Shown here in pieces: positions 1 to 64,000 of a stretch of 64,000 nt of DNA (positions within the stretch are counted from its first letter, which is position 1; every line of letters starts with the position of its first letter). The DNA comes from Microbotryum violaceum (Eukaryota): NCBI GenBank assembly GCA_001244265.2, contig CDLV01000006.1, positions 1,054,001-1,118,000 of the forward strand. The letters run 5' to 3'. The notes below the pieces were generated by a model, which saw only the letters and a program-made list of their open reading frames with translations, did no database searches and was not told where the DNA came from. The position numbers and the translations under genes are program-made.

Positions 1-1893
1 CCACAGCGGAGGGAGAGCCGTCGAGCACGAGGCCCAAGCGTGCCGACATTCACCCTGCCGCTCCACCGAATTGGAGCGATGTCTGCACAAATGTATGCAC
101 GAAAAGCTAATCTGATATGCACAAGAGAACACTGACGAATGCCATAACCTGACTGCACCTATCCTCGGCCTCCCAACATCGTTCCTCAAGGCACGGTCGA
201 GTTGCGTGGTCACGTTTCGGTATCGATAGATCGATCCACCGGGGCAACCCCTTCGAGCCGTCTCCTCGGACGAGTCGACTGCGACTTTTGGTGCCGTTCG
301 GGCGACCCGAGGCGCTGACTCGGGCGTCGCGTTTTGCTTGGCCTTGTTCGAAGTCGACACGACGGGTTCTCGACGAAGCGGATCCTCGGGTGCCTCCAAC
401 ATGAGCGGTGAGTATGCAACTTCTCCCTTGACGGCGCATGACGGGGCGGACATCGTTCGCGCTGGTTTCTTGCTCTCCCGTGCAAAGTTGTGCTCGCACC
501 GTATCGCGACCTTGGTGTCGAACTTGGCTTTTGTTTCGCTGATGCTGTGGTGACCTCCATGCTTTGGATTGGCGTTGCGAGGGAAGGCGGAGGGCAGCAG
601 GGGAGATACACGTTCGATCTTGGCAACTTTGTCAAAGAGCTTCTCCTTGCTGAAACGGACATTGCTGCCGCCAGGTGCGGTGATCGCGCGACGGGCGGCG
701 TCGGCGCTGAGGTTGGCGGTGGGGTCGTCGACGAGTTCGTTCTTGTCGAACAATGAATCGGATGCGAACAGGTACAATTGTCGAACGGCCCGGATATGGT
801 CGCAGAGTTCACGAATGTCGTCGGTGGAGAGCGCCGGGGCATTGATTGGCGGCCCGCGGGCAAGTCGTCCGTGAGCATGGTCGTTATCGCGGAGAAAGGT
901 GTTCAGTTGAAACAGAGGTTTATCGATCGGCACCTTGATTGGTGCCTTGAACCCCCACCCCTTGACCCCTCCAAATTAGTCGTTGCCGAAAAGGAACGAG
1001 AGGACGAAGCGGCCGTCAGAGTCGAGCACTTTCGAGTCGGCGTCGAGAGCGGCGAGGTCAAGAATATCGACAGACTCGAATCGTCTGCTGTTCGCTTGCT
1101 TGTGAGGGAGAATCCGATACTTCACAACCGATGCTGATATGAGCATGGCATAATCGCTGTCGCCGCTCACGAGGGCGGTACGTTCCGAGACGAGCTCGAC
1201 ACCGCCGATCGAGCCAAACTTGGTCGTGGCCGCGATGATCGGGCCCGTCTCGTGGGCGGCAAGGACAAACAATACATCGCCTTTCGAAGCGATCTTACCA
1301 CGCTTGACCTTCCGACCCTGTCCTTCAAAGTCCTCTTCCCATGGTTGGGCTGTTGGGAAGGCCTTGTTAAACGCGTCTTCCGAGATCACGGGGATGGGCG
1401 AAGCGGAGAGGACGGACGTCGTTCTCTTCTTGAGACGGCCCTCCACCGTGGCCCTTTTCAACTCGGGTCGGAAACGGGGATGATCAAAGAAGACAATGAA
1501 CTTGGTGGATTGCGAGTCTCGAGATGTCCAATCATGGATCAGGGACTGGATCATGCTGAGGAACTCGCGTGCTTGGCCGTGCGGGTGGGGGTGGGACGAG
1601 GGCGAGGGCCACAGGTAGGTAAAGGCCATTGCCGCATCGGAAATGAACACTACAGATTACACGGGGACAGTCAAGGTCATTACCATGTTGTCAGTATCTA
1701 ACCTAGTACTTGCAATGGAAGGCTCGGACGTGATGTGATGGGTCAAGGTTGCGAGAGAGAGCTCACCATTGACGTCGTGCTCGACGAGCGAACGTATCGC
1801 CTGCCCGACCGTCCTGCAGGACCCCCCCACCTTGCTTGCTGGCACTTTGGCCACGCTCGCGTTGATGTACTGCGGGCCGTACCTAACCCCCAT
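1..1893 (-). pseudogene. FEN1/XPG-like (PIN + H3TH) 5' nuclease-domain protein with two in-frame TAA stops; reading frame continues off the left edge
   Basis: ORFs 1657-1893 and 976-1650 and the open frame below 975 are all one frame. Motifs in order: MGV..., ISDAA, FIVFFD, SGDSDY, LFGND*FGGVKGWGFKA (H3TH GNDY..GV.G.G with Tyr replaced by TAA). Stops at 1657-1659 and 976-978. Confidence 0.65.
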
Positions 1894-3975
1894 GATGATT
1901 GGTTGGAAGGTCGGCAGGATAGTGTGGAGGACAGTTAGGAGATCTCGAGTGAAGCCGGGCCTGGCGGCGATCGAGTCGACCTAGCTCCGAGTCGGACTTC
2001 GCAGGGGACCGAGCTCAAAGCGAGGTCGCCCCAGCTCGGTCGGACAAGGCTGCTGGAGCAACAACCGCTGTACCTATCGCGGCGATCTCAAGGCTGGGGT
2101 GACCCTTCAATTTCAATCTATCTGCTGAACATTGTCCGAGCTCGATCGACAAAGTATTCGGTGTTTCCGAGAAGTGGATCGTTGAGGTCGATGTGGGGTA
2201 ATCGTGCCCCTGTCCGCCGATTTAGCTTCAGCTCGGCCGCGGCATTCGGCGCTCGGCGCTTGGCACGGGTGGTGTCATCGATATGACTCATGGCTCAAAT
2301 TCAAGCGAGCTCGGAGGCGCGCGCTTGTTCCGAGCCCCAGCCCTCAAAAATCAGCGATGACCTCGCCCACCTCTCTCTCGCTCCTTCTTTTCTCTTCATC
2401 GGCACTGGCTCTGCAACGTGGGCCTAGCAAATGTGGCGAGCTGTGCCTCATTCGGGTCCGGAACACCTCGACCAGCGTACCACACCGTATCCCACCCGAT
2501 CCGTGAGTACTCCCCTTATCTCCACTTCACCCCTTGCTTGCTCGATCGTTGTCGTTCGGGTGGGACGGCCGTGACTTTCGGACTCGTGCTGACTCGCACC
2601 ACCCCTCATGATCATCCTCACCTTCCACAGCCCCATGAAGGGCTTTCATCTTCGTTCCTGAGGACATCATGTTCGACCACGCACTTTCGACCTACTGCTC
2701 CGGGACGGTGAGTCGGCTTGTCGTGCGACGTTGCTGCGTGCGGTCGCATGGTCGGGAGGGGTCGCACAAGAGGAGGTCAACTTGACCTGACGGCGCTCAC
2801 CTTGCGACGTGGGCAATCCTGATGGACTGACACTACCATATGTTTGCTCATCTGCACTAGATTAATTTCGCCCCTCCTCCAAGCATGGACCTGTTCCGAG
2901 CTGGTGAGGAGGCGTGTTCGAAACGCAATCCGACTGTTGAATGGAATCTCGCCCACAGACGAGGTCCGTGCCCGACGAGGTCGAGTGTGTGCCGCCGGTG
3001 CCATATCTGCCTATGCGGTGCACACTGATCAACCAGTCTCAGGCACGAATACAAAGTCGAATATGTTCGCGCCCATACTGCTCCGGTAAAAGGTGCTAGA
3101 GTCTGCAAGTGTGGTCTCAGTCGACATCCTCGGTGTGGGGGGAAGGTGGGTGCTCGACCTTGATTCAGCCTTCCGAGCCCGCGGCGACCGACCCGCTTGC
3201 CACTCTCGAACTTGTGCTACAGACATGGGAGAGGGAGTGATGGGTTGTGGGGCGTCTGTTGTGGAGGTCAGAATTGGAGGGGTTCATTGCCGGTGAAGCT
3301 CACAAGATGTCGAAGTATGGTGAGTCAGCTCGTGCGACGTTCACCTCTCGCTCGTCGGTCGGTCGCACAGGGGGGTTCACTCCTTCGGCCTGGACGACGG
3401 CCTTGGACTCGGACTCGACCAGGCTCGCTCCATCATCATGCATCACCATGATTCAGCGTGCTGACTCTTTGCATTACTCTGTTGTTTTTCATCAGGTCAT
3501 CTCTCGACCTTCTTTTAATACTGGGTGGATCGTGCAGGGAATCTTTTTACAGTGAGTACTCTGACTCCTTGAGCTCGATGATCGCTCAAAGGTCTCTGTG
3601 AGGCTCGGCCGGGCGTTGACCAGGCATCATCCCCCGGCTCACGCGTCTGGGACATTTGTGGTTTTTGTTTTGTTTTGTTTTGTCCAGACCTGGCGGAAAC
3701 AATAGGCGCGCGTTTCTTTTTGTCCACAGTTCTTTTTTGTCGTAGACAGTACCGGTGGGCCCCCGAGCAGCCTTCCGTACGGGTTTGTAAGTTTACCCCT
3801 CCACCGACACTCATCGACACCTATCGACACTCCACCGGCCTCCAACGACCTCAAAAGGTGACTTGGTCTGAGATGCTCGCAATACTTAAGGACAACGTGA
3901 AATGCAAGCTTCTAAAACACAAGCACTGCAAGAACCGGTATACGAGATCCGTCGTTATGATATGCAACAAACCCG

Positions 3976-6285
3976 CTAAGCCTCCTCTTTCCTCCCCTCA
4001 CCACTGGGTAACCTCCGAACCACTGCCCGACCCACATCCCCTTGAATAGTCGGCGCGTCACAGCCCTTGGGTTCCACAACGACCTCCTCCTCCTTCAGTT
4101 CCGCCAATGCCTGAGCGGCGCGCTTCATCCTCTCCAACTCTTGCGCGAACGGACTGCGAGCTCGAAGGCGAGCGCCGTAGATGAAGAGCACGAAAGGGGT
4201 CACCGACAATAAGGTCGCAAGACCCGAAGTTAGGCCACCGGCACCTTGGATGCCGAGGCGGTCGTACAACGAATCCGTGAATAAAGGGAATACAGCTCCG
4301 ACAAGACTGAGAATAAGGCAGTCAGCTATAGCGCCTCCATCAATCGAGATACCAAGCGCATGCGACTCACTTTCGGGCAAATGACATCGCGGACAGGGCA
4401 GAACTAGCATAGAGGGTATAAGAATCGGCGAGGTAGCTGAAAACAGCCAGATAAATGAGGAGGATCCCTATTGGCGCAGAGGGAACGGGCGATGAGCCAG
4501 ATCCAAGGAGCGATACAATCATCGTCGCTCAACCCTCGCAACTCACCAATGTAGAGGATGCTGACGCAGATACACGGCACGATCCAAGGGATGGACGCGA
4601 ACGACGTGAAGGTAAAACTAAAGCATCCTACGGGGACGAAGATTCCTCCAGCCATGGCCGAGTACAAGCGAGCTTCGGGACCCCGTCGCCCGACTTCCTT
4701 GATGTACTTCTTGTTGCAGGAGTGGTCGACCACGAGGCCAACAGAAGCTCCGATGAATTGCGCAGCGTACGTCATTCCGGCTTCACCAATCGAAAAGTCG
4801 TACAGTTCGCCAAACACGAGCGGGAGCGAAACGAGTTGAATATAGAGGATGGCCCAGCAAAACGCGATGTAGGCCGAGAAGAAAATGAGGATCGGCTCGG
4901 TGGCGAGCATCTTGACTGGCCGCGACAAGGCCGTAGTCATCATGTGCGTGAACGACCCTTGCTCGAGGTCGAATTTGAACTGGTACTTTGAGTCACCCGT
5001 CTCTTTTCTCAGCCGAGCCGCTTTGCGCGTTAACAGCACAGATGCCCGAGTCTCGCGGGGGAGGACAATGCACCCCAGTGCGAGCGTGAAGAGCCCCGAG
5101 GCGCCCATGGTGATCCATTGGATGAGTCGAAAATCGTAGTTTTCTTCGACGTAGCCGAACATGATCGGCCCTAGACCGGTCTGCGAAGTGATTGATGCCG
5201 GGATCAGTCCACCGGACTGCGTTGCCTAGACAACGGCAATGCAAGGCGACCGACTGACCGAAGAAAACGCGCTCCAGGCGAAAATGGCCATCGGCAGGCC
5301 GCGCTCCTCGTCACTCCAAACATCGGCCAACGTTCCTCCGACGAGGGACACGGCCGTCGAGCCAGCACATCCACTGTACATATAAATTCCACGAATATAC
5401 CAGTACCCGTCAGTGGACTGGCTATTGCCATCGATTCAGCCCTGCTGTTGACACTCACGAGATGAAGCGCGCGACCAAGATGGTTTCGATATTCTGCGCC
5501 AGTGCTTGAGGCAAAAAGAACAAGGTGAAGATGAACGCCGAACCGAAATAGATCCAAGACCTTCCGTAGACCTCTGAAAAAGGGGCGATGATCAAAGGAG
5601 CCGCCTGCAAGATTCAACCGTCAGTACGGACAGGGATGAGTCAAAAAGGGGCTTTCCCAAGGACGAGTCGAGACGATACTCACGCTGAAGGTAAGGGTGA
5701 ATAAGGTCATACCAAGTAAAGCCATTTCCTTCGAAACACCCATTTGATCTTCTACTGAGCCGATAGAGATACTGTAAGCTGTATCACGAACGTGCACGTC
5801 AGCGCGGGTGTCGAGATGGTAGGGCCCCTATGGAGAGAACCGTCCGAGCGGACTTGCCTCGCCGACGACGCGGAACTGACCTGAGACGGAGAGCGACACG
5901 ATGGCGCAGAACATGATGCCGCTGCTCGACAGCAACCACTTTCTTCGGTTTGTCCAGTTACGCGGATTGGCAGGGTCACTGTGGTACAAAGTCGAAGCGG
6001 GGTCAATGAAAGTGTTCCTGGTGTCGGCAGCCCATCGATGCCGGGCTCAAGGTTTATGCATTTATGAGTCACCACGACGCGGCTGCGACGAGCGGGCGAC
6101 GGCGGCGGCGGCGACCATGCAACGAGGTTGTCACCACAGCGTGCCATGTGCCTCCTCTCAAAGGACAAGTACACCGCAACTCACTCTGGGCCATCCCAGC
6201 CGACCCAAACCACATCTCTGTGTTGCAAAATGTGATCTTGCACGACCAATGACTCGTCCAGCACGAGCGTGTTCTGGGTCGTCAT
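3976..6285 (-). CDS. MFS multidrug transporter, DHA1 family (multi-exon; start may extend to ~6517)
   Basis: Spliced exons give [68 protein letters not shown] and YGARLRARSPFA; stop at 3976. Confidence 0.9.
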
Positions 6286-7082
6286 CGATGAGTCGCTCGC
6301 AGAGGTCGGACGGCAGTCTGCCGCAGAATCGCGAGGATCGTCCCTAGGCGGCGCTGAGATCGATCGTAAGCTATTTCGCGGTCATGGGGCGATCATATCC
6401 GAATCTCCATGTACGACGGTCTAGATGAATTTGGTGGAAAGTAAAGGGAGCCTTGAGCGAAGGGTGGGGGATGGGGAGTGGGGAGAGCGAGCTGTAGTCA
6501 CAGGCGGGCCCGCGCATGGCCTCGCACGGCTGTCTCGGCCAGTCGGCAGGCTCGGCAAAGAAATCGGCACGAAAATTCGGCATGGAGCCGCCAGCTTGGT
6601 CATGCGCGGGTCTGATTGAATACCCAAGCGCCGCGCTTATAATAGTCAAACAAAATGATCGATGGCGTGCCATCGCCCTGTAGCCCCCTGAGAGCAGGAG
6701 CACACTGTACGTGGATTGCACTCGGATATCTCTACGGCGGGTTGTCTCATCGCACGTATCAGAACCTCCTCCGATGTATCGAGTCGACTGAGTCTAACCT
6801 CTGTACCTCGAACGGTAGGTGAAGCTCGATTCGAGGTCCGACACGGAGAGCAGAGATCGAGGGATACATCCTGACGGTTGACGGCGTGATTGGTGGACGA
6901 GACGGATCCTCAAGCGAGGAGACGGACCGCGCGCGTCGATTATAAATGTACACCGATTTTTTTAGATAAAAGGTAGTGACAGAAGATAAACATTGAAGAT
7001 GAAAAATAAGAACGCGAACGTAGACGACACGACAAAAATCGAGGTGGAGAAGGAAGCCGAAAGCACTGCAACGGGGAAGCAT

Positions 7083-9615
7083 TCATTCGAGTGATGCGGT
7101 TGGCTCGCGTGATCTAGTCCCTCGCTTTCTGCGTGTAATGCCTTCATCGGCTTCCCGAGCTTGCGCCTCAACGCCACTCGATGTGCTGTCCCAAACCTCT
7201 CCATCGCTTCCGATCGCCCGACGGCGTTTCATTCCCGTCGCCGAGCCATCGATCGCAGGTGGGGGCATCGCATTGACGCCGTCGGCGTGTTGTCGCTGCC
7301 GTTGGCGGTCAAGACCGATAATGCGGAGGCGCTCGATCCAGCTGTATTCATCATAGAAAAGGTACAGTCAGCAAAGAGACATGTCGGTCAGGATGACATT
7401 CCAGAAGCAACTCACTCTTCGGCACGCGCGACTGAGTCCGAAAAGATGCCAGTCACACCCCTGAGCATGTCCAAACTCTCTACGGCGAAAGTCAGGATGC
7501 GTTCGGCGGCGTCTTCGGTCGAAACTAGAGCAGTCGAGGTGCCTGCGCTCTCCGTCGTTGCTGTCGAGGAGGAAGGTCCCGGACTCGGTGCGGAGGCAGC
7601 GGCGTACGGATCCTCCATCCTCTCGGCTCGTGGTGTACTCGCAGTGCTATGTGCGCCTATCGACTGTGCCCGAGAATTCCTCGAACCTTCGATCGCAGAC
7701 GCCCACTTGACCGGCAGGCCCAAAATGCTCTGTCGGACGTATCGCTTGGCTTGCTCGGGAAGCGCCACGCCGGCGTACTTGGACACGACATCGACGACCT
7801 TTCGGATCGTCTCGACTACATCGTGCTTGATCTGGGAAAGGCGTGCCGATGCAGAAGCCGTGACGAGGGCGTCCGATTCGCGGTCGGTATGTGAGTGAAG
7901 GGAAGCGATGAATTCTCGGAGTGTCGCTATTTGATGATCCAGATGCGCCGTCGCGTACTGGAGGAGGGAACGTACAGGGGCTTGTGAGCAAGCCCGCGAG
8001 GCGCGAGGCGCGAGGAATACGTTAGAACACTCACTAACAGCCACTGAAGACAGTATCGCAAGCTCTTCAAACTCTCCTCACTGACTGCCGCACCCAGCCC
8101 TCCTGCCTCAACAAGCACCGTCTGCCACCTTGACCTCCCTTCGGCGCTGACCTGTTGAGTGCCCTGCAGTGGATCTTCATTGACCGCCCTCTCTTCTTCC
8201 TCCCCATCAATACCCATAGATGATCCTTTGCTACGCCTCCGTCTTGTCGAGGAAGAAGATTGAGCCATCTCGGCATCATTCGCTTTTTCATCGCCCTCTT
8301 GTTGAGACTGGATCGCTGGCAATGGTGTCTGGTCGGTCGTCGATGGGCTCGAGCCAAATCGGTCGAGTTGTCGGCACGCAAAGTCGTCGAGCGAGCCTAA
8401 TCGTAGGTTGTTGGCGATCGGTCGTCCGATGGTCGAGATGGACGACTCGACCACGCCAGCTCCGTACTATAGCGATTTTTACGAATGTCCGTGCACCGCG
8501 CCAGCGAGGACAAAGGTTCGAGCGCAGATTGGGATTATATGGCCGGCGTGGAGGACCGATGTTCCGCGTGATAGAGGGAAGTGCATACATTAAGGGGGCG
8601 GTAGCAGCAAAGGGGAAGGTGCGAGGTAAGAGGTGAAGGGGTCGACAGAGTGTAAAAAGAGTCAGTACACAGTCTCGGATCATGTCATTGCATGCCAGGC
8701 GCAAAAATGTGGATGTGCTGCATCAATGGCGGAAGCCGCTTTGACGGCCGGCCCGGATGGGCGCTCGCGGGGGCGAGTGCTAATTCGCCGAGTCGAGGCG
8801 CCGTCATCCGTCTGACATGCGACAGTCGACGCGCGCGCGCGCGCCGGGCGAGGGGAATTCCCATGACCAGACGAGAGGCTCGACGCCAGCATGGGGGGGG
8901 GGCAAGTACCGCGAGAAGAGAGCAAGACCACGACAGAGAAGATGCAACAGCACTGACCTTGACAACCCGAGAACTGGCCTTGCTCCTTTCGTACCATTCG
9001 ATTCCGCCTGAGACGATTGGCAGCTGCGACACGCGAGCGATGAAGTTTGGGTCATTCACGTTCACGTTCCCAGTTTCAGTTTCGGCGCCAGCTGCACTCG
9101 AGCTCGTGCCGTCGTCGCCGAGTCCTGACTTGTCGTTGCCGTCATAGTTGTGGTGCAAGTCGTCCGACATGGCGCCTTCGGATGTGCCGACGCTCGACGA
9201 GGTTCTCGTGTGGTCGAGATATGAGCTCGAGGTTGAAGCCGCCGAGCTCGAGGACGATGCGCCACCAATGATCGTCGACGGTCCGGTCCAGCCGCTAGTC
9301 CGACCGTTAGTGACCGTGTACGAAGTCGAAGAGGTGGCCTCGGATCCATGCGGGTGATCGGAGTGGTTCATTTGGGGTTGCTGCGGCGTCAAGGGTGGTG
9401 CGGTCCCTCCGTGACTGCTGCCCCCTCGCCTCATGATGCCGAGTGCAGCAATTGCCGTACGCATGTCCTCGTCCAGTCCGTCGTTTGTAGCACCACCTCC
9501 GGCGTGGTTCGCTGCTGCCTGATCGTCGAGCATATCCTCGTCCTCGGCTTGCGACATCGACGACACGGTTGAAGGTGATGGAGGTGATGAGCGAGGGAGT
9601 GCCCCGTTACCGTTA

Positions 9616-9667
<52 letters not shown>

Positions 9668-9818
9668 GGCTGCTCGTTAGGTCCGAATCGTCGTGATGTT
9701 GCTGCAATGCGCCGGTGGGTGGGTCGGCCACAGCGCTGCTCTCTTTGGCCGCCGCTTTGGCTTTCGAGCTCGACGGTTTGGTGGTCGTAGCCGCTGAGCG
9801 AGACGAGCGGGCGACCAT
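7083..9818 (-). CDS. OPI1: Opi1-family transcriptional regulator
   Basis: FIARVSQLPIV...YERSKASSRVVK|YGAGVVES; LDDFACRQLDR; SEESLKSLRYCLQWL|QYATAH; VVETIRKVVDVVSKYAGVALPEQAKRYVRQSILGLP; ILTFAVESLDML...AE|WIERL. GT-AG introns join the pieces in frame. Confidence 0.85.
9603..9667 (-). repeat. (GGCAAC)n hexanucleotide microsatellite encoding a Gly-Asn repeat in Opi1
   Basis: About 10-11 tandem ccgttg/ccgtta units on the + strand; translation GNGNGN... Confidence 0.95.
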
Positions 9819-10473
9819 GGCTGAGATGTGTCGGCTTGAAGGTCAATGCCAGTGATGTACCGAGCTGAGAAGGGTGGGGGCTGCTAATGACGCTGAGGAG
9901 GATCAACGAGATCAGCAGTAATCGTGATCAGTCGGAGGAGCCCCCCCTCCCCCACGCCCCTCGGCGCCTCTTCTCACGCGCTTCTTTTTGGATCGAAGTC
10001 CCAATCCCCGAGTACGGTGTCTTGCCTGTCATGAGTTGAATTTTGAATTTTGAATTTTGTTTCAGTGGCAAGCTCAGGTCCTTCACTTTCTAGGATCGTT
10101 GCAATAAACCTTCGACAAACTTTCCGGTCCAGTGACGTCTGACAACTCCGACTCGGAATCGGACACGGGGGGCACGGGGCCGTTGCGTTGACCTCTTCCG
10201 GGCTGCCTTTATACGAATACGTCGTCCTGAGTGCCGAAACAACGTCCCAACATGCCAGATCATATTTTTCGATCTATCTTCAGCTATGGTACGGCCTGCA
10301 GAGAAGTGTCACACCCAGAAACCATCAGGCTTGTCATCCGAGCTCGGACCCTCTCGGCTGCTCAGCGCCGTTTGCGCAATGAGCGGCGAAACCCATTCAT
10401 GGTCCATGTGATTCGAACAACCCCCTTGACAGACTCTTGATTGCAGGATTGTAATTTAGGCTCGAACCTTTCC

Positions 10474-12934
10474 TTAATGAGTGAACAGGCTGATCGAGGT
10501 AAGATGGAAGAGACCTGTCAGTGCTGCGCGTTCACACGCCAAACGAGGAGTAACAACTCACCGCAAGTCCGTCATGACGTAAACCGCCTGGTCCTCATCG
10601 GCGGTCTCAATGACCTTGGGGTCCATCACCGATCCACCAGGGGCAGCAAAGTACCCGACGCCGGATCGGGTTGCTCGCCAAACGTTGTCGGGGAAAGGGA
10701 AGAAGGCATCACTCGCCAACGAGACGTGACCCTTGATCTCGGTGAACCATTCGGCCTTCTCCTCCATCGTCAAAGGCGAAGGGGCCTTGCCCTCGGCAAA
10801 GAGACCCTCCCATTCTTTGCGCTCGGAACCACCGGCGGGAGCATCAAAGATCTCACCTGTAACGAAGACGTCGGTACCGTTGGCGCGGTCGGCGCGCTTG
10901 ATGCCGCTTCGCCATTCGAAAGCTAGGACGCGAGGGTGGTGACGCAACCACCATGCGTCGGCCTTGGAGCCTGCCAAGCGCGTGCAGTGAATGCGCGATT
11001 GTTGACCGGCGCCGATACCGATCGTTCCACCTCGGTAGGCGAAGCAGACCGAGTTGGACTGCGTGTACTTGAGCGAGGTCGTGGCGACAATCAAGTCGGT
11101 GAGAGCCTCACTCGAGATCTGAAGAGGCGAGTGTCAGAGCGGGCTGGATAATATGCTCATACACACTCTCAACGACAAGCGACCTCACCTGCTTGTTCTT
11201 GGAGACGATGTTGGTGAAGGTCTCGGCCGAAATCTTGGCATCGTTTCGGCGTTGCTCGAGCGAGATGCCGTAGACCTGACGGGTCTCGGTCAATCCAGGC
11301 TCGTAGGCGAGATCGATCTGTTCAAAGAAGATACAGCAACGTATCAGTCAGGTTTTCTCCAATCCTTCGCCGACTGTATTACTTCTCGAATGCGCCCCAC
11401 CTGCAACACGCAGTATTTGCCGCCCTTCTTCTTCTTCAAGATCTCAAGCGCGGTGGGCTCGTATCCAGGCGCAATGATACCGTCCGAGACTTCTCGCGAG
11501 ATGATTTTGGCTGTCGGGACGTCGCAGGTGTGGGAGAGGGCGATAAAGTCGCCGAATGAGCACATGCGATCGGCACCACGAGCACGGGCGTAGGCCGAGG
11601 CGATGGGGGACAGCTCTCCGACTCCAGCGACATCAAAGACCTTGATCTCCTCGTCGGACAACTTGGACTCGACGGCGGCACCTGCGGGCGAGACGTGCTT
11701 GAACGAAGCTGCAGCGGCCTTGGCGGGCTCGAAGGCCCTCGAAAGTTCAGCAACGAGAGCGTACGATCCGAGCGCATCGAGCAAGTTGATGTAGCCAGGC
11801 GAGCCCGAAAGGACCGAGAAGGGAAGCGTGCCCTCCTGAACGTAAGCCTGGGCAGGCTTTTGGTGGGGGTTCGCACCGTAGCGCAAAGTGAGTTGTTGGG
11901 CTCGCTCAGTGAGCAAAGCCTTGTCCTCGGGCGAAGCAGAGGCGATGCCGTCGGCGGAAGCGTATTGGCGGCGGAAGTAGTTGGAGATGGCCGTGTCGTA
12001 TTGCGACGTGTGGGTGAAGGCCTGCGTATTCGGATCGTAGTAGTGATCATCATTCTAGCAGGGACTTTGCAAAGACTAACCTTGACCGCCATCCTCCTCC
12101 GGAAGTCCTCCGTGACAGAGCCGTTGCCCTGCTTCCACTGGGCGAGGAACTCGTCGTAGTCCTTGGGGTCAGACAGGATGACGACTCGGTCGTGGTTCTT
12201 GGCTGCAGCTCGGAGCAGAGTCACACCTCCAATATCGACCTCCTCGACAGCCTCGGCAATCGAAGGAGGCGGAGTTCTGGCGATGGTCTCATTGAAGGGG
12301 TAGAGGTTGCAGACCACGACTGAGATAGGGGCGATCTTTTGTGCCTCGAGATCGGCGGTGTCGGAAGGAATGTTGCGCGCGAGGATACCTGCGAGGAAAC
12401 GGAATGCGATTACTTGAATGCGATCCATACACCAGTCATATTTCCGCTACTGACCTCCGTGGACGGCGGGGTGAAGGGTCTTTACGCGACCTCCGAGCAT
12501 CTCGGGAGCGCCGGTGATGTCAGACACGTCGCTGAAAAATTGGCGTGGTCCATAAAGTAGTCAATAGACACTCTTCCATCGTTGGTTAAGGTCCACTCGT
12601 CAATTCACCCAATTTCCATACCAGCTCCGCGAATCGCCTTGGCGGTTCCTCCCGAACCCAAAAGCTTGACGCCATTCGCCACGAGGCCCTGGGCGAAGGG
12701 CAAGAGACCGGTCTTGTCGTAGACCGACAGAAGGGCTGTTTTGGTGTGAATGTATGCGATGGCGGCGGCAGGAAGTCGATCGAAGCGATGCAAGAGGGAG
12801 GGAACACGTGTGGGGTTAGTACGCGGGTTAACGAGAATGGGTTCCAACGAATGGGAAACGCGGGGGAAGGCGCGGGAAGGCCCGAGTGTAACAGAGCGGC
12901 TTAGTGACTGACCGATGGGTTGTTGCTGCGACAT
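10474..12934 (-). CDS. ADE16: Bifunctional AICAR transformylase / IMP cyclohydrolase (PurH/ATIC)
   Basis: [113 protein letters not shown]16 and ADE17 cannot be distinguished. Confidence 0.96.
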
Positions 12935-13275
12935 GTTCGGCAGAGATGGGTGATGTGCGTTTCGGGGATGTGAAACAGCAGGAAGGACAGAAAAAGCTCC
13001 GCGAACGTGGTTCGAGTCGCCGCGACACCAGTACACTTCGCACAAAATGGCGCTCTCGGCGCGCAGTGCCTCGTGCTTCGGCGTGTCCGTTTCACCTCTT
13101 TCCTCTCCAACTCTCGAGTTCGTCCCAACATCGTGATCTTTGTTCGGCCAGATTATTTGTGCTATATCGCCCATCGTCCCGCGTGGCCGCCCAAACTTAT
13201 CCGGACGCTTTTCCCGTCGCCTGCAACTGCACCTCCGCTGCTTCGCAAGCTGCACTCTTCCGCGACTCGGCAACG

Positions 13276-15120
13276 ATGACCTCACTTCAGCAGAAGCAGC
13301 AGGATGCTCAGCTCATCGAACTGCTTGGCTTCTTGACCGACCCGCAACCCCAGGTCAGGCGAATCGCACTGGCTTCCTTGTTGTCAGTCTTCGTATTCTT
13401 CATTTACGTCTTCGGGTATATAACCCATGTTGAGGCGAGCTCCGAGTTTGGACCGGTCGCTGACTGATATCGCTCTCAAGACTTGAGACAGGCCCTACAC
13501 AGCCGCGGACAAGCGAGAACGATCCCTCTTCAACAGAGATCACTACATTGAGCAAATTGCGACAATGTGTGCCGACCAAGAGGTACGCATAATCGAATCG
13601 ATACTCAGTAAACAATCTCAGCGCATGCACTCAGCTGAAACGTAACCGCACCTGGTCTACCTCAGCTCATCGCACACGACGCGCTTTCGGTCTTGATCAA
13701 CCTCACTTCCTCCATCATTGTGGCCGATCGGCTGGCCAAGATCCCAGGATTTCTCACCGGTCTCGTCAGAATGATCATCGTCAGTACTTGTCTTTGTGAT
13801 ATTCCCGAGCAAAGCACCGAGAACGGAGCAAATTTTGATCAGACCCATCTTAATTTATCGCACCTAGGACGAGAACGCTCTGTTGTCCGATCTGGCCTGC
13901 ATGCTACTGTCTAATCTCTCCAAACTTGAACACGTGTCGATGCAACTTCTCGGCCTCCGCGTCCCCTTCAACGTCTCGAACTTTTCCAAAGCGACCGACG
14001 AGGATGCTCAGGATGACGAACGACCAAGCAAGATTGCCAAGGAAGGGGAGACGGATGGAATCGAAGCTCTAGAATTGCTGCTCGAGGTATTTCTCAAAGG
14101 TGAAGGGAAGCGGTACAACCCTAATGCCAACTACGATTTCCTGGCCAGCGTGTTCGCCAACGTCTCGACCGTGAGTTTCATCAAAGAGCCCGACTGTGAA
14201 GCGGAGATTGTGAATTTATGACGTCTGATTCTACTCCTCTCATAGATCCCACTCGGTCGCTCATTCCTCTTGTCGACAACAAGCCCGGATGCCGAGCCGC
14301 CTTTGGTGGCATTGATCTCTTTCACCGAGCACCCTTCGACGATCCGTCGCGGTGGTGTCGCTTCGTGCATCAAGTGGGTGAACGTCATCACCATACCATA
14401 AGATGGAATCTGACTTATCGGCAGATCTTCCTCAGAAACTCTGCCTTCCAAAAAGCGGGACACACGCGACTGGTCGCTCCTTCGAATGACCAGCCCCCGA
14501 CATCGGGATGTATCGACCTCTTGCCGCAGATGCTGCTGCCACTCTGCGGGCCCGAAGAGTTTGACATTGACGTGAGCTCTTTCCCCCTGCGCGAGGGTCA
14601 AAACCTCCTCAGCTGACCTCGCTTTGCTTTCTCCGGCTTTCAGGTCATGGACGAGCTCCCCGACGCCTTGCAACTCCTACCCGAAACGAAGAAACGAGAA
14701 CCCGACGCCGCGATCCGCTTAATCCTCGTCGAAACGCTCGTTCTTCTCGCCTCCACCCGTCTCTGTCGTGAAGCGATGCGCAAACGCGGTGTATACGCCG
14801 TGATCCGGGCAGCTCATTTAGCCGAAACAGTGGACAAGGTCACCGAACCAATGGTTCGGTTGGTGAACCTTCTGATGAGGGATGAGGATGAATCGACGGC
14901 TTTGGAGGAAGTGCCGGACCCGTTGGAGGATGATAAGAAGCCCGATCACGGGTTCGAGACGGCACCTGTTGTGGGGGCGGATGGGAACGAGGTCAAGTCG
15001 TACGGGATAGCAGAGAGTGGACCGGTTCCGGTCGCTCATGCACCTTCTTCTGTACCGGCATCCATGACGTACGAGCAGGTCGATTCGGAGGACGAAGAAG
15101 AGATGCTGCTCGAAGTATAG
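13276..15120 (+). CDS. HGH1: HGH1/FAM203 armadillo-like protein (eEF2 chaperone)
   Basis: [81 protein letters not shown]...[12 protein letters not shown]...LVNLLMRDE. Confidence 0.9.
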
Positions 15121-15209
15121 GCAGGGGAAGCACACGTATTGATCGCTTGCAATCGCATCCTCCCTCGTTACGCATGCATCTTCTGTGAACGACGTGTCAT
15201 GTTACATGA

Positions 15210-16491
15210 TCAAAGTATAGGATACACATCCAACTTTCTCTGTTCCCACAGCGGCATATCCCTCCTCACCTCTTCCAACCACCCCAGATCCAGATCGGCC
15301 ATCGCAAAAGTCCCGTCATCAACCCCATCCGTGTAGGGTTTGGGCTGTCGATCGCTACATTGCGCGAGGACCTCCCCCCAAGGTCCGACGATCATGGCGT
15401 GGCCGTAGCTTTGTCGTGTCGCAGTGTGAGAACCGGTTTGAGCGGGGGCGAGGATGTAGGACTGCGTTTCGATCGCTCGGGCTCGGAGAAGGACCTCTGC
15501 TCCGATGGTATAAAGATCCAGTTCAAAGCGGTTCTGTTGGAGGGTGGAAACGTGGATACTAACCCCAGTGCGCGGCTCCTTTGAATGAAGATGGAAACAA
15601 CAGCTTTAGTGAGACCCCAGAGTACCCGCTGGACAGAAAGCTGGGACGAACCTGTCCGTAAAGTAAATGCGGAGGGGTAGGTGATGATTTGTGCGCCTGT
15701 TCTCCTCAACGCGAGCGAGACTTCAGGGAATCGCAAGTCATAACACGTCAAAAGACCCACTGATAAGGGCGAACGGTTCAACACGGTCAGTACCAAGATA
15801 TGTTACTCATGATCTGAAGCGTAGGCAGTCTCTCACCTTTGCCCAGCGGTGTCTCCACGGGATCGAGCAATTCTGCGCCTGGCTTGGTCGTCTTGCTCTC
15901 GAGAATGACGGGACCTCCTCGGATATCGACGTCAAAGAGGTGGATCTGCATGGCCAGAGATCAGTACTCTCAAAGTCTCTCGTCCAGATCGGTATGAACT
16001 GGGTACTCCAACCTACTTTGCGATAAGCTGCTCGGACTTCGCCTTCGGGCGAAATCAACTGCGAACGGCAAGCGAGGAAAGAGCTCATCAGCTGAAAGAC
16101 CTCATCTCATACGGCTAACAATTCGAACCGACCAAATTGGTGTTGTAACACCTTTCCTCCCCTTTGACACTCTCATGAACGCCTACGCCGACCCAAACCT
16201 TGCTAAACTTCGCTTGAGCCTGGATCGAAAAGTCAGGACGGACAGAGGATAGCCGAGATAGCAATGCAGAGCGCCCTGTCGACTCACTTTGACTCCGTCA
16301 ATGAACACGCTCTGGTCCAAGGGTCTGGAAAGGCAAGGCACATCGGCAGCGCAAGCGATAAAGTCGGACGCTTCGGGTAACCAGACCAAGTGAGCCCCGG
16401 CTTGTGCTGCACGACGGATGACCGATCGACACAGAGCGACGTTGTGAGTCAGAGAAGGAAGCGAACAGATTTGAGCGACCGCTGCGAGCAT
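15210..16491 (-). CDS. Carbon-nitrogen hydrolase, Nit1/Nit2-like (probable deaminated-glutathione amidase)
   Basis: MLAAVAQ...LPEASDFI; YRK|IHLFDVDI; GLLTCYDLRFPE (catalytic Cys); YPSAFT; SYGHAMIVGPWGEV. An upstream in-frame extension is possible. Confidence 0.9.
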
Positions 16492-17315
16492 CTTGGGGTT
16501 GGGCACGCGGGTAGGATGGTACAGAGTGTCCGAGGGTGGGCTCGCACGACGTGGCAAGGAAGGGGAATGTGGGGGTGAACCCGTCCGGCTTCTCGACAGC
16601 GTCGATCTTTGAGGTTGGGAAGGCCGCGTAAACCGAGGACTCTTTTGAAGTTTCGCGTATGTGAAAAGAGTCGGGAGCCTTCTTCTTACGGCGGCGGCAG
16701 CCGAAAAGAGAGGTGGGATGCACGATCCAACGTTCAACCTCGACGGTCGCGAAGCAACGTCACGCCTCAGGCCTCAGGCCTCAGTCCTGCTTGCACCGAT
16801 GTGCCTTACTCAAAAGCTCAAGGGCTGACCGGTTGCCAAAGGCGACCAACGGGCGCGCCGAGCGAGTCGAAAGGCGAGTGCGGTGTGAATCACTCCCTCT
16901 TGCTAGAACCAACTGTTCTCGCTCGCAACATCGCCTGTGGCTCGCTCGAAACTCCATAAGTTTTTCGGCACAAACGTCGCTCAGTCGGAGACTGTTCGTC
17001 GTATTACTTAGCCGACACGAGACGCTCGACGAGCGACCAAGCGCCCGGGCAACGCTAACTCAGCGCTCAGATCGCACGGCAAGCACGAAAATCGTGGCGT
17101 CGGCGAAGATAGCAAGATGAAGCAACAAGAATGTGGTAATCATGGCAACAAGTAGAATCGATGATACATAAAGGATACAATAATGGTGCGCATAGGCACG
17201 TCGAAGAGCTTGTCACTGCAAGGCTTCCCGGTCGCTCGTTCGAATGCGCGCGTCGAAAGCCACCGATCGAAGATCTTCGTTTTGAATTGGGTAAATGGCG
17301 CTTGTGCACTACCTC

Positions 17316-17994
17316 TTACGACCACTGCCACTTGATTGGAAGGACGCCGGTGTCAAGGCTGCCGAGCTTCTTGAAAGCCGCGGTCGAGAGATCAAGCGAG
17401 CCATCTGAGCAGGGAATAAATTTGCAACGAGAGCAGCATCAGTACCGATAAACCAAATTTTAAGACAGAGCGGGTTTTGTTGACTCACAACCGCATCCCG
17501 GGCATTCATCGGCGACCCTGGCGCGGATGATCTTCTTGTTGGACGTGTTCATGATGGTGACGTAGCGACCACAGTGCGAGCCGCCGTTGACCTGAGGACT
17601 GTTAACCGCGACGATAATGGTCGAGTCCCTGTTGTATTTGCCGCACGAGCCGGCGTTTCCGTCTTGGGCGTACCACGTCGCTCGACCCTTGTACGTCGCC
17701 TTTCCAGCGGCGAGAGTGAGCTGCGCGGTAGCGGGGGAGGGTGAGGAGCGACCGCGAAAAAACAGGGGCCGTCAGTCTCGGGAGCCCTGCCAGGCCGCGG
17801 GCGTCATCAAAAGAGCTAGCAGAACAACTAACCTTTGCTGCTCGGGTTTCGAGCTCTTCCTGCTCCCCCGATCGCTCGACTACTTCAGAGCGAGACATTA
17901 GTCCGGAGGCATTGTCCGAAGCAGCCGGTGAAGCGATCGGCGCGGCCGAGACCAAAGCACCGAGCAAGATGGAGCAAACGACAGCGAATCGCAT
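17316..17994 (-). CDS. Secreted RlpA-like double-psi beta-barrel (expansin/loosenin-like) protein
   Basis: Signal peptide MRFAVVCSILLGALVSA; GRATWYAQDGNAGSCG; IVAVN; HCGRYVTI; VADECPGC|YGSLDLSTAAFKKLGSLDTGVLPIKWQW*. Confidence 0.9.
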
Positions 17995-19496
17995 TGTGTT
18001 GGTGGTAGAAAGCGGAAGGTGGTGAAACGATGAAGTTACTGAGAGTCGTTAAATTCGTCAAAAGGTGCTTCTTACGAGTGATGGAGACGGAAAGAGACAA
18101 AGACAAGGTTGAGGGCTGCAGCGATGTCGATGTCTCGACTTGATGGCGATATACGGAAGTGACACCGAATTATGCCCGGGATTAGAACCGGGCCCAGTAG
18201 TGAGAAGTAGAGGGCGGGCGGGGCTTTCGGATAACAACGCCACCCCATTTTAGGTCCCTCGGGCCTTACGACCGCAATGTCGAGTGCGCTCTGTACTTTA
18301 TTCCCGGTGACTCGGAGACAACACGACCCCGATCAAGTATTGCGACGCCCTCGGCCCCGCGCGCACTGGCCCCGTGCGTTGCGGATCGTGATCCAAAGGG
18401 GGTAAGCGGTCCAAGCGCTGCGCATGGCGCGCGCGGCGGCCACGAAAAAAAAAGAGGGTCCTCATTAACTTCGCACCGTAGTCCGGTCCCGGAAACCGAT
18501 GGGGTCACTCGATTTTCCGTCCTTCTCGGTGCCCGACCGGCCGAGACCACACAAAGGTGATTCTGGATGATCTTCGGGGATTCTAATAAAAACTCGCATC
18601 CAACCCTCCAAAGGTCTGGCGTCTCTAATCGCAAATTGTGGGCTGCCAGTGACTCGAGGCTCAGACTCAGGTGAGGCGGCGGCGCTGGTAGCGCCACAGG
18701 AGCCGTGCCACGGCGAGGCTAAACTCCAAAATTTGCCAGCCCGCGGTCTTCAACACCCCTGCCTTGATCACGCGAGGAAGCTCTCCGCCTGTAACATGCG
18801 CGCCAAAAATCATGGCTCACGCAGACAAAGAATACAAGGGGAAACTTATCTACCAGGTCGAGTGTTGGTGAGCGGGGCAATCCGTAGCGACAAGATCCAG
18901 GTTGCGAACGACGGGCATCATGCATGGGCGATGCTCTGGATGGCTGATGGAACATGCGTTCAGAGAGAACGAGGTGGTTGGTCACCGCATCCTGTCTGTG
19001 GTCGCGATGGCACCCTCGGAAATCTGCAGTAGTCATGAGCTTGGTACTACTGGCTTTATTAGTCGCAGACAGGCTATTCCCCGCAAATGAGAGACGATGT
19101 GCTCGTGCCCGTGCTCAATGCGAGTGAGGTAGAATGAAGCCTGCAATCGCCATTTCACGTAGCTCCGTAGTGCATTGTGAGTTGAAGCGCGCCCAGGCCC
19201 AGCGAACTCGATCTCTTTGAGCAAAAGCCTTCGAGAGACGAGTCGCAAATCCCTCGGCACAGAATGCTCACAACACCACGCGACATGCCAGTCCATGAAA
19301 GTTGCATAGAACTCCCCTTCAAGCGTTGCACAAGAGACAATCGGAACAAAGTAGACCAAAGATAATGCGACCCAAAACCCCCGAGCACGAGCGGCCGAAC
19401 GGATGAATGCGCCAGACGACTCGTGATCTTTTCGTGGAGTGGTAAAACAAGGAGTTTTTTTTTTTCGTGAGGTGCACATGCGATCGTTCGTTTTGT

Positions 19497-20897
19497 TTAC
19501 TCCTTGATCTCGGCCTCGGTCTCGATGGCAGCGATGGCGGACCTCTTCTCGGCAATGCGGCCGGCGCGGCGCTCGCGGGCGGCCTTGTTCTTCGTTCGGC
19601 GGGCTTCCATCTGGTCGGCGAGGATCTTGGTGCGCGATTGCTCGGCCTTGGCCTTGTGGATGTGGTCCATGAGAACGCGCTGTGAATAGACGGAGCAGGA
19701 CCGATTAGCTTGGGAGGCAGCAGGACATGATCATTTGAGTATGGACTAACCTTGTTCTGTTTTTGAGTTGAAGCGGCGGGGTCGAAGAGATGTTAAGGTT
19801 AGCAACCGGTCGCATAGCAGGAGGATCTGACGTGGCGCAATTGACGTGCCTTGAAGACGTTACCCTGTTGACGAGAAAGGGATACAAAGTCCAAAAGTGT
19901 CAGCTTCTTCGTCCCGCCACTCATCGATGCAGCGTTCCAATCCTTTTGCTCTCTGGAACGCACCTTGGCCTTCAAGTACAGTTCGTGATAGCTGCAGCGA
20001 TAATAAACATCATAGGAGCATCCATGAGCATGCATAACCTCTTATTAAATCCCTGTCTTGCCATCGTCTCCTCCACTCACAGGTGCTTGTTGATCTTGCC
20101 ATCCTCTCGGTACTTGCGCAACATGCGCCTGAGCACACGCTGCCTCCTCATCCACAAAACCTTGGTCGGCATACGCGCATCGGCGGAACCCTTCCTCTTA
20201 CCGGCACCGGTGTGACGTCCCTTGGCCTTGGCAGCCTCGTGGTCGCGGGCGCGGGCACGCGAGTGGATCACCTGGGGCTTGACGATGATGTAGCCATCCT
20301 TGCGGAGCGATTTGATGCTGTTCAGAAAAGAGAGGGACCGCAGTTCCACGGCCACACGGTCAGCATACATTCCTTGTTTCCTTCCTGCTCCCTGCTCCAT
20401 GGTGCACACTGCGGTGGTCGCTCGAGATGCGTCCTGGTCGTGGCTCGGCTGCAGGCTAGCGCGCTTCGCACTGGGCGATTCGATTCGCGGTGGGCGTACG
20501 GCGCACGGCGGGCTAAGGCTGGGACGGGCGACACGGGCTACGCCTAATTGGAGGTGACAATAGGACCTACTTGGCACGCGAGTTGGCGTTGGCGATCTCG
20601 GACAAGTGCGAAGGGTCGAGGTAGATCTTTCGCTTTCCGACACCGAGGACCTGTAGGGGATATGAAGGGGGATTGGGGCGATTGGTGGGCGAGGCGGGCG
20701 GGGGCGTAGGCGTAGGCGGCACAGAGAGACGACGGCGCGAGGGACGGCGACGGCGACGACAGCGGTAGAAAAAGTCAATTGACTGCCGCGACACAACGAC
20801 TATAACGCCGGCCATGATGACAAGGTGTGGTCAATCCAGATGATCACGGTGGACGTACGGAGGCGGCCAGACGCTTCTGGGATGAAAGGTTCGACAT
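19497..20897 (-). CDS. RPL19: 60S ribosomal protein L19 (eL19), 7 exons including microexons
   Basis: [26 protein letters not shown]...[16 protein letters not shown]...[18 protein letters not shown]...[32 protein letters not shown]. Confidence 0.97.
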
Positions 20898-23800
20898 GAT
20901 TCGTGAGACCTGCAAACGACGCCGCGAGGATGCAAAAGCGCAAAGCGACGATGGCGACAGTGGTTGAACAGTGCGGGCGGTGGCGGCACACACAGAGACG
21001 GCGAGCGACCAATAATAACGACGGGCGAAAGGACGGTGGGGTATGAGAGTTGGACAGTCAGGACACGGCTGATACGGAACTTCGTCGCCAACCACAGCAG
21101 CTCACCTCTTGCTTGGGACGACGAGCAGGAGACGAATGCACTCGCCGTTCGACAGGCGCGGCCAACTCGGGCGTCAGCAGGCAAGGCGTCAGCTGAACGG
21201 CCTGACTCGCACGGGCCTCTTCTGGCCCGGCCTGCAGTCGACCCCGGTCAACGGCGCTCGGGTCTACTAGTCATGCCCGACATCGCGCAGGAAGTGGGCC
21301 TGGGAGGGACAACTTTAATTCATTTGAAAGCGGGCGGGCAACGTTTTTGTGAATCACAGCACGCATGGTCCACACTTGAAGTGCTGCTACTGCACCGCCT
21401 TGTTAGTCACACTCGGATCCGCAAACTGCACTCGCCGACTGGGCGCAGCGAAGATTTTGACACTGCAGCTACGACGCGTGCCATCGTTTCAATTTACACA
21501 CACTATGGCTGAACTTGTACAGCTTACGCGAAAATGTCTCACACAGTCATCGTCTGCGAGCCAAAAGCGACCAGTGCTCACGTGACCTTCCACTAGCCGG
21601 CCGCACCAGCCGTCGGCCACAACTTAGGCCAGCCAGAACTTCTCTCTCGCCCACGTGCGTATGAGGGCGCAGACATTTTCAGCTGCCTAGTCAGCCCCTA
21701 CTCGTGTTCCGTCTGGCTCTAGTGTCGAACAAAGCGTTTCGACCGACCTTCAGCATTATGGCGATGAGCCTCGCCGAGCTTGCCAAGGATCATGTCGAAT
21801 CAGAGGCGACAATGGAGCATTGGAATAGCACAGAAAAGTCGCCTCTCGGATCGAGATAAAGTCATGGTTCTCTTCAAGTTTGTGAGTTCGGTACCGACAT
21901 TCGGATCATCCCACGGTTGCCTCGCCCTTGGTCAATGCTGTCAAAAGGGTATTACTGTTTCATCCCACTTAGAATAGTTTAGTATCTAGTTGTTGATATT
22001 AGCCGCGCGCGCGCCTCTAGCCTTCCAAGTGCGCGCGCCCTTAGCGCTTCTCTCTCTTCTCCAACTATCTTTACTATCTTCTTCGGCTCTCGTGCTTACG
22101 TACATCGTGCCTCGGGCCTCAGGTTCCTAAAAAATGCGGGGTCCGCCGAGAATGCGGGGTGGAAAGGATAGCTCCTATGTGTTCCGCCTCCTCACTCGCC
22201 ACCTTTAATTGCCGAAAGCGGGTCCCAAGTCGCGCACAAGGACCCGCATCGCGCAACGGCATCGAAAGGGTATTGACGCTAACTCGAGATCGGCCCCTGG
22301 ATCTAACGCCATTGCCGATCCCTCGGGTGGGCGGCGGCGGTTTGGTCACCCGAGCATCGAGACAGCGTGTTCGTGGTCGCGGTCGTGGTCGCGATCGAGT
22401 CTCACTCCATCGACCGGATGGCGACCCCCGCCCCCGCCGTTGGGCATCACTATGAGCTGAGCAGCTACCAGGGAGCACCGGAACCTACTACCTTGATGCC
22501 AAAACCACGTTCAAACACCTAGGAACAGGGCGACATCGGACCGTCCAGATGAAAACTCTGGCTTCAAGTGTGCCATTCAGGAATCGATTGGCAGTGTCAC
22601 CTTTGGTGAACGGCGCGCCGAAAACCTTTCCCTGCAAGTCGTCTTTCACGTGAGATTGCGCACCAGTATGCTGAACATATGCGACTGCTATTTCGACAGT
22701 GTGTAAAGTACTCTGAGTTGGGAAGCACTCATTCAAAGCCATTACAGCTGCAGCGAGCAGAAATGCCGCATGATTCGCGAAGGGTTTGCAGCTTGGAACT
22801 TGATGCAGCGACCTGAGTCGCTGGACCTTCTAGTATGGGATGTCTGCACAGAATATCTTTGAAGCTTTGCCTTTCATGCTCGAAAAGCGTGAAGCTCGCG
22901 AGGATGAGGAGACTTTTGATGTCATAATGAACCCGCGTCAGCAGGGAAATCGAGAGCGTGTCGACGCGCCGGAGGATTTGCTCGTATCAAATCCAAGATC
23001 ATGCTCTCTCCAAGCTGCGAGTCGCGACTTCACGTGCAATGCATCCACTTGGGAGCAAAAAACACGTATTATAGATCTCCAAAGTGTAAGGTAATCGCTC
23101 CGACCCGTTGCGAAGAGCACATCCTTCGGATGGCCAAGTCATCGACTCAGAGAAGCCATTGCCGAATTTCCTGCGCTCCCAGGGTCCAACTCTGTCCTTG
23201 CGGGTCACTTATACCATCAAGCTGCCATCAAGCTTTGCCCGTCGCACACAAGAAACGGGGAAAGACCAAATGGGCGAGAGCTTGGGGCAAGAACTAGCAT
23301 CGATTTTGGCGACCTTGTAGCGGTGCCGGTGCCGGCTGCGGTCGCGTGGAGCCGGTCGGGTCGAGGGTCCTTCGTGGCTCTCGCGAAGAGTCGACTTCCG
23401 GCGCGTGTTCCACGACCGCGGCCTTTTATGGGCCATTAGAAATCGGTCCCGAGTGCCTAGCCGACGACAAGAGAAAAGGAAGGGCACCAAATCGCAGGTT
23501 CTACAAATGGGCCATCTGAGACCTTGCGGTCGCCGGTCGGTCGCGGAGCGCCTTTCGCTTGCCGCTTGCATGAGCGACAAATCCGGCCCGGAGGCGCCTG
23601 CGCAAGTCCCCAAAACAAGGAAGGAGCGAGCGAGGCCAGCCCGAAGTACAGGCCACCGGCCCCATCGCACCCGGGGTCCTCGCTACTAATCTCAGCGCAG
23701 TACAACCACATTTTTGGCATTTCTAGCCGAGGTTTTTTTCTTTCTTTCACATTTTCAAACTCGGAAAATCCCCCGCGATTGACGGCTTGTTGCCGGTAAA

Positions 23801-24301
23801 TATGAGCATGGTAGCAGATAGGCAAACAAGGTGTGCTACCTACTCCGTCCGGCGTCATTCTTGTCGCTGCTTTGGGCCACAAAGTGGCGGATGACCCACC
23901 CAAGCACCCAAGGTGCGGGCCTGATAATTGATCACCCTCGTCCTTGAGCTTGATATCGAGGCACAGGCGCGCGCGCGCGGCGACCACCGCCGGCGCACCC
24001 TCAAAATCTTTGATGAAAATCCGAGACAGGGCCTTACTCCGCGATTCCGCGGTCCCGGACCAAGGCCTGCTCCTCCACCCATTCACCCCGCGCGCTGCGA
24101 AGCCTTCTGGTGACCTGTGGTCCGAGGCCGACGCGTGCACTCGACACCTCGAAAATGGTCTGGGTATGGATCATGCTTATCCCGGTTCCGCAACTTCATT
24201 CCTTCTCTTCTTCACCTTCACCACATTCTCATCACTCACCCCGAGCTCCCAGCCGTTGTTCCACTTCCCGGCCCACCCAAACCTTTTTCAAGCCCCTCAA
24301 C

Positions 24302-25723
24302 ATGCTCGCCTTCGCTCTTGCTCTCGCCTCCGTGGCTGCCCTCGCCGCTGCTCGACCCATCTCGGTCGCCCTTGCCGCTGTTGAGACTGCTCTCTCCCTC
24401 CCAAACACCACTCAGACCAACAACGCGACTTTATATTGGCGTGAGTACTCTTTCTAGTCTTCTGTTCGGGTCTTGTCTTTCGCGTAGCACCGGGAAATGA
24501 GCTCGGCGCTTCTGGCCTCCGCGGAGAATTTAGGGGGCCCGCCGCCTGGCACCCCCTTTGTCCGGGCGCCCCCCCCCCCCCCTCTCTCAAAAAGGCCCCA
24601 TGCTCCCATTGTTATCGTGTAGCATCCTGACTGATACAATCTACTATCATTATGTGCACCTATAGAAAACGGCAACGCCGGTGCCTGCCGCCTCTACTCG
24701 AACGACACCGACCTCGTCGTCGGTCTCCCCTTCGAGTTTTACTCCGACCTCGGTGCCGTCTCTCCTTACTGCGGCTCTTACCTCTTCGTCACCAACCACA
24801 TCAACAACGTCACCACCCCCGCTCGTATTGCCGATGCCTCTGCGACCAACGGCACCCTCTCGCTCTCCGTCGCTACGTGGCGAGCGCTTAATGGTGACGG
24901 CACCAACTTGACCCAGGTTACTTGGCGCTTTGCCAATAAGACCGAGGCCGCCGCTGCCGAGGTTGCTTTGATCTCTGCTACCCGTAAGTCAGTTTTCTAC
25001 TTTTGCCGTCTTGGCATGGTACCTCGCGCACGACACAGTTCATTGCGCTAGTCAAGAAAAGTCTGCTGACGCCGTGCGCCCCTGTCTTAACTAGAGTTCG
25101 CCGTGGGCGCCGACGCCGCCGCCAAGGCCGCCGCCGCCAAGTCCGCCGATACCTCTGAGGCCGCCGCATCCTCTGCTGCTCAGCAACAAGCTTCCACTAA
25201 AGCTGCCATCACCCAGGCCGCTCAACAGCAACAGAAGACCTCTGCTGCCTACGTCGCTCCTACCACCACTGCTTACGTTGCCCCCACCACCACCACCAAA
25301 GTTGCCCCCACCACCACCACCACCGCCTACGTCGCCCCCACCACCACCGCTTACGTCGCCCCCAAGACCTCGGCTTACGTCGCCCCCACCACCTCGGCCT
25401 ACAAGGCCTCGTCGGCTTCGTCGGGCTCCTACTCCGGTACGGCTACCTACTTCACCCAAGGTGGTGTCGCCGGCAACTGCGGCCAAGTTCACCAAGACTC
25501 GGACTACATCGTCGCCTTGACCTCGGCCATGTACTCCGGTGGATCCCACTGCGGCCAAGGTGTTCGCATCTGCACTTCGTCGGGCAAGTGCATCTCCGCG
25601 ACCGTCGCCGACTCATGCCCCAGCTGCAGCTCGAGTGGTGATTTGGATCTGTCGGTCTCCGCCTTCCGCGCCCTCGCTTCCCTCGACGCCGGTGTCGTCG
25701 GCATCTCGTGGTCGTTCGCTTAA
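24302..25723 (+). CDS. Secreted protein with two RlpA-like DPBB domains separated by an Ala/Thr-rich linker
   Basis: Signal peptide MLAFALALASVAALAAA; domain 1 ATLYW|ENGNAGAC...SPYCG...IADAS; domain 2 SGTATYFTQGGVAGNCG...HCG...VADSCPSC...DLDLSVSAFRAL...ISWSF*. Introns at ~24441-24665 and ~24984-25094. Confidence 0.88.
25246..25404 (+). repeat. Imperfect coding tandem repeat (AYVAPTTT)n, probable O-glycosylated stalk
   Basis: Six related units (gcc/gct tac gtc gcc ccc acc acc...) in the translation AYVAPTTT AYVAPTTTT KVAPTTTTT AYVAPTTT AYVAPKTS AYVAPTTS. Confidence 0.85.
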
Positions 25724-26412
25724 CCGATGATACTTTCCCTCCTCATTGATCCGACCAAAACCCACTTCCTCTCTCGCGCATCATCATCGTTTTTGGGTTG
25801 AGCTTGTCCACAAGCTCTTTTTTCTCTCTTCCTCCTCGTCGTTGGCCAACACATTCGCATCGTCATCGCAGTATCATAGAACGAACCCGACACGAAACGT
25901 CTATAGAGCAATCAACTCCTGCTACTACTATTTAGACGCTGTAGCATACTAGACACTCCCTTGTTTCAATCCTTTTCACGTCCACCCTTCTTTCTCTCTT
26001 CAACCTCCTCAAAAAATCGATCGATTAGATCGAAACGACGTCGTTCGCTTCTTGTAGACGAATGCATTTGCTGCAACACGAATTCAAAATCCTTTGCATC
26101 TCTTATGTCCACTGTCCGCTACTTTTGAGAGAACCCCAAGTTCAGCAGATCACTTCAGGCATGACGAGCGGATGCAAAGCATTCATCATCTACCGAGACC
26201 CGTGGCTCATGCATCGCGCATGGCGCCCTGGTCGTGGATTGCAGAGAGTTTTAAAATGTGGTGCAAGTGACGCAAGTTCATCCAGTAGCTTGCATTTGAA
26301 CCGCATGGATATATCTCTTTAGCATCTCAACGTATGTAAAAAAAACACTAACACAAGGACAGAGCCGCCCCTAGGCATTACCAAGACCGAGCCCCACCTC
26401 CCTCCCTCCCTC

Positions 26413-28257
26413 TTAATCACCTCGTGCCGCAGGGGGTGGTGCTCCTCCCAAATTAGCGAATGGTGCACCACCCCTAATAGGAGGATTCGAATGCGCATCC
26501 TTCTTTACGCTCTCGTACACCTCTCCGAGAATCCCCACTGCGACGGCGCGTTTGCGAAGCATCGCCATGGGGACGCCTTCCTCGGCCAAGACGGTGTCGC
26601 ACACTTCTCGGATGACGGACTCGACTTCGAGCTTGGCACCTTTGAAGAGCGCGTGAAGGCCCTGCATTTCATGTCAAGGGATCAGTGTTGAAATTCTCGA
26701 ACAGCCCAGCCGAGCTCAGAGCAAAAGGCTTACCATCTGAGCAGCCTTGTCTTCAAGCTCCTTCTTCTTCTCATCGCTCAAGCCCGACTTCTCGGCTTGC
26801 GAAATAGCCTCAAAGACATCCTTGAGCGCATAAGCACTGCGCACGGTCGAGACGGTCTGCCCGATGATGTGGGCCGTCGAGCGCGCCGAGTGAAACCAGC
26901 CGGCGACGCCAAAGGGGATGATGCCCGTCGTCGCGAGGTAGTGCTGCGACTTGGACTTGTACACGAACCCGACGGTGTGCAGAAGCTCGACACCGTACGA
27001 CTCTTGCTTCAACTCTTCGGCTTCGATGGTCCACATTGTCCGAACTGTCGGAATTGACCCAAACACAAGTGATATCCCATTAGATCCGTCATTCGCGACA
27101 GCTCGCAAAGATCCGATTTGGAACAAAAAGACTGACCCCCTGAAGCGATCTGCTCATCCTCTTCCCCTTGCGCTTGCTCTGAGAACAAGGCCAACTTGGT
27201 TTTTAAACGTTCGACGAGGTTCTTGACGCGTTCTTGGCGTGCCTTCTCCTTGTGCTCCGCAACCTTCTTCTCGGCTTCGGCCTTGGCTTCCTTCTTCTTG
27301 CGCTTGGCCTCGATCTCCTCCGGTGAAGGTGTCGGAGGTGGTGGTTGGGATGGGTCGTGGGTCTTGGGCATCGTGTCAACCTCTTCCTCGTCTTCGTCTT
27401 GCATCGCCGCCTTCATGTCTTGGCCCAGAGAGATGGTGCCGATAATGTCCTGGAGAGGAATGCGCGGTAGTCAAGTCAAAAAAAGTCAGGAAGGGTGTCG
27501 GGCTCTCTTCGATGCCTAAGATTGAACCGACCTGGAAGCGTTCCCCACCAAACAACTGCGAGAAGATGGCCTCCGGATCGACCATGGCTTCACCGTCCTG
27601 TCCCCCACCATCGCCCTTGCCCTTGCCGAACTCGTTGTAGGCGTGCCGCAGCCCCGGGTCCGAGAGGGTAGTGTAAGCGATCGCGATCTCCTTGAACCTC
27701 TCGGCGGCGGAAGGGTCGTCGGGGTTCTTGTCGGGGTGAAACTTGATGGCCTGTCAGAACGATCGGGATGGAAGCGAAGATGAAGATGGGCAGGTTGAAC
27801 GTAATGTCTCGGGGATGAGATTCTACCGGGAGCCACACTGAACTGACCAGTCGGCGATATGCCTTTTTGACATCCTCGGTCGTGCACGTGACGGGCAATC
27901 CGAGTCGTTCGTAGTAGGTCATATCCAGTGGTCGCTCATCTGAAGATAAGAGAGAGTACAACTCGGTCAGTGTCGGACCACGCAGGCGAGCGCCGGCCGG
28001 CTCCAGTTTGACTGACCTGTTCCAATCCTCCTCTTGGCCTTTTCTTTACCCGACTTGTGCGCGGACGAAGACGACGACGACGAAGAAGCCCCGGGCTTTA
28101 TGATCCACGTCTGATTGCACTTGGCGCAGGCGAGGTTGAAGCCGTCCTTGAGCGTCGACTCGGTCGGTGTCGGGTTGAGATACTCGACCTGGGTGCGACA
28201 GTGCGGACACGTGACGGTGATGTAGGCCTCCTTGAGCCTCGATTGCACGGTCTGCAT
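26413..28257 (-). CDS. DnaJ protein, Djp1/Caj1-like (J domain + DnaJ-X) with an N-terminal CxxC...CxxC segment
   Basis: YYERLGL...[21 protein letters not shown]...[60 protein letters not shown]. Confidence 0.88.
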
Positions 28258-28654
28258 CGCGGCACGGTCTAGAGGTCTAGTGGGATTGACGTGGTCAATA
28301 CTGCTGGGTTTGATGCTGGTGCTTGTCCTGAAAGACGATGGGGCTTGCGATTGAAATATTGATCGATGAGAAGGCTGATCGCCAGGTTGGACCGAAGCGT
28401 GCGTGTGAAATGGAGGCCAGGCCCGTCTTTGGGATTGCAGGAATTCCAAGCCCGAGCAAAGTCCTATTCTACTAATCTACTATTCTACTAATGCGCAATT
28501 CACGGTCTGGCGCGCTTAGCTCGCGCTACTTCGTCCGCGGTGGCCGGCCCAGAGCGGTGACCACCACCCCCGCCTTCGCCTTCGCCCTCGCCTTCGCGCT
28601 GGAATCTAGCAGCTCAGTGCATCACTCTTGAGGCTCGACTCGAACGGCCGTAGG

Positions 28655-30491
28655 ATGTGGAGAAGGGAACCGTCACCTCAACTGCAAGCATCATCCTCGC
28701 TCGGCCCCTTGCCGCCTCTTCCCGAGACTGCACCACCGCACGGAGCCATGTACGATGACCCGTATGCCGCCCAGCACGTCGCGGCTCAGCAACAGCAACA
28801 GCAGGGGCAGGGGCAGCCGGGACAAGCTCTAGATGGTCAGTAGACTTCTGATCGTATCGCGCTATTCCTTCCTGACCCGGTGCTGGTGGGCATGCGATTC
28901 TGGTCGCTCTTTTGCAGTGTATGGAATGCCGATCGAGTCCAAGCGAGACAAGCGACGGCGAGACATGGTCGAGCGCGTCGCACGCCTGCACGAGGATACC
29001 ATCGCCCGAAGAGACAGGTCAGTTTCCTTCACCGCCATCCCCTACATGTTACCTATGCACGGCATCGTGCCCCTGGAAGGTGTGGCCGCTCGCAATCGTG
29101 CCCATTGCCCACGCCCACCACGCCCACGCCCTGCGCCTGCGCTGCTCCGGATTGACGTCCGACCCCGGCCCGCTCGAGCCAGCATGTTCGTTACGCCTCT
29201 TTCGCCCAACCACGCGCGGCAAACGGCAAGCGGCAAGCGGCGCCCGGGCTTTCGGTTCCAAGCGCGCCTGAGCCCTCGGAGAGCAATCGAGGCGCTCCTC
29301 TCTCTTGCGGACCCCTTTTGCTGACTTGGAGATGCGAACGCGTTCCATACACCCGCAGAGTCTTTCATGAACTGTCCGACATTTTCGCCCGTACGACCGA
29401 AGAGTTGCTGCCCCCACCCGTCTTCCCCAATGCAGGCGACCCCTCGGCTCCGGTCGAAACCTTGCCCCCCTCACTCGCCTGCACCGACCCCGTCATCCCC
29501 GACATGCACCCGACCCAATTCCTCTTTGGGTTGCACCGCCTGTCGATGGAACGCTCTAATCAACTCGTCGCGACCAGGCTCTTTCATGCGCACCAAAAGA
29601 CGGTTGCGCGGAAACTGTACGAAGCCGAGGTCGAAAGGATTGAGGAAGAGTACGAGTCCGCGGCCAAGGGGGTCGTCGAGAGGTTGTTGGAGGGCGTCGA
29701 GGAGCGGAGACGGAGGTTGACTGAGGAAAAGGATGGCGAAGGTGTCACATTAGGTACGCGTAAGACCCCGCTCGAGCTCTGCCACGCCCATATGGTGCTT
29801 GAGCATCCATAGCTCACCCCATCGTCCCATTGCTCTGTCCACAGACACCTTCCTGGATCCCCAAGCTCGGTCACACGGGACGAGGCGCATGCGAGGTATT
29901 CCAAGCTCCTCGTCGCGTCGAGCGCTGTTCTCCTCGCTCGATTCGTCCGACGTTAGCGGCGCCGGCGCCTCAGGTGATGGTGCGAACGGCGCAGGTCCTT
30001 CGTCCGCAGTCGCCAACGGTCTAGGTGGCATCAGTTCGACACATATGCATTCTCTCCTATCCTTCAACGGCGTTCAAGATCCATTCCACCTCGCACAGGC
30101 GTTCCTCCCTCATCCAAATCACCCGACTTCGCACCCTTTGCTCTCCTCGCTCGCGGCTTCTTCAACGATGTTGGTCGGTGGCTCGATGGGCCTCTTACCC
30201 GGATCAGCCTCAAATGCTGCTTCGACCCTCTCGGGAGGTGGAGGACATTCTATGAAGCGCAAATCTGGAGTACCGAGGGCCCAACCGGGTTTACCACCTA
30301 CGAATTTCAGCGTCGCTGTTGGGGTTTATGCGTTCCAGAACAAGTGTCAACCTGGTCTCAGTAGTTTGAGAGTGGATGAGATTGAGCTGGATTTGGGGGA
30401 GGTGAGGAGGAAGAAAGCGAGGACGGGGACGGGAGGCGCTAATGGGACTGGAGGTGGGGGAAGAGGGAGGAGAAGGGAGGAAGTGTGTTGA
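28655..30491 (+). CDS. Sds3/Dep1-like Sin3-Rpd3 complex subunit (coiled coil)
   Basis: ESKRDKRRRDMVERVARLHEDTIARRD; LSMERSNQL...LYEAEVERIEEEYESAAKGVVERLLEGVEERRRRLTEEKD; EIELDLGEVRR. Confidence 0.7.
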
Positions 30492-30625
30492 AGGTGGCGG
30501 GGCGGCTTAGATGAGGACGGTCTTTTTGCTGTATGTAAATGTGTATACCTTTCCGTCGCTCTGGGTGCACCTTGCCGACCTTTTCTTCGTAATCGCATGG
30601 ACGGATGCTCTCCCTTGCAAGCACA

Positions 30626-31789
<1,164 letters not shown>

Positions 31790-32158
31790 GCGAACCGTGT
31801 GAGGGAGTTGTGAGGGTGACTGCGAGGCCGGTGACCCAAGAGCCAGAGCGCCAGAGAGAGGCTGAGAGAGCGGCTCCGTTCTGGATCAGGCTCGGCGGCG
31901 GGCGGATCGCGGAGGATCGGCATGCCGTCGTCGGGTCGCGCTTGGGCCGAGTTCATGCGTTCATGATCGACCGTAGTGACGGAGATTAGTAATACCCAGC
32001 CCGCCGCTGCCTGCCGCTCGAAGCGCGGAGAAACGCGGAATTGATCCTTCGCACTCCCCCGCGCTCCTTTCCCTTCGCCGGCGCCCTTCCTTGTGTATCG
32101 ACGTGCTTTCGCGACACGCCCACCCTTCTATAGCCCACCTGTCTTTTCCGTAAGCTGC

Positions 32159-34247
32159 ATGGCCATGTCTACATCTCTTATCAAGCGGCTGATGTATGAA
32201 GCCTCTTCCCCACCCTTTTGTCGGCTGATTACTACCGCAGTTCCGCAGCTTCTCTCGCAGGAGTATGAGTCCCCCCACTCACACTCAGGTCAACGGCCAC
32301 GGCCCCGTTGCCAACGGCCACAAGGACAAGATTCAATGGGATTACTTCATCAGTGACAACGGTCGCAAGTGGACTCCTTCTGCTAGTCAGTACAACCTCC
32401 GCCTCTCCTCCCTCTCCCCTGGGCTTCGACCTTATCTTATCGCCGGCGCAAGTCAGCTGACCCGTCCCCGCTCAATCTCTTGCCCGCCTTTGACTCACGA
32501 CCTCCTTGGCGCACCAAAACCATTTTTCTTGCTCGCCTTCTCTTGGTTTTCGCCGAAATTCTTCGAGCACAGTCCGAGGTCTGCTCCACCGAGAAGAAAT
32601 TCCGGGCATGATCTCTTTCCTCGCCGGTAAACCCAACCCGACCACCTTCCCCTTCTCTTCGATCTCGGTGACGCTCAAACCGATCGTCCCAACCGCTGGA
32701 CCCGAGACGCTCGTCGTCGAGGGGGAGAACCTCAACGAGAGCTTGCAGTACGGTCCTACCGCAGGTTTGAAGAAGTTGGTTACTTGGTTGGAGGATTTGC
32801 AGGTGATGAAGCATTCGAGGAAGAAGGATGGAAGTTGGGGCGTTAGTATCGGTAGTGGCAGTCAGGATCTGATCAACAAGGTGCGTTGGGTCGGGTCGAG
32901 GAGAAGGTAGGGGTGAGGTGTCGCTGGGATCGCAGAGGCTGACTGGCCCAATTATACGGCAGGCCTTCCACTCTTTGGTCAATGAGGGCGACACCGTCTT
33001 GGTCGAGACACCACTCTACTCGTGAGTGCCTCGTCGCCGAGGGATCGGACCCGGAAAACCCTGCCAGTGCTGAGTTCGCCATTCACCCGTTGTACGCACA
33101 GTGGGACCATTGGTCTGCTTCAGCCCATGTCGTGCGATTTGGTCGGTGAGTGGACAACCCATTAGTGTTCTCTCGAGGTTCCCTACTATAATGTTGCTGA
33201 CAACATTCCGTCACGTCCTCGTAGAAATCCCAACCGACGCCCAGGGTATCAACACCCCCGTGCTCGAGGACATGCTCGCCAACTGGGTGACCCTGCACCC
33301 GAACAAGCGCTTTCCCAAAATAATCTACACGATTCCGACCGGCTCGAACCCTACCGGATGCTCGTCCCCGCTCGAACGTCGCGTACACCTGCTCAAGCTT
33401 GCGCGCCAGTACAACCTGCTGATCCTCGAGGACGACGCTTACCACTACCTTGTGTTTGATGTGACGAACCAGCCCCCGTCGTACTTTGATCTTGAGGCGC
33501 AGAATGGGGGCCAGACGGGTCGTGTCCTTCGTTTCGACTCGCTGAGCAAGATCATCAGTTCGGGTTAGTCCTCGAGGCCGTGTCCCAAGAACTCGCAAAT
33601 CTTTTGACCTCTCACTGACGTGATTCCGCACTGAATGGTTGTGGACCTTCCAGGCATGCGATTGGGTTTCGTCTCGGGTGCCAAGGAGCTGTTGAGGATC
33701 ATCGACCTGAACACGGCCAACACCAACCTACAACCGGCCTCAACGACGCAATCGATCGTGCTCGTCCTGCTCGAGCGGTGGGGCCACCAAGGTTTCATCG
33801 AGCACACGCGACGCGTTTCGGCGTTCTACAAGGAGAAGCGGGACATGTTTGAGAAGGCGGCTCGAAAGCACTTGGGAGGGTTGGCCGATTGGGTCACGCC
33901 TGATGCGGGCATGTTTGTGAGTGGGTTGGGCTATTTTTCACAAAGGAGAAGCGTCGGTGCCCTTGGCTCATCGTCTTGTGAATGCTGTCCCGTCACAGTT
34001 GTACCTGAACCTGCACCTTACCTCGAACGAAAGTTCGGGCGATTCGGATGAACTCATTTCCAAGAAGGCGCTCGAAAAGGGAGTTCTCGCTGTACCAGGC
34101 GTTGGGTTCTCCCCTTCAGGATCGATCAGTTCGTCCGTGCGCGTGTCGTTCTCTTTGGCGACGGAGGAGGATGCAGATAAAGGGTTTGCGAGGTTGGCCG
34201 AGGCCGTGAGGGAGGCGAGGGCCGCGGCCGGGGTCGTAGACGAGTAG
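32159..34247 (+). CDS. PLP-dependent class I aminotransferase (2-aminoadipate/kynurenine/aromatic, Aro8/AADAT-like)
   Basis: ISFLAGKPNP; LQYGPTAG; GSGSQDL; YTIPTGSNPTG; ILEDDAY; DSLSKIISSG|MRLG (PLP lysine); PDAGMF; GVLAVPG; VRVSFS. Alternative start at 32265. Confidence 0.92.
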
Positions 34248-34722
34248 TTTTGGAAAAGTTTATTTTGTTTTAGTTGTAATGAATGCTTAGATATTTTAGT
34301 CGGATTTTGCTGGAGTGAGTCGGTCGGCCAGTGCTCGGCCGAGCTACTGCCGAGCTACTAAGACCTACTAATTAAGATTAAGACAGACTAAGACGGGGCA
34401 GAGTCATTCGAAGTTCCCTCGGCTGCTGGTCTCGGCTGGCTTCGCTTCGAGCGCACACACGCCCGCCCGCCCGTCATCCTCGTCCGCGAGCTGTTTGCGG
34501 CGCTGGATCTTGAACAGCGGTCAAGAGCGTAGGTGGAGCAAAGGATCGGATTGTGACGACTCTATGCCCTCGAGTGAGGAGGGACTAGGCTCGGAACGCA
34601 CGCGACTGTTGAAAGGATTCAAGTGGCGACTCGACGCGATCTCAAAAACACCGAGACGTTCGATTTGAGCTCGACAGCGACCGCATCAGTCTCGCCGCGT
34701 CGTGAGCGTGCTTGAGCACGAG

Positions 34723-37078
34723 ATGAGGATCCTGTCTTGGAATGTGAATGGGATCAAAACGTTGCCCTTCTACCACCCGTGAGTGCGAGTGGAGGCGTTG
34801 ATAGCCTGCTGCGATCAGGTTATGAACTGACCGACGCTTTCTGGATGTCGTGTGGTCATCCTCGTACAGGTGGAATGCACTCAAGGAGCACGAAAAGATT
34901 ATTGATGCCTTAAAGGCCGATATCGTCTGCATCCAGGGTGGGGTACACCTTCCTCGTTCAGTCCAGCGCGTTCTCGTCGCTCGCAACTGACCATTGCCGG
35001 TTGAACTCCGCCTTTGGGGAGACAGAGACCAAGATCACGCGAAAACTGATGGGCAAAGACCTGGCCGTAATGAACGAGTTTGACGCCTTCTTCTCCTTCC
35101 TCCGTCCTCCGGCTGGACGCCACGGGACCGCCATCTTCACTCGTCGATCGGCCTTGGTCCCCGTCAAGGCCGAGGAAGGATTGAGCTCGGTGCTGATTCC
35201 GGGCTCGACGGCGAACGAAGGTCGCATCGGGGGCTATCCATCCTTCTCGGACCAGGATGATTGGACACATGATGATGTGGTCAAGCTCGAGAGTGAAGGC
35301 AGGACGACCGTCATCGATTGTGGCATGTTCGTCCTGATCAATCTGTCAGTGGCGGATGCACACTTTCCTCGTAGCTTTTCATCCGCGCTGATGTTTAGCT
35401 GAGCTTCTTCACAGATACTCGCCCAATCTGACGAACGAGGACCGCCTCAAGTTCAAAAACGACTTTAATGTGCTCATCGACACTCGTGTGCGCAACCTCA
35501 TCCAACTCGGTCGTGAAGTGATCGTCGTCGGCGATTTGGTGAGAAGTCTCGGGTGATCTTGTCAGTCGACAGCTTCCGAATCTGACCAGAGTTTCCTTTG
35601 TGTCTCACAGAACATCGTGCTCCATATGAACGATACGAGTGAACCACACAACATCAGCAAAGATGGTGACGTGTCCCAGTTTGATGCACCGCAGTACCGT
35701 CGGTGGCTGCAGAACTTCGTTGGTCCCTCCGGCCCCATGATCGACATCGTTCGACACCTCCACCCCGACCGTAAAGGGATGTACACCTGTTGGGACACCA
35801 AGACCGAAGCGCGCAAGAGCAACCATGGCGCACGCATCGATTACATCCTCATTACCCCTGGTCTACGACCCTGGGTCAAAGAAGCCGATATTCAAGCCGA
35901 CGTTCCGGGATCCGATCACTGTCCCATCTACGTCGATTTCCATGATGAGATCGATATCGAGGGTAGAGGGACCGTCAAGGTATGGGATGAGATGAACCCG
36001 AAACGGAGTGGATCAGATAGGGACCCGGCCAAGCAGCCTGAGGCCCCGCAATTTGCAACTAGGTTCTACTCCGAGTATTCGAGCAAGCAGAAGAGCATCA
36101 ATGCTTACTTCACCAAAGGGCGCGTACCGAGCGCATCAGCTTCCCCTTCGCCGATACCTCCTACTGCTTCGGCCTCATCTCCTTCTTCCGTTCAGCCAGC
36201 TTCACCTGCTTCTCACTCGTCGAATGTACCTTCGGCCAAGGCCTTGGGCAAATGTCCTGCCGTTCCAGAACTCGAGCCTTCTCCCCCACCCCCACCAGGT
36301 GGCCAGCAAAAGCTCTCCGGCTTCTTCAAACCCCCACCGCAGCCCAAGCCCGCGAAGAAGACCAAAATCACCAAGGCGAGCACAGTCAAAGTCTCCAAAG
36401 CCAAGACCAAAGAATCGACGTCATACACTCCCCTGGTAGCGTCGGCAAGCACGTCCACACCCCCCGCAGCTTCTGAAGCGATCGAGCTCCTTTCCTCCTC
36501 CTCCGAAGATGAACCCACCCCAAGCTCTTCCTCCACAACGACAACGAACTCAACTTCGACTCGGGCACGTTTCTGCGCAGCCGAATCGCCCTCCGAAGTC
36601 TTCGATCCGTCCGATCTAGAAGCCGCTTACGAAGCCGCGAACGCGACGACTACCCAGTGGAATTCCATCTTTGCGACCAAGGCCGCGCCGTTGTGCGATG
36701 TGCATCAAGAACCGGCCAGGCTTTGGACGGTCAACAAGTCGGGGATCAATAAAGGGCGGAGGTTCTATCTTTGTGCTAGGTAGGTTCTTCGTCGAAGTCG
36801 CTCGGTTCTTCGTTGGGGAAGTGGGATGTTGATCTGTGGGGCTTTTGTGATGCTGTGCAGACCCGTCGGTCCTGGGTACGATAATGGTAAACGACCCAAA
36901 TCGAGCGTCAACCCAGAATGGCGTTGCGATTTCTACCAATGTGCGTCCGACTCGTCATGGCCTTGAAATGTCAAGATAGTGGCTCGAAGCTGACCTCTTG
37001 GTCTTATTAGGGGAGACCCAAGTCAAGCGACCGGCTGGGATCGCCTTGGATCGAGCGGGCAAAAAGGCCAAGTCCTAA
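34723..37078 (+). CDS. APN2: AP endonuclease 2 (ExoIII family with PIP boxes and C-terminal GRF zinc finger)
   Basis: MRILSWNVNG; ADIVCIQ|ETK; EGR; VVGDL|N; YTCW...RIDYIL; GSDHCP; QKSINAYF and QQKLSGFF; PLCDVHQEP...NKGRRFYLCAR|PVG...WRCDFYQ|W. Confidence 0.95.
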
Positions 37079-37208
37079 TCGTGCAACTGCTTATTCGTGT
37101 CTCGAAGTTTCTTGTTCTCGTTGTACAACTGTTGTCTTTATCTCCCGCTTTTTGACGCAACGTTGCCAACTTTGTACTTCCGTTGCATGATACTATCATA
37201 TCAGGTAT

Positions 37209-39048
37209 CTAAGGCTGCTTACGGGCTTTCTCGCGTAGTTGTGTAATCACTTTGGGATTGAACATCTCATCCCCTTCGACGATACTGTAGGCCCGAATAG
37301 AAGGGATCAGAATCGAATCTGTCCAGATGTATTCTATCCGAATTGCGATCGACTCACCGTGAGCGTCTCCAAGGCATCCCCCACTCCCACCACTTTTGGC
37401 CCAACAAAGCTTCGAGGTTCTTGCTCGCTCCGAGATCGAACAAAGGTTCCTCCGGGTCCACAGCGATGATCACTCCCTCCTCTGGTGGATTTTGCTCACC
37501 CTCCACGAGGACAGATAAAGACGAGGTTTGATTTCGAGGTGCTGGAGGTAGGTAGATGTATATCCGAGGATTGTAGGTCTTGGATTTTGAAGAAGATCGG
37601 GCTCGATGACGACGGATGCGCTCGACTTGGACCGCTGACAGGCCCTGGCGCGCGTTGAGGATGATGGTTGTGATCACTAAGGAACAAGAGAGGGCCTTTT
37701 CAGCTCCACAAAGCCTCCTTTTTTGACTGAGCGCATACGCGAGCGAACTCACTGGCTATCCCAACGAGCATGACAAACACCGCTGTCACGACGACGAGGA
37801 GAGGACCAAAGTGAGGTGAGGACAGCAGAGGACAGGGGTCGTACGTGGGATCCTGGTGTCCCTGGACTCGTAAGAGCGGCGGATGACTGGACGATCCGTA
37901 TACACGGTATGCTATGAATATACCATAAGCATAGCTATGCGGAAGGTGAAGGGATGAGCCTGACCGTTGGTGGTTAGACGCTGGGCGAATGACACTAACC
38001 GAGTGACAGGTCCGCCGATCCAGCTGAGCTTTCGGTCCCACCACCGCTCACGAAGCTCGACCGAATCCCAGGTAGTTTCGAGCACTCTCATCAACGCCTC
38101 GTATATGATAGGGAGGAGCGGGATAATGGAGATGCCGATCAACAGGACGGCGGCCTGGCCCGAGAAAAAGTGTACAAAAGTGTGTAAAGGTGAGCTCGGG
38201 AATCCGTCCGCTGACTCCAGGTTCGCAAGACATACAACGAGGAAGCAGAAGAACGGTTTGATAGATTCTATTGCAATACACGCATCCATAAACGGACAGT
38301 GATGATCGAAGCCTGGTCTGTGGACGAGACAGATGCTTCAGCTTTCGCCATCTGGAGCACATGGCGTTGTTCCGAGATGCCGACTCACATGCATACACCA
38401 CAGTCGTTACAATGCCGTGCTTTGACCGGTCTCCATCGCTTACATTGATTACACATTTTGGCTTTTCCGTCGGAATTGCATTCGAAGATCTGCCCAATTG
38501 AAAACTTGTGAGACTGAGTGACTGCTCGGGAGTTATTTCGCACACAAGTCCTCGGAAGTTGGGGCTGCGGACATACCACCTTGCGCTGTTGGACCTCGAT
38601 CGGAGGCTCACCATCTCCGTCTATCCGATGCGAAGCGAAGCGCACAAGTCCAAAGCACAAGATCACGACCGAAAGAAGTACGATGAACTGCAGTTGATAC
38701 ATCCGGGCGACGGAATGTCGTCCTCGGACCAGTGCGAGGTAATTGGCTGTGGACTTCGACAGCCAATCAGCTCGTGACTCGTTGGTCAAGGCGAAAGTAC
38801 AAGGGCCAGAGCCCACCTGTTTGTACCATACCGAGAGCATACCCCTTGTAGGCCAACACGATTAACAGCGGCGGGATCAGCTTGCCCAGAATCACGTTGG
38901 GTCTCGTCCATCGACTCCGAGCTCTCCTCCTCCGTGCCGAGGCCGAATCGGTGTTGCCCGGGGCATGGACCTGCGTCTGGGTATCGATGAGACGAGTCGA
39001 CTCCTGTGCAGCCACGAGTGCTCTGCTCGCAGCGTGCTCAAGGGTCAT
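37209..39048 (-). CDS. DHHC palmitoyltransferase
   Basis: CNQCKRWRPVKARHCNDCGVC...GFDHHCPFMDACI; flanking transmembrane segments; PLFDLGASKNL...WWEWGMPW. Confidence 0.9.
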
Positions 39049-39312
39049 CCGACCTGGCTGACTCGAGTCGATCACTCGGCCGTCGGGGGCGCGTCCGGGA
39101 TGACAAGCTGCCCGCGCCTCGATCGAGGCTCGCTCAGCCGACTCGCTCGGGACGGTGACGTAGTGCGAAGACCGGCGCTGGCGATTGGCTCCAACTTGGA
39201 GCCGGTCACAGTGTCTCCTCTTGTCAATCGCACCTCCTTTAACCAGCCACGCCACTCCTCGGCGCAACTCTTGCGAAGACCAACTTTTTCTGATCATTCA
39301 CCACCATCCAAT

Positions 39313-40399
39313 AGTGAGTACGTGCGCTCTGCTCGCACCGCCCATGCTGCGCTCGAGGAACACGTCTACGCCGACTCACGTGCTAATCTCCTCGCCGACT
39401 GCTGCTCCTTACTGCCCTCGCCTCCTACAGTGGGTTCAACATTCCCCGACTACTATGCCATCCTAGGTGAGAGCTACCAGCCAGATCTCTACGTCCACCG
39501 TGTACCGCACGTCACCAACTGACACGTCATTTCATCTCACCTTGGATCGTGACTTGGTGACGCGACAGGCATCGAACCGAGCGCCACACCCGAACAAGTC
39601 AAGACAGCCTACAAGCGCAAGTCGTTGCTCTGCCACCCGGATCGGATCCCTGCTGGTCCAGAAGCCGAAGCCAAGAAGAAGAAGGCGACCGTTGAATTCC
39701 AAGCGGTCAGTCATGAATGATGGGGAGGGAAAGCTCGCCGTTTGTTCGGAGAGAACTGACGACGTGGTCGGTGATTCTGCTCGGATATCTCCCAATCACA
39801 GGTCGCAGATGCGTACTACACCTTGTCGGACACTTCTCGGAGATCCAACTATGACCAACTAAGATCGTCGCGCCCTTCGTCATCCCGGACATCCAACTTT
39901 GATTCGTCCTCCTCGTACTTCAATTTTTTCAACTCGGCTCGCCAATCCAACACCGCCGATGCGCAAGATGCGTACGACGACGACAAGGAGAGCGATGCAG
40001 GGACCCAACCCGATGCGGAACACGTCTTCGGTAGCGTGTTCGAGGACATGCTGAGACCCGAAGTCAATCGACACGTGCCCGTTTGGACTTGGGCAGGCGC
40101 AGCGAGTGGCGCCGTGCTCGGATTCGTCAGTCAGGCCTTGATAGGTTTAACGACAAGAGAAGATGAGCTCACTGGCGTTGTAAATATCTTTGCCTTTTCG
40201 TCAGATTGCCGGGAATTTACCAGGAGCCGCTGTGGGGGGCTTCGCTGGCTCGAAACTCGGAGCCGTGCGAGATGCCAAGGGAAAAGCCGTCTATACCGTC
40301 TTCAAAGAGCTCGGATCAGATCAGAAAGCACAAGTACTGGCCGCTTTGGCCGCCAAAGTGTTTGGGATGGCAGGGATCGGGGGACAAGGATCGCGATAG
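39313..40399 (+). CDS. Small J-domain protein with a glycine-rich hydrophobic C-terminal hairpin; ATG split by an intron
   Basis: A|TG GST FPDYYAIL|GIE...VKTAYKRKSLLCHPDR; EFQA|VADAYYTLSD...RSNYD; VFGSVFEDMLRPE; GAASGAVLGF|IAGNLPGAAVGGFAGSKLGAVRDAKGK. Confidence 0.88.
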
Positions 40400-40569
40400 T
40401 GGTGAGAGGGGGGTGTAAATGAGATGCTTCATCACTTCCCTCCATGGATTTTCGCGCGGCCTTACGCCGCGACTTGTGAAATAGTATAATTTGACTCTGC
40501 AACAACAACCACGAAGACAGCACGACGTGGCCGAGACAAGTCTCCAAGACATTAATTTATCTCGAGCAT

Positions 40570-42054
40570 TTACGGTGGCGGGAGCTTCCCATCGAAAGGT
40601 CCCGCATACACAGCTTGACCTCCGGCGAATGACTGTCCTCGCTCATTCGAGTCACTGCCAGTGATAAATCCTGGGTCAGAACAATGTATAGTCACTTCAA
40701 GCCACTTGTCTCGGATATGCTCGACGCACCTGGTTGCTCGGACAACGATAGGGACGAACCCCCCAGGCAGGATACTAACGTCGGGATGTTCAACCACTCG
40801 GAAGAAGGCGTTGATAACTCCACTGTGGGCCGTGATGGAGATGAAGGTCGAAGGATCCGTGTCGAAGATCTGTAATCCCGCCAAAGAACGAGCTCTCTCT
40901 CTCTCTGGTCAGGTTTGAAGGCTTGTGTGTCTCCTCGGAGGGGCTCACTTGGTTCAATTGTTGCTGGATGCGAAGAGCTTGCTGCCGCGGGGATTCCTGG
41001 TAGTCCGCACTCCAGAGTTGATCCTGCAGCTTCCTTGCACGTCAGCATAATGTTCAGATCTATCCTTTCCCAGACTCCCATCACTTACGTGTTCGGAGAA
41101 ACCGGGCTCGATGTCGTAGGTTGGGAATCGCTCGCGGATGATGGTCTTCTCCGAGCGCTTGTCGCAAGTGTGACAACCGATCGTCTCCCTAAGATAAGTG
41201 TGATGGAATCAGACCCGAATCATCCCGGTCAAACCAGACGAGGCCCTTACCTTAGTCGTTCCAAAATCAGAGGCTTCAACCCCTTGTTCAATAATATGTC
41301 GTGCCAGGTGTTTCGCAAGGTGTCCGCCGCTCGCGTAAAGGGGCTTGAGTAGAGGCGCTCGGGCAAGGGCACACCCTCGGCGACTTGTCTCTTCCACGCA
41401 GTGTTTATGTCTTCAGCTTGTTGCCGTCCAAGAGGAGTGAGCGGGGGATCAGGCCCCCACTTCAGGTGTAACGAACCCGAATGCAAGTCAGCTGCCATCG
41501 AACAGGAGTGAAAAGGGCAGATACTGATTGGACCAACAGTAATATTGCCGTCGGTCTCCAATCGGGACCAATAAGCATCCCAAGCTGCGGTTCCATACTT
41601 GCTCTCAGCAAGATTATGATAGCCTTGCCCGTGTCGGGCAAGGTAGACGACCTTGTACGTCGTCTGCTTGTCCGCCTCGCGGTTGAGCTTGTCAATCTGG
41701 GCGTGAAAAATGTGCCATCGGTTGGGACCTTGCTCGATCAAGCCGAAGGAGTCATCGAGGAGGTCGTAGCCCTTTGAATTGAATTTGGGGTCGGCCTGGA
41801 AGTTATAGGATTAGCTTTCACTAAATGAGAGAAAGGTATTGTAATGATGCATACCTGCTTGAAGACTGAAAACGAGAAGACAGTAACAGCCTTGAGTACA
41901 CTGGCCTCTGTAGGGAACGGAGGGACCGCCCAGGAGCACAGCGCCGAAAAAACTCACATCCTTGCACCGTGGTATACCGAGTCGGAGTAAACGTTGTTCC
42001 GAGAGACTGGTATTGAGAAGTTCCTCCGCGTGTATCGATGGTGTTGCCGTTCAT
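40570..42054 (-). CDS. Histidine phosphatase / phosphoglycerate-mutase family, Pmu1-like
   Basis: YKVVYLARHGQGYHN; WGPDPPLTPLG; YSSPFTRA; ERLR|ETIGCHTCDKRS; FISITAHSG. Start codon approximate; apparent 5'UTR introns at ~42100-42266. Confidence 0.88.
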
Positions 42055-42459
42055 GCTGTTTCCCAAGAGGCTCAACGCGCCGGTCAAATATGAGACAGTC
42101 TATGTAGAGGATGTGTAAGCTCGTCAGTATTCCACCATATGTTATAACAGATTGACAAGAGTGAGCGTATCCCAAGCCACACCGGGTCACCTGAAACGTG
42201 GCAGCGCGACCGATGTGGGGTAGCTGCCGGTGGCAGCAATGTGGCTGAAGTGGACGACTGGCTCACCTTTTGGACCAGGAGCTTCAAACTCGTACTCGAA
42301 ACAACTCAATCCAAGATGCTTGTCGCCGGGCTGTGGACGTTCGAGACGATGCGATGGTCCCAAGTTGTGCGACAGAAGCGGCGGTGGAGCAGGTGGGAGA
42401 GAAACCCGTGTACGGCCGATGACCTCCCGTCCCTCTTGTCTGACCTGCGTAATCTTGCG

Positions 42460-42491
42460 AGGACCCGGGAAAGCTCAGCCCAATGTGCGTC
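42460..42491 (+). repeat. Left terminal inverted repeat
   Basis: aggacccgggaaagctcagcccaatgtgcgtc. Confidence 0.93.
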
Positions 42492-42681
42492 TTGAAAAAC
42501 GGCAATTTTTGGCCGATTTGTACATCGGGATGAGGTGTCTGAGGGGTCGATTTGTACGTATTTTCGGTCGTACATTGAAAACCTTCCGAAAACATGAAAA
42601 CTTCAATGTCGTAAAATTGCACAAAAATCGCTCTCCAACAGCCAGAAATACGAAAAATCGCTCCGACGACGCGACCCGGTA

Positions 42682-45600
42682 CTAACGTCGCGTCCGCTTT
42701 GACAGCCGGCCGCTTGGACCCTGCGAAGATCCCGACCGCTTATCGGCTCCGCTCCTTCCGTCTGCATTAATACCCCTCTCCTCGCCAGCATGCGCAAGTC
42801 CCAAGTCGTCGAACCAACAGGCAGCCTGGAAGATCCCACCACCCTCTTTGTCGTCATCTGTTTTCTCTCCCGTGGAGATCTCATCGCGCTCGAAGATTGC
42901 GGCGACCTCACGCTGAATGACACCTTCTGTTGCCGCGCCATCTGCCGATATGGAAGCCAGCATGTCCGAAAGCTTGCATCGTTCGATCGTTTCCAATATA
43001 TCGACCATCTGCGCCACGCTTGCAGATGTATCAACCTTGTCGCTAATGACAAATGCGGCGAATAATCGAGCTCGTGCTCCAAGTTGGTTCGGGACTACCA
43101 TATAAACTCGAATCTGTAGTACGAGCGAAGAACTTCAGAGAGGTAGCTGCAACCGCGCGGGAGAAAGCACCATCCGCCCACCTTTGTGCCTGCCACGGGA
43201 GGATCGGCCCCACCAAAGAGGGCTTGAAGAGCCTCAGACGTATCGTAGGGAATGGGATTGCCTTCCGTACCGACCAGCTCGTAAGACTGCGGCCCAACCT
43301 GCCCGTCAACGTAGACACTGCGAGGTCGAAGTTTGGTATCATCCATGTGGAGATTGAAGGTGCATCCGATTTCTCGAAGATACGCAGCAACGAGTAGTAT
43401 GGTCGGCATGTGAATTCCTAATTGCAGATTTTCGACGGTGGCTCGAAGTGCTCTGGGGAGTTATGCAGCATATTAGCATCATCACCTGGCAAATGCTTGC
43501 ACAAACGTGAGTCTCACCGGAAATTGCGAAAGTCGAGCCCCCAATGCTGGCTTGGTGGATCCGGTAAGTCGCAGGCGAGGCCAAAGCAAGAGCGCGCTCA
43601 TAGTTGAGGAGGGCTTGATTCCGGCGATAACCCCCTAGCGAAGATCCTTTCGCCTCGCGATCCGATCTGATAATGGGCGCCTCGATCATTCCGGAGAGGA
43701 TGGCCGTCCCCTTGGTCTTTTTCTTGGCGACACCTTGAGCAAATCGGAGAAAAGGTGTGCGTTTTCCTCGTCCATCAAAAAGACATTCGAGGCCCGCGTA
43801 CCGCTTGTAGATGTTGCTGATCAATGTGCTTGGCCTTTCCATGCGTTGCGAGTGTACTTGGCAGTCTTCCCGGTGACACGCTTGCGAATAAGAGCCTTGC
43901 GGAAAGTTGGAATGAGAAGCAGATTCCGGCACTCAATGCAAGCAAGAGCTTGCGGTTTTGGCCCTAACTGCTTCCAACTACCCTTGCTGGTACAGCTCTT
44001 GCTTTTGACATTCTTCAAAGCGTGGTTGTTGACCCACACGAAATGCGCTTCCTCCTCAAGGTCAACTTGCTGCTTCTCTTCGTCGTCCAAGGGGTCGTAG
44101 GACCGATTCTTTTTGAACTGCTTGGCGCGCTTTGAAAAGAGATCCATGATAATCTCATGACGTGGTGTTGCGCCTCCTCCAATCGCCGAGGTTGCCTCGA
44201 GATCCTTGAGAAATTCGCCTTCGCGCAATCCGGGACATTGCGGCGGTTGAAGAGGTCTTGGCGGATCAGCGGCTCTGGTGAGAAAGCCAGTGATCGACCC
44301 GTTGCTTTGTTGACTTCCGCGGCATTTTGTGAGGTGATTCTCGAAGCGAGTGACATCGAAATCGCGACGCAACTTCACGACATTTGCACAGCGTCTGCAC
44401 GTGACATCCCGCGGTCTGGAAACGGTTACTCGTGAACCAGACATCAACTTCTCGACCTTGTCCTGCATTGCCTGGAATTTTTCGGGATTCCCCCGTGCCG
44501 TACGTGACCACTCGGCGTTCTGTCCTTCTTGCTTCAGCTTGGTGGCGTGTTTGTGATCTCCTTTGGCAGACTGGGATTTGCTGCTTGGAGCCTTCTTCTG
44601 ATCCACTGGATCGACGGACGTCTTGGATGACAGGTGTTCGCCACACGCCGCGAGTGTGTTTGGATGCTGCGTTGCTTTCTCCAAACTTGAGCTTAAAGGA
44701 TCGACGGCGGATTCGACTGTTATCGAGCCGCTTGGCAGGAGATTTTCGCTCGACGCCAGAATGTCCAGAACACTTGGTACGTTGCGAGATGTCTCGGTTG
44801 CCGTTTCCAGTACCATCTGGCTGAGCTCCGATTCGAGACTCGCATTCACGTCCTCCATAGTGTCGTAGGTCGAGGCCACAAAACATTCATGGGCCAGTCG
44901 CAGGAATTGGCGCACTCGAAGAAGTGGTCGAATCGAAGGGTCGAAGGAAGGCAGACCAAGACAGTCCTTTTCGAGTATGGTGATACATGCCGGCCCGCAA
45001 GAGTCGCCATCAAGTTGTTGAGGTATAGGCATCACCGTTGGTGGCTGCGTGCTTGGAATGACGACGTTGAGGAAATTGAGAACGTCGAGCGCAGCCTCGC
45101 GCGTTTTCGTTTCCAGCGAACAAGTCTTGAGCGAGTTTGCAAGTTCCCAAGTCTTCTTTTTGACATCCGCGCGAGCAATAACCCAATGACGAGACTCTTC
45201 GAGATTGAGTGGCATGTAAATGATCTTGCACTCGCCTGCCAAGACCCGCGCGCGAATGTGTACTAAATGAAGATCTCCTTCGAATCGTTGTCGTCGTTTC
45301 TGGCAGTCGTGTTGTTGAGAGAAGTAGACCACACTGGATTGTACGAGGTCCGAGATCGATGCATGTCGAGGATTGCTCGCATGTGTGCTCTTCATAGCGA
45401 TGTCAAGCGTGTCCATGGAGAGCCAGGAAGTGCCATTGTCCGCTAGAGTGCCGTTGAAATCACTCTATGTCAGTAAGTGTGCTCTCCTTCAGATCAGACG
45501 TCCACGTACCAAGAAATTCAAGAAGATGACTGAGTGTGATCAGATAACCGTCTTCGAAAAGCGGCTTCCCATACGGGCGAAAACAGTGCAAAGCCAACAA

Positions 45601-46077
45601 CTTCGCTCGCGCCAGCTTGATGTACGCGGCGTCGCGTTTGTCATCGACCTTAACAGTGCTTAGCCAATCAATGTTATCCGAGATGGTTGACTTCAGCTGC
45701 TCGACAGAGTCCAGATGTTGCCAGAACGCTGAGGAACCGATTGGCATGTGTTCCACTATCGACGTGCAAGGGGATCGAACCTCGATGGATCGATAGCCGG
45801 AGGCGTACAATTCTCGAAGATTGTGAGCTTTGTTGAATAATACACGGGTGTTGCTATTGGGGCGGATCTGATGCTCATGGAAGGTCGGCTCGAACTCGGA
45901 TACGGCGAGCGTTGCGGTCAGGTCAGGCCGGGTAAATTCGAACGCAAGAAGCTCGCCGACAGTGAGCTCGGCAACAGGAGACATACTAGTAGCGGCGAAT
46001 TGCTCATCTGGACTCTCGAGCACTTCGTCTAAGAGCACATGAATTCGTGCAACTGGAGGGGCTGCTGTAGATGACAT
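42682..46077 (-). pseudogene. Transposon polyprotein: Ulp1/C48-like protease, Cys/His zinc-binding motifs and truncated DDE (P-like) transposase
   Basis: Spliced EFL|ADNGTSWLSMD; HWVIARAD...ANSL...PQQLDGDSCG; CRRC...HLTKC; C...CIEC; frameshift near 43825; LASPATYR; HMDDTKL; GTK|IRVY; SISADG. No DxxH or Glu motif before the stop at 42682. Confidence 0.75.
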
Positions 46078-46545
46078 GCTGTCCTCTTAACCCTCAGCAA
46101 GGGCACGCAGGGAAGTGCGCAGAGGGTAGGATGCTCGCGACGTGGCACAAGGTGAGGGTGGTCAGAGGCTGTCAGGGGCGTCTATTGGCCTTTATTTCAC
46201 TTCCAGTGCCCTTGATTTGGTGAGCGTCTGTGAGCTTTGTGAGCGTGAAGCGCATTTTTTTGCATTACAATCGGCTCGCGCGTCCAATTTCGTTCAGAAA
46301 CTCATTCAAATCAATGGACCGCCAGTTGGCCAGCAGCGCGCGCCTACTGATCCCAGACCGCCGCCGCTGATACGTGCTCGGCCAGCGGCCGAGCAGGGAC
46401 GACCAGGGAGGTGCGAGGTCGGGGTACATCGATTTGTACACCATCCAGGACGTACATCCAAGATCTGGAGTGCCCAATTTTCCGATTTGTACGGCTTTTG
46501 AGTCGCAGTTTGGGGCTCGGAGGGTCCGATTTGTACATTTTCGGG

Positions 46546-46577
46546 GACGCACATTGGGCTGAGCTTTCCCGGGCCCT
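46546..46577 (-). repeat. Right terminal inverted repeat
   Basis: gacgcacattgggctgagctttcccgggccct, the reverse complement of the left TIR with one mismatch. Confidence 0.93.
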
Positions 46578-46664
46578 ATCTTGCGTAATCATCGAATTGG
46601 CCATTTAACTCCCATGAGTTACACTCGCTATTAGTTCTAAATAATTTGATTTTCACACTAGCAG

Positions 46665-49600
46665 CTACATCAAACTCGCACGACCCCCAATTTCTTCACT
46701 CGCTTGACCCGACGGCAAACCGTTGGCACTTCGCCCATCCACAAACTCGTTGTAGCTGTCAACGGGCCAGCACAATGAGGTCAGTCCGAAGAAATTACCT
46801 GGCTACTGGGAAGTGGACTGGGCTCACATACGACGAAGTCGAGTCAGTTCTTCAGCAGGTACCGACGGACGGGTCGACGCCATTGAAGTGTCGAGGTGTC
46901 GCGCAGTGACGTGAGTCTAAAAAGAAAGGAGAGTTCGTTAGCTCGTCCACTTACGTCCCTTGCTGCTTACTCGCCGTTGACCACGACGCACTTTGGGCTT
47001 CTCTTTTGCTGCGTCATTGAGCTTGGTCTCGATCTTTGTCTTGCTCGCCTGCTGCGCCTTGATGGTGCTCAGGATCAACTCGAGCCGCTTATTGACCGTC
47101 GCCTGTTCGGCCCTCGACAAGACTTTGTCTGAAGCCGCCGGCCCACCCAACGTCGTGTAGGTGATGTCCTCGTTTTCCGTCTTGCCTTTTGACTCTGCCG
47201 AAGATTGGAGAGCGTTCGTCGTCGAGCTCAACGTCTCGTGAATGGCATCGAGGTGGGCGTTGTAGACCAGTGCTTGGAGATCGGCACCAGAAAAGCCTTC
47301 GGTCTTGACCGCGTACTTGTTCAGATCGACAGATGGGTCGAGAGCGATTTTTCTCGCACTTGCCTGTATGATCTGTGAGAAACATTCATCCAAGTCAGTC
47401 CGACCCTTTCTCTGAGCACCAAGCCCCGTCGCACCTCGAGTCGATCCGTCAAGCTGGGCATGTCGCAAAGTAGAGACTTGTCGAGACGCCCGGGTCGCAA
47501 CAGAGCCGGATCGATCAGGTCGGGTCGACTGCAATCAAATAGTATCAGCTCAGCCTGAGCATCTGGAGGACATGTATGATGGCTACACACCTCGTCGCCG
47601 CGAGAACGTAGACCCCATCGAGACCCTCTGCACCGTCCATTTGAGTGAGCATCTGATTGACAACTCGGTCTGTGACTCCGGTCGAGTCGTGACCACTGTG
47701 TTCGAGTAAGCGGCTGGATCAGCTAAATGATGGATCATGGGAACGTATTGTCAGAACTCACCGTTTTGGTGCGATGGAATCAAACTCGTCAAAGAACAGA
47801 ATGCAAGGTTTCGCCGCCTGCGCTCGTTCGAACAGGTCCCGCACACTCTTCTCACTCGCTCCGATGTACTTGTTAAGGATCTCGGGACCTTTGACGGAGA
47901 TGAAGTTGAGGCCGCATTCCTTGGCGACGGCGGACGCGAGCAAGGTCTTTCCGCAACCCGGGTAGCCGTACAGGAGCAAACCGGAACGCAGTCGGAGTGG
48001 ACAACTAGCGAAGATGGCGCCATATTTCGTCGGCCACTCCAAGGTCTCGCGCAGGACCCGCCTCGTCTCGTGAAGACCACCGATATCGGCCCACTGCACG
48101 TCCGACTTTTGCAGCTTGACGTCTCGCAGTGACAACGGCACAAAGCCGATCTGTGCTGCGTGGAAGTCGTCGACCCCAAGCTCGAGATTTGAGGTTGAGG
48201 AGGTCGTGCGCATAGCTGACTGATGGATCGCACGGCCCACGAGATCGCTTAAATCGGCGGGAAGGTAGCCTTCGGTGAGACCGGCAATACTTGTGTAATC
48301 CAGTGACGAAGTGACCAAGCCGGTGGTTGCTGCCTTGGCACTGACGAGGGCTTTCACGATCTGATGAACGGGAAGAGGGGGGGGGGGGCGTAAGATCAAT
48401 ACGTGTGGTCTCAGTTGCTGTAGCACTGTAGCTCAAGATACTCACATCCTTGCGCCCGGCCTTGTTGGGACCCTTCAAGGAAATCGTTTCACCGAGGAGG
48501 TGTGTGGTGGTTAGTAGGGGATGTAGAGATGTCGAGGACTGAGCCGTGGCAATCAGAATGATCGGCCGCGAGCTGAGGGCGGGCATAGCCAATGACAGGA
48601 ATGTGTGTGCGAGATGGAGGGCAGGGAACGAGTCGGCGTGCTCAACTTCGGCGCCAAGCATGCGGTCCAAGTTGTCGAGGACGAGCAACGCAGGGGCATG
48701 CCAGCACGCCTCGTCGAACCAACCCTTTATTTTCACTTTCAGCGTCGACTGCCGCTCGTCTGTGTACTTTGAGCAATCAATGTAAAGCGTGCCTGGACGT
48801 TGGAAGAAATCGCTCATCAGCTTATCTGCAGCTGTAAAGAATGTCGGCATTGCTCCCACGCACGCGTCAACGTCCGAGGGTCGATCTCGAGCTCCCGACC
48901 GATCTGTTGTACCAGAACCGTCTTTCCTGCTCCAGAGTTCCCTGTGACGAGTATTCCCGAGGCTGCACAGACCATGGAGCGTTAGTACGGCGCGAAGCTG
49001 CATCTCTGTATTCCTCCTACTTACTGGGGATCCTCTTGTCGTTTAGAATTCGAGCTGCCAGTGAGTTCACAACGTGCGAGCGAATCGCTTGCAGCTCATC
49101 ATCAACGCCAGCCAGCACTGGATGCACGCAGGGAGCCGCTTTGGTTGCGACAGCACCCAGGTCGTGCAGTGGGAACTCCTTGTGGCCGTTTGTGGATGTG
49201 GTAGGCAGAGAGCGGGGCAAAGGAACCCGCGAATGCGCAGTTTTTGCGTATCCATTCGTGAGGTGGTTCGAAGATGGGGAGGAGGCGGACTGTAGCTTCG
49301 CCTCGTTCGCCAACTTGGCTTTGCGCGCTGCCAATGTCAGACACGCTTGGAATCTGGAGAGGCGGAATGGAAGGGGTTCAGTTCGAGATTGAAAGAAGGT
49401 TGAGACCTGAAGCTCCGGGAATAGATTCACTTGAGCAATTCGAAAGACCTGTCGAGACCAATCCCAAGGTCTTGCCTCGCGGCCTCGCTAAGCCAAATGT
49501 GACCATTCTGAATCTCGCGTCCGAGTTTGATGCGTACGTCGACTTGCTTTCTGTGGGAATCCTTCCCTGCTTCATCGGGGTTCGTCGATGGCGCATCGGG

Positions 49601-50900
49601 CCCTTTTGTCGGAGGTCTGGGATGGTGCGATACGGCCACCCGCAGCGACGGAAAGATGCGGGATAGTACATGGTATAGCGTCGGAGCTATGAACGCATCG
49701 TAGATTAAAGACTCGTCGTTGGATGCAGATCGGAGGACGCATGACTGTGGCTCGGCGATGACCGACGACGACGAACTCGGCATCGCTTCGAGGGGTAACA
49801 ACCGCACCAGTCTCTTCCGGACGCGGTCCCACTCCGGGGACACCGATGATGGGACCGCGGCTGTGTCGGAAGAGAGATCGTGGACCTTGGGAGGTAGAGG
49901 CTGCGGTTTGGCATATCGATTTCTCGGCGCCACGAGCAGTTCTGTCACCGACGTGAGCAGTACGGCGGGTGACGCTGGCGGCGTTGTTGCATCTATTGTG
50001 GCGGAGTGGACAAGCGTCAGTCTATGGCCTCATCGACACTGCAGAAGATTGTGACTGACCAACGGTAAATCGGACGAGAGTCGTTCCTCCGACCCAGCAC
50101 CCGACCATCATCCCTTCCTTCACCGCTCGAACTTGATTGAGCAAATTCATTTCAACAAATTCGGCGTTTGTTTCCTGCGCAAGTGCGAATCCGGATCATC
50201 AAGACATTTCTGATGAGAATGACTCGACTCAGTCTTGGGCGAATTGGGCGTGAAAGCGAGAACTGACTAGGATCTCCCAGTCATCCGCCGAGACGGGGGT
50301 GACGGCGACGGAGGTGGCAGTGGGGAGGTCTCTCATCAACTCGATCGTCACCTGTCATGAACATTGAAGAACTCTTTCGGGTCAGCGATCAACTCGTCGG
50401 CGCTGAAAGCTTGGTGGGGGAAGAAGCAGAGAAGCAGGCGATCTGGCGGCTCGGAGGTCAAGCACTGACAGGCATGCCTTCGCTCATTCCTAACCCGAGC
50501 ATCACAGCGAACTGCGGATCGACTTCGAACTTGTCTCCAAGTGCACCACCGTTGGACCGGGCATGCTGTGCCACCGAAGCCACGCTTGAAGGTAGGCCGG
50601 TCCATCCGACGTAGGCCTTGCTCGTGTCATTGCTGCTCCCACCCGTCTTCTTGGAGGGTGGCTTTGTTTGGGAATGAAATGAGAGCTCGACGACTAGAGA
50701 TTGGGGTGCCTGTGAAGTGAGATGCCCGTCCGTGGGAGTCAGGTAGGCTGCGACAACGGCGGCTATCCCCGTCGGACGAGGTGGAGCGACGAGCGCGGAC
50801 TTACAATGCCTCGCTCGGTCAAGGGTCCTGTGATGGACAAGGGCAAGTTGACGAGGCAGTTGCGCAGCGAGGCGAACGTCAGCACAGCCTTGCGTCCCAT
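46665..50900 (-). CDS. PEX1: Peroxisomal AAA ATPase Pex1
   Basis: [135 protein letters not shown]. Confidence 0.96.
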
Positions 50901-51241
50901 CCTACTCGAAGCTGCTGCGGGATGTGAGCCCGCGGGGAGATTGACCGGCAGATGAAAGACGAAGCCGAGGCCGTCTCGGGTAGACAATGTCGCTCGGCTC
51001 GCCCGAGGTGCCGGCTATCCAAGCACCGGCTCGGTCGGCTTCAGTTGGCACGCTCAGGGCAAAGAGAGTCATGTGCATGACGAGCACAGCCAAATTATTC
51101 GTTTTTTTTTAGCCCAGTCAAGCAATGCATTGCAATAATTCAACAAACAGATAGGTCTACATTATACCTCACCCTGACAAATACTCCCACCTGGGTTTCT
51201 CCCACTGCAAGCAGCCATCGCTGAAGAACTTGGATCTCCCG

Positions 51242-52324
51242 TCAAGCCCTCGATCGCCAGTTGTTGTTCGCTGCGGAAGGCTTGATGTTGTTTCCGCGAC
51301 TGCTCTTGCTCGGCTCGACGGTCTCCTTGGACTGGCGCCACATCACGCTGTCACTGACCGAGCGAGAACCGCCGGAGTCTCTAGCTCGGCTCTGACCGCC
51401 GACTTGACCGGGTGAATTCTCGTCGCGACGCGTGGCATTCCCACCCCCGGTTCGAGCATGCGGCTCTGTAAGTGGTCCAAGATATATTCAGGCTCCCGAA
51501 TGAGTCAGTCCAGTAGATGTATGGCTGCTCACCCTTTGGCAGGGTTCGGAAAGGGGTCACCCCGGCTCCACCGGCTCCAAGCTTTGTCGTGACCCTCTTG
51601 CTTTGGAAATCACTGAAGATTCGAATCAGAGTCGGCCCATCTGGGTCTTGTTCAGTTTATTTCTGGTCACATGCTCACTGGGTCTCGAGCCAGCTCTGGA
51701 CCTTGCGAGCCATCTCGTGCGATTCAAAGTCGACGAAGGCAAGGCTGTGCAGCCAGGAACCAGCTCCGTAGTCAGCTGCTCGTGAAACGATACTTCCGAA
51801 GAGGGTGCCCACCGCCTCCACCCACCCTTTAGACTTTCCATTCACTTTGTGCTCCGAAAAGCTGATACTGCGTAGAGATACATCGATCCCTACTCGCAAG
51901 CAAAGCTCGCGGATGTGTTGATCGGAGGTCCACTGACGATGGTCCGGAGAGATTAGGGCTTGATCAATACCCGTGATGCATTTTCTGAGCGAGTTCACAT
52001 CTTACCCAGTGCATATCTCCGATGTAAAGCGCAGTGTTCAGTGGGTCCTTCGCGGAAGCATTGCTCTGGGCAACTCCCGAGGATCGTGAGTGCATGACAG
52101 GGGCGCTGGAGTGACGTAAACCAGGTTCGACTCTGAGCCCGAACGGGTACTATTCAACACAAGCAAGAGAATCAGGTGAGAGAAAGCAGATGATTTGTAG
52201 CCTCCTAGGCTCTGACTACTCAATGAAGTCCACCGACCTTGTTGCTTGAGTCACCGGGCTGCTCCTGACGGTCATCCTGAGAATGGGCAGCGTCGTAGCG
52301 TGAACTTGCGGCACTCTGGGACAT
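51242..52324 (-). CDS. RRM protein, CPSF6/CFIm68-like
   Basis: ALYISDMHW|WTSDQHIRELC...SISFSEHKVNGKSKG|LAFVDF. Start and end are approximate reconstructions. Confidence 0.65.
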
Positions 52325-52949
52325 GGTTCTGTGTCAGGAGAGACCACCTCAGAGCGAAGCAGTAGTCAATAGAAGTCAGCAGGGGGGAATCAACCGATTG
52401 TCAATGAGTCATGGTCACGAGAGCATAAATTCGATGGCCCAGTTGACGCGAGCGCGGGCTCGATGCTCGATGACCTCATAAGCGCCCACCCACCGTCGAG
52501 CAGCTGCATGATTGCTCCATCGCATATCAGCGACGGATCAATGCAGAGGTGTAGCAGCAATGAAACCTGACCGCATGGACTCACACAAACGAAGCTGCTG
52601 TCAGTGTTATGGTGGCGGAGTCAGGTCGGCGGGGAGCCGGAGCTGACGTCAAGAGCCAGAACACGAGAGGAGACTAGACGAAGGGAGACCGAAGAGGATG
52701 GCTCCTCCGCTAACGCGCTAACGGGCGGCGTGCACGGGCCACCGCTGCCCGATCGAACTTAGCAACAGCCTGCTCCGACCCTTCAGGCAAAGACGAATCG
52801 GAGGAAAACTTCGATTGATCAAAGTACTGATACAACATATCCATTCAGAGCCCATGTCACATTACAACATGTTGCTTCACTGCGCGGCGAGCCGCCAAGC
52901 TCTCGTCTAAGCGTCGATGCATGCATCGTACGGTCCCAGCCATTGCGCG

Positions 52950-55463
52950 TCATGTCCTACTCCGCACTGATCGTCGGAAGAGGAGCTCGATGACGAGGTA
53001 GAGGATTCCATCGACGAAGCCCTGGGCCAAGACAAGCCATCGGCTGACTTTGGCGAACTCGGGCGTGACAAAGTCTTTGGTGACCAGTTGGGTGATGACT
53101 CGCGCGACCGAGACCGAGAACAGGACGAGGTATGCGAGCGGGTACAGGCTCATCAGAAGCGACAGGCGTCGGTTCAGTTGTCGTGCGCTCAGCTTGCGCG
53201 GCACCTTGTCCGGCGTTTGAATAGGCGATTCGGCCGCTTCCGACTGCGAACCAAAGCGATAGTTCGGGTTTAGCATCGAAGCTTCTGCGCAAACAGATGT
53301 CTGCAGTTTGGTAGACGGTATGGGTCGATCGAATGGCACCTGTTCGTTGTCCGGCGAGCAATCGTTGGCCGAGTGCGATGCCGAGGACGGAGGTAGTGCG
53401 ATGATGATGGCCGAACTATCTCGTGTGGGGGGTGCCACGGTTGTGTCCTCTGAACCGACTGACGGTCTTTGGGTTGACAGGTGCTCCTCGGGGAGCGGTG
53501 CCAGCGAGTGTCGGCGGATCTGTGTCATGTCGGATGATCGAGGATTGCAGGAGACTAGACTACTGAATCGTCGCCCAAATCCTGGATCTACGATCGCCGG
53601 CTCCTCCTCTTCCTCGTCGGCGATCGACGACATTGTGTTCTCAAAGATGGACAAGTCCCGTCGTTGGAAGAAAATGAAGAGAGCGATATCTGACCGCGGC
53701 AGCGAAGGCACCAGCATGAGTGGACCGAGTCCGAAAGCACGCACAAGTGCTAAAATACGAGGCTTCGCCCATCCAAGATTCGGACCTCAGCTCACAAATA
53801 CCAATGGTCATAAGCATCGCAATGCCTCGCGGAATGAAAAGCATGATCTTGGCCTCGAGACTCCTGGGATCGTAAAAGCAGCTGTGATGGCGAGTTTGAG
53901 GCAGAGCGGTCAGTGTTCGATACGACGAAGTGCAGATACGCGTCTTGCACTCACATTCCCCCAAGATCAACCATATTCCAGACAATCTGTATGCCATAGA
54001 TGATGGGTGAACCTGGATTAGCAACTGCCCCGGATGAGGATAATGAACCGGTCCCGGTGGATACCCACTGACCGCTCCCACAATGCTCGGCGCAATCCCA
54101 ATAGCATACGCAAGGCCCCAAAGGACCCAGCTCGCACCTCGCTTCTCCAGCGCAGTTGTGAATGTAGATAGCGGATGCACGAGCGTTGTATAGGTCACCA
54201 GCGCGATCATCACCGTCCATACCGCGCTGACGATGGTGCAAGCCTGAAAACGTTGTCAGAGCGTATGGGACCATGTCAGTACGAGGGTTGAATGGTCGAT
54301 TGCGCAGACCGTGAACGACAAGACCCAAACGAAGAGACTCACTTGATCTGATGGCACCGATGCGGGAAAAAAACACGAGCAGGTGATACCGGGCGTGATC
54401 AGCTCGAGTCTCGTTGGTCAGCGGTGGGCCAAACCGCGAATCAGGGAGGCAGTAAACTGGCTCGAACTTGGGACACATGCGCACTCGTGGATGTGGAAGC
54501 GCTTACAAAAGAAGCCAAAGGTATCGCATGCTGCACTGTTCGTTGCAAGCGTTCGTCCTGACAGGCTCAAAGACGTTCCAACACTGCGGTACAAAAGGAA
54601 ACAATGGGACGGGACGTTGTACCCCGAAGGCGAGTTGCGAGGAGGCTGGTCAGCGATCTAGCGCGCGATGTCCGAGTCTGTGCTGCGCCTTGATCGGCGC
54701 GAAACAATGCCCAGTCGAGGCCGGCATGAGCTCGAAGAGATTGAATAAAAAACCAGATCTTGTCAGATGCGTTGCTGTCGCGAAAATCGCCAGTCGTGCT
54801 TCATGCAGGCAGGTCGGTCGTCGGCGCGGCGGATCAGCCGACGGGCATGCGCAATGGCTGGCCTGGCCAAGCGTAATTTCGATCCTTTCGGGGCCCGACG
54901 ACGGGAACAATAGTCCAAGTCGTCAATGGTCGAATTCGGTGAGCGCGGCGGGCGAAAACATTGCGTATCGTCGACGAGCGTACATTCCTCGGGTCCCAAG
55001 GTCGAGATGGCACAGACGAGCAAGCCCAAATCGAGTACTCACACGACGGTGAGAGCGACGATGAAGTCGACGACCCCCAAGCCTAGCACGATGCGCTGCC
55101 TCAGTCGATTCTGACCCGAAGAGAACGACACAATGTATCCGATGATGACGGAAGCGCTGCCCAGTAATGACTGTGGATGAGTAGAAAGGATGACAGCGAA
55201 GCCAGGCTCAGCAACACATTCCCGTGGCAGTAGGTAGGTGGCACCTCGGCTGTCGGCATGGAACTTCGTCGGGTGCTGCGCCGCGCCGAACATGCAGCAG
55301 CAGCCAGCAGTCGATAATAAAGGGAGGGGGCGTGGCGCACAGTCCGACACGACCGTGCTGAGCTTGATGCGGCATCAGCTTCGGCAGTAGACCAACTCAC
55401 CAGACAAGCCACAATGAGATTGGCAATCTTGTCGGAGTGGGTAAAGCCCCCTCGAGTCGCCAT
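52950..55463 (-). CDS. Git3/Gpr1-like G-protein-coupled receptor (7TM)
   Basis: TM1 SLLGSASVIIGY; RLRQRIVLGLGVVDFI; C-x-SGFLFNL; IMLFIPR; long third loop; RRLSLLMSLYPLAYLVLF; LAQGFVDGILY. Confidence 0.75.
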
Positions 55464-57719
55464 GATGGGCGTTTCGAGGCCACGCGTAATCCACTGCGTT
55501 GCGCTGCGTTGTCGATTCACACGGGTTGACGCAGAGCGAGAGAGCAGTATCGCGCGAGGGCTGGCGAGCTGAGGTCGGTGTCTCGGTCCTCGTCTCGGTC
55601 GTTCAAGGGGTCGTAGTTCTTCTGGTTGAACGATGCGCCAGACTGAGGCCAAGACAGCAAGTGCGACACCTGCTGCTAACGCGAGGGGCGAACGACAAGG
55701 CACCGCAAACAACGCGTTGGCCGTAGTGTGATCCGGGGGCATGAGGCGGCATCTCGACCGAGCGCTCCCCGCGCACCGCGTAGCCTGCGAGCGCGGTGCT
55801 GGTGGCGCGGCACCGAGGGCTCGGCGAGGGGTCAGTCGGGCTCAGGGCGGCCGCCGTCGCGAAGATGGGCGGCGGGCGCGCATCCGGTGTTCCGCCGCGT
55901 CCGAGGCGTGTGTGGAGGAACGGTGGTGGCCGCTGCGCACACGCGGCACGCTCAAGCCCAAATGCGAGTTCGACAGGGTCGACATCTCCCGAGCGCCCCG
56001 GTTCGACAATCAAAAAAGCCGAAAAAGTGCGGATCGTGAGCCATGGGTAAGCTGGCCCGGGACTTCAACTTGCAGACTCCGAGATGTAACGATGGATACT
56101 CGAGAATCCACATTTTTCTGTTCCAAATGTCCTGTTTTTAAACCAAGCACTCGAGGATCGCAACTCGGAAGACTTTGAAGAAACCCCGATCATAGCTCGA
56201 AAGATTTCAAAGTGAGTTTGTGTGCCTGGGGGTCTCTGGGGGCCCCATTACTGGTGCAGGAGAGTAGTATCTCGGTATCGCAGACATCATTTGGCGTCGA
56301 TTGGTACTAAGTGCTCCCTAAGTAATGTAGGTATCGGTACTTCGGTAACAAGACCCGCCAGCGTCAACCAGACCACCTACATCCTAGAAACGGAGCGCTA
56401 CTATCAAAACTAGGCAGAACAGCGAAACAAAAACAATGTGATTGTTCTGGTCACCCCTATAGGTAGTAGTGTGAAAATATTCACCGCCGGTGACTTGTAT
56501 CGAAACGAACCCCATCCGCGGACCCGCGACGCAACGAATGAGCCTTGTCGGAGCCACCGCAAACTTTTGCCAAGGCCGCGCGCGGACTTGTGACTCGCCT
56601 CCCGTCGGCGCCCGATCTCAATGGGCAAAATCCAGATCCAGAAACCACCGTTTGAGCAAACGTTCACGGTTTCTCTAATAAGACCTTTGGCCCAAGCTAC
56701 CTACCTTATACAGCTATTTGCCCTGAGTTCTTGTGGTAAGTTGGCGTTCGACGATGAGATAATCTTATCGATGAATGGTCTGGGCCGTTGGAATCAATGT
56801 GTCTCGGTGCCAGCGATAGGCCGCAACGATCCACGGGCCAGCGGCCGCTCGGGCGCGTCAGGCAGGCCGAGGCTGTGGCTCCCTGAAAATGTGTTGTATG
56901 ATGTCGGGCCTACATACGTGAAGGAGAAATATTGCGTATAGATAGGCACCGAATGATGTCTACCGCAACTTAAAGTTGATATACCTAACCAATGGACCGG
57001 CGGTCGCTGGTAAATTCAGCTGGAAAAGGCCGAACAGCTTGGCGTCTAGGCCCACCGCGCTCGGACACCAATCTGCATCTCGGCTACTTCTAGAAGATCG
57101 CCCTGCTCAAGACATTTGATCGGCGGGCGCCGGCCCCGAGCTGTCGATCACTCATCCATATAGGCTCGGGGCCTTGGAGTTTGATGAGCCCTTTGAAGTG
57201 AGATCTTATCCCAGGCGAGCAACAATTTTAATACGCCAGTCAAAAAAAACACTCTGTCGAGTTTTGGTGCTCGGTGGCCGGCACGCGCGAATGGCCGGGG
57301 ACCATCGAAAAATTGACTCCGAAACGAAACTTCCCTATCAGAAGGTCGCTTGACAATGAGTTGACGTATTGTTTCAGTAAGGAAAAACACGAGATGATGA
57401 ACAATGCAGAGAGCAGTCAAAGAAAGAAAGAAGGGAGAAAGAGAAAGAGGAGGCGCACAAGCGCAGCGAGTCAAACGCGAACCCTTCCCTGGGGCAATCA
57501 ACGAGGGGCGGAGGGGGCGATTGTAAGTTCGTAGTGGAAGCAATATGCGAAGGAAAAATGAGTTGAGAGTTTGGGAAGCAAAGGGTGGGAGGAAGCAGTA
57601 AAGAAGAAGGGAGAACGGGCCATAGTGTCTGTTTGTTCTTCCCAGGGTCATGTATAGAAGTGTGCGTGCGAATGGAACAGGAAAGGAGAAGCACGGAGAG
57701 TCCAAAGGACGTGTTCAAT

Positions 57720-60700
57720 CTACCGCTTGACGATAACCTCGAACTTGCCAAAGTCTTCCGAAGACATGGCCCAGATGGCGGACAGTCCTTCGGCGACCGA
57801 CGCGAACGGCTGAATGACGATCGAGCAGAGCAAGTGAACGACGATTTTGTACCACGGTTGCCCGTAGTCGAGCTCCTGGAACAGGATACCGATCAGGTAC
57901 AACGAGAAGAAGGTGATGAAACAGAAGTTGGCCGAGATGGCGATCCACAAGGGCGTGACCGAGTGCTCGATGAAACCCAGGGGTAAGTTGACGATCGTGA
58001 CCGCGAGCGTGAATACACCGACGATCCACAGGTTGATGGCGAAGTTGGGCAAACCGTAGAGGCCCTTGATGTCGCGAATACCCATGAACCAACGGCGACG
58101 CTGCTTGAGGAAATCGCGCAATGTTGTCGGCGACTGCTCTCGGACGAGACCGTGGATACGACCCGACGTGAAGCCTCGTCGCCATGCGTCCTGCGAGAAC
58201 TCGAAATCTTCGGCAAGCGAACCGAAGTCCCACGTACACTCGTTCTCCATCTCGCCGTTCGTCATAAGGAAAGATCCGTGCACACCGAAGACGGGGCGAT
58301 GGATGACCGAGTTTTGGAAGTGGAAACGCGCGAGGTCGTCACCAACACGAATACCATCGGCGACGGTGAAGTACCAATTATCCCAGAAACCTTCGCCGTT
58401 GTACAAAATGATACCTTGACCGAAGTGATGGGGCGTGTAACGGATGAACTCGATGCAGTGGCGGAGCGATTCGGCGTCGGTAACGGATTCTTCGTCCCTG
58501 TGGTCATCGATGCCAAAAGTGGGCTGGCTGGTCAACTTTCTGCAATCAGATGCAATCCAAATCAGAACATTCATTCACGTACATGTGCAGAATCCAATCA
58601 TAGACACCGAGCGAGACGTGATAACGGAAGTAGTCGAGCGCACGAGCCTTGTACTTGGCCTTGCCGAGCGGCGACTTGTACGATTTGGGGCAGACAATGT
58701 TTTGCAGGTCGGGGTAGACGTAGGGCTCGTCCGTCAAGACGACAACCTTGACGGCCGGGTGGTACTTTTCGAGCTTGATGAGCTTGTTGTAACCACGTCG
58801 GACGGCGGCCTCGTTGGATCCCTTGGTGACGAGCACGACGAAGAAGTTGCGGATGTACTCGCGGTGGACGAGGCGCTTGTCCATCACTTCCTTCGGCGGC
58901 GACCGATCGGGCGTGACGAAACCGACGTAAGCGAAGAGGCAGTTGGGCAGCGACAGCACCCACACGAAACGCCACAGCGAAGAGAAGGTGATCGCATCGT
59001 AAGTCCATTCACCAGTAGGGTGGTAAATAGTCCAGATCGTCGTAAGAATAGGGATGACGAAGATGTGACCAACCCAAGCCCAGCCCTGGATATTGAGCAA
59101 CCAGCGCGTGCGCATTGCTTCCTTGTCGTGCGACAAGTCTGAAGTCCAGCGGGTCGAGTGCAATTGCGCGAGCACGTCGGGATCGGTCGGGTCGGGGACG
59201 GCGGGACGAGTGGTGGGAGTGCGCCAGTTCATGATCGTGTGAAGGTTGCCAGTCATCTTGGTCCACTTGCTAGCCGAACCACGAGCCAAGCCCTTGACGA
59301 GAACGATGGGACCCATGATGAGGACGGTAGCGAGGCCACGCGCGGCTTTAAGCGGGAGCGAGCCAGCCGTGTTGGGCTTGGTGACAAAGAGACCATCCCA
59401 GATGTACTTGCCGAGCTTGAGACCGACACGATCCAACAAGTGGTAGCCGACCCAGGCGACGAAGAAGTTGGTCATCAAGGACAGGATGTAGGTCGGCGTG
59501 ACGACGTTCCAGTACGACGTGTCATTCTTCGCAAAGTAAAGGAGCAAGTGGGGCATGACACCATAGAGGGTAAGGAACTGCATGAGGTAGAAACCGTACG
59601 AGATCTTGCCGACCCAGACGAATATACCCCACGAGGTGAACCACTGCATCGCGTGAGACAGTTCGACCCAGAGCAGAATCATGGCAGGCGGGATCCAGTT
59701 CGACATGAGCATGTACTGCGGCCAGATGTTGGACGGGTCGTAGCCGAACTTGGAGTCGTAGACTGAAATGGAACCAGCGGCGCGATCGGCGGGGCCGGCG
59801 ACGGCTGTCCCACCAGCGATCATCGCCATGCCAAGAGCCATGGCAGCGCACTCGATACCGACGGTCAACTTCCACGAGTCCTGGATGACGCGGACGAAGC
59901 CGGCGGCGTGCAAGTCGGCGAAGAACAGGCCAATCATGTAGAGCATGTTCGGCGACGAGATCCACCACAGCGAGACGATGATGGCAGCGTAGAGAGGGTA
60001 ACGACCGCGTGTCGGCAAGGGCGCGAGCACAGCGGCGACGATATAGACCAAGACGGAGCCCCAGAACTGATCGTAGGTCGTCCAGAGCGCCGAACCGACA
60101 ACGAGCATGTATTGATGGTTCGATTCGGTGAAGAGGTCGAGGCAGAATTGCAGGAAACCAGGGAAATTGCCGATGTTGCACCACGTAGGAACCCACAGCG
60201 ACGACGAGATCAAGAAGGTGTTTTGAGCCTCCATAGCGGCGTTGAACAGGTTTGCCTTGCACGTCCTCCACTGAATGAAGCCGACGACGATGGCGGGGAA
60301 AGCCAAGCGGATTGAGCGACGGAACAGAGACGACGACAGGGTGAGCCAACGAGGTCCCGGGGGCTTGCGTGGCGTCAGGGGCTTTTCAGGCTCGTCGTCA
60401 CCGTGAACGACGGGGGCTTTGGGCACGGTCAGCGCCGACTTGAGGAAGGATGCGGCAAGGACGCGACCACCGAGGAGGAAATACATGCCGACCGCGAGTT
60501 GACCGTTGCGCAGGAAGCCTTGTATCGATCCTTCGGCGAGTACGTTCGGGTGCGACGACGACCACGTCAAATCAGAAAAGTGATGGGTGAAGATGATGAC
60601 GGATGCGATGCCACGGAGACCATCGATCCAGTCGAGTCGGTTCGCTCGGCTGATGATGACCGCTGGCGGCTCCCGTGGACCCGGGCCCTTGGCGCCCATG

Positions 60701-61610
60701 TCGGCCGGACCACCGATTGCGGGCGAGCTCGGCGGGATCGTAAAGTCCTTTTCAAGTGTGATCTCATCACCATAACGCGAATCTGCGCGACCGTAGCTTT
60801 CCTTTCCGGGAGCAATCTCGGCAATCGCACCGCGCGACATCTCGCTGCCTTGGTCGTAGGAATGACGCCAGTCGTTGTTCAATGCGACACGCGACGAGTT
60901 GGCCGGTAACCCAGAGTGCATATTCTCTGTCCCAATCGTCGAGGCGCGACCGGACTCGATGCCCGAGTGCTGCCCAAACGAGCCCTCGCGATATCGGCCA
61001 AAGTTGGAGGAGGGTGATGACGGGTTGTATTGGCCCTCCTGGTACCCTGTCGCATAGCCGTGGTGACTCGACTCCGACTATCGACAGAAGGAAACAAACA
61101 GAGGGAGCGAGTCAGCACAACCGAACTGAGATGAGACACTGGCATCGCCAGAGCGAGGTCCAAAGATGTGCGAAAAAAGAGGAGAGCACTAACGTTGTAA
61201 GCGTTGGCGGTGCGGTCGTAGCTACCGTCGCTGCTCATCGTGTCGGGTCGCTGGTGCATCTGTGTAGGCTGATCGACTTTGGTGCCACTGCTGCCACTTT
61301 CATGGCTGCGCTCGTACGAGTCGGCACCGGTCGGTGACCCCGGTTCAGAGTGGTCGCCACCGACGGCCGAGTAGCCCTGCACGCCCGTAGCGGACAGGCC
61401 TTGGTACTTGCGCATCTCGGCATCCGAATCGACAAACGACTCGCGGCGCGACCCGAGGTTTGAGTCGTCGTCATAGTCGTGAAAAGGGCCTAGGGGTGCA
61501 CTGGCGTCCATGTCGGGCGATCGGCGTGCGTGATCGGCGTGACCGGGTTGGCTGGCAGCGATGTGGGCTTCGTAATCCGCTGGGTTATGAGCCGGCCTCG
61601 ATGAGAACAT
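57720..61610 (-). CDS. Acyl_transf_3 acyltransferase fused to Egghead/BRE-3-like GT2 beta-1,4-mannosyltransferase (~1229 aa, 3 exons)
   Basis: Exons 61194-61610, 58583-61077 and 57720-58497 sum to 3690 nt. AT3 motifs: RLDWIDGLRGIA...FTHH, AVGMYFLLGG, FRRSIRL, LWT, GKISYGFYL. GT2 motifs: VTKG, KYKARALDY, HMDEES, GQGIILY, HGSFL, AEDFEF, EQSP...FLKQRRRW, FEVIVK. Confidence 0.88.
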
Positions 61611-63039
61611 GCCACGAAAGACCGTGCAGCGAAACGGGAGAAACGGGAGGGAGATCTAAGCGAGCAAAGACCAGGTGTCTGCTGCGTGCAAGACCGAGGG
61701 GACAAACGACGCAGGGAACGAGCGCGTAGACCAAGTAGACGCTGCGGGCGGAGACAGACGGGTCGGCAACAATGAATGAAGGGAACGAGAGAAGGGCGAG
61801 CGATCAGGGTCAACTAAAACTTCAAAATAGACTTGGTCGTATCATGCTCCGTTTCGTGTTGGGTGGGAAAAAGAGGGCGAACGATGGGCGCGTCGCGCGA
61901 GCGGGCGGGGGTAGATCAAACCAGCTGGCACCCACCGCGCGTGGCCCGGCGGGCGACGTATTCACATCACACGCACCGCACCAGTTTCCGTGCGACCCCG
62001 ACCCAGCATCGGATGTCTCGTGCAAGTTGGTGCAGCAAGCTGTAATAGCGAGGTCACAAACCTAGCCTCTGGTCCTTGCATTACACTGATCGAGGTGTAT
62101 CGTGGTCCAAAGGTCGATGCATGGTGATGTGCCGAGGCCGGATCGCTTCGCAGCACGGACAGCGCCGGGGAGGTCATCGATTCGCCGCGCCCGCCCGTCG
62201 TCGTTCGCCTGGCACCGATCATCGACCCAGCGCTAGCGGCGCTCGGCCGTCGTGACCATGACCGACGCAGCAGGGCACAACAGCACTCCGCCATGGCCCA
62301 GATCAACCAACGCCGACCCTCGACTCTAGACCAGAACCCAATCGTATCGACAGATGACACCCAAGCCGCTTACAGGGGGGGGGCAGGGGAATGTGAAACT
62401 CACCTCGTACGAAACAACGCCCCAAGCGTGTCGGCAGTGGTGGTTCGGACGCAAGTCGCGCGCGAAGAACGACACGCGCCCACGAGAGCAACCAACGACG
62501 ATCGGGTTAAGCGCTCGACAAAAGGCGAGAGCGAGGGTCGACGACTGGTGCAGGGCAGAAGACGATCAAAAGACCTAAACGGGAGGAGAAAAGAGAGAAA
62601 GGGGGGGATGGGGGGATGTTGTGTCGGAGGGATGGGCGACAGCGGGTGAGATCGAGGTTGAGGCAGGAACTAAAGAGCCCGGCGACGCTGTCGTCGCGCA
62701 GGCCCCATGTTTGGGAGAGTTTGGGGGTGGGCAAGCCAGCGGATGCCAGCACCCGGCAGCCGCGCTTGCACACGCGTTGCTAGCAGGCGCCCGCGCAACG
62801 CCACACACTCGTCAAGTCGTTCCATCGCATTCACCTTCAACGACTACTCAATGTGATTTTCAGATGTCAGTAAAAAGAGAGAGAACTATGCGAGTCCTAA
62901 AATCAAGGGGGAAAACCCAGAGAAAAACCGAGACTGAGAGAACCCATCCCTGCTGCACCCGGCACGCGCGGGCGGAGATCGCTTCTCACGGTTTTCTCTA
63001 ACCAAAATAGGAGAAAGTGATGTCCGCGCAACCGCCATT

Positions 63040-64000
63040 CTACCCAAAGAGACTGGCACCCCCTTCAGAAAACAACAACGAGATCGATTCACCGTTATGT
63101 GTCTGGGACGTCGATAGCGATGCATGTCAGGGAAAAGTTGGTCGTGGAGCAATCGCAGTTGGAGAAAAAAAAATCTGCGGGTACTTACTCGGCGAATTGA
63201 CTCGGCGACGACGGGAGAGATGTCCATCACCTCCAGTTTCCCGTGGGCCTGCTTTAAATGCTCAGTCTGGCAGATCGTGTTGGACACCTGTTCGTCACAT
63301 CATGAGAGGGGGGTGTCAGAACAACCGGAAGAGGTACGAGGAGGGATCAGCGAGCACCTACCACGAGCTTTTCTAACGGCAATCGAGCCAACTCGGACAT
63401 GCTCTCTCCAGACAGCAAGCCTGGGTACCACAACGCTCGTCAGCACCTTATTCGATGTCCATTTTTTTTCTCCACATAATTGAAGTGACTTACCATGGGA
63501 TACGACCGCATAGACTTTCCTGGCCCCACTCGCCAAGAGCGCGTTCGTCGCCAACTTAATCGTTCCACCCGTGTCGCACATGTCGTCGATCAAGACCGCG
63601 ACCTTGCCCTTGACGTCACCGACGAGAATCTCCATCCTCGCTTCGGCATTGGGTGCAGCACCCTTCACGCGGTTGCGGTTGATGAGCGCGAAGTCAACAT
63701 CGAGGCGATCGGCGAGCATCGTCGCTCGCTTGGCTCCTCCGGCGTCGGGCGAGACTATGATGGCGTTACGCCAGTCGGGGATGTTCTCCTTGACCCAGTG
63801 GATTATCGACGGCTCGGTCCAGAGGTTGTCAACGGGGACCTCGAAGAAGCCTTGAATTTGACTGGCGTGCAGGTCCATCGTGATGACGTGATTGCAACCG
63901 GCGATTTGCAGCATGTTGGCGACGAGCTTGGCCGTGATAGGTGCACGGGACTTGTCCTTGCGGTCCATGCGCGAGTAAGGGAAGCACGGGATCACGGCGG
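63040..64000 (-). CDS. PRS: Ribose-phosphate pyrophosphokinase (PRPP synthetase); 5' part lies outside the window
   Basis: [86 protein letters not shown]. Confidence 0.96.

What the first reader, a model, noticed from the sequence alone, without database searches (positions are those of the whole stretch)
57720..61610. Acyltransferase-3 / Egghead-like mannosyltransferase fusion: candidate single-protein synthase of an O-acylated beta-mannoside or mannan
Seen: the AT3 region (~59420-60640; DGLRG..HH, RRxxR, LWT, GxISYxxYL) and the start of the GT2 region lie in one stop-free frame (58546-60921). The fusion is therefore not an artefact of joining exons. The GT2 half keeps KARAL, DEES, HGS, ED and QRRRW. 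Established: Egghead/BRE-3 are GT2 GDP-Man beta-1,4-mannosyltransferases for glycosphingolipids; Acyl_transf_3 proteins (OafA, NodX, GumF type) acylate extracytoplasmic glycans; red yeasts such as Rhodotorula make beta-mannan exopolysaccharides. Inference: mannosylation and O-acylation of a capsule, wall glycan or glycolipid are coupled in one polypeptide. I do not know of a characterised fungal enzyme with this architecture. A disordered N-terminus of ~230 aa and long gene-free flanks suggest regulated expression.
Basis: partly seen in the sequence, partly recalled or inferred. Interest (0 to 1): 0.8.

Follow-up and report, generated by a model that had tools for sequence, protein, structure and literature searches.

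The report
Fungal acyltransferase-glycosyltransferase fusion with hidden partner
One fungal gene joins a membrane enzyme that adds acyl groups to sugars with a sugar-transferring enzyme, an old and uncharacterised pairing that probably builds an acylated surface sugar and may work with a second, degenerate acyltransferase copy.

Summary
Confirmed. The minus-strand gene (CDS 61610-57720, two introns, 1229 aa) encodes one AT3 + GT2 protein; a single spliced 4,195-nt contig covers both halves. AT3 scores above the Pfam cut-off, keeps all acyl-CoA-site residues, and an orthologue's model matches HGSNAT (Z 16.9). The fusion is old: Pucciniomycotina, Pseudomicrostroma, chytrids and Paraphysoderma, one GT2 clade. 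Two corrections. The GT2 is Egghead-like (29-38% identity) but not an orthologue, so mannose is inferred. It ends at the gating loop and lacks the two helices that close the cellulose-synthase channel, so a lipid-held mannoside (0.40) is slightly likelier than a secreted mannan (0.30). New here: a His-less AT3 paralogue lies 158 kb away, is the adjacent gene in Geranomyces, is fused in front in Paraphysoderma, and is predicted to pair with the fused AT3 (0.66, controls 0.00). The upstream 'gene-free flank' is mostly 5' UTR with a 662-nt intron. No paper on the fusion was found in ten open-library searches. The scan had not noted this gene family before; it noted an analogous GT2-plus-two-AT3 gene trio on other DNA. 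Product and donor are untested.

The parts
62404..62587 (-). 5' UTR exon (non-coding first exon)
   Evidence: X19 record 15 and joint 61741/62404 (one run, 28 letters on the short side); GTGAGT donor
61742..62403 (-). 662-nt intron in the 5' UTR
   Evidence: Joint with CT..AC ends in X19; a contig across it at about a tenth of the depth suggests some unspliced or retained form; no upstream ATG in the 315-nt UTR
61194..61741 (-). Exon 2: rest of 5' UTR, start codon at 61610, aa 1-139
   Evidence: N-terminus aligns with full-length Phenoliferia and Rhodotorula proteins
61078..61193 (-). 116-nt GT-AG intron, phase 0
   Evidence: Predicted; spliced in X1 and X19
58583..61077 (-). Large exon, aa 140-971: end of N-terminal tail, AT3 domain, linker, first half of GT2
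   Evidence: Stop-free frame; covered in one piece by X19 record 13
60640..61610 (-). Ser/Gly/Pro/Asp-rich N-terminal tail, about 285 aa (intron included in the span), with conserved RESF, REGSF and RASTIG blocks
   Evidence: 13% hydrophobic residues; blocks kept in Phenoliferia and Rhodotorula, the RASTIG-like block also in Cystobasidium and Puccinia; disorder and phospho-regulation are inference
59449..60633 (-). AT3 (TmAT-fold) acyltransferase domain 'AT3a', aa 288-682: D291xxR294-x10-H305, Y338xxxxG343, R393xxR396, G523, S632xxxY636
   Evidence: Pfam; motifs against PMC12423673; orthologue model matches HGSNAT, Z 16.9, rmsd 5.0, 295 aligned
59095..59382 (-). Linker: long helix and conserved LHSTRWTSD segment, inferred cytosolic or interfacial
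   Evidence: Helix 445-490 of the orthologue model; conservation
58912..59082 (-). Two membrane helices before the GT2 catalytic domain (equivalent to BcsA TM3-4)
   Evidence: Hydropathy; model helices 542-558 and 574-594; alignment to BcsA from residue 61
58089..58857 (-). GT2 catalytic domain, Egghead family: TDEP, KARAL, DEES, HGSF, AEDF, QRRRW
58498..58582 (-). 85-nt GT-AG intron, phase 2, just before DEES
   Evidence: Only 1 of 4 acceptors tested restores MDEES; spliced in X1 and X19
57720..58061 (-). Two membrane helices, interface helix and C-terminal FEVIVK gating-loop motif (57743-57726); the protein ends one residue later
   Evidence: Model; aligned to R. sphaeroides BcsA up to residue 509; motif survey
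57360..57719 (-). 3' UTR, about 360 nt
   Evidence: X1 and X19 contigs end at 57357 and 57360

Best explanation
A two-step membrane enzyme that makes an O-acylated beta-glycoside on a membrane-held acceptor. Step 1 (inferred): the cytosol-facing GT2 domain transfers mannose from GDP-mannose to a lipid-linked sugar such as glucosylceramide, once or a few times, the acceptor entering sideways where the two post-gating-loop helices are missing. Step 2 (inferred, mechanism unknown): the glycolipid crosses the bilayer. Step 3 (inferred from intact motifs and fold): AT3a takes acyl-CoA, probably acetyl-CoA, from the cytosol and acylates the sugar on the luminal or outer face. AT3a works as a pseudo-symmetric pair with a His-less paralogue, AT3b, encoded elsewhere (predicted). 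Shown: one transcript and reading frame, both domains with their catalytic motifs, the truncated GT2 topology, deep conservation, the AT3b paralogue and its gene-level links. Not shown: donor, acceptor, acyl group, product, location.
For: One ORF and transcript; intronless full-length fusion ORFs in 3 of 18 metagenome loci, L013, L015, L016. AT3 hallmark residues all present; the TMH1 His is kept in 19 of 20 AT3a domains where the motif could be read. Orthologue model pLDDT 88.9, pTM 0.80; both halves have their donor sites on the same side (topology inferred). The only characterised family members make a glycolipid (Egh, BRE-3; PMC10337751 passages). 121 of 135 GT2 relatives carry the gating-loop-like motif, and 101 of those end within one residue of it; the minimal synthase core needs two more helices (PMC8892547 passage). 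Top structural match is PcManGT (Z 20.9, rmsd 4.2, 302 aligned), tied with BcsA (Z 20.1). The genome has a glucosylceramide-synthase-like gene (PF13506, E 1.7e-22). Only 1 of 9 bacterial homologue loci has glycosylation genes beside it. AT3b: adjacent locus tags in Geranomyces, fused in Paraphysoderma, own clade 97% SH-aLRT, complex score 0.66 against best control 0.00.
Against: No biochemical data for any fungal member. Animal Egh is distant, with many bacterial and other sequences in between, so donor and acceptor may differ. The PcManGT, HAS and BcsA matches differ by about 1 Z unit and share 9-14% identity, so they do not settle processivity. AT3s acylate on the far side of the membrane, and a polymer exported by the GT2 itself would explain the coupling more simply than an unknown flip. 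One bacterial relative is fused to a GGDEF domain (P0222), which hints at exopolysaccharide control. IcaA and PgaC also end at the gating loop yet are processive with a partner (recalled). The complex was folded for the Geranomyces pair, not this genome's, and cannot tell a heterodimer from an AT3a homodimer.
Confidence: 0.4

Rival explanations
1. A processive synthase-exporter of an O-acylated beta-mannan (wall or secreted polysaccharide). The GT2 polymerises GDP-mannose, the missing channel helices are supplied by AT3a, AT3b or a small partner, and AT3a acylates the chain as it emerges, like IcaA/IcaD/IcaC in one or two polypeptides.
For: QRRRW, AED finger helix and gating loop intact; fold tied with BcsA and HAS. 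IcaC is an AT3 proposed to acylate PNAG during coupled synthesis and export by IcaAD (PMC9558356 passage); PgaC needs the small membrane partner PgaD (PMC8892547 passage). The other 5 of 6 PF13632 matches in this genome read as three chitin synthases, a two-domain GT and a degenerate cellulose-synthase-like gene, none a CslA-type mannan synthase (my reading of motifs, lower bound). GH26 mannanases are expanded in Microbotryum and rusts (PMC4469406 table; the authors ascribe this to plant mannan). Red-yeast beta-1,3/1,4-mannan is recalled, not seen in any paper read.
Against: Only four membrane helices in the GT2 half; the whole family, including the glycolipid enzyme Egh, ends at the gating loop. 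I could not inspect model coordinates for a channel. No export or polysaccharide genes in the window (0 of 135 frames scanned) or beside most bacterial homologues. O-acylation of a red-yeast mannan was not found in the searches.
Confidence: 0.3
2. The same coupled glycosylation and acylation, but the sugar is not mannose (for example glucose or galactose from a UDP donor).
For: The fusion clade is separated from animal Egh by a 100% SH-aLRT branch (quick tree); identity 29-38%. No GDP-mannose pathway genes beside 9 of 9 bacterial homologues. The 'beta-1,4-mannosyltransferase' names in databases are automatic.
Against: All invariant Egh-family motifs are shared; the nearest solved structure is also a mannosyltransferase by its title, though at 11% identity.
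Confidence: 0.17
3. The domains are tethered but act on different molecules, or the AT3 pair is mainly a scaffold, flippase or acyl-CoA sensor for the GT2.
For: The closest sister clade, standalone chytrid GT2s, has no AT3. AT3b has lost the His. One fused AT3a (P0151) has Asn there. The canonical Glu after the LW motif and the His after SxxxY (recalled consensus) are replaced by Gln. The AT3 of VanT has no known acyl acceptor (PMC9558356 passage).
Against: R-x10-H, RxxR and the TMH9 Tyr are kept from chytrids to Pucciniomycotina, which implies selection on acyl transfer; a second, apparently independent partial-AT3 plus Egh-like fusion exists (P0267).
Confidence: 0.11
4. Two neighbouring genes joined by a gene-model or assembly artefact.
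For: None found; a 12-nt in-frame difference near 60738-60744 shows the assembly or strain differs locally.
Against: Junction lies within one exon and one frame; one spliced contig; fused orthologues at 39-76% identity across three phyla.
Confidence: 0.02

Closest known systems
Egghead / BRE-3 beta-1,4-mannosyltransferases (GT2, animals)
   Same: Same GT2 subfamily: KxRAL, DEE, GQG, GSF, ED, QRxRW and a C-terminal FxVIxK-type end; 29% over 407 aa to Haliotis egh-like P0251, E 1e-41.
   Different: Not orthologous in the tree; carries an AT3 domain and a long N-terminal tail; donor and acceptor untested.
AT3 / TmAT acyltransferases (OafA/OafB, OatA, IcaC, GumF/G; HGSNAT, CASD1/Cas1, GWT1)
   Same: PF01757 above cut-off; all conserved acyl-CoA-site residues; fold matches HGSNAT (Z 16.9).
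   Different: Known fusions named in the papers read are SGNH, alanine racemase and NRF; none is a GT2. Paired with a His-less paralogue.
icaADBC / pgaABCD (PNAG) synthase systems
   Same: A cellulose-synthase-type GT2 linked to an AT3 (IcaC) and to a membrane partner needed for activity.
   Different: There the genes are separate, the GT2 is a different subfamily using UDP-GlcNAc, and a deacetylase is present; polymer synthesis is not shown here.
PcManGT (PDB 6YV7)
   Same: Best structural match over nearly its whole length (Z 20.3-20.9); a membrane GT2 mannosyltransferase. That it is non-processive and acts on a lipid phosphate is recalled; the paper was not held.
   Different: 10-11% identity, archaeal, no acyltransferase domain.
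Cellulose synthase BcsA and hyaluronan synthase
   Same: Same catalytic fold, interface helices and gating loop (Z 18-20).
   Different: Lacks the two helices after the gating loop that complete their channel.

Membership tests
AT3 (PF01757, TmAT fold) | Pfam score above curated cut-off | tested here: met
   42.8 bits against 31, profile positions 2-323 of 326
AT3 (PF01757, TmAT fold) | DxxR-x10-H in TMH1, F/YxxxxG in TMH2, RxxR in TMH3, Gly in TMH6, SxxxY in TMH9 | tested here: met
   D291, R294, H305; Y338, G343; R393, R396; G523 (assigned by eye); S632, Y636 (definitions from PMC12423673)
AT3 (PF01757, TmAT fold) | Ten-helix TmAT fold | tested here: met
   Model of 75%-identical orthologue P0001 against HGSNAT: Z 16.9, rmsd 5.0, 295 aligned; Z 16.5 in the wide search; above the about-13 level expected for helical bundles
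AT3 (PF01757, TmAT fold) | Acyl transfer from acyl-CoA to a glycan | not testable with these tools
   Needs assay
Egghead-like GT2 subfamily | Full-length similarity and shared motifs with egh-like proteins | tested here: met
   E 1e-41 over 407 aa; invariant columns; alignment
Egh/BRE-3 orthologue | Groups with animal Egh to the exclusion of other subfamilies | tested here: not met
   Quick tree of 82 rows (2 dropped for lacking the anchor motif): fusion clade is sister to chytrid standalone GT2s; animal Egh-like rows lie across a 100% SH-aLRT branch; midpoint root, no bootstrap
Egh/BRE-3 orthologue | GDP-Man:GlcCer beta-1,4-mannosyltransferase activity | not testable with these tools
   A GlcCer-synthase-like gene is present; activity needs assay
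Processive synthase-exporter (BcsA/HAS type) | D,D,D,QxxRW catalytic set and gating loop | tested here: met
   TDEP, DEES, AED, QRRRW, FEVIVK
Processive synthase-exporter (BcsA/HAS type) | Six-helix core with two helices after the gating loop | tested here: not met
   Chain ends one residue after FEVIVK; alignment ends at BcsA 509
Processive synthase-exporter (BcsA/HAS type) | Membrane channel completed by another domain or subunit | not testable with these tools
   Model coordinates are not returned; the full fusion plus AT3b exceeds the complex size limit
icaADBC-like system | Clustered synthase, small partner, deacetylase and AT3 | tested here: not met
   No such neighbours among 135 frames of 130 aa or more in the window (short exons not scanned); AT3 is fused

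The most novel reading that the evidence does not exclude
An ancient three-module machine, AT3b + AT3a + Egh-like GT2, present before chytrids, Blastocladiomycota and Dikarya split, is the unidentified synthase of the beta-mannan of red yeasts and their relatives. The acyltransferase pair supplies the missing wall of the export channel, so that polymerisation, export and O-acylation happen in one complex.
Probability: 0.2. Interest if true: 0.85.

Novelty: new variant of a known kind. Interest (0 to 1): 0.62.

Why it matters
It points to an undescribed acylated surface glycoconjugate shared by red yeasts, rust and anther-smut relatives, some exobasidiomycete yeasts and zoosporic fungi. It names a single-copy gene and a partner gene whose deletion would reveal the product. 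If the product is a polymer, it identifies a candidate beta-mannan synthase for Pucciniomycotina and a new way to complete a GT2 channel. If it is a glycolipid, it extends Egghead-type chemistry to fungi with an added acylation step. The AT3a/AT3b pair bears on an open question stated in AT3 reviews: whether AT3 domains without an SGNH domain need a partner.

Tried and rejected
Sequence search of solved structures with the fusion profile: 0 hits at E up to 1. NCBIfam: nothing for the window frames. ESM Atlas: best feature score 0.84 for the full fusion (lead only; chytrid GT2 and egh-like clusters at 0.77-0.78); AT3b matched ascomycete AT3 clusters at 0.97. Gene cluster in the window: none; neighbours are housekeeping genes. 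AT3b or transporter next to the fusion in 18 metagenome loci: none seen, but most loci are under 5 kb. Search for AT3b orthologues returned 8 proteins, 7 chytrid and 1 unnamed fragment; the query was chytrid-weighted and word-based, so co-occurrence across Pucciniomycotina is untested. Bacterial neighbourhoods gave no donor clue. GH26 search of this genome found 0 candidates; the search is exon by exon, so this is inconclusive. Runs X3 and X15 showed no joints and look like DNA. No fused form from Agaricomycotina or Ascomycota appeared among named hits, but only 8,000 candidates and 150 of 2,606 profile hits were listed and 30 representatives or hits were looked up by name, so absence is not shown; standalone ascomycete homologues exist. 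No PgaC/IcaA chain was listed in the fold searches, which is no evidence either way. Passages of PMC12100651, PMC12223506, PMC11119588 and bioRxiv 2024.10.24.620076 held nothing on this question. Look-ups of earlier scan notes by sequence found nothing.
Full report
1. Observation. The gene lies on the minus strand. A stop-free frame from 61077 to 58546 carries the AT3 domain and the GT2 up to KARAL. Two GT-AG introns (61193-61078 and 58582-58498) give a 1229-aa protein from 61610 to 57720. Contigs of 2 of 4 runs laid show both joints, and one 4,195-nt contig (X19, record 13) runs from 57360 to 61743 across both halves; the other two runs show no joints and look like DNA. Three of 18 metagenome loci hold the full fusion as an intronless ORF of 1,230-1,299 codons, and three more hold partial intronless ORFs spanning both halves. 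The gene is single copy in searches of this genome (lower bounds). X19 also shows a 662-nt intron in the 5' UTR and a first exon at 62404-62587, and the next gene's transcript ends near 62853, so the upstream 'gene-free flank' is mostly this gene's leader.

2. The AT3 half. PF01757 scores 42.8 bits against a cut-off of 31. PMC12423673 (first three of seven parts read) defines the conserved acyl-CoA site as DxxR-x10-H, FxxxxG, RxxR, a TMH6 Gly and SxxxY; all are present. PMC9833829 (passages) reports R-x10-H and RxxR as essential. The His is kept in 19 of 20 AT3a domains where TMH1 could be read; P0151 has Asn, and P0152 lacks this part. An AlphaFold2 model of the 75%-identical orthologue P0001 (pLDDT 88.9, pTM 0.80) matches HGSNAT over residues 21-424 (Z 16.9, rmsd 5.0, 295 aligned). 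Against this, two positions I recall as a conserved Glu and His in many AT3s are Gln here.

3. The GT2 half. It belongs to the Egghead family (29% over 407 aa to a Haliotis egh-like protein and 38% over 234 aa to an Aphelenchoides one). Egh makes mannosyl-glucosylceramide (PMC10337751 passages). In a quick tree of 82 GT2 domains the 14 fusion rows fall in one 16-row clade (100% SH-aLRT) with two short rows, one of which begins with the fusion's linker and may be a truncated model. Its neighbours are standalone chytrid GT2s; animal Egh is far off (midpoint root, no bootstrap). Mannose is therefore a reasoned guess. The fold matches PcManGT (Z 20.9), BcsA (20.1) and HAS (19.5), effectively tied (same order for a GT2-only model). 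The chain ends at FEVIVK, which aligns with the BcsA gating loop (residue 509; FxVTxK between TM6 and TM7). PMC8892547 (passages) sets the minimal synthase core at six helices including two after that loop. These two are absent here and across the family: 121 of 135 relatives carry the motif and 101 of them end within one residue. This suits a lipid acceptor entering from the bilayer, but does not exclude a polymer if another part completes the channel; PgaC needs PgaD, and I recall that PgaC and IcaA also end at the loop.

4. Range. Fused or full-length forms were named from Meredithblackwellia, Rhodotorula, Phenoliferia, Atractiella, Cystobasidium and Puccinia (Pucciniomycotina), Pseudomicrostroma (Ustilaginomycotina), Geranomyces, Thoreauomyces and Quaeritorhiza (chytrids) and Paraphysoderma (Blastocladiomycota), at 39-76% identity to the window protein. 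Databases already list both Pfam domains on 8 of the 33 hits, so the architecture is visible in annotation. An unnamed contig holds what looks like a separate partial-AT3 plus Egh-like fusion (P0267).

5. A PF01757 search of this genome gave 2 matches: the fusion and a weak one at G000:C4 about 951,755-953,320, 158 kb away. It is an intact gene with three GT-AG introns. Its relatives carry the next locus tag to the fusion in four Geranomyces annotations and are fused in front of AT3a in two Paraphysoderma proteins, one of them AT3b-AT3a-GT2. AT3a and AT3b profiles align end to end (E 1.4e-41, 27%) and split in a 22-row quick tree (7 AT3b rows, 97% SH-aLRT; this genome's AT3b is on a long branch). 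None of 8 AT3b domains has the TMH1 His (Asn, Thr or Ser); HGSNAT has Asn there, so AT3b need not be dead. A complex prediction for the Geranomyces pair scored 0.66 against 0.00 for the best of 3 controls; runs agree in at least 70% of contacts; partner pLDDT 77-78, other chain 65. That mark was reached by 51 of 78 solved and 2 of 108 mismatched microbial pairs, and by 39 of 65 and 2 of 126 in eukaryotes. The contacts are homologous positions on both chains, a pseudo-two-fold. Because the chains are paralogues, this could reflect an AT3a homodimer surface or likeness to a solved TmAT dimer. Joint presence across Pucciniomycotina is untested (reached only chytrids and one fragment).

6. Context. 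The window has no glycan cluster. The genome has a glucosylceramide-synthase-like gene, a Cas1-type acetyltransferase and five other PF13632 matches, none of which I read as a CslA-type mannan synthase. A TPT-family transporter gene lies right after AT3b; conservation was not testable. One of 9 bacterial homologue loci has glycosylation neighbours.

7. Mechanism and odds. Both donor sites face the cytosol while AT3 delivers its acyl group to the far face, so a coupled product must cross the membrane. Lipid-held mannoside or short oligomannoside, then flip and acylation: 0.40. Exported acylated beta-mannan with a channel completed by the AT3 pair or a partner: 0.30. Another sugar: 0.17. Uncoupled or scaffold role: 0.11. 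Artefact: 0.02.

8. Print. Ten searches of the open library (listings and abstract starts seen) showed no paper on this fusion; one search returned 0 papers. The AT3 reviews read in passages (PMC9558356; PMC9833829) name SGNH, alanine racemase and NRF fusions and say eukaryotic AT3 targets are largely unknown. PMC4469406 (passages) reports GH26 expansion in Microbotryum and rusts. Most subscription journals, including older carbohydrate chemistry, are not in the library, and no supplements were read, so prior mention in a genome table cannot be excluded. Red-yeast beta-1,3/1,4-mannan and the properties of PcManGT are recalled.

9. Verdict. A real, expressed, ancient fusion of two known enzyme kinds, with a probable degenerate partner, and no known product: a new variant of a known kind, interest 0.62.

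Noticed in passing
window 60738-60744: Contigs of X1, X19 and X15 carry 12 more bases here (5 + 7) than the window; the frame is kept and the longer form reads closer to orthologues. Strain allele or local assembly error.
   Followed up: partly
L004 1294-2859 (G000:C4 about 951,755-953,320, minus): His-less AT3 paralogue (AT3b) with three introns and a long low-complexity N-terminus; start codon not mapped.
   Followed up: yes
L009 3965-5690 (minus): TPT-family (PF03151) transporter gene about 1 kb downstream of AT3b; by recall it resembles Cryptococcus Cas4/Uxt nucleotide-sugar transporters.
   Followed up: partly
window 61714-62433: X19 has a contig across the 5' UTR intron at about a tenth of the spliced depth: unspliced precursor, retention or a second start.
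   Followed up: no
window 62853-64000 (minus): Ribose-phosphate pyrophosphokinase gene with three introns spliced in X19; its transcript ends about 270 nt from the fusion's first exon.
   Followed up: partly
L046 1549-2469 (G000:C11): Cellulose-synthase-like GT2 exon without a QxxRW motif in the frames read; possibly a degenerate synthase.
   Followed up: no
L042 (G000:C10): Large multi-domain glycosyltransferase gene with what look like GT4-, GT2- and GT8-type regions (read by eye).
   Followed up: no
window 25091-25720 (+): DPBB/kiwellin-like (expansin-related) small protein in a strongly skewed stretch.
   Followed up: no
proteins P0188, P0222, P0248, P0254, P0267: Tandem AT3-AT3 in Terramyces; Egh-like GT2s fused to GGDEF, TIR, a multi-helix membrane domain, or a partial AT3 in other lineages.
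   Followed up: partly
window 1-52000: Other Pfam hits are ordinary: MFS transporter, Opi1, AICARFT/IMPCHase, DUF383/384, nitrilase, L19e, DnaJ, Sds3, racemase-like, endonuclease, histidine phosphatase, Ulp1, AAA ATPase.
   Followed up: no
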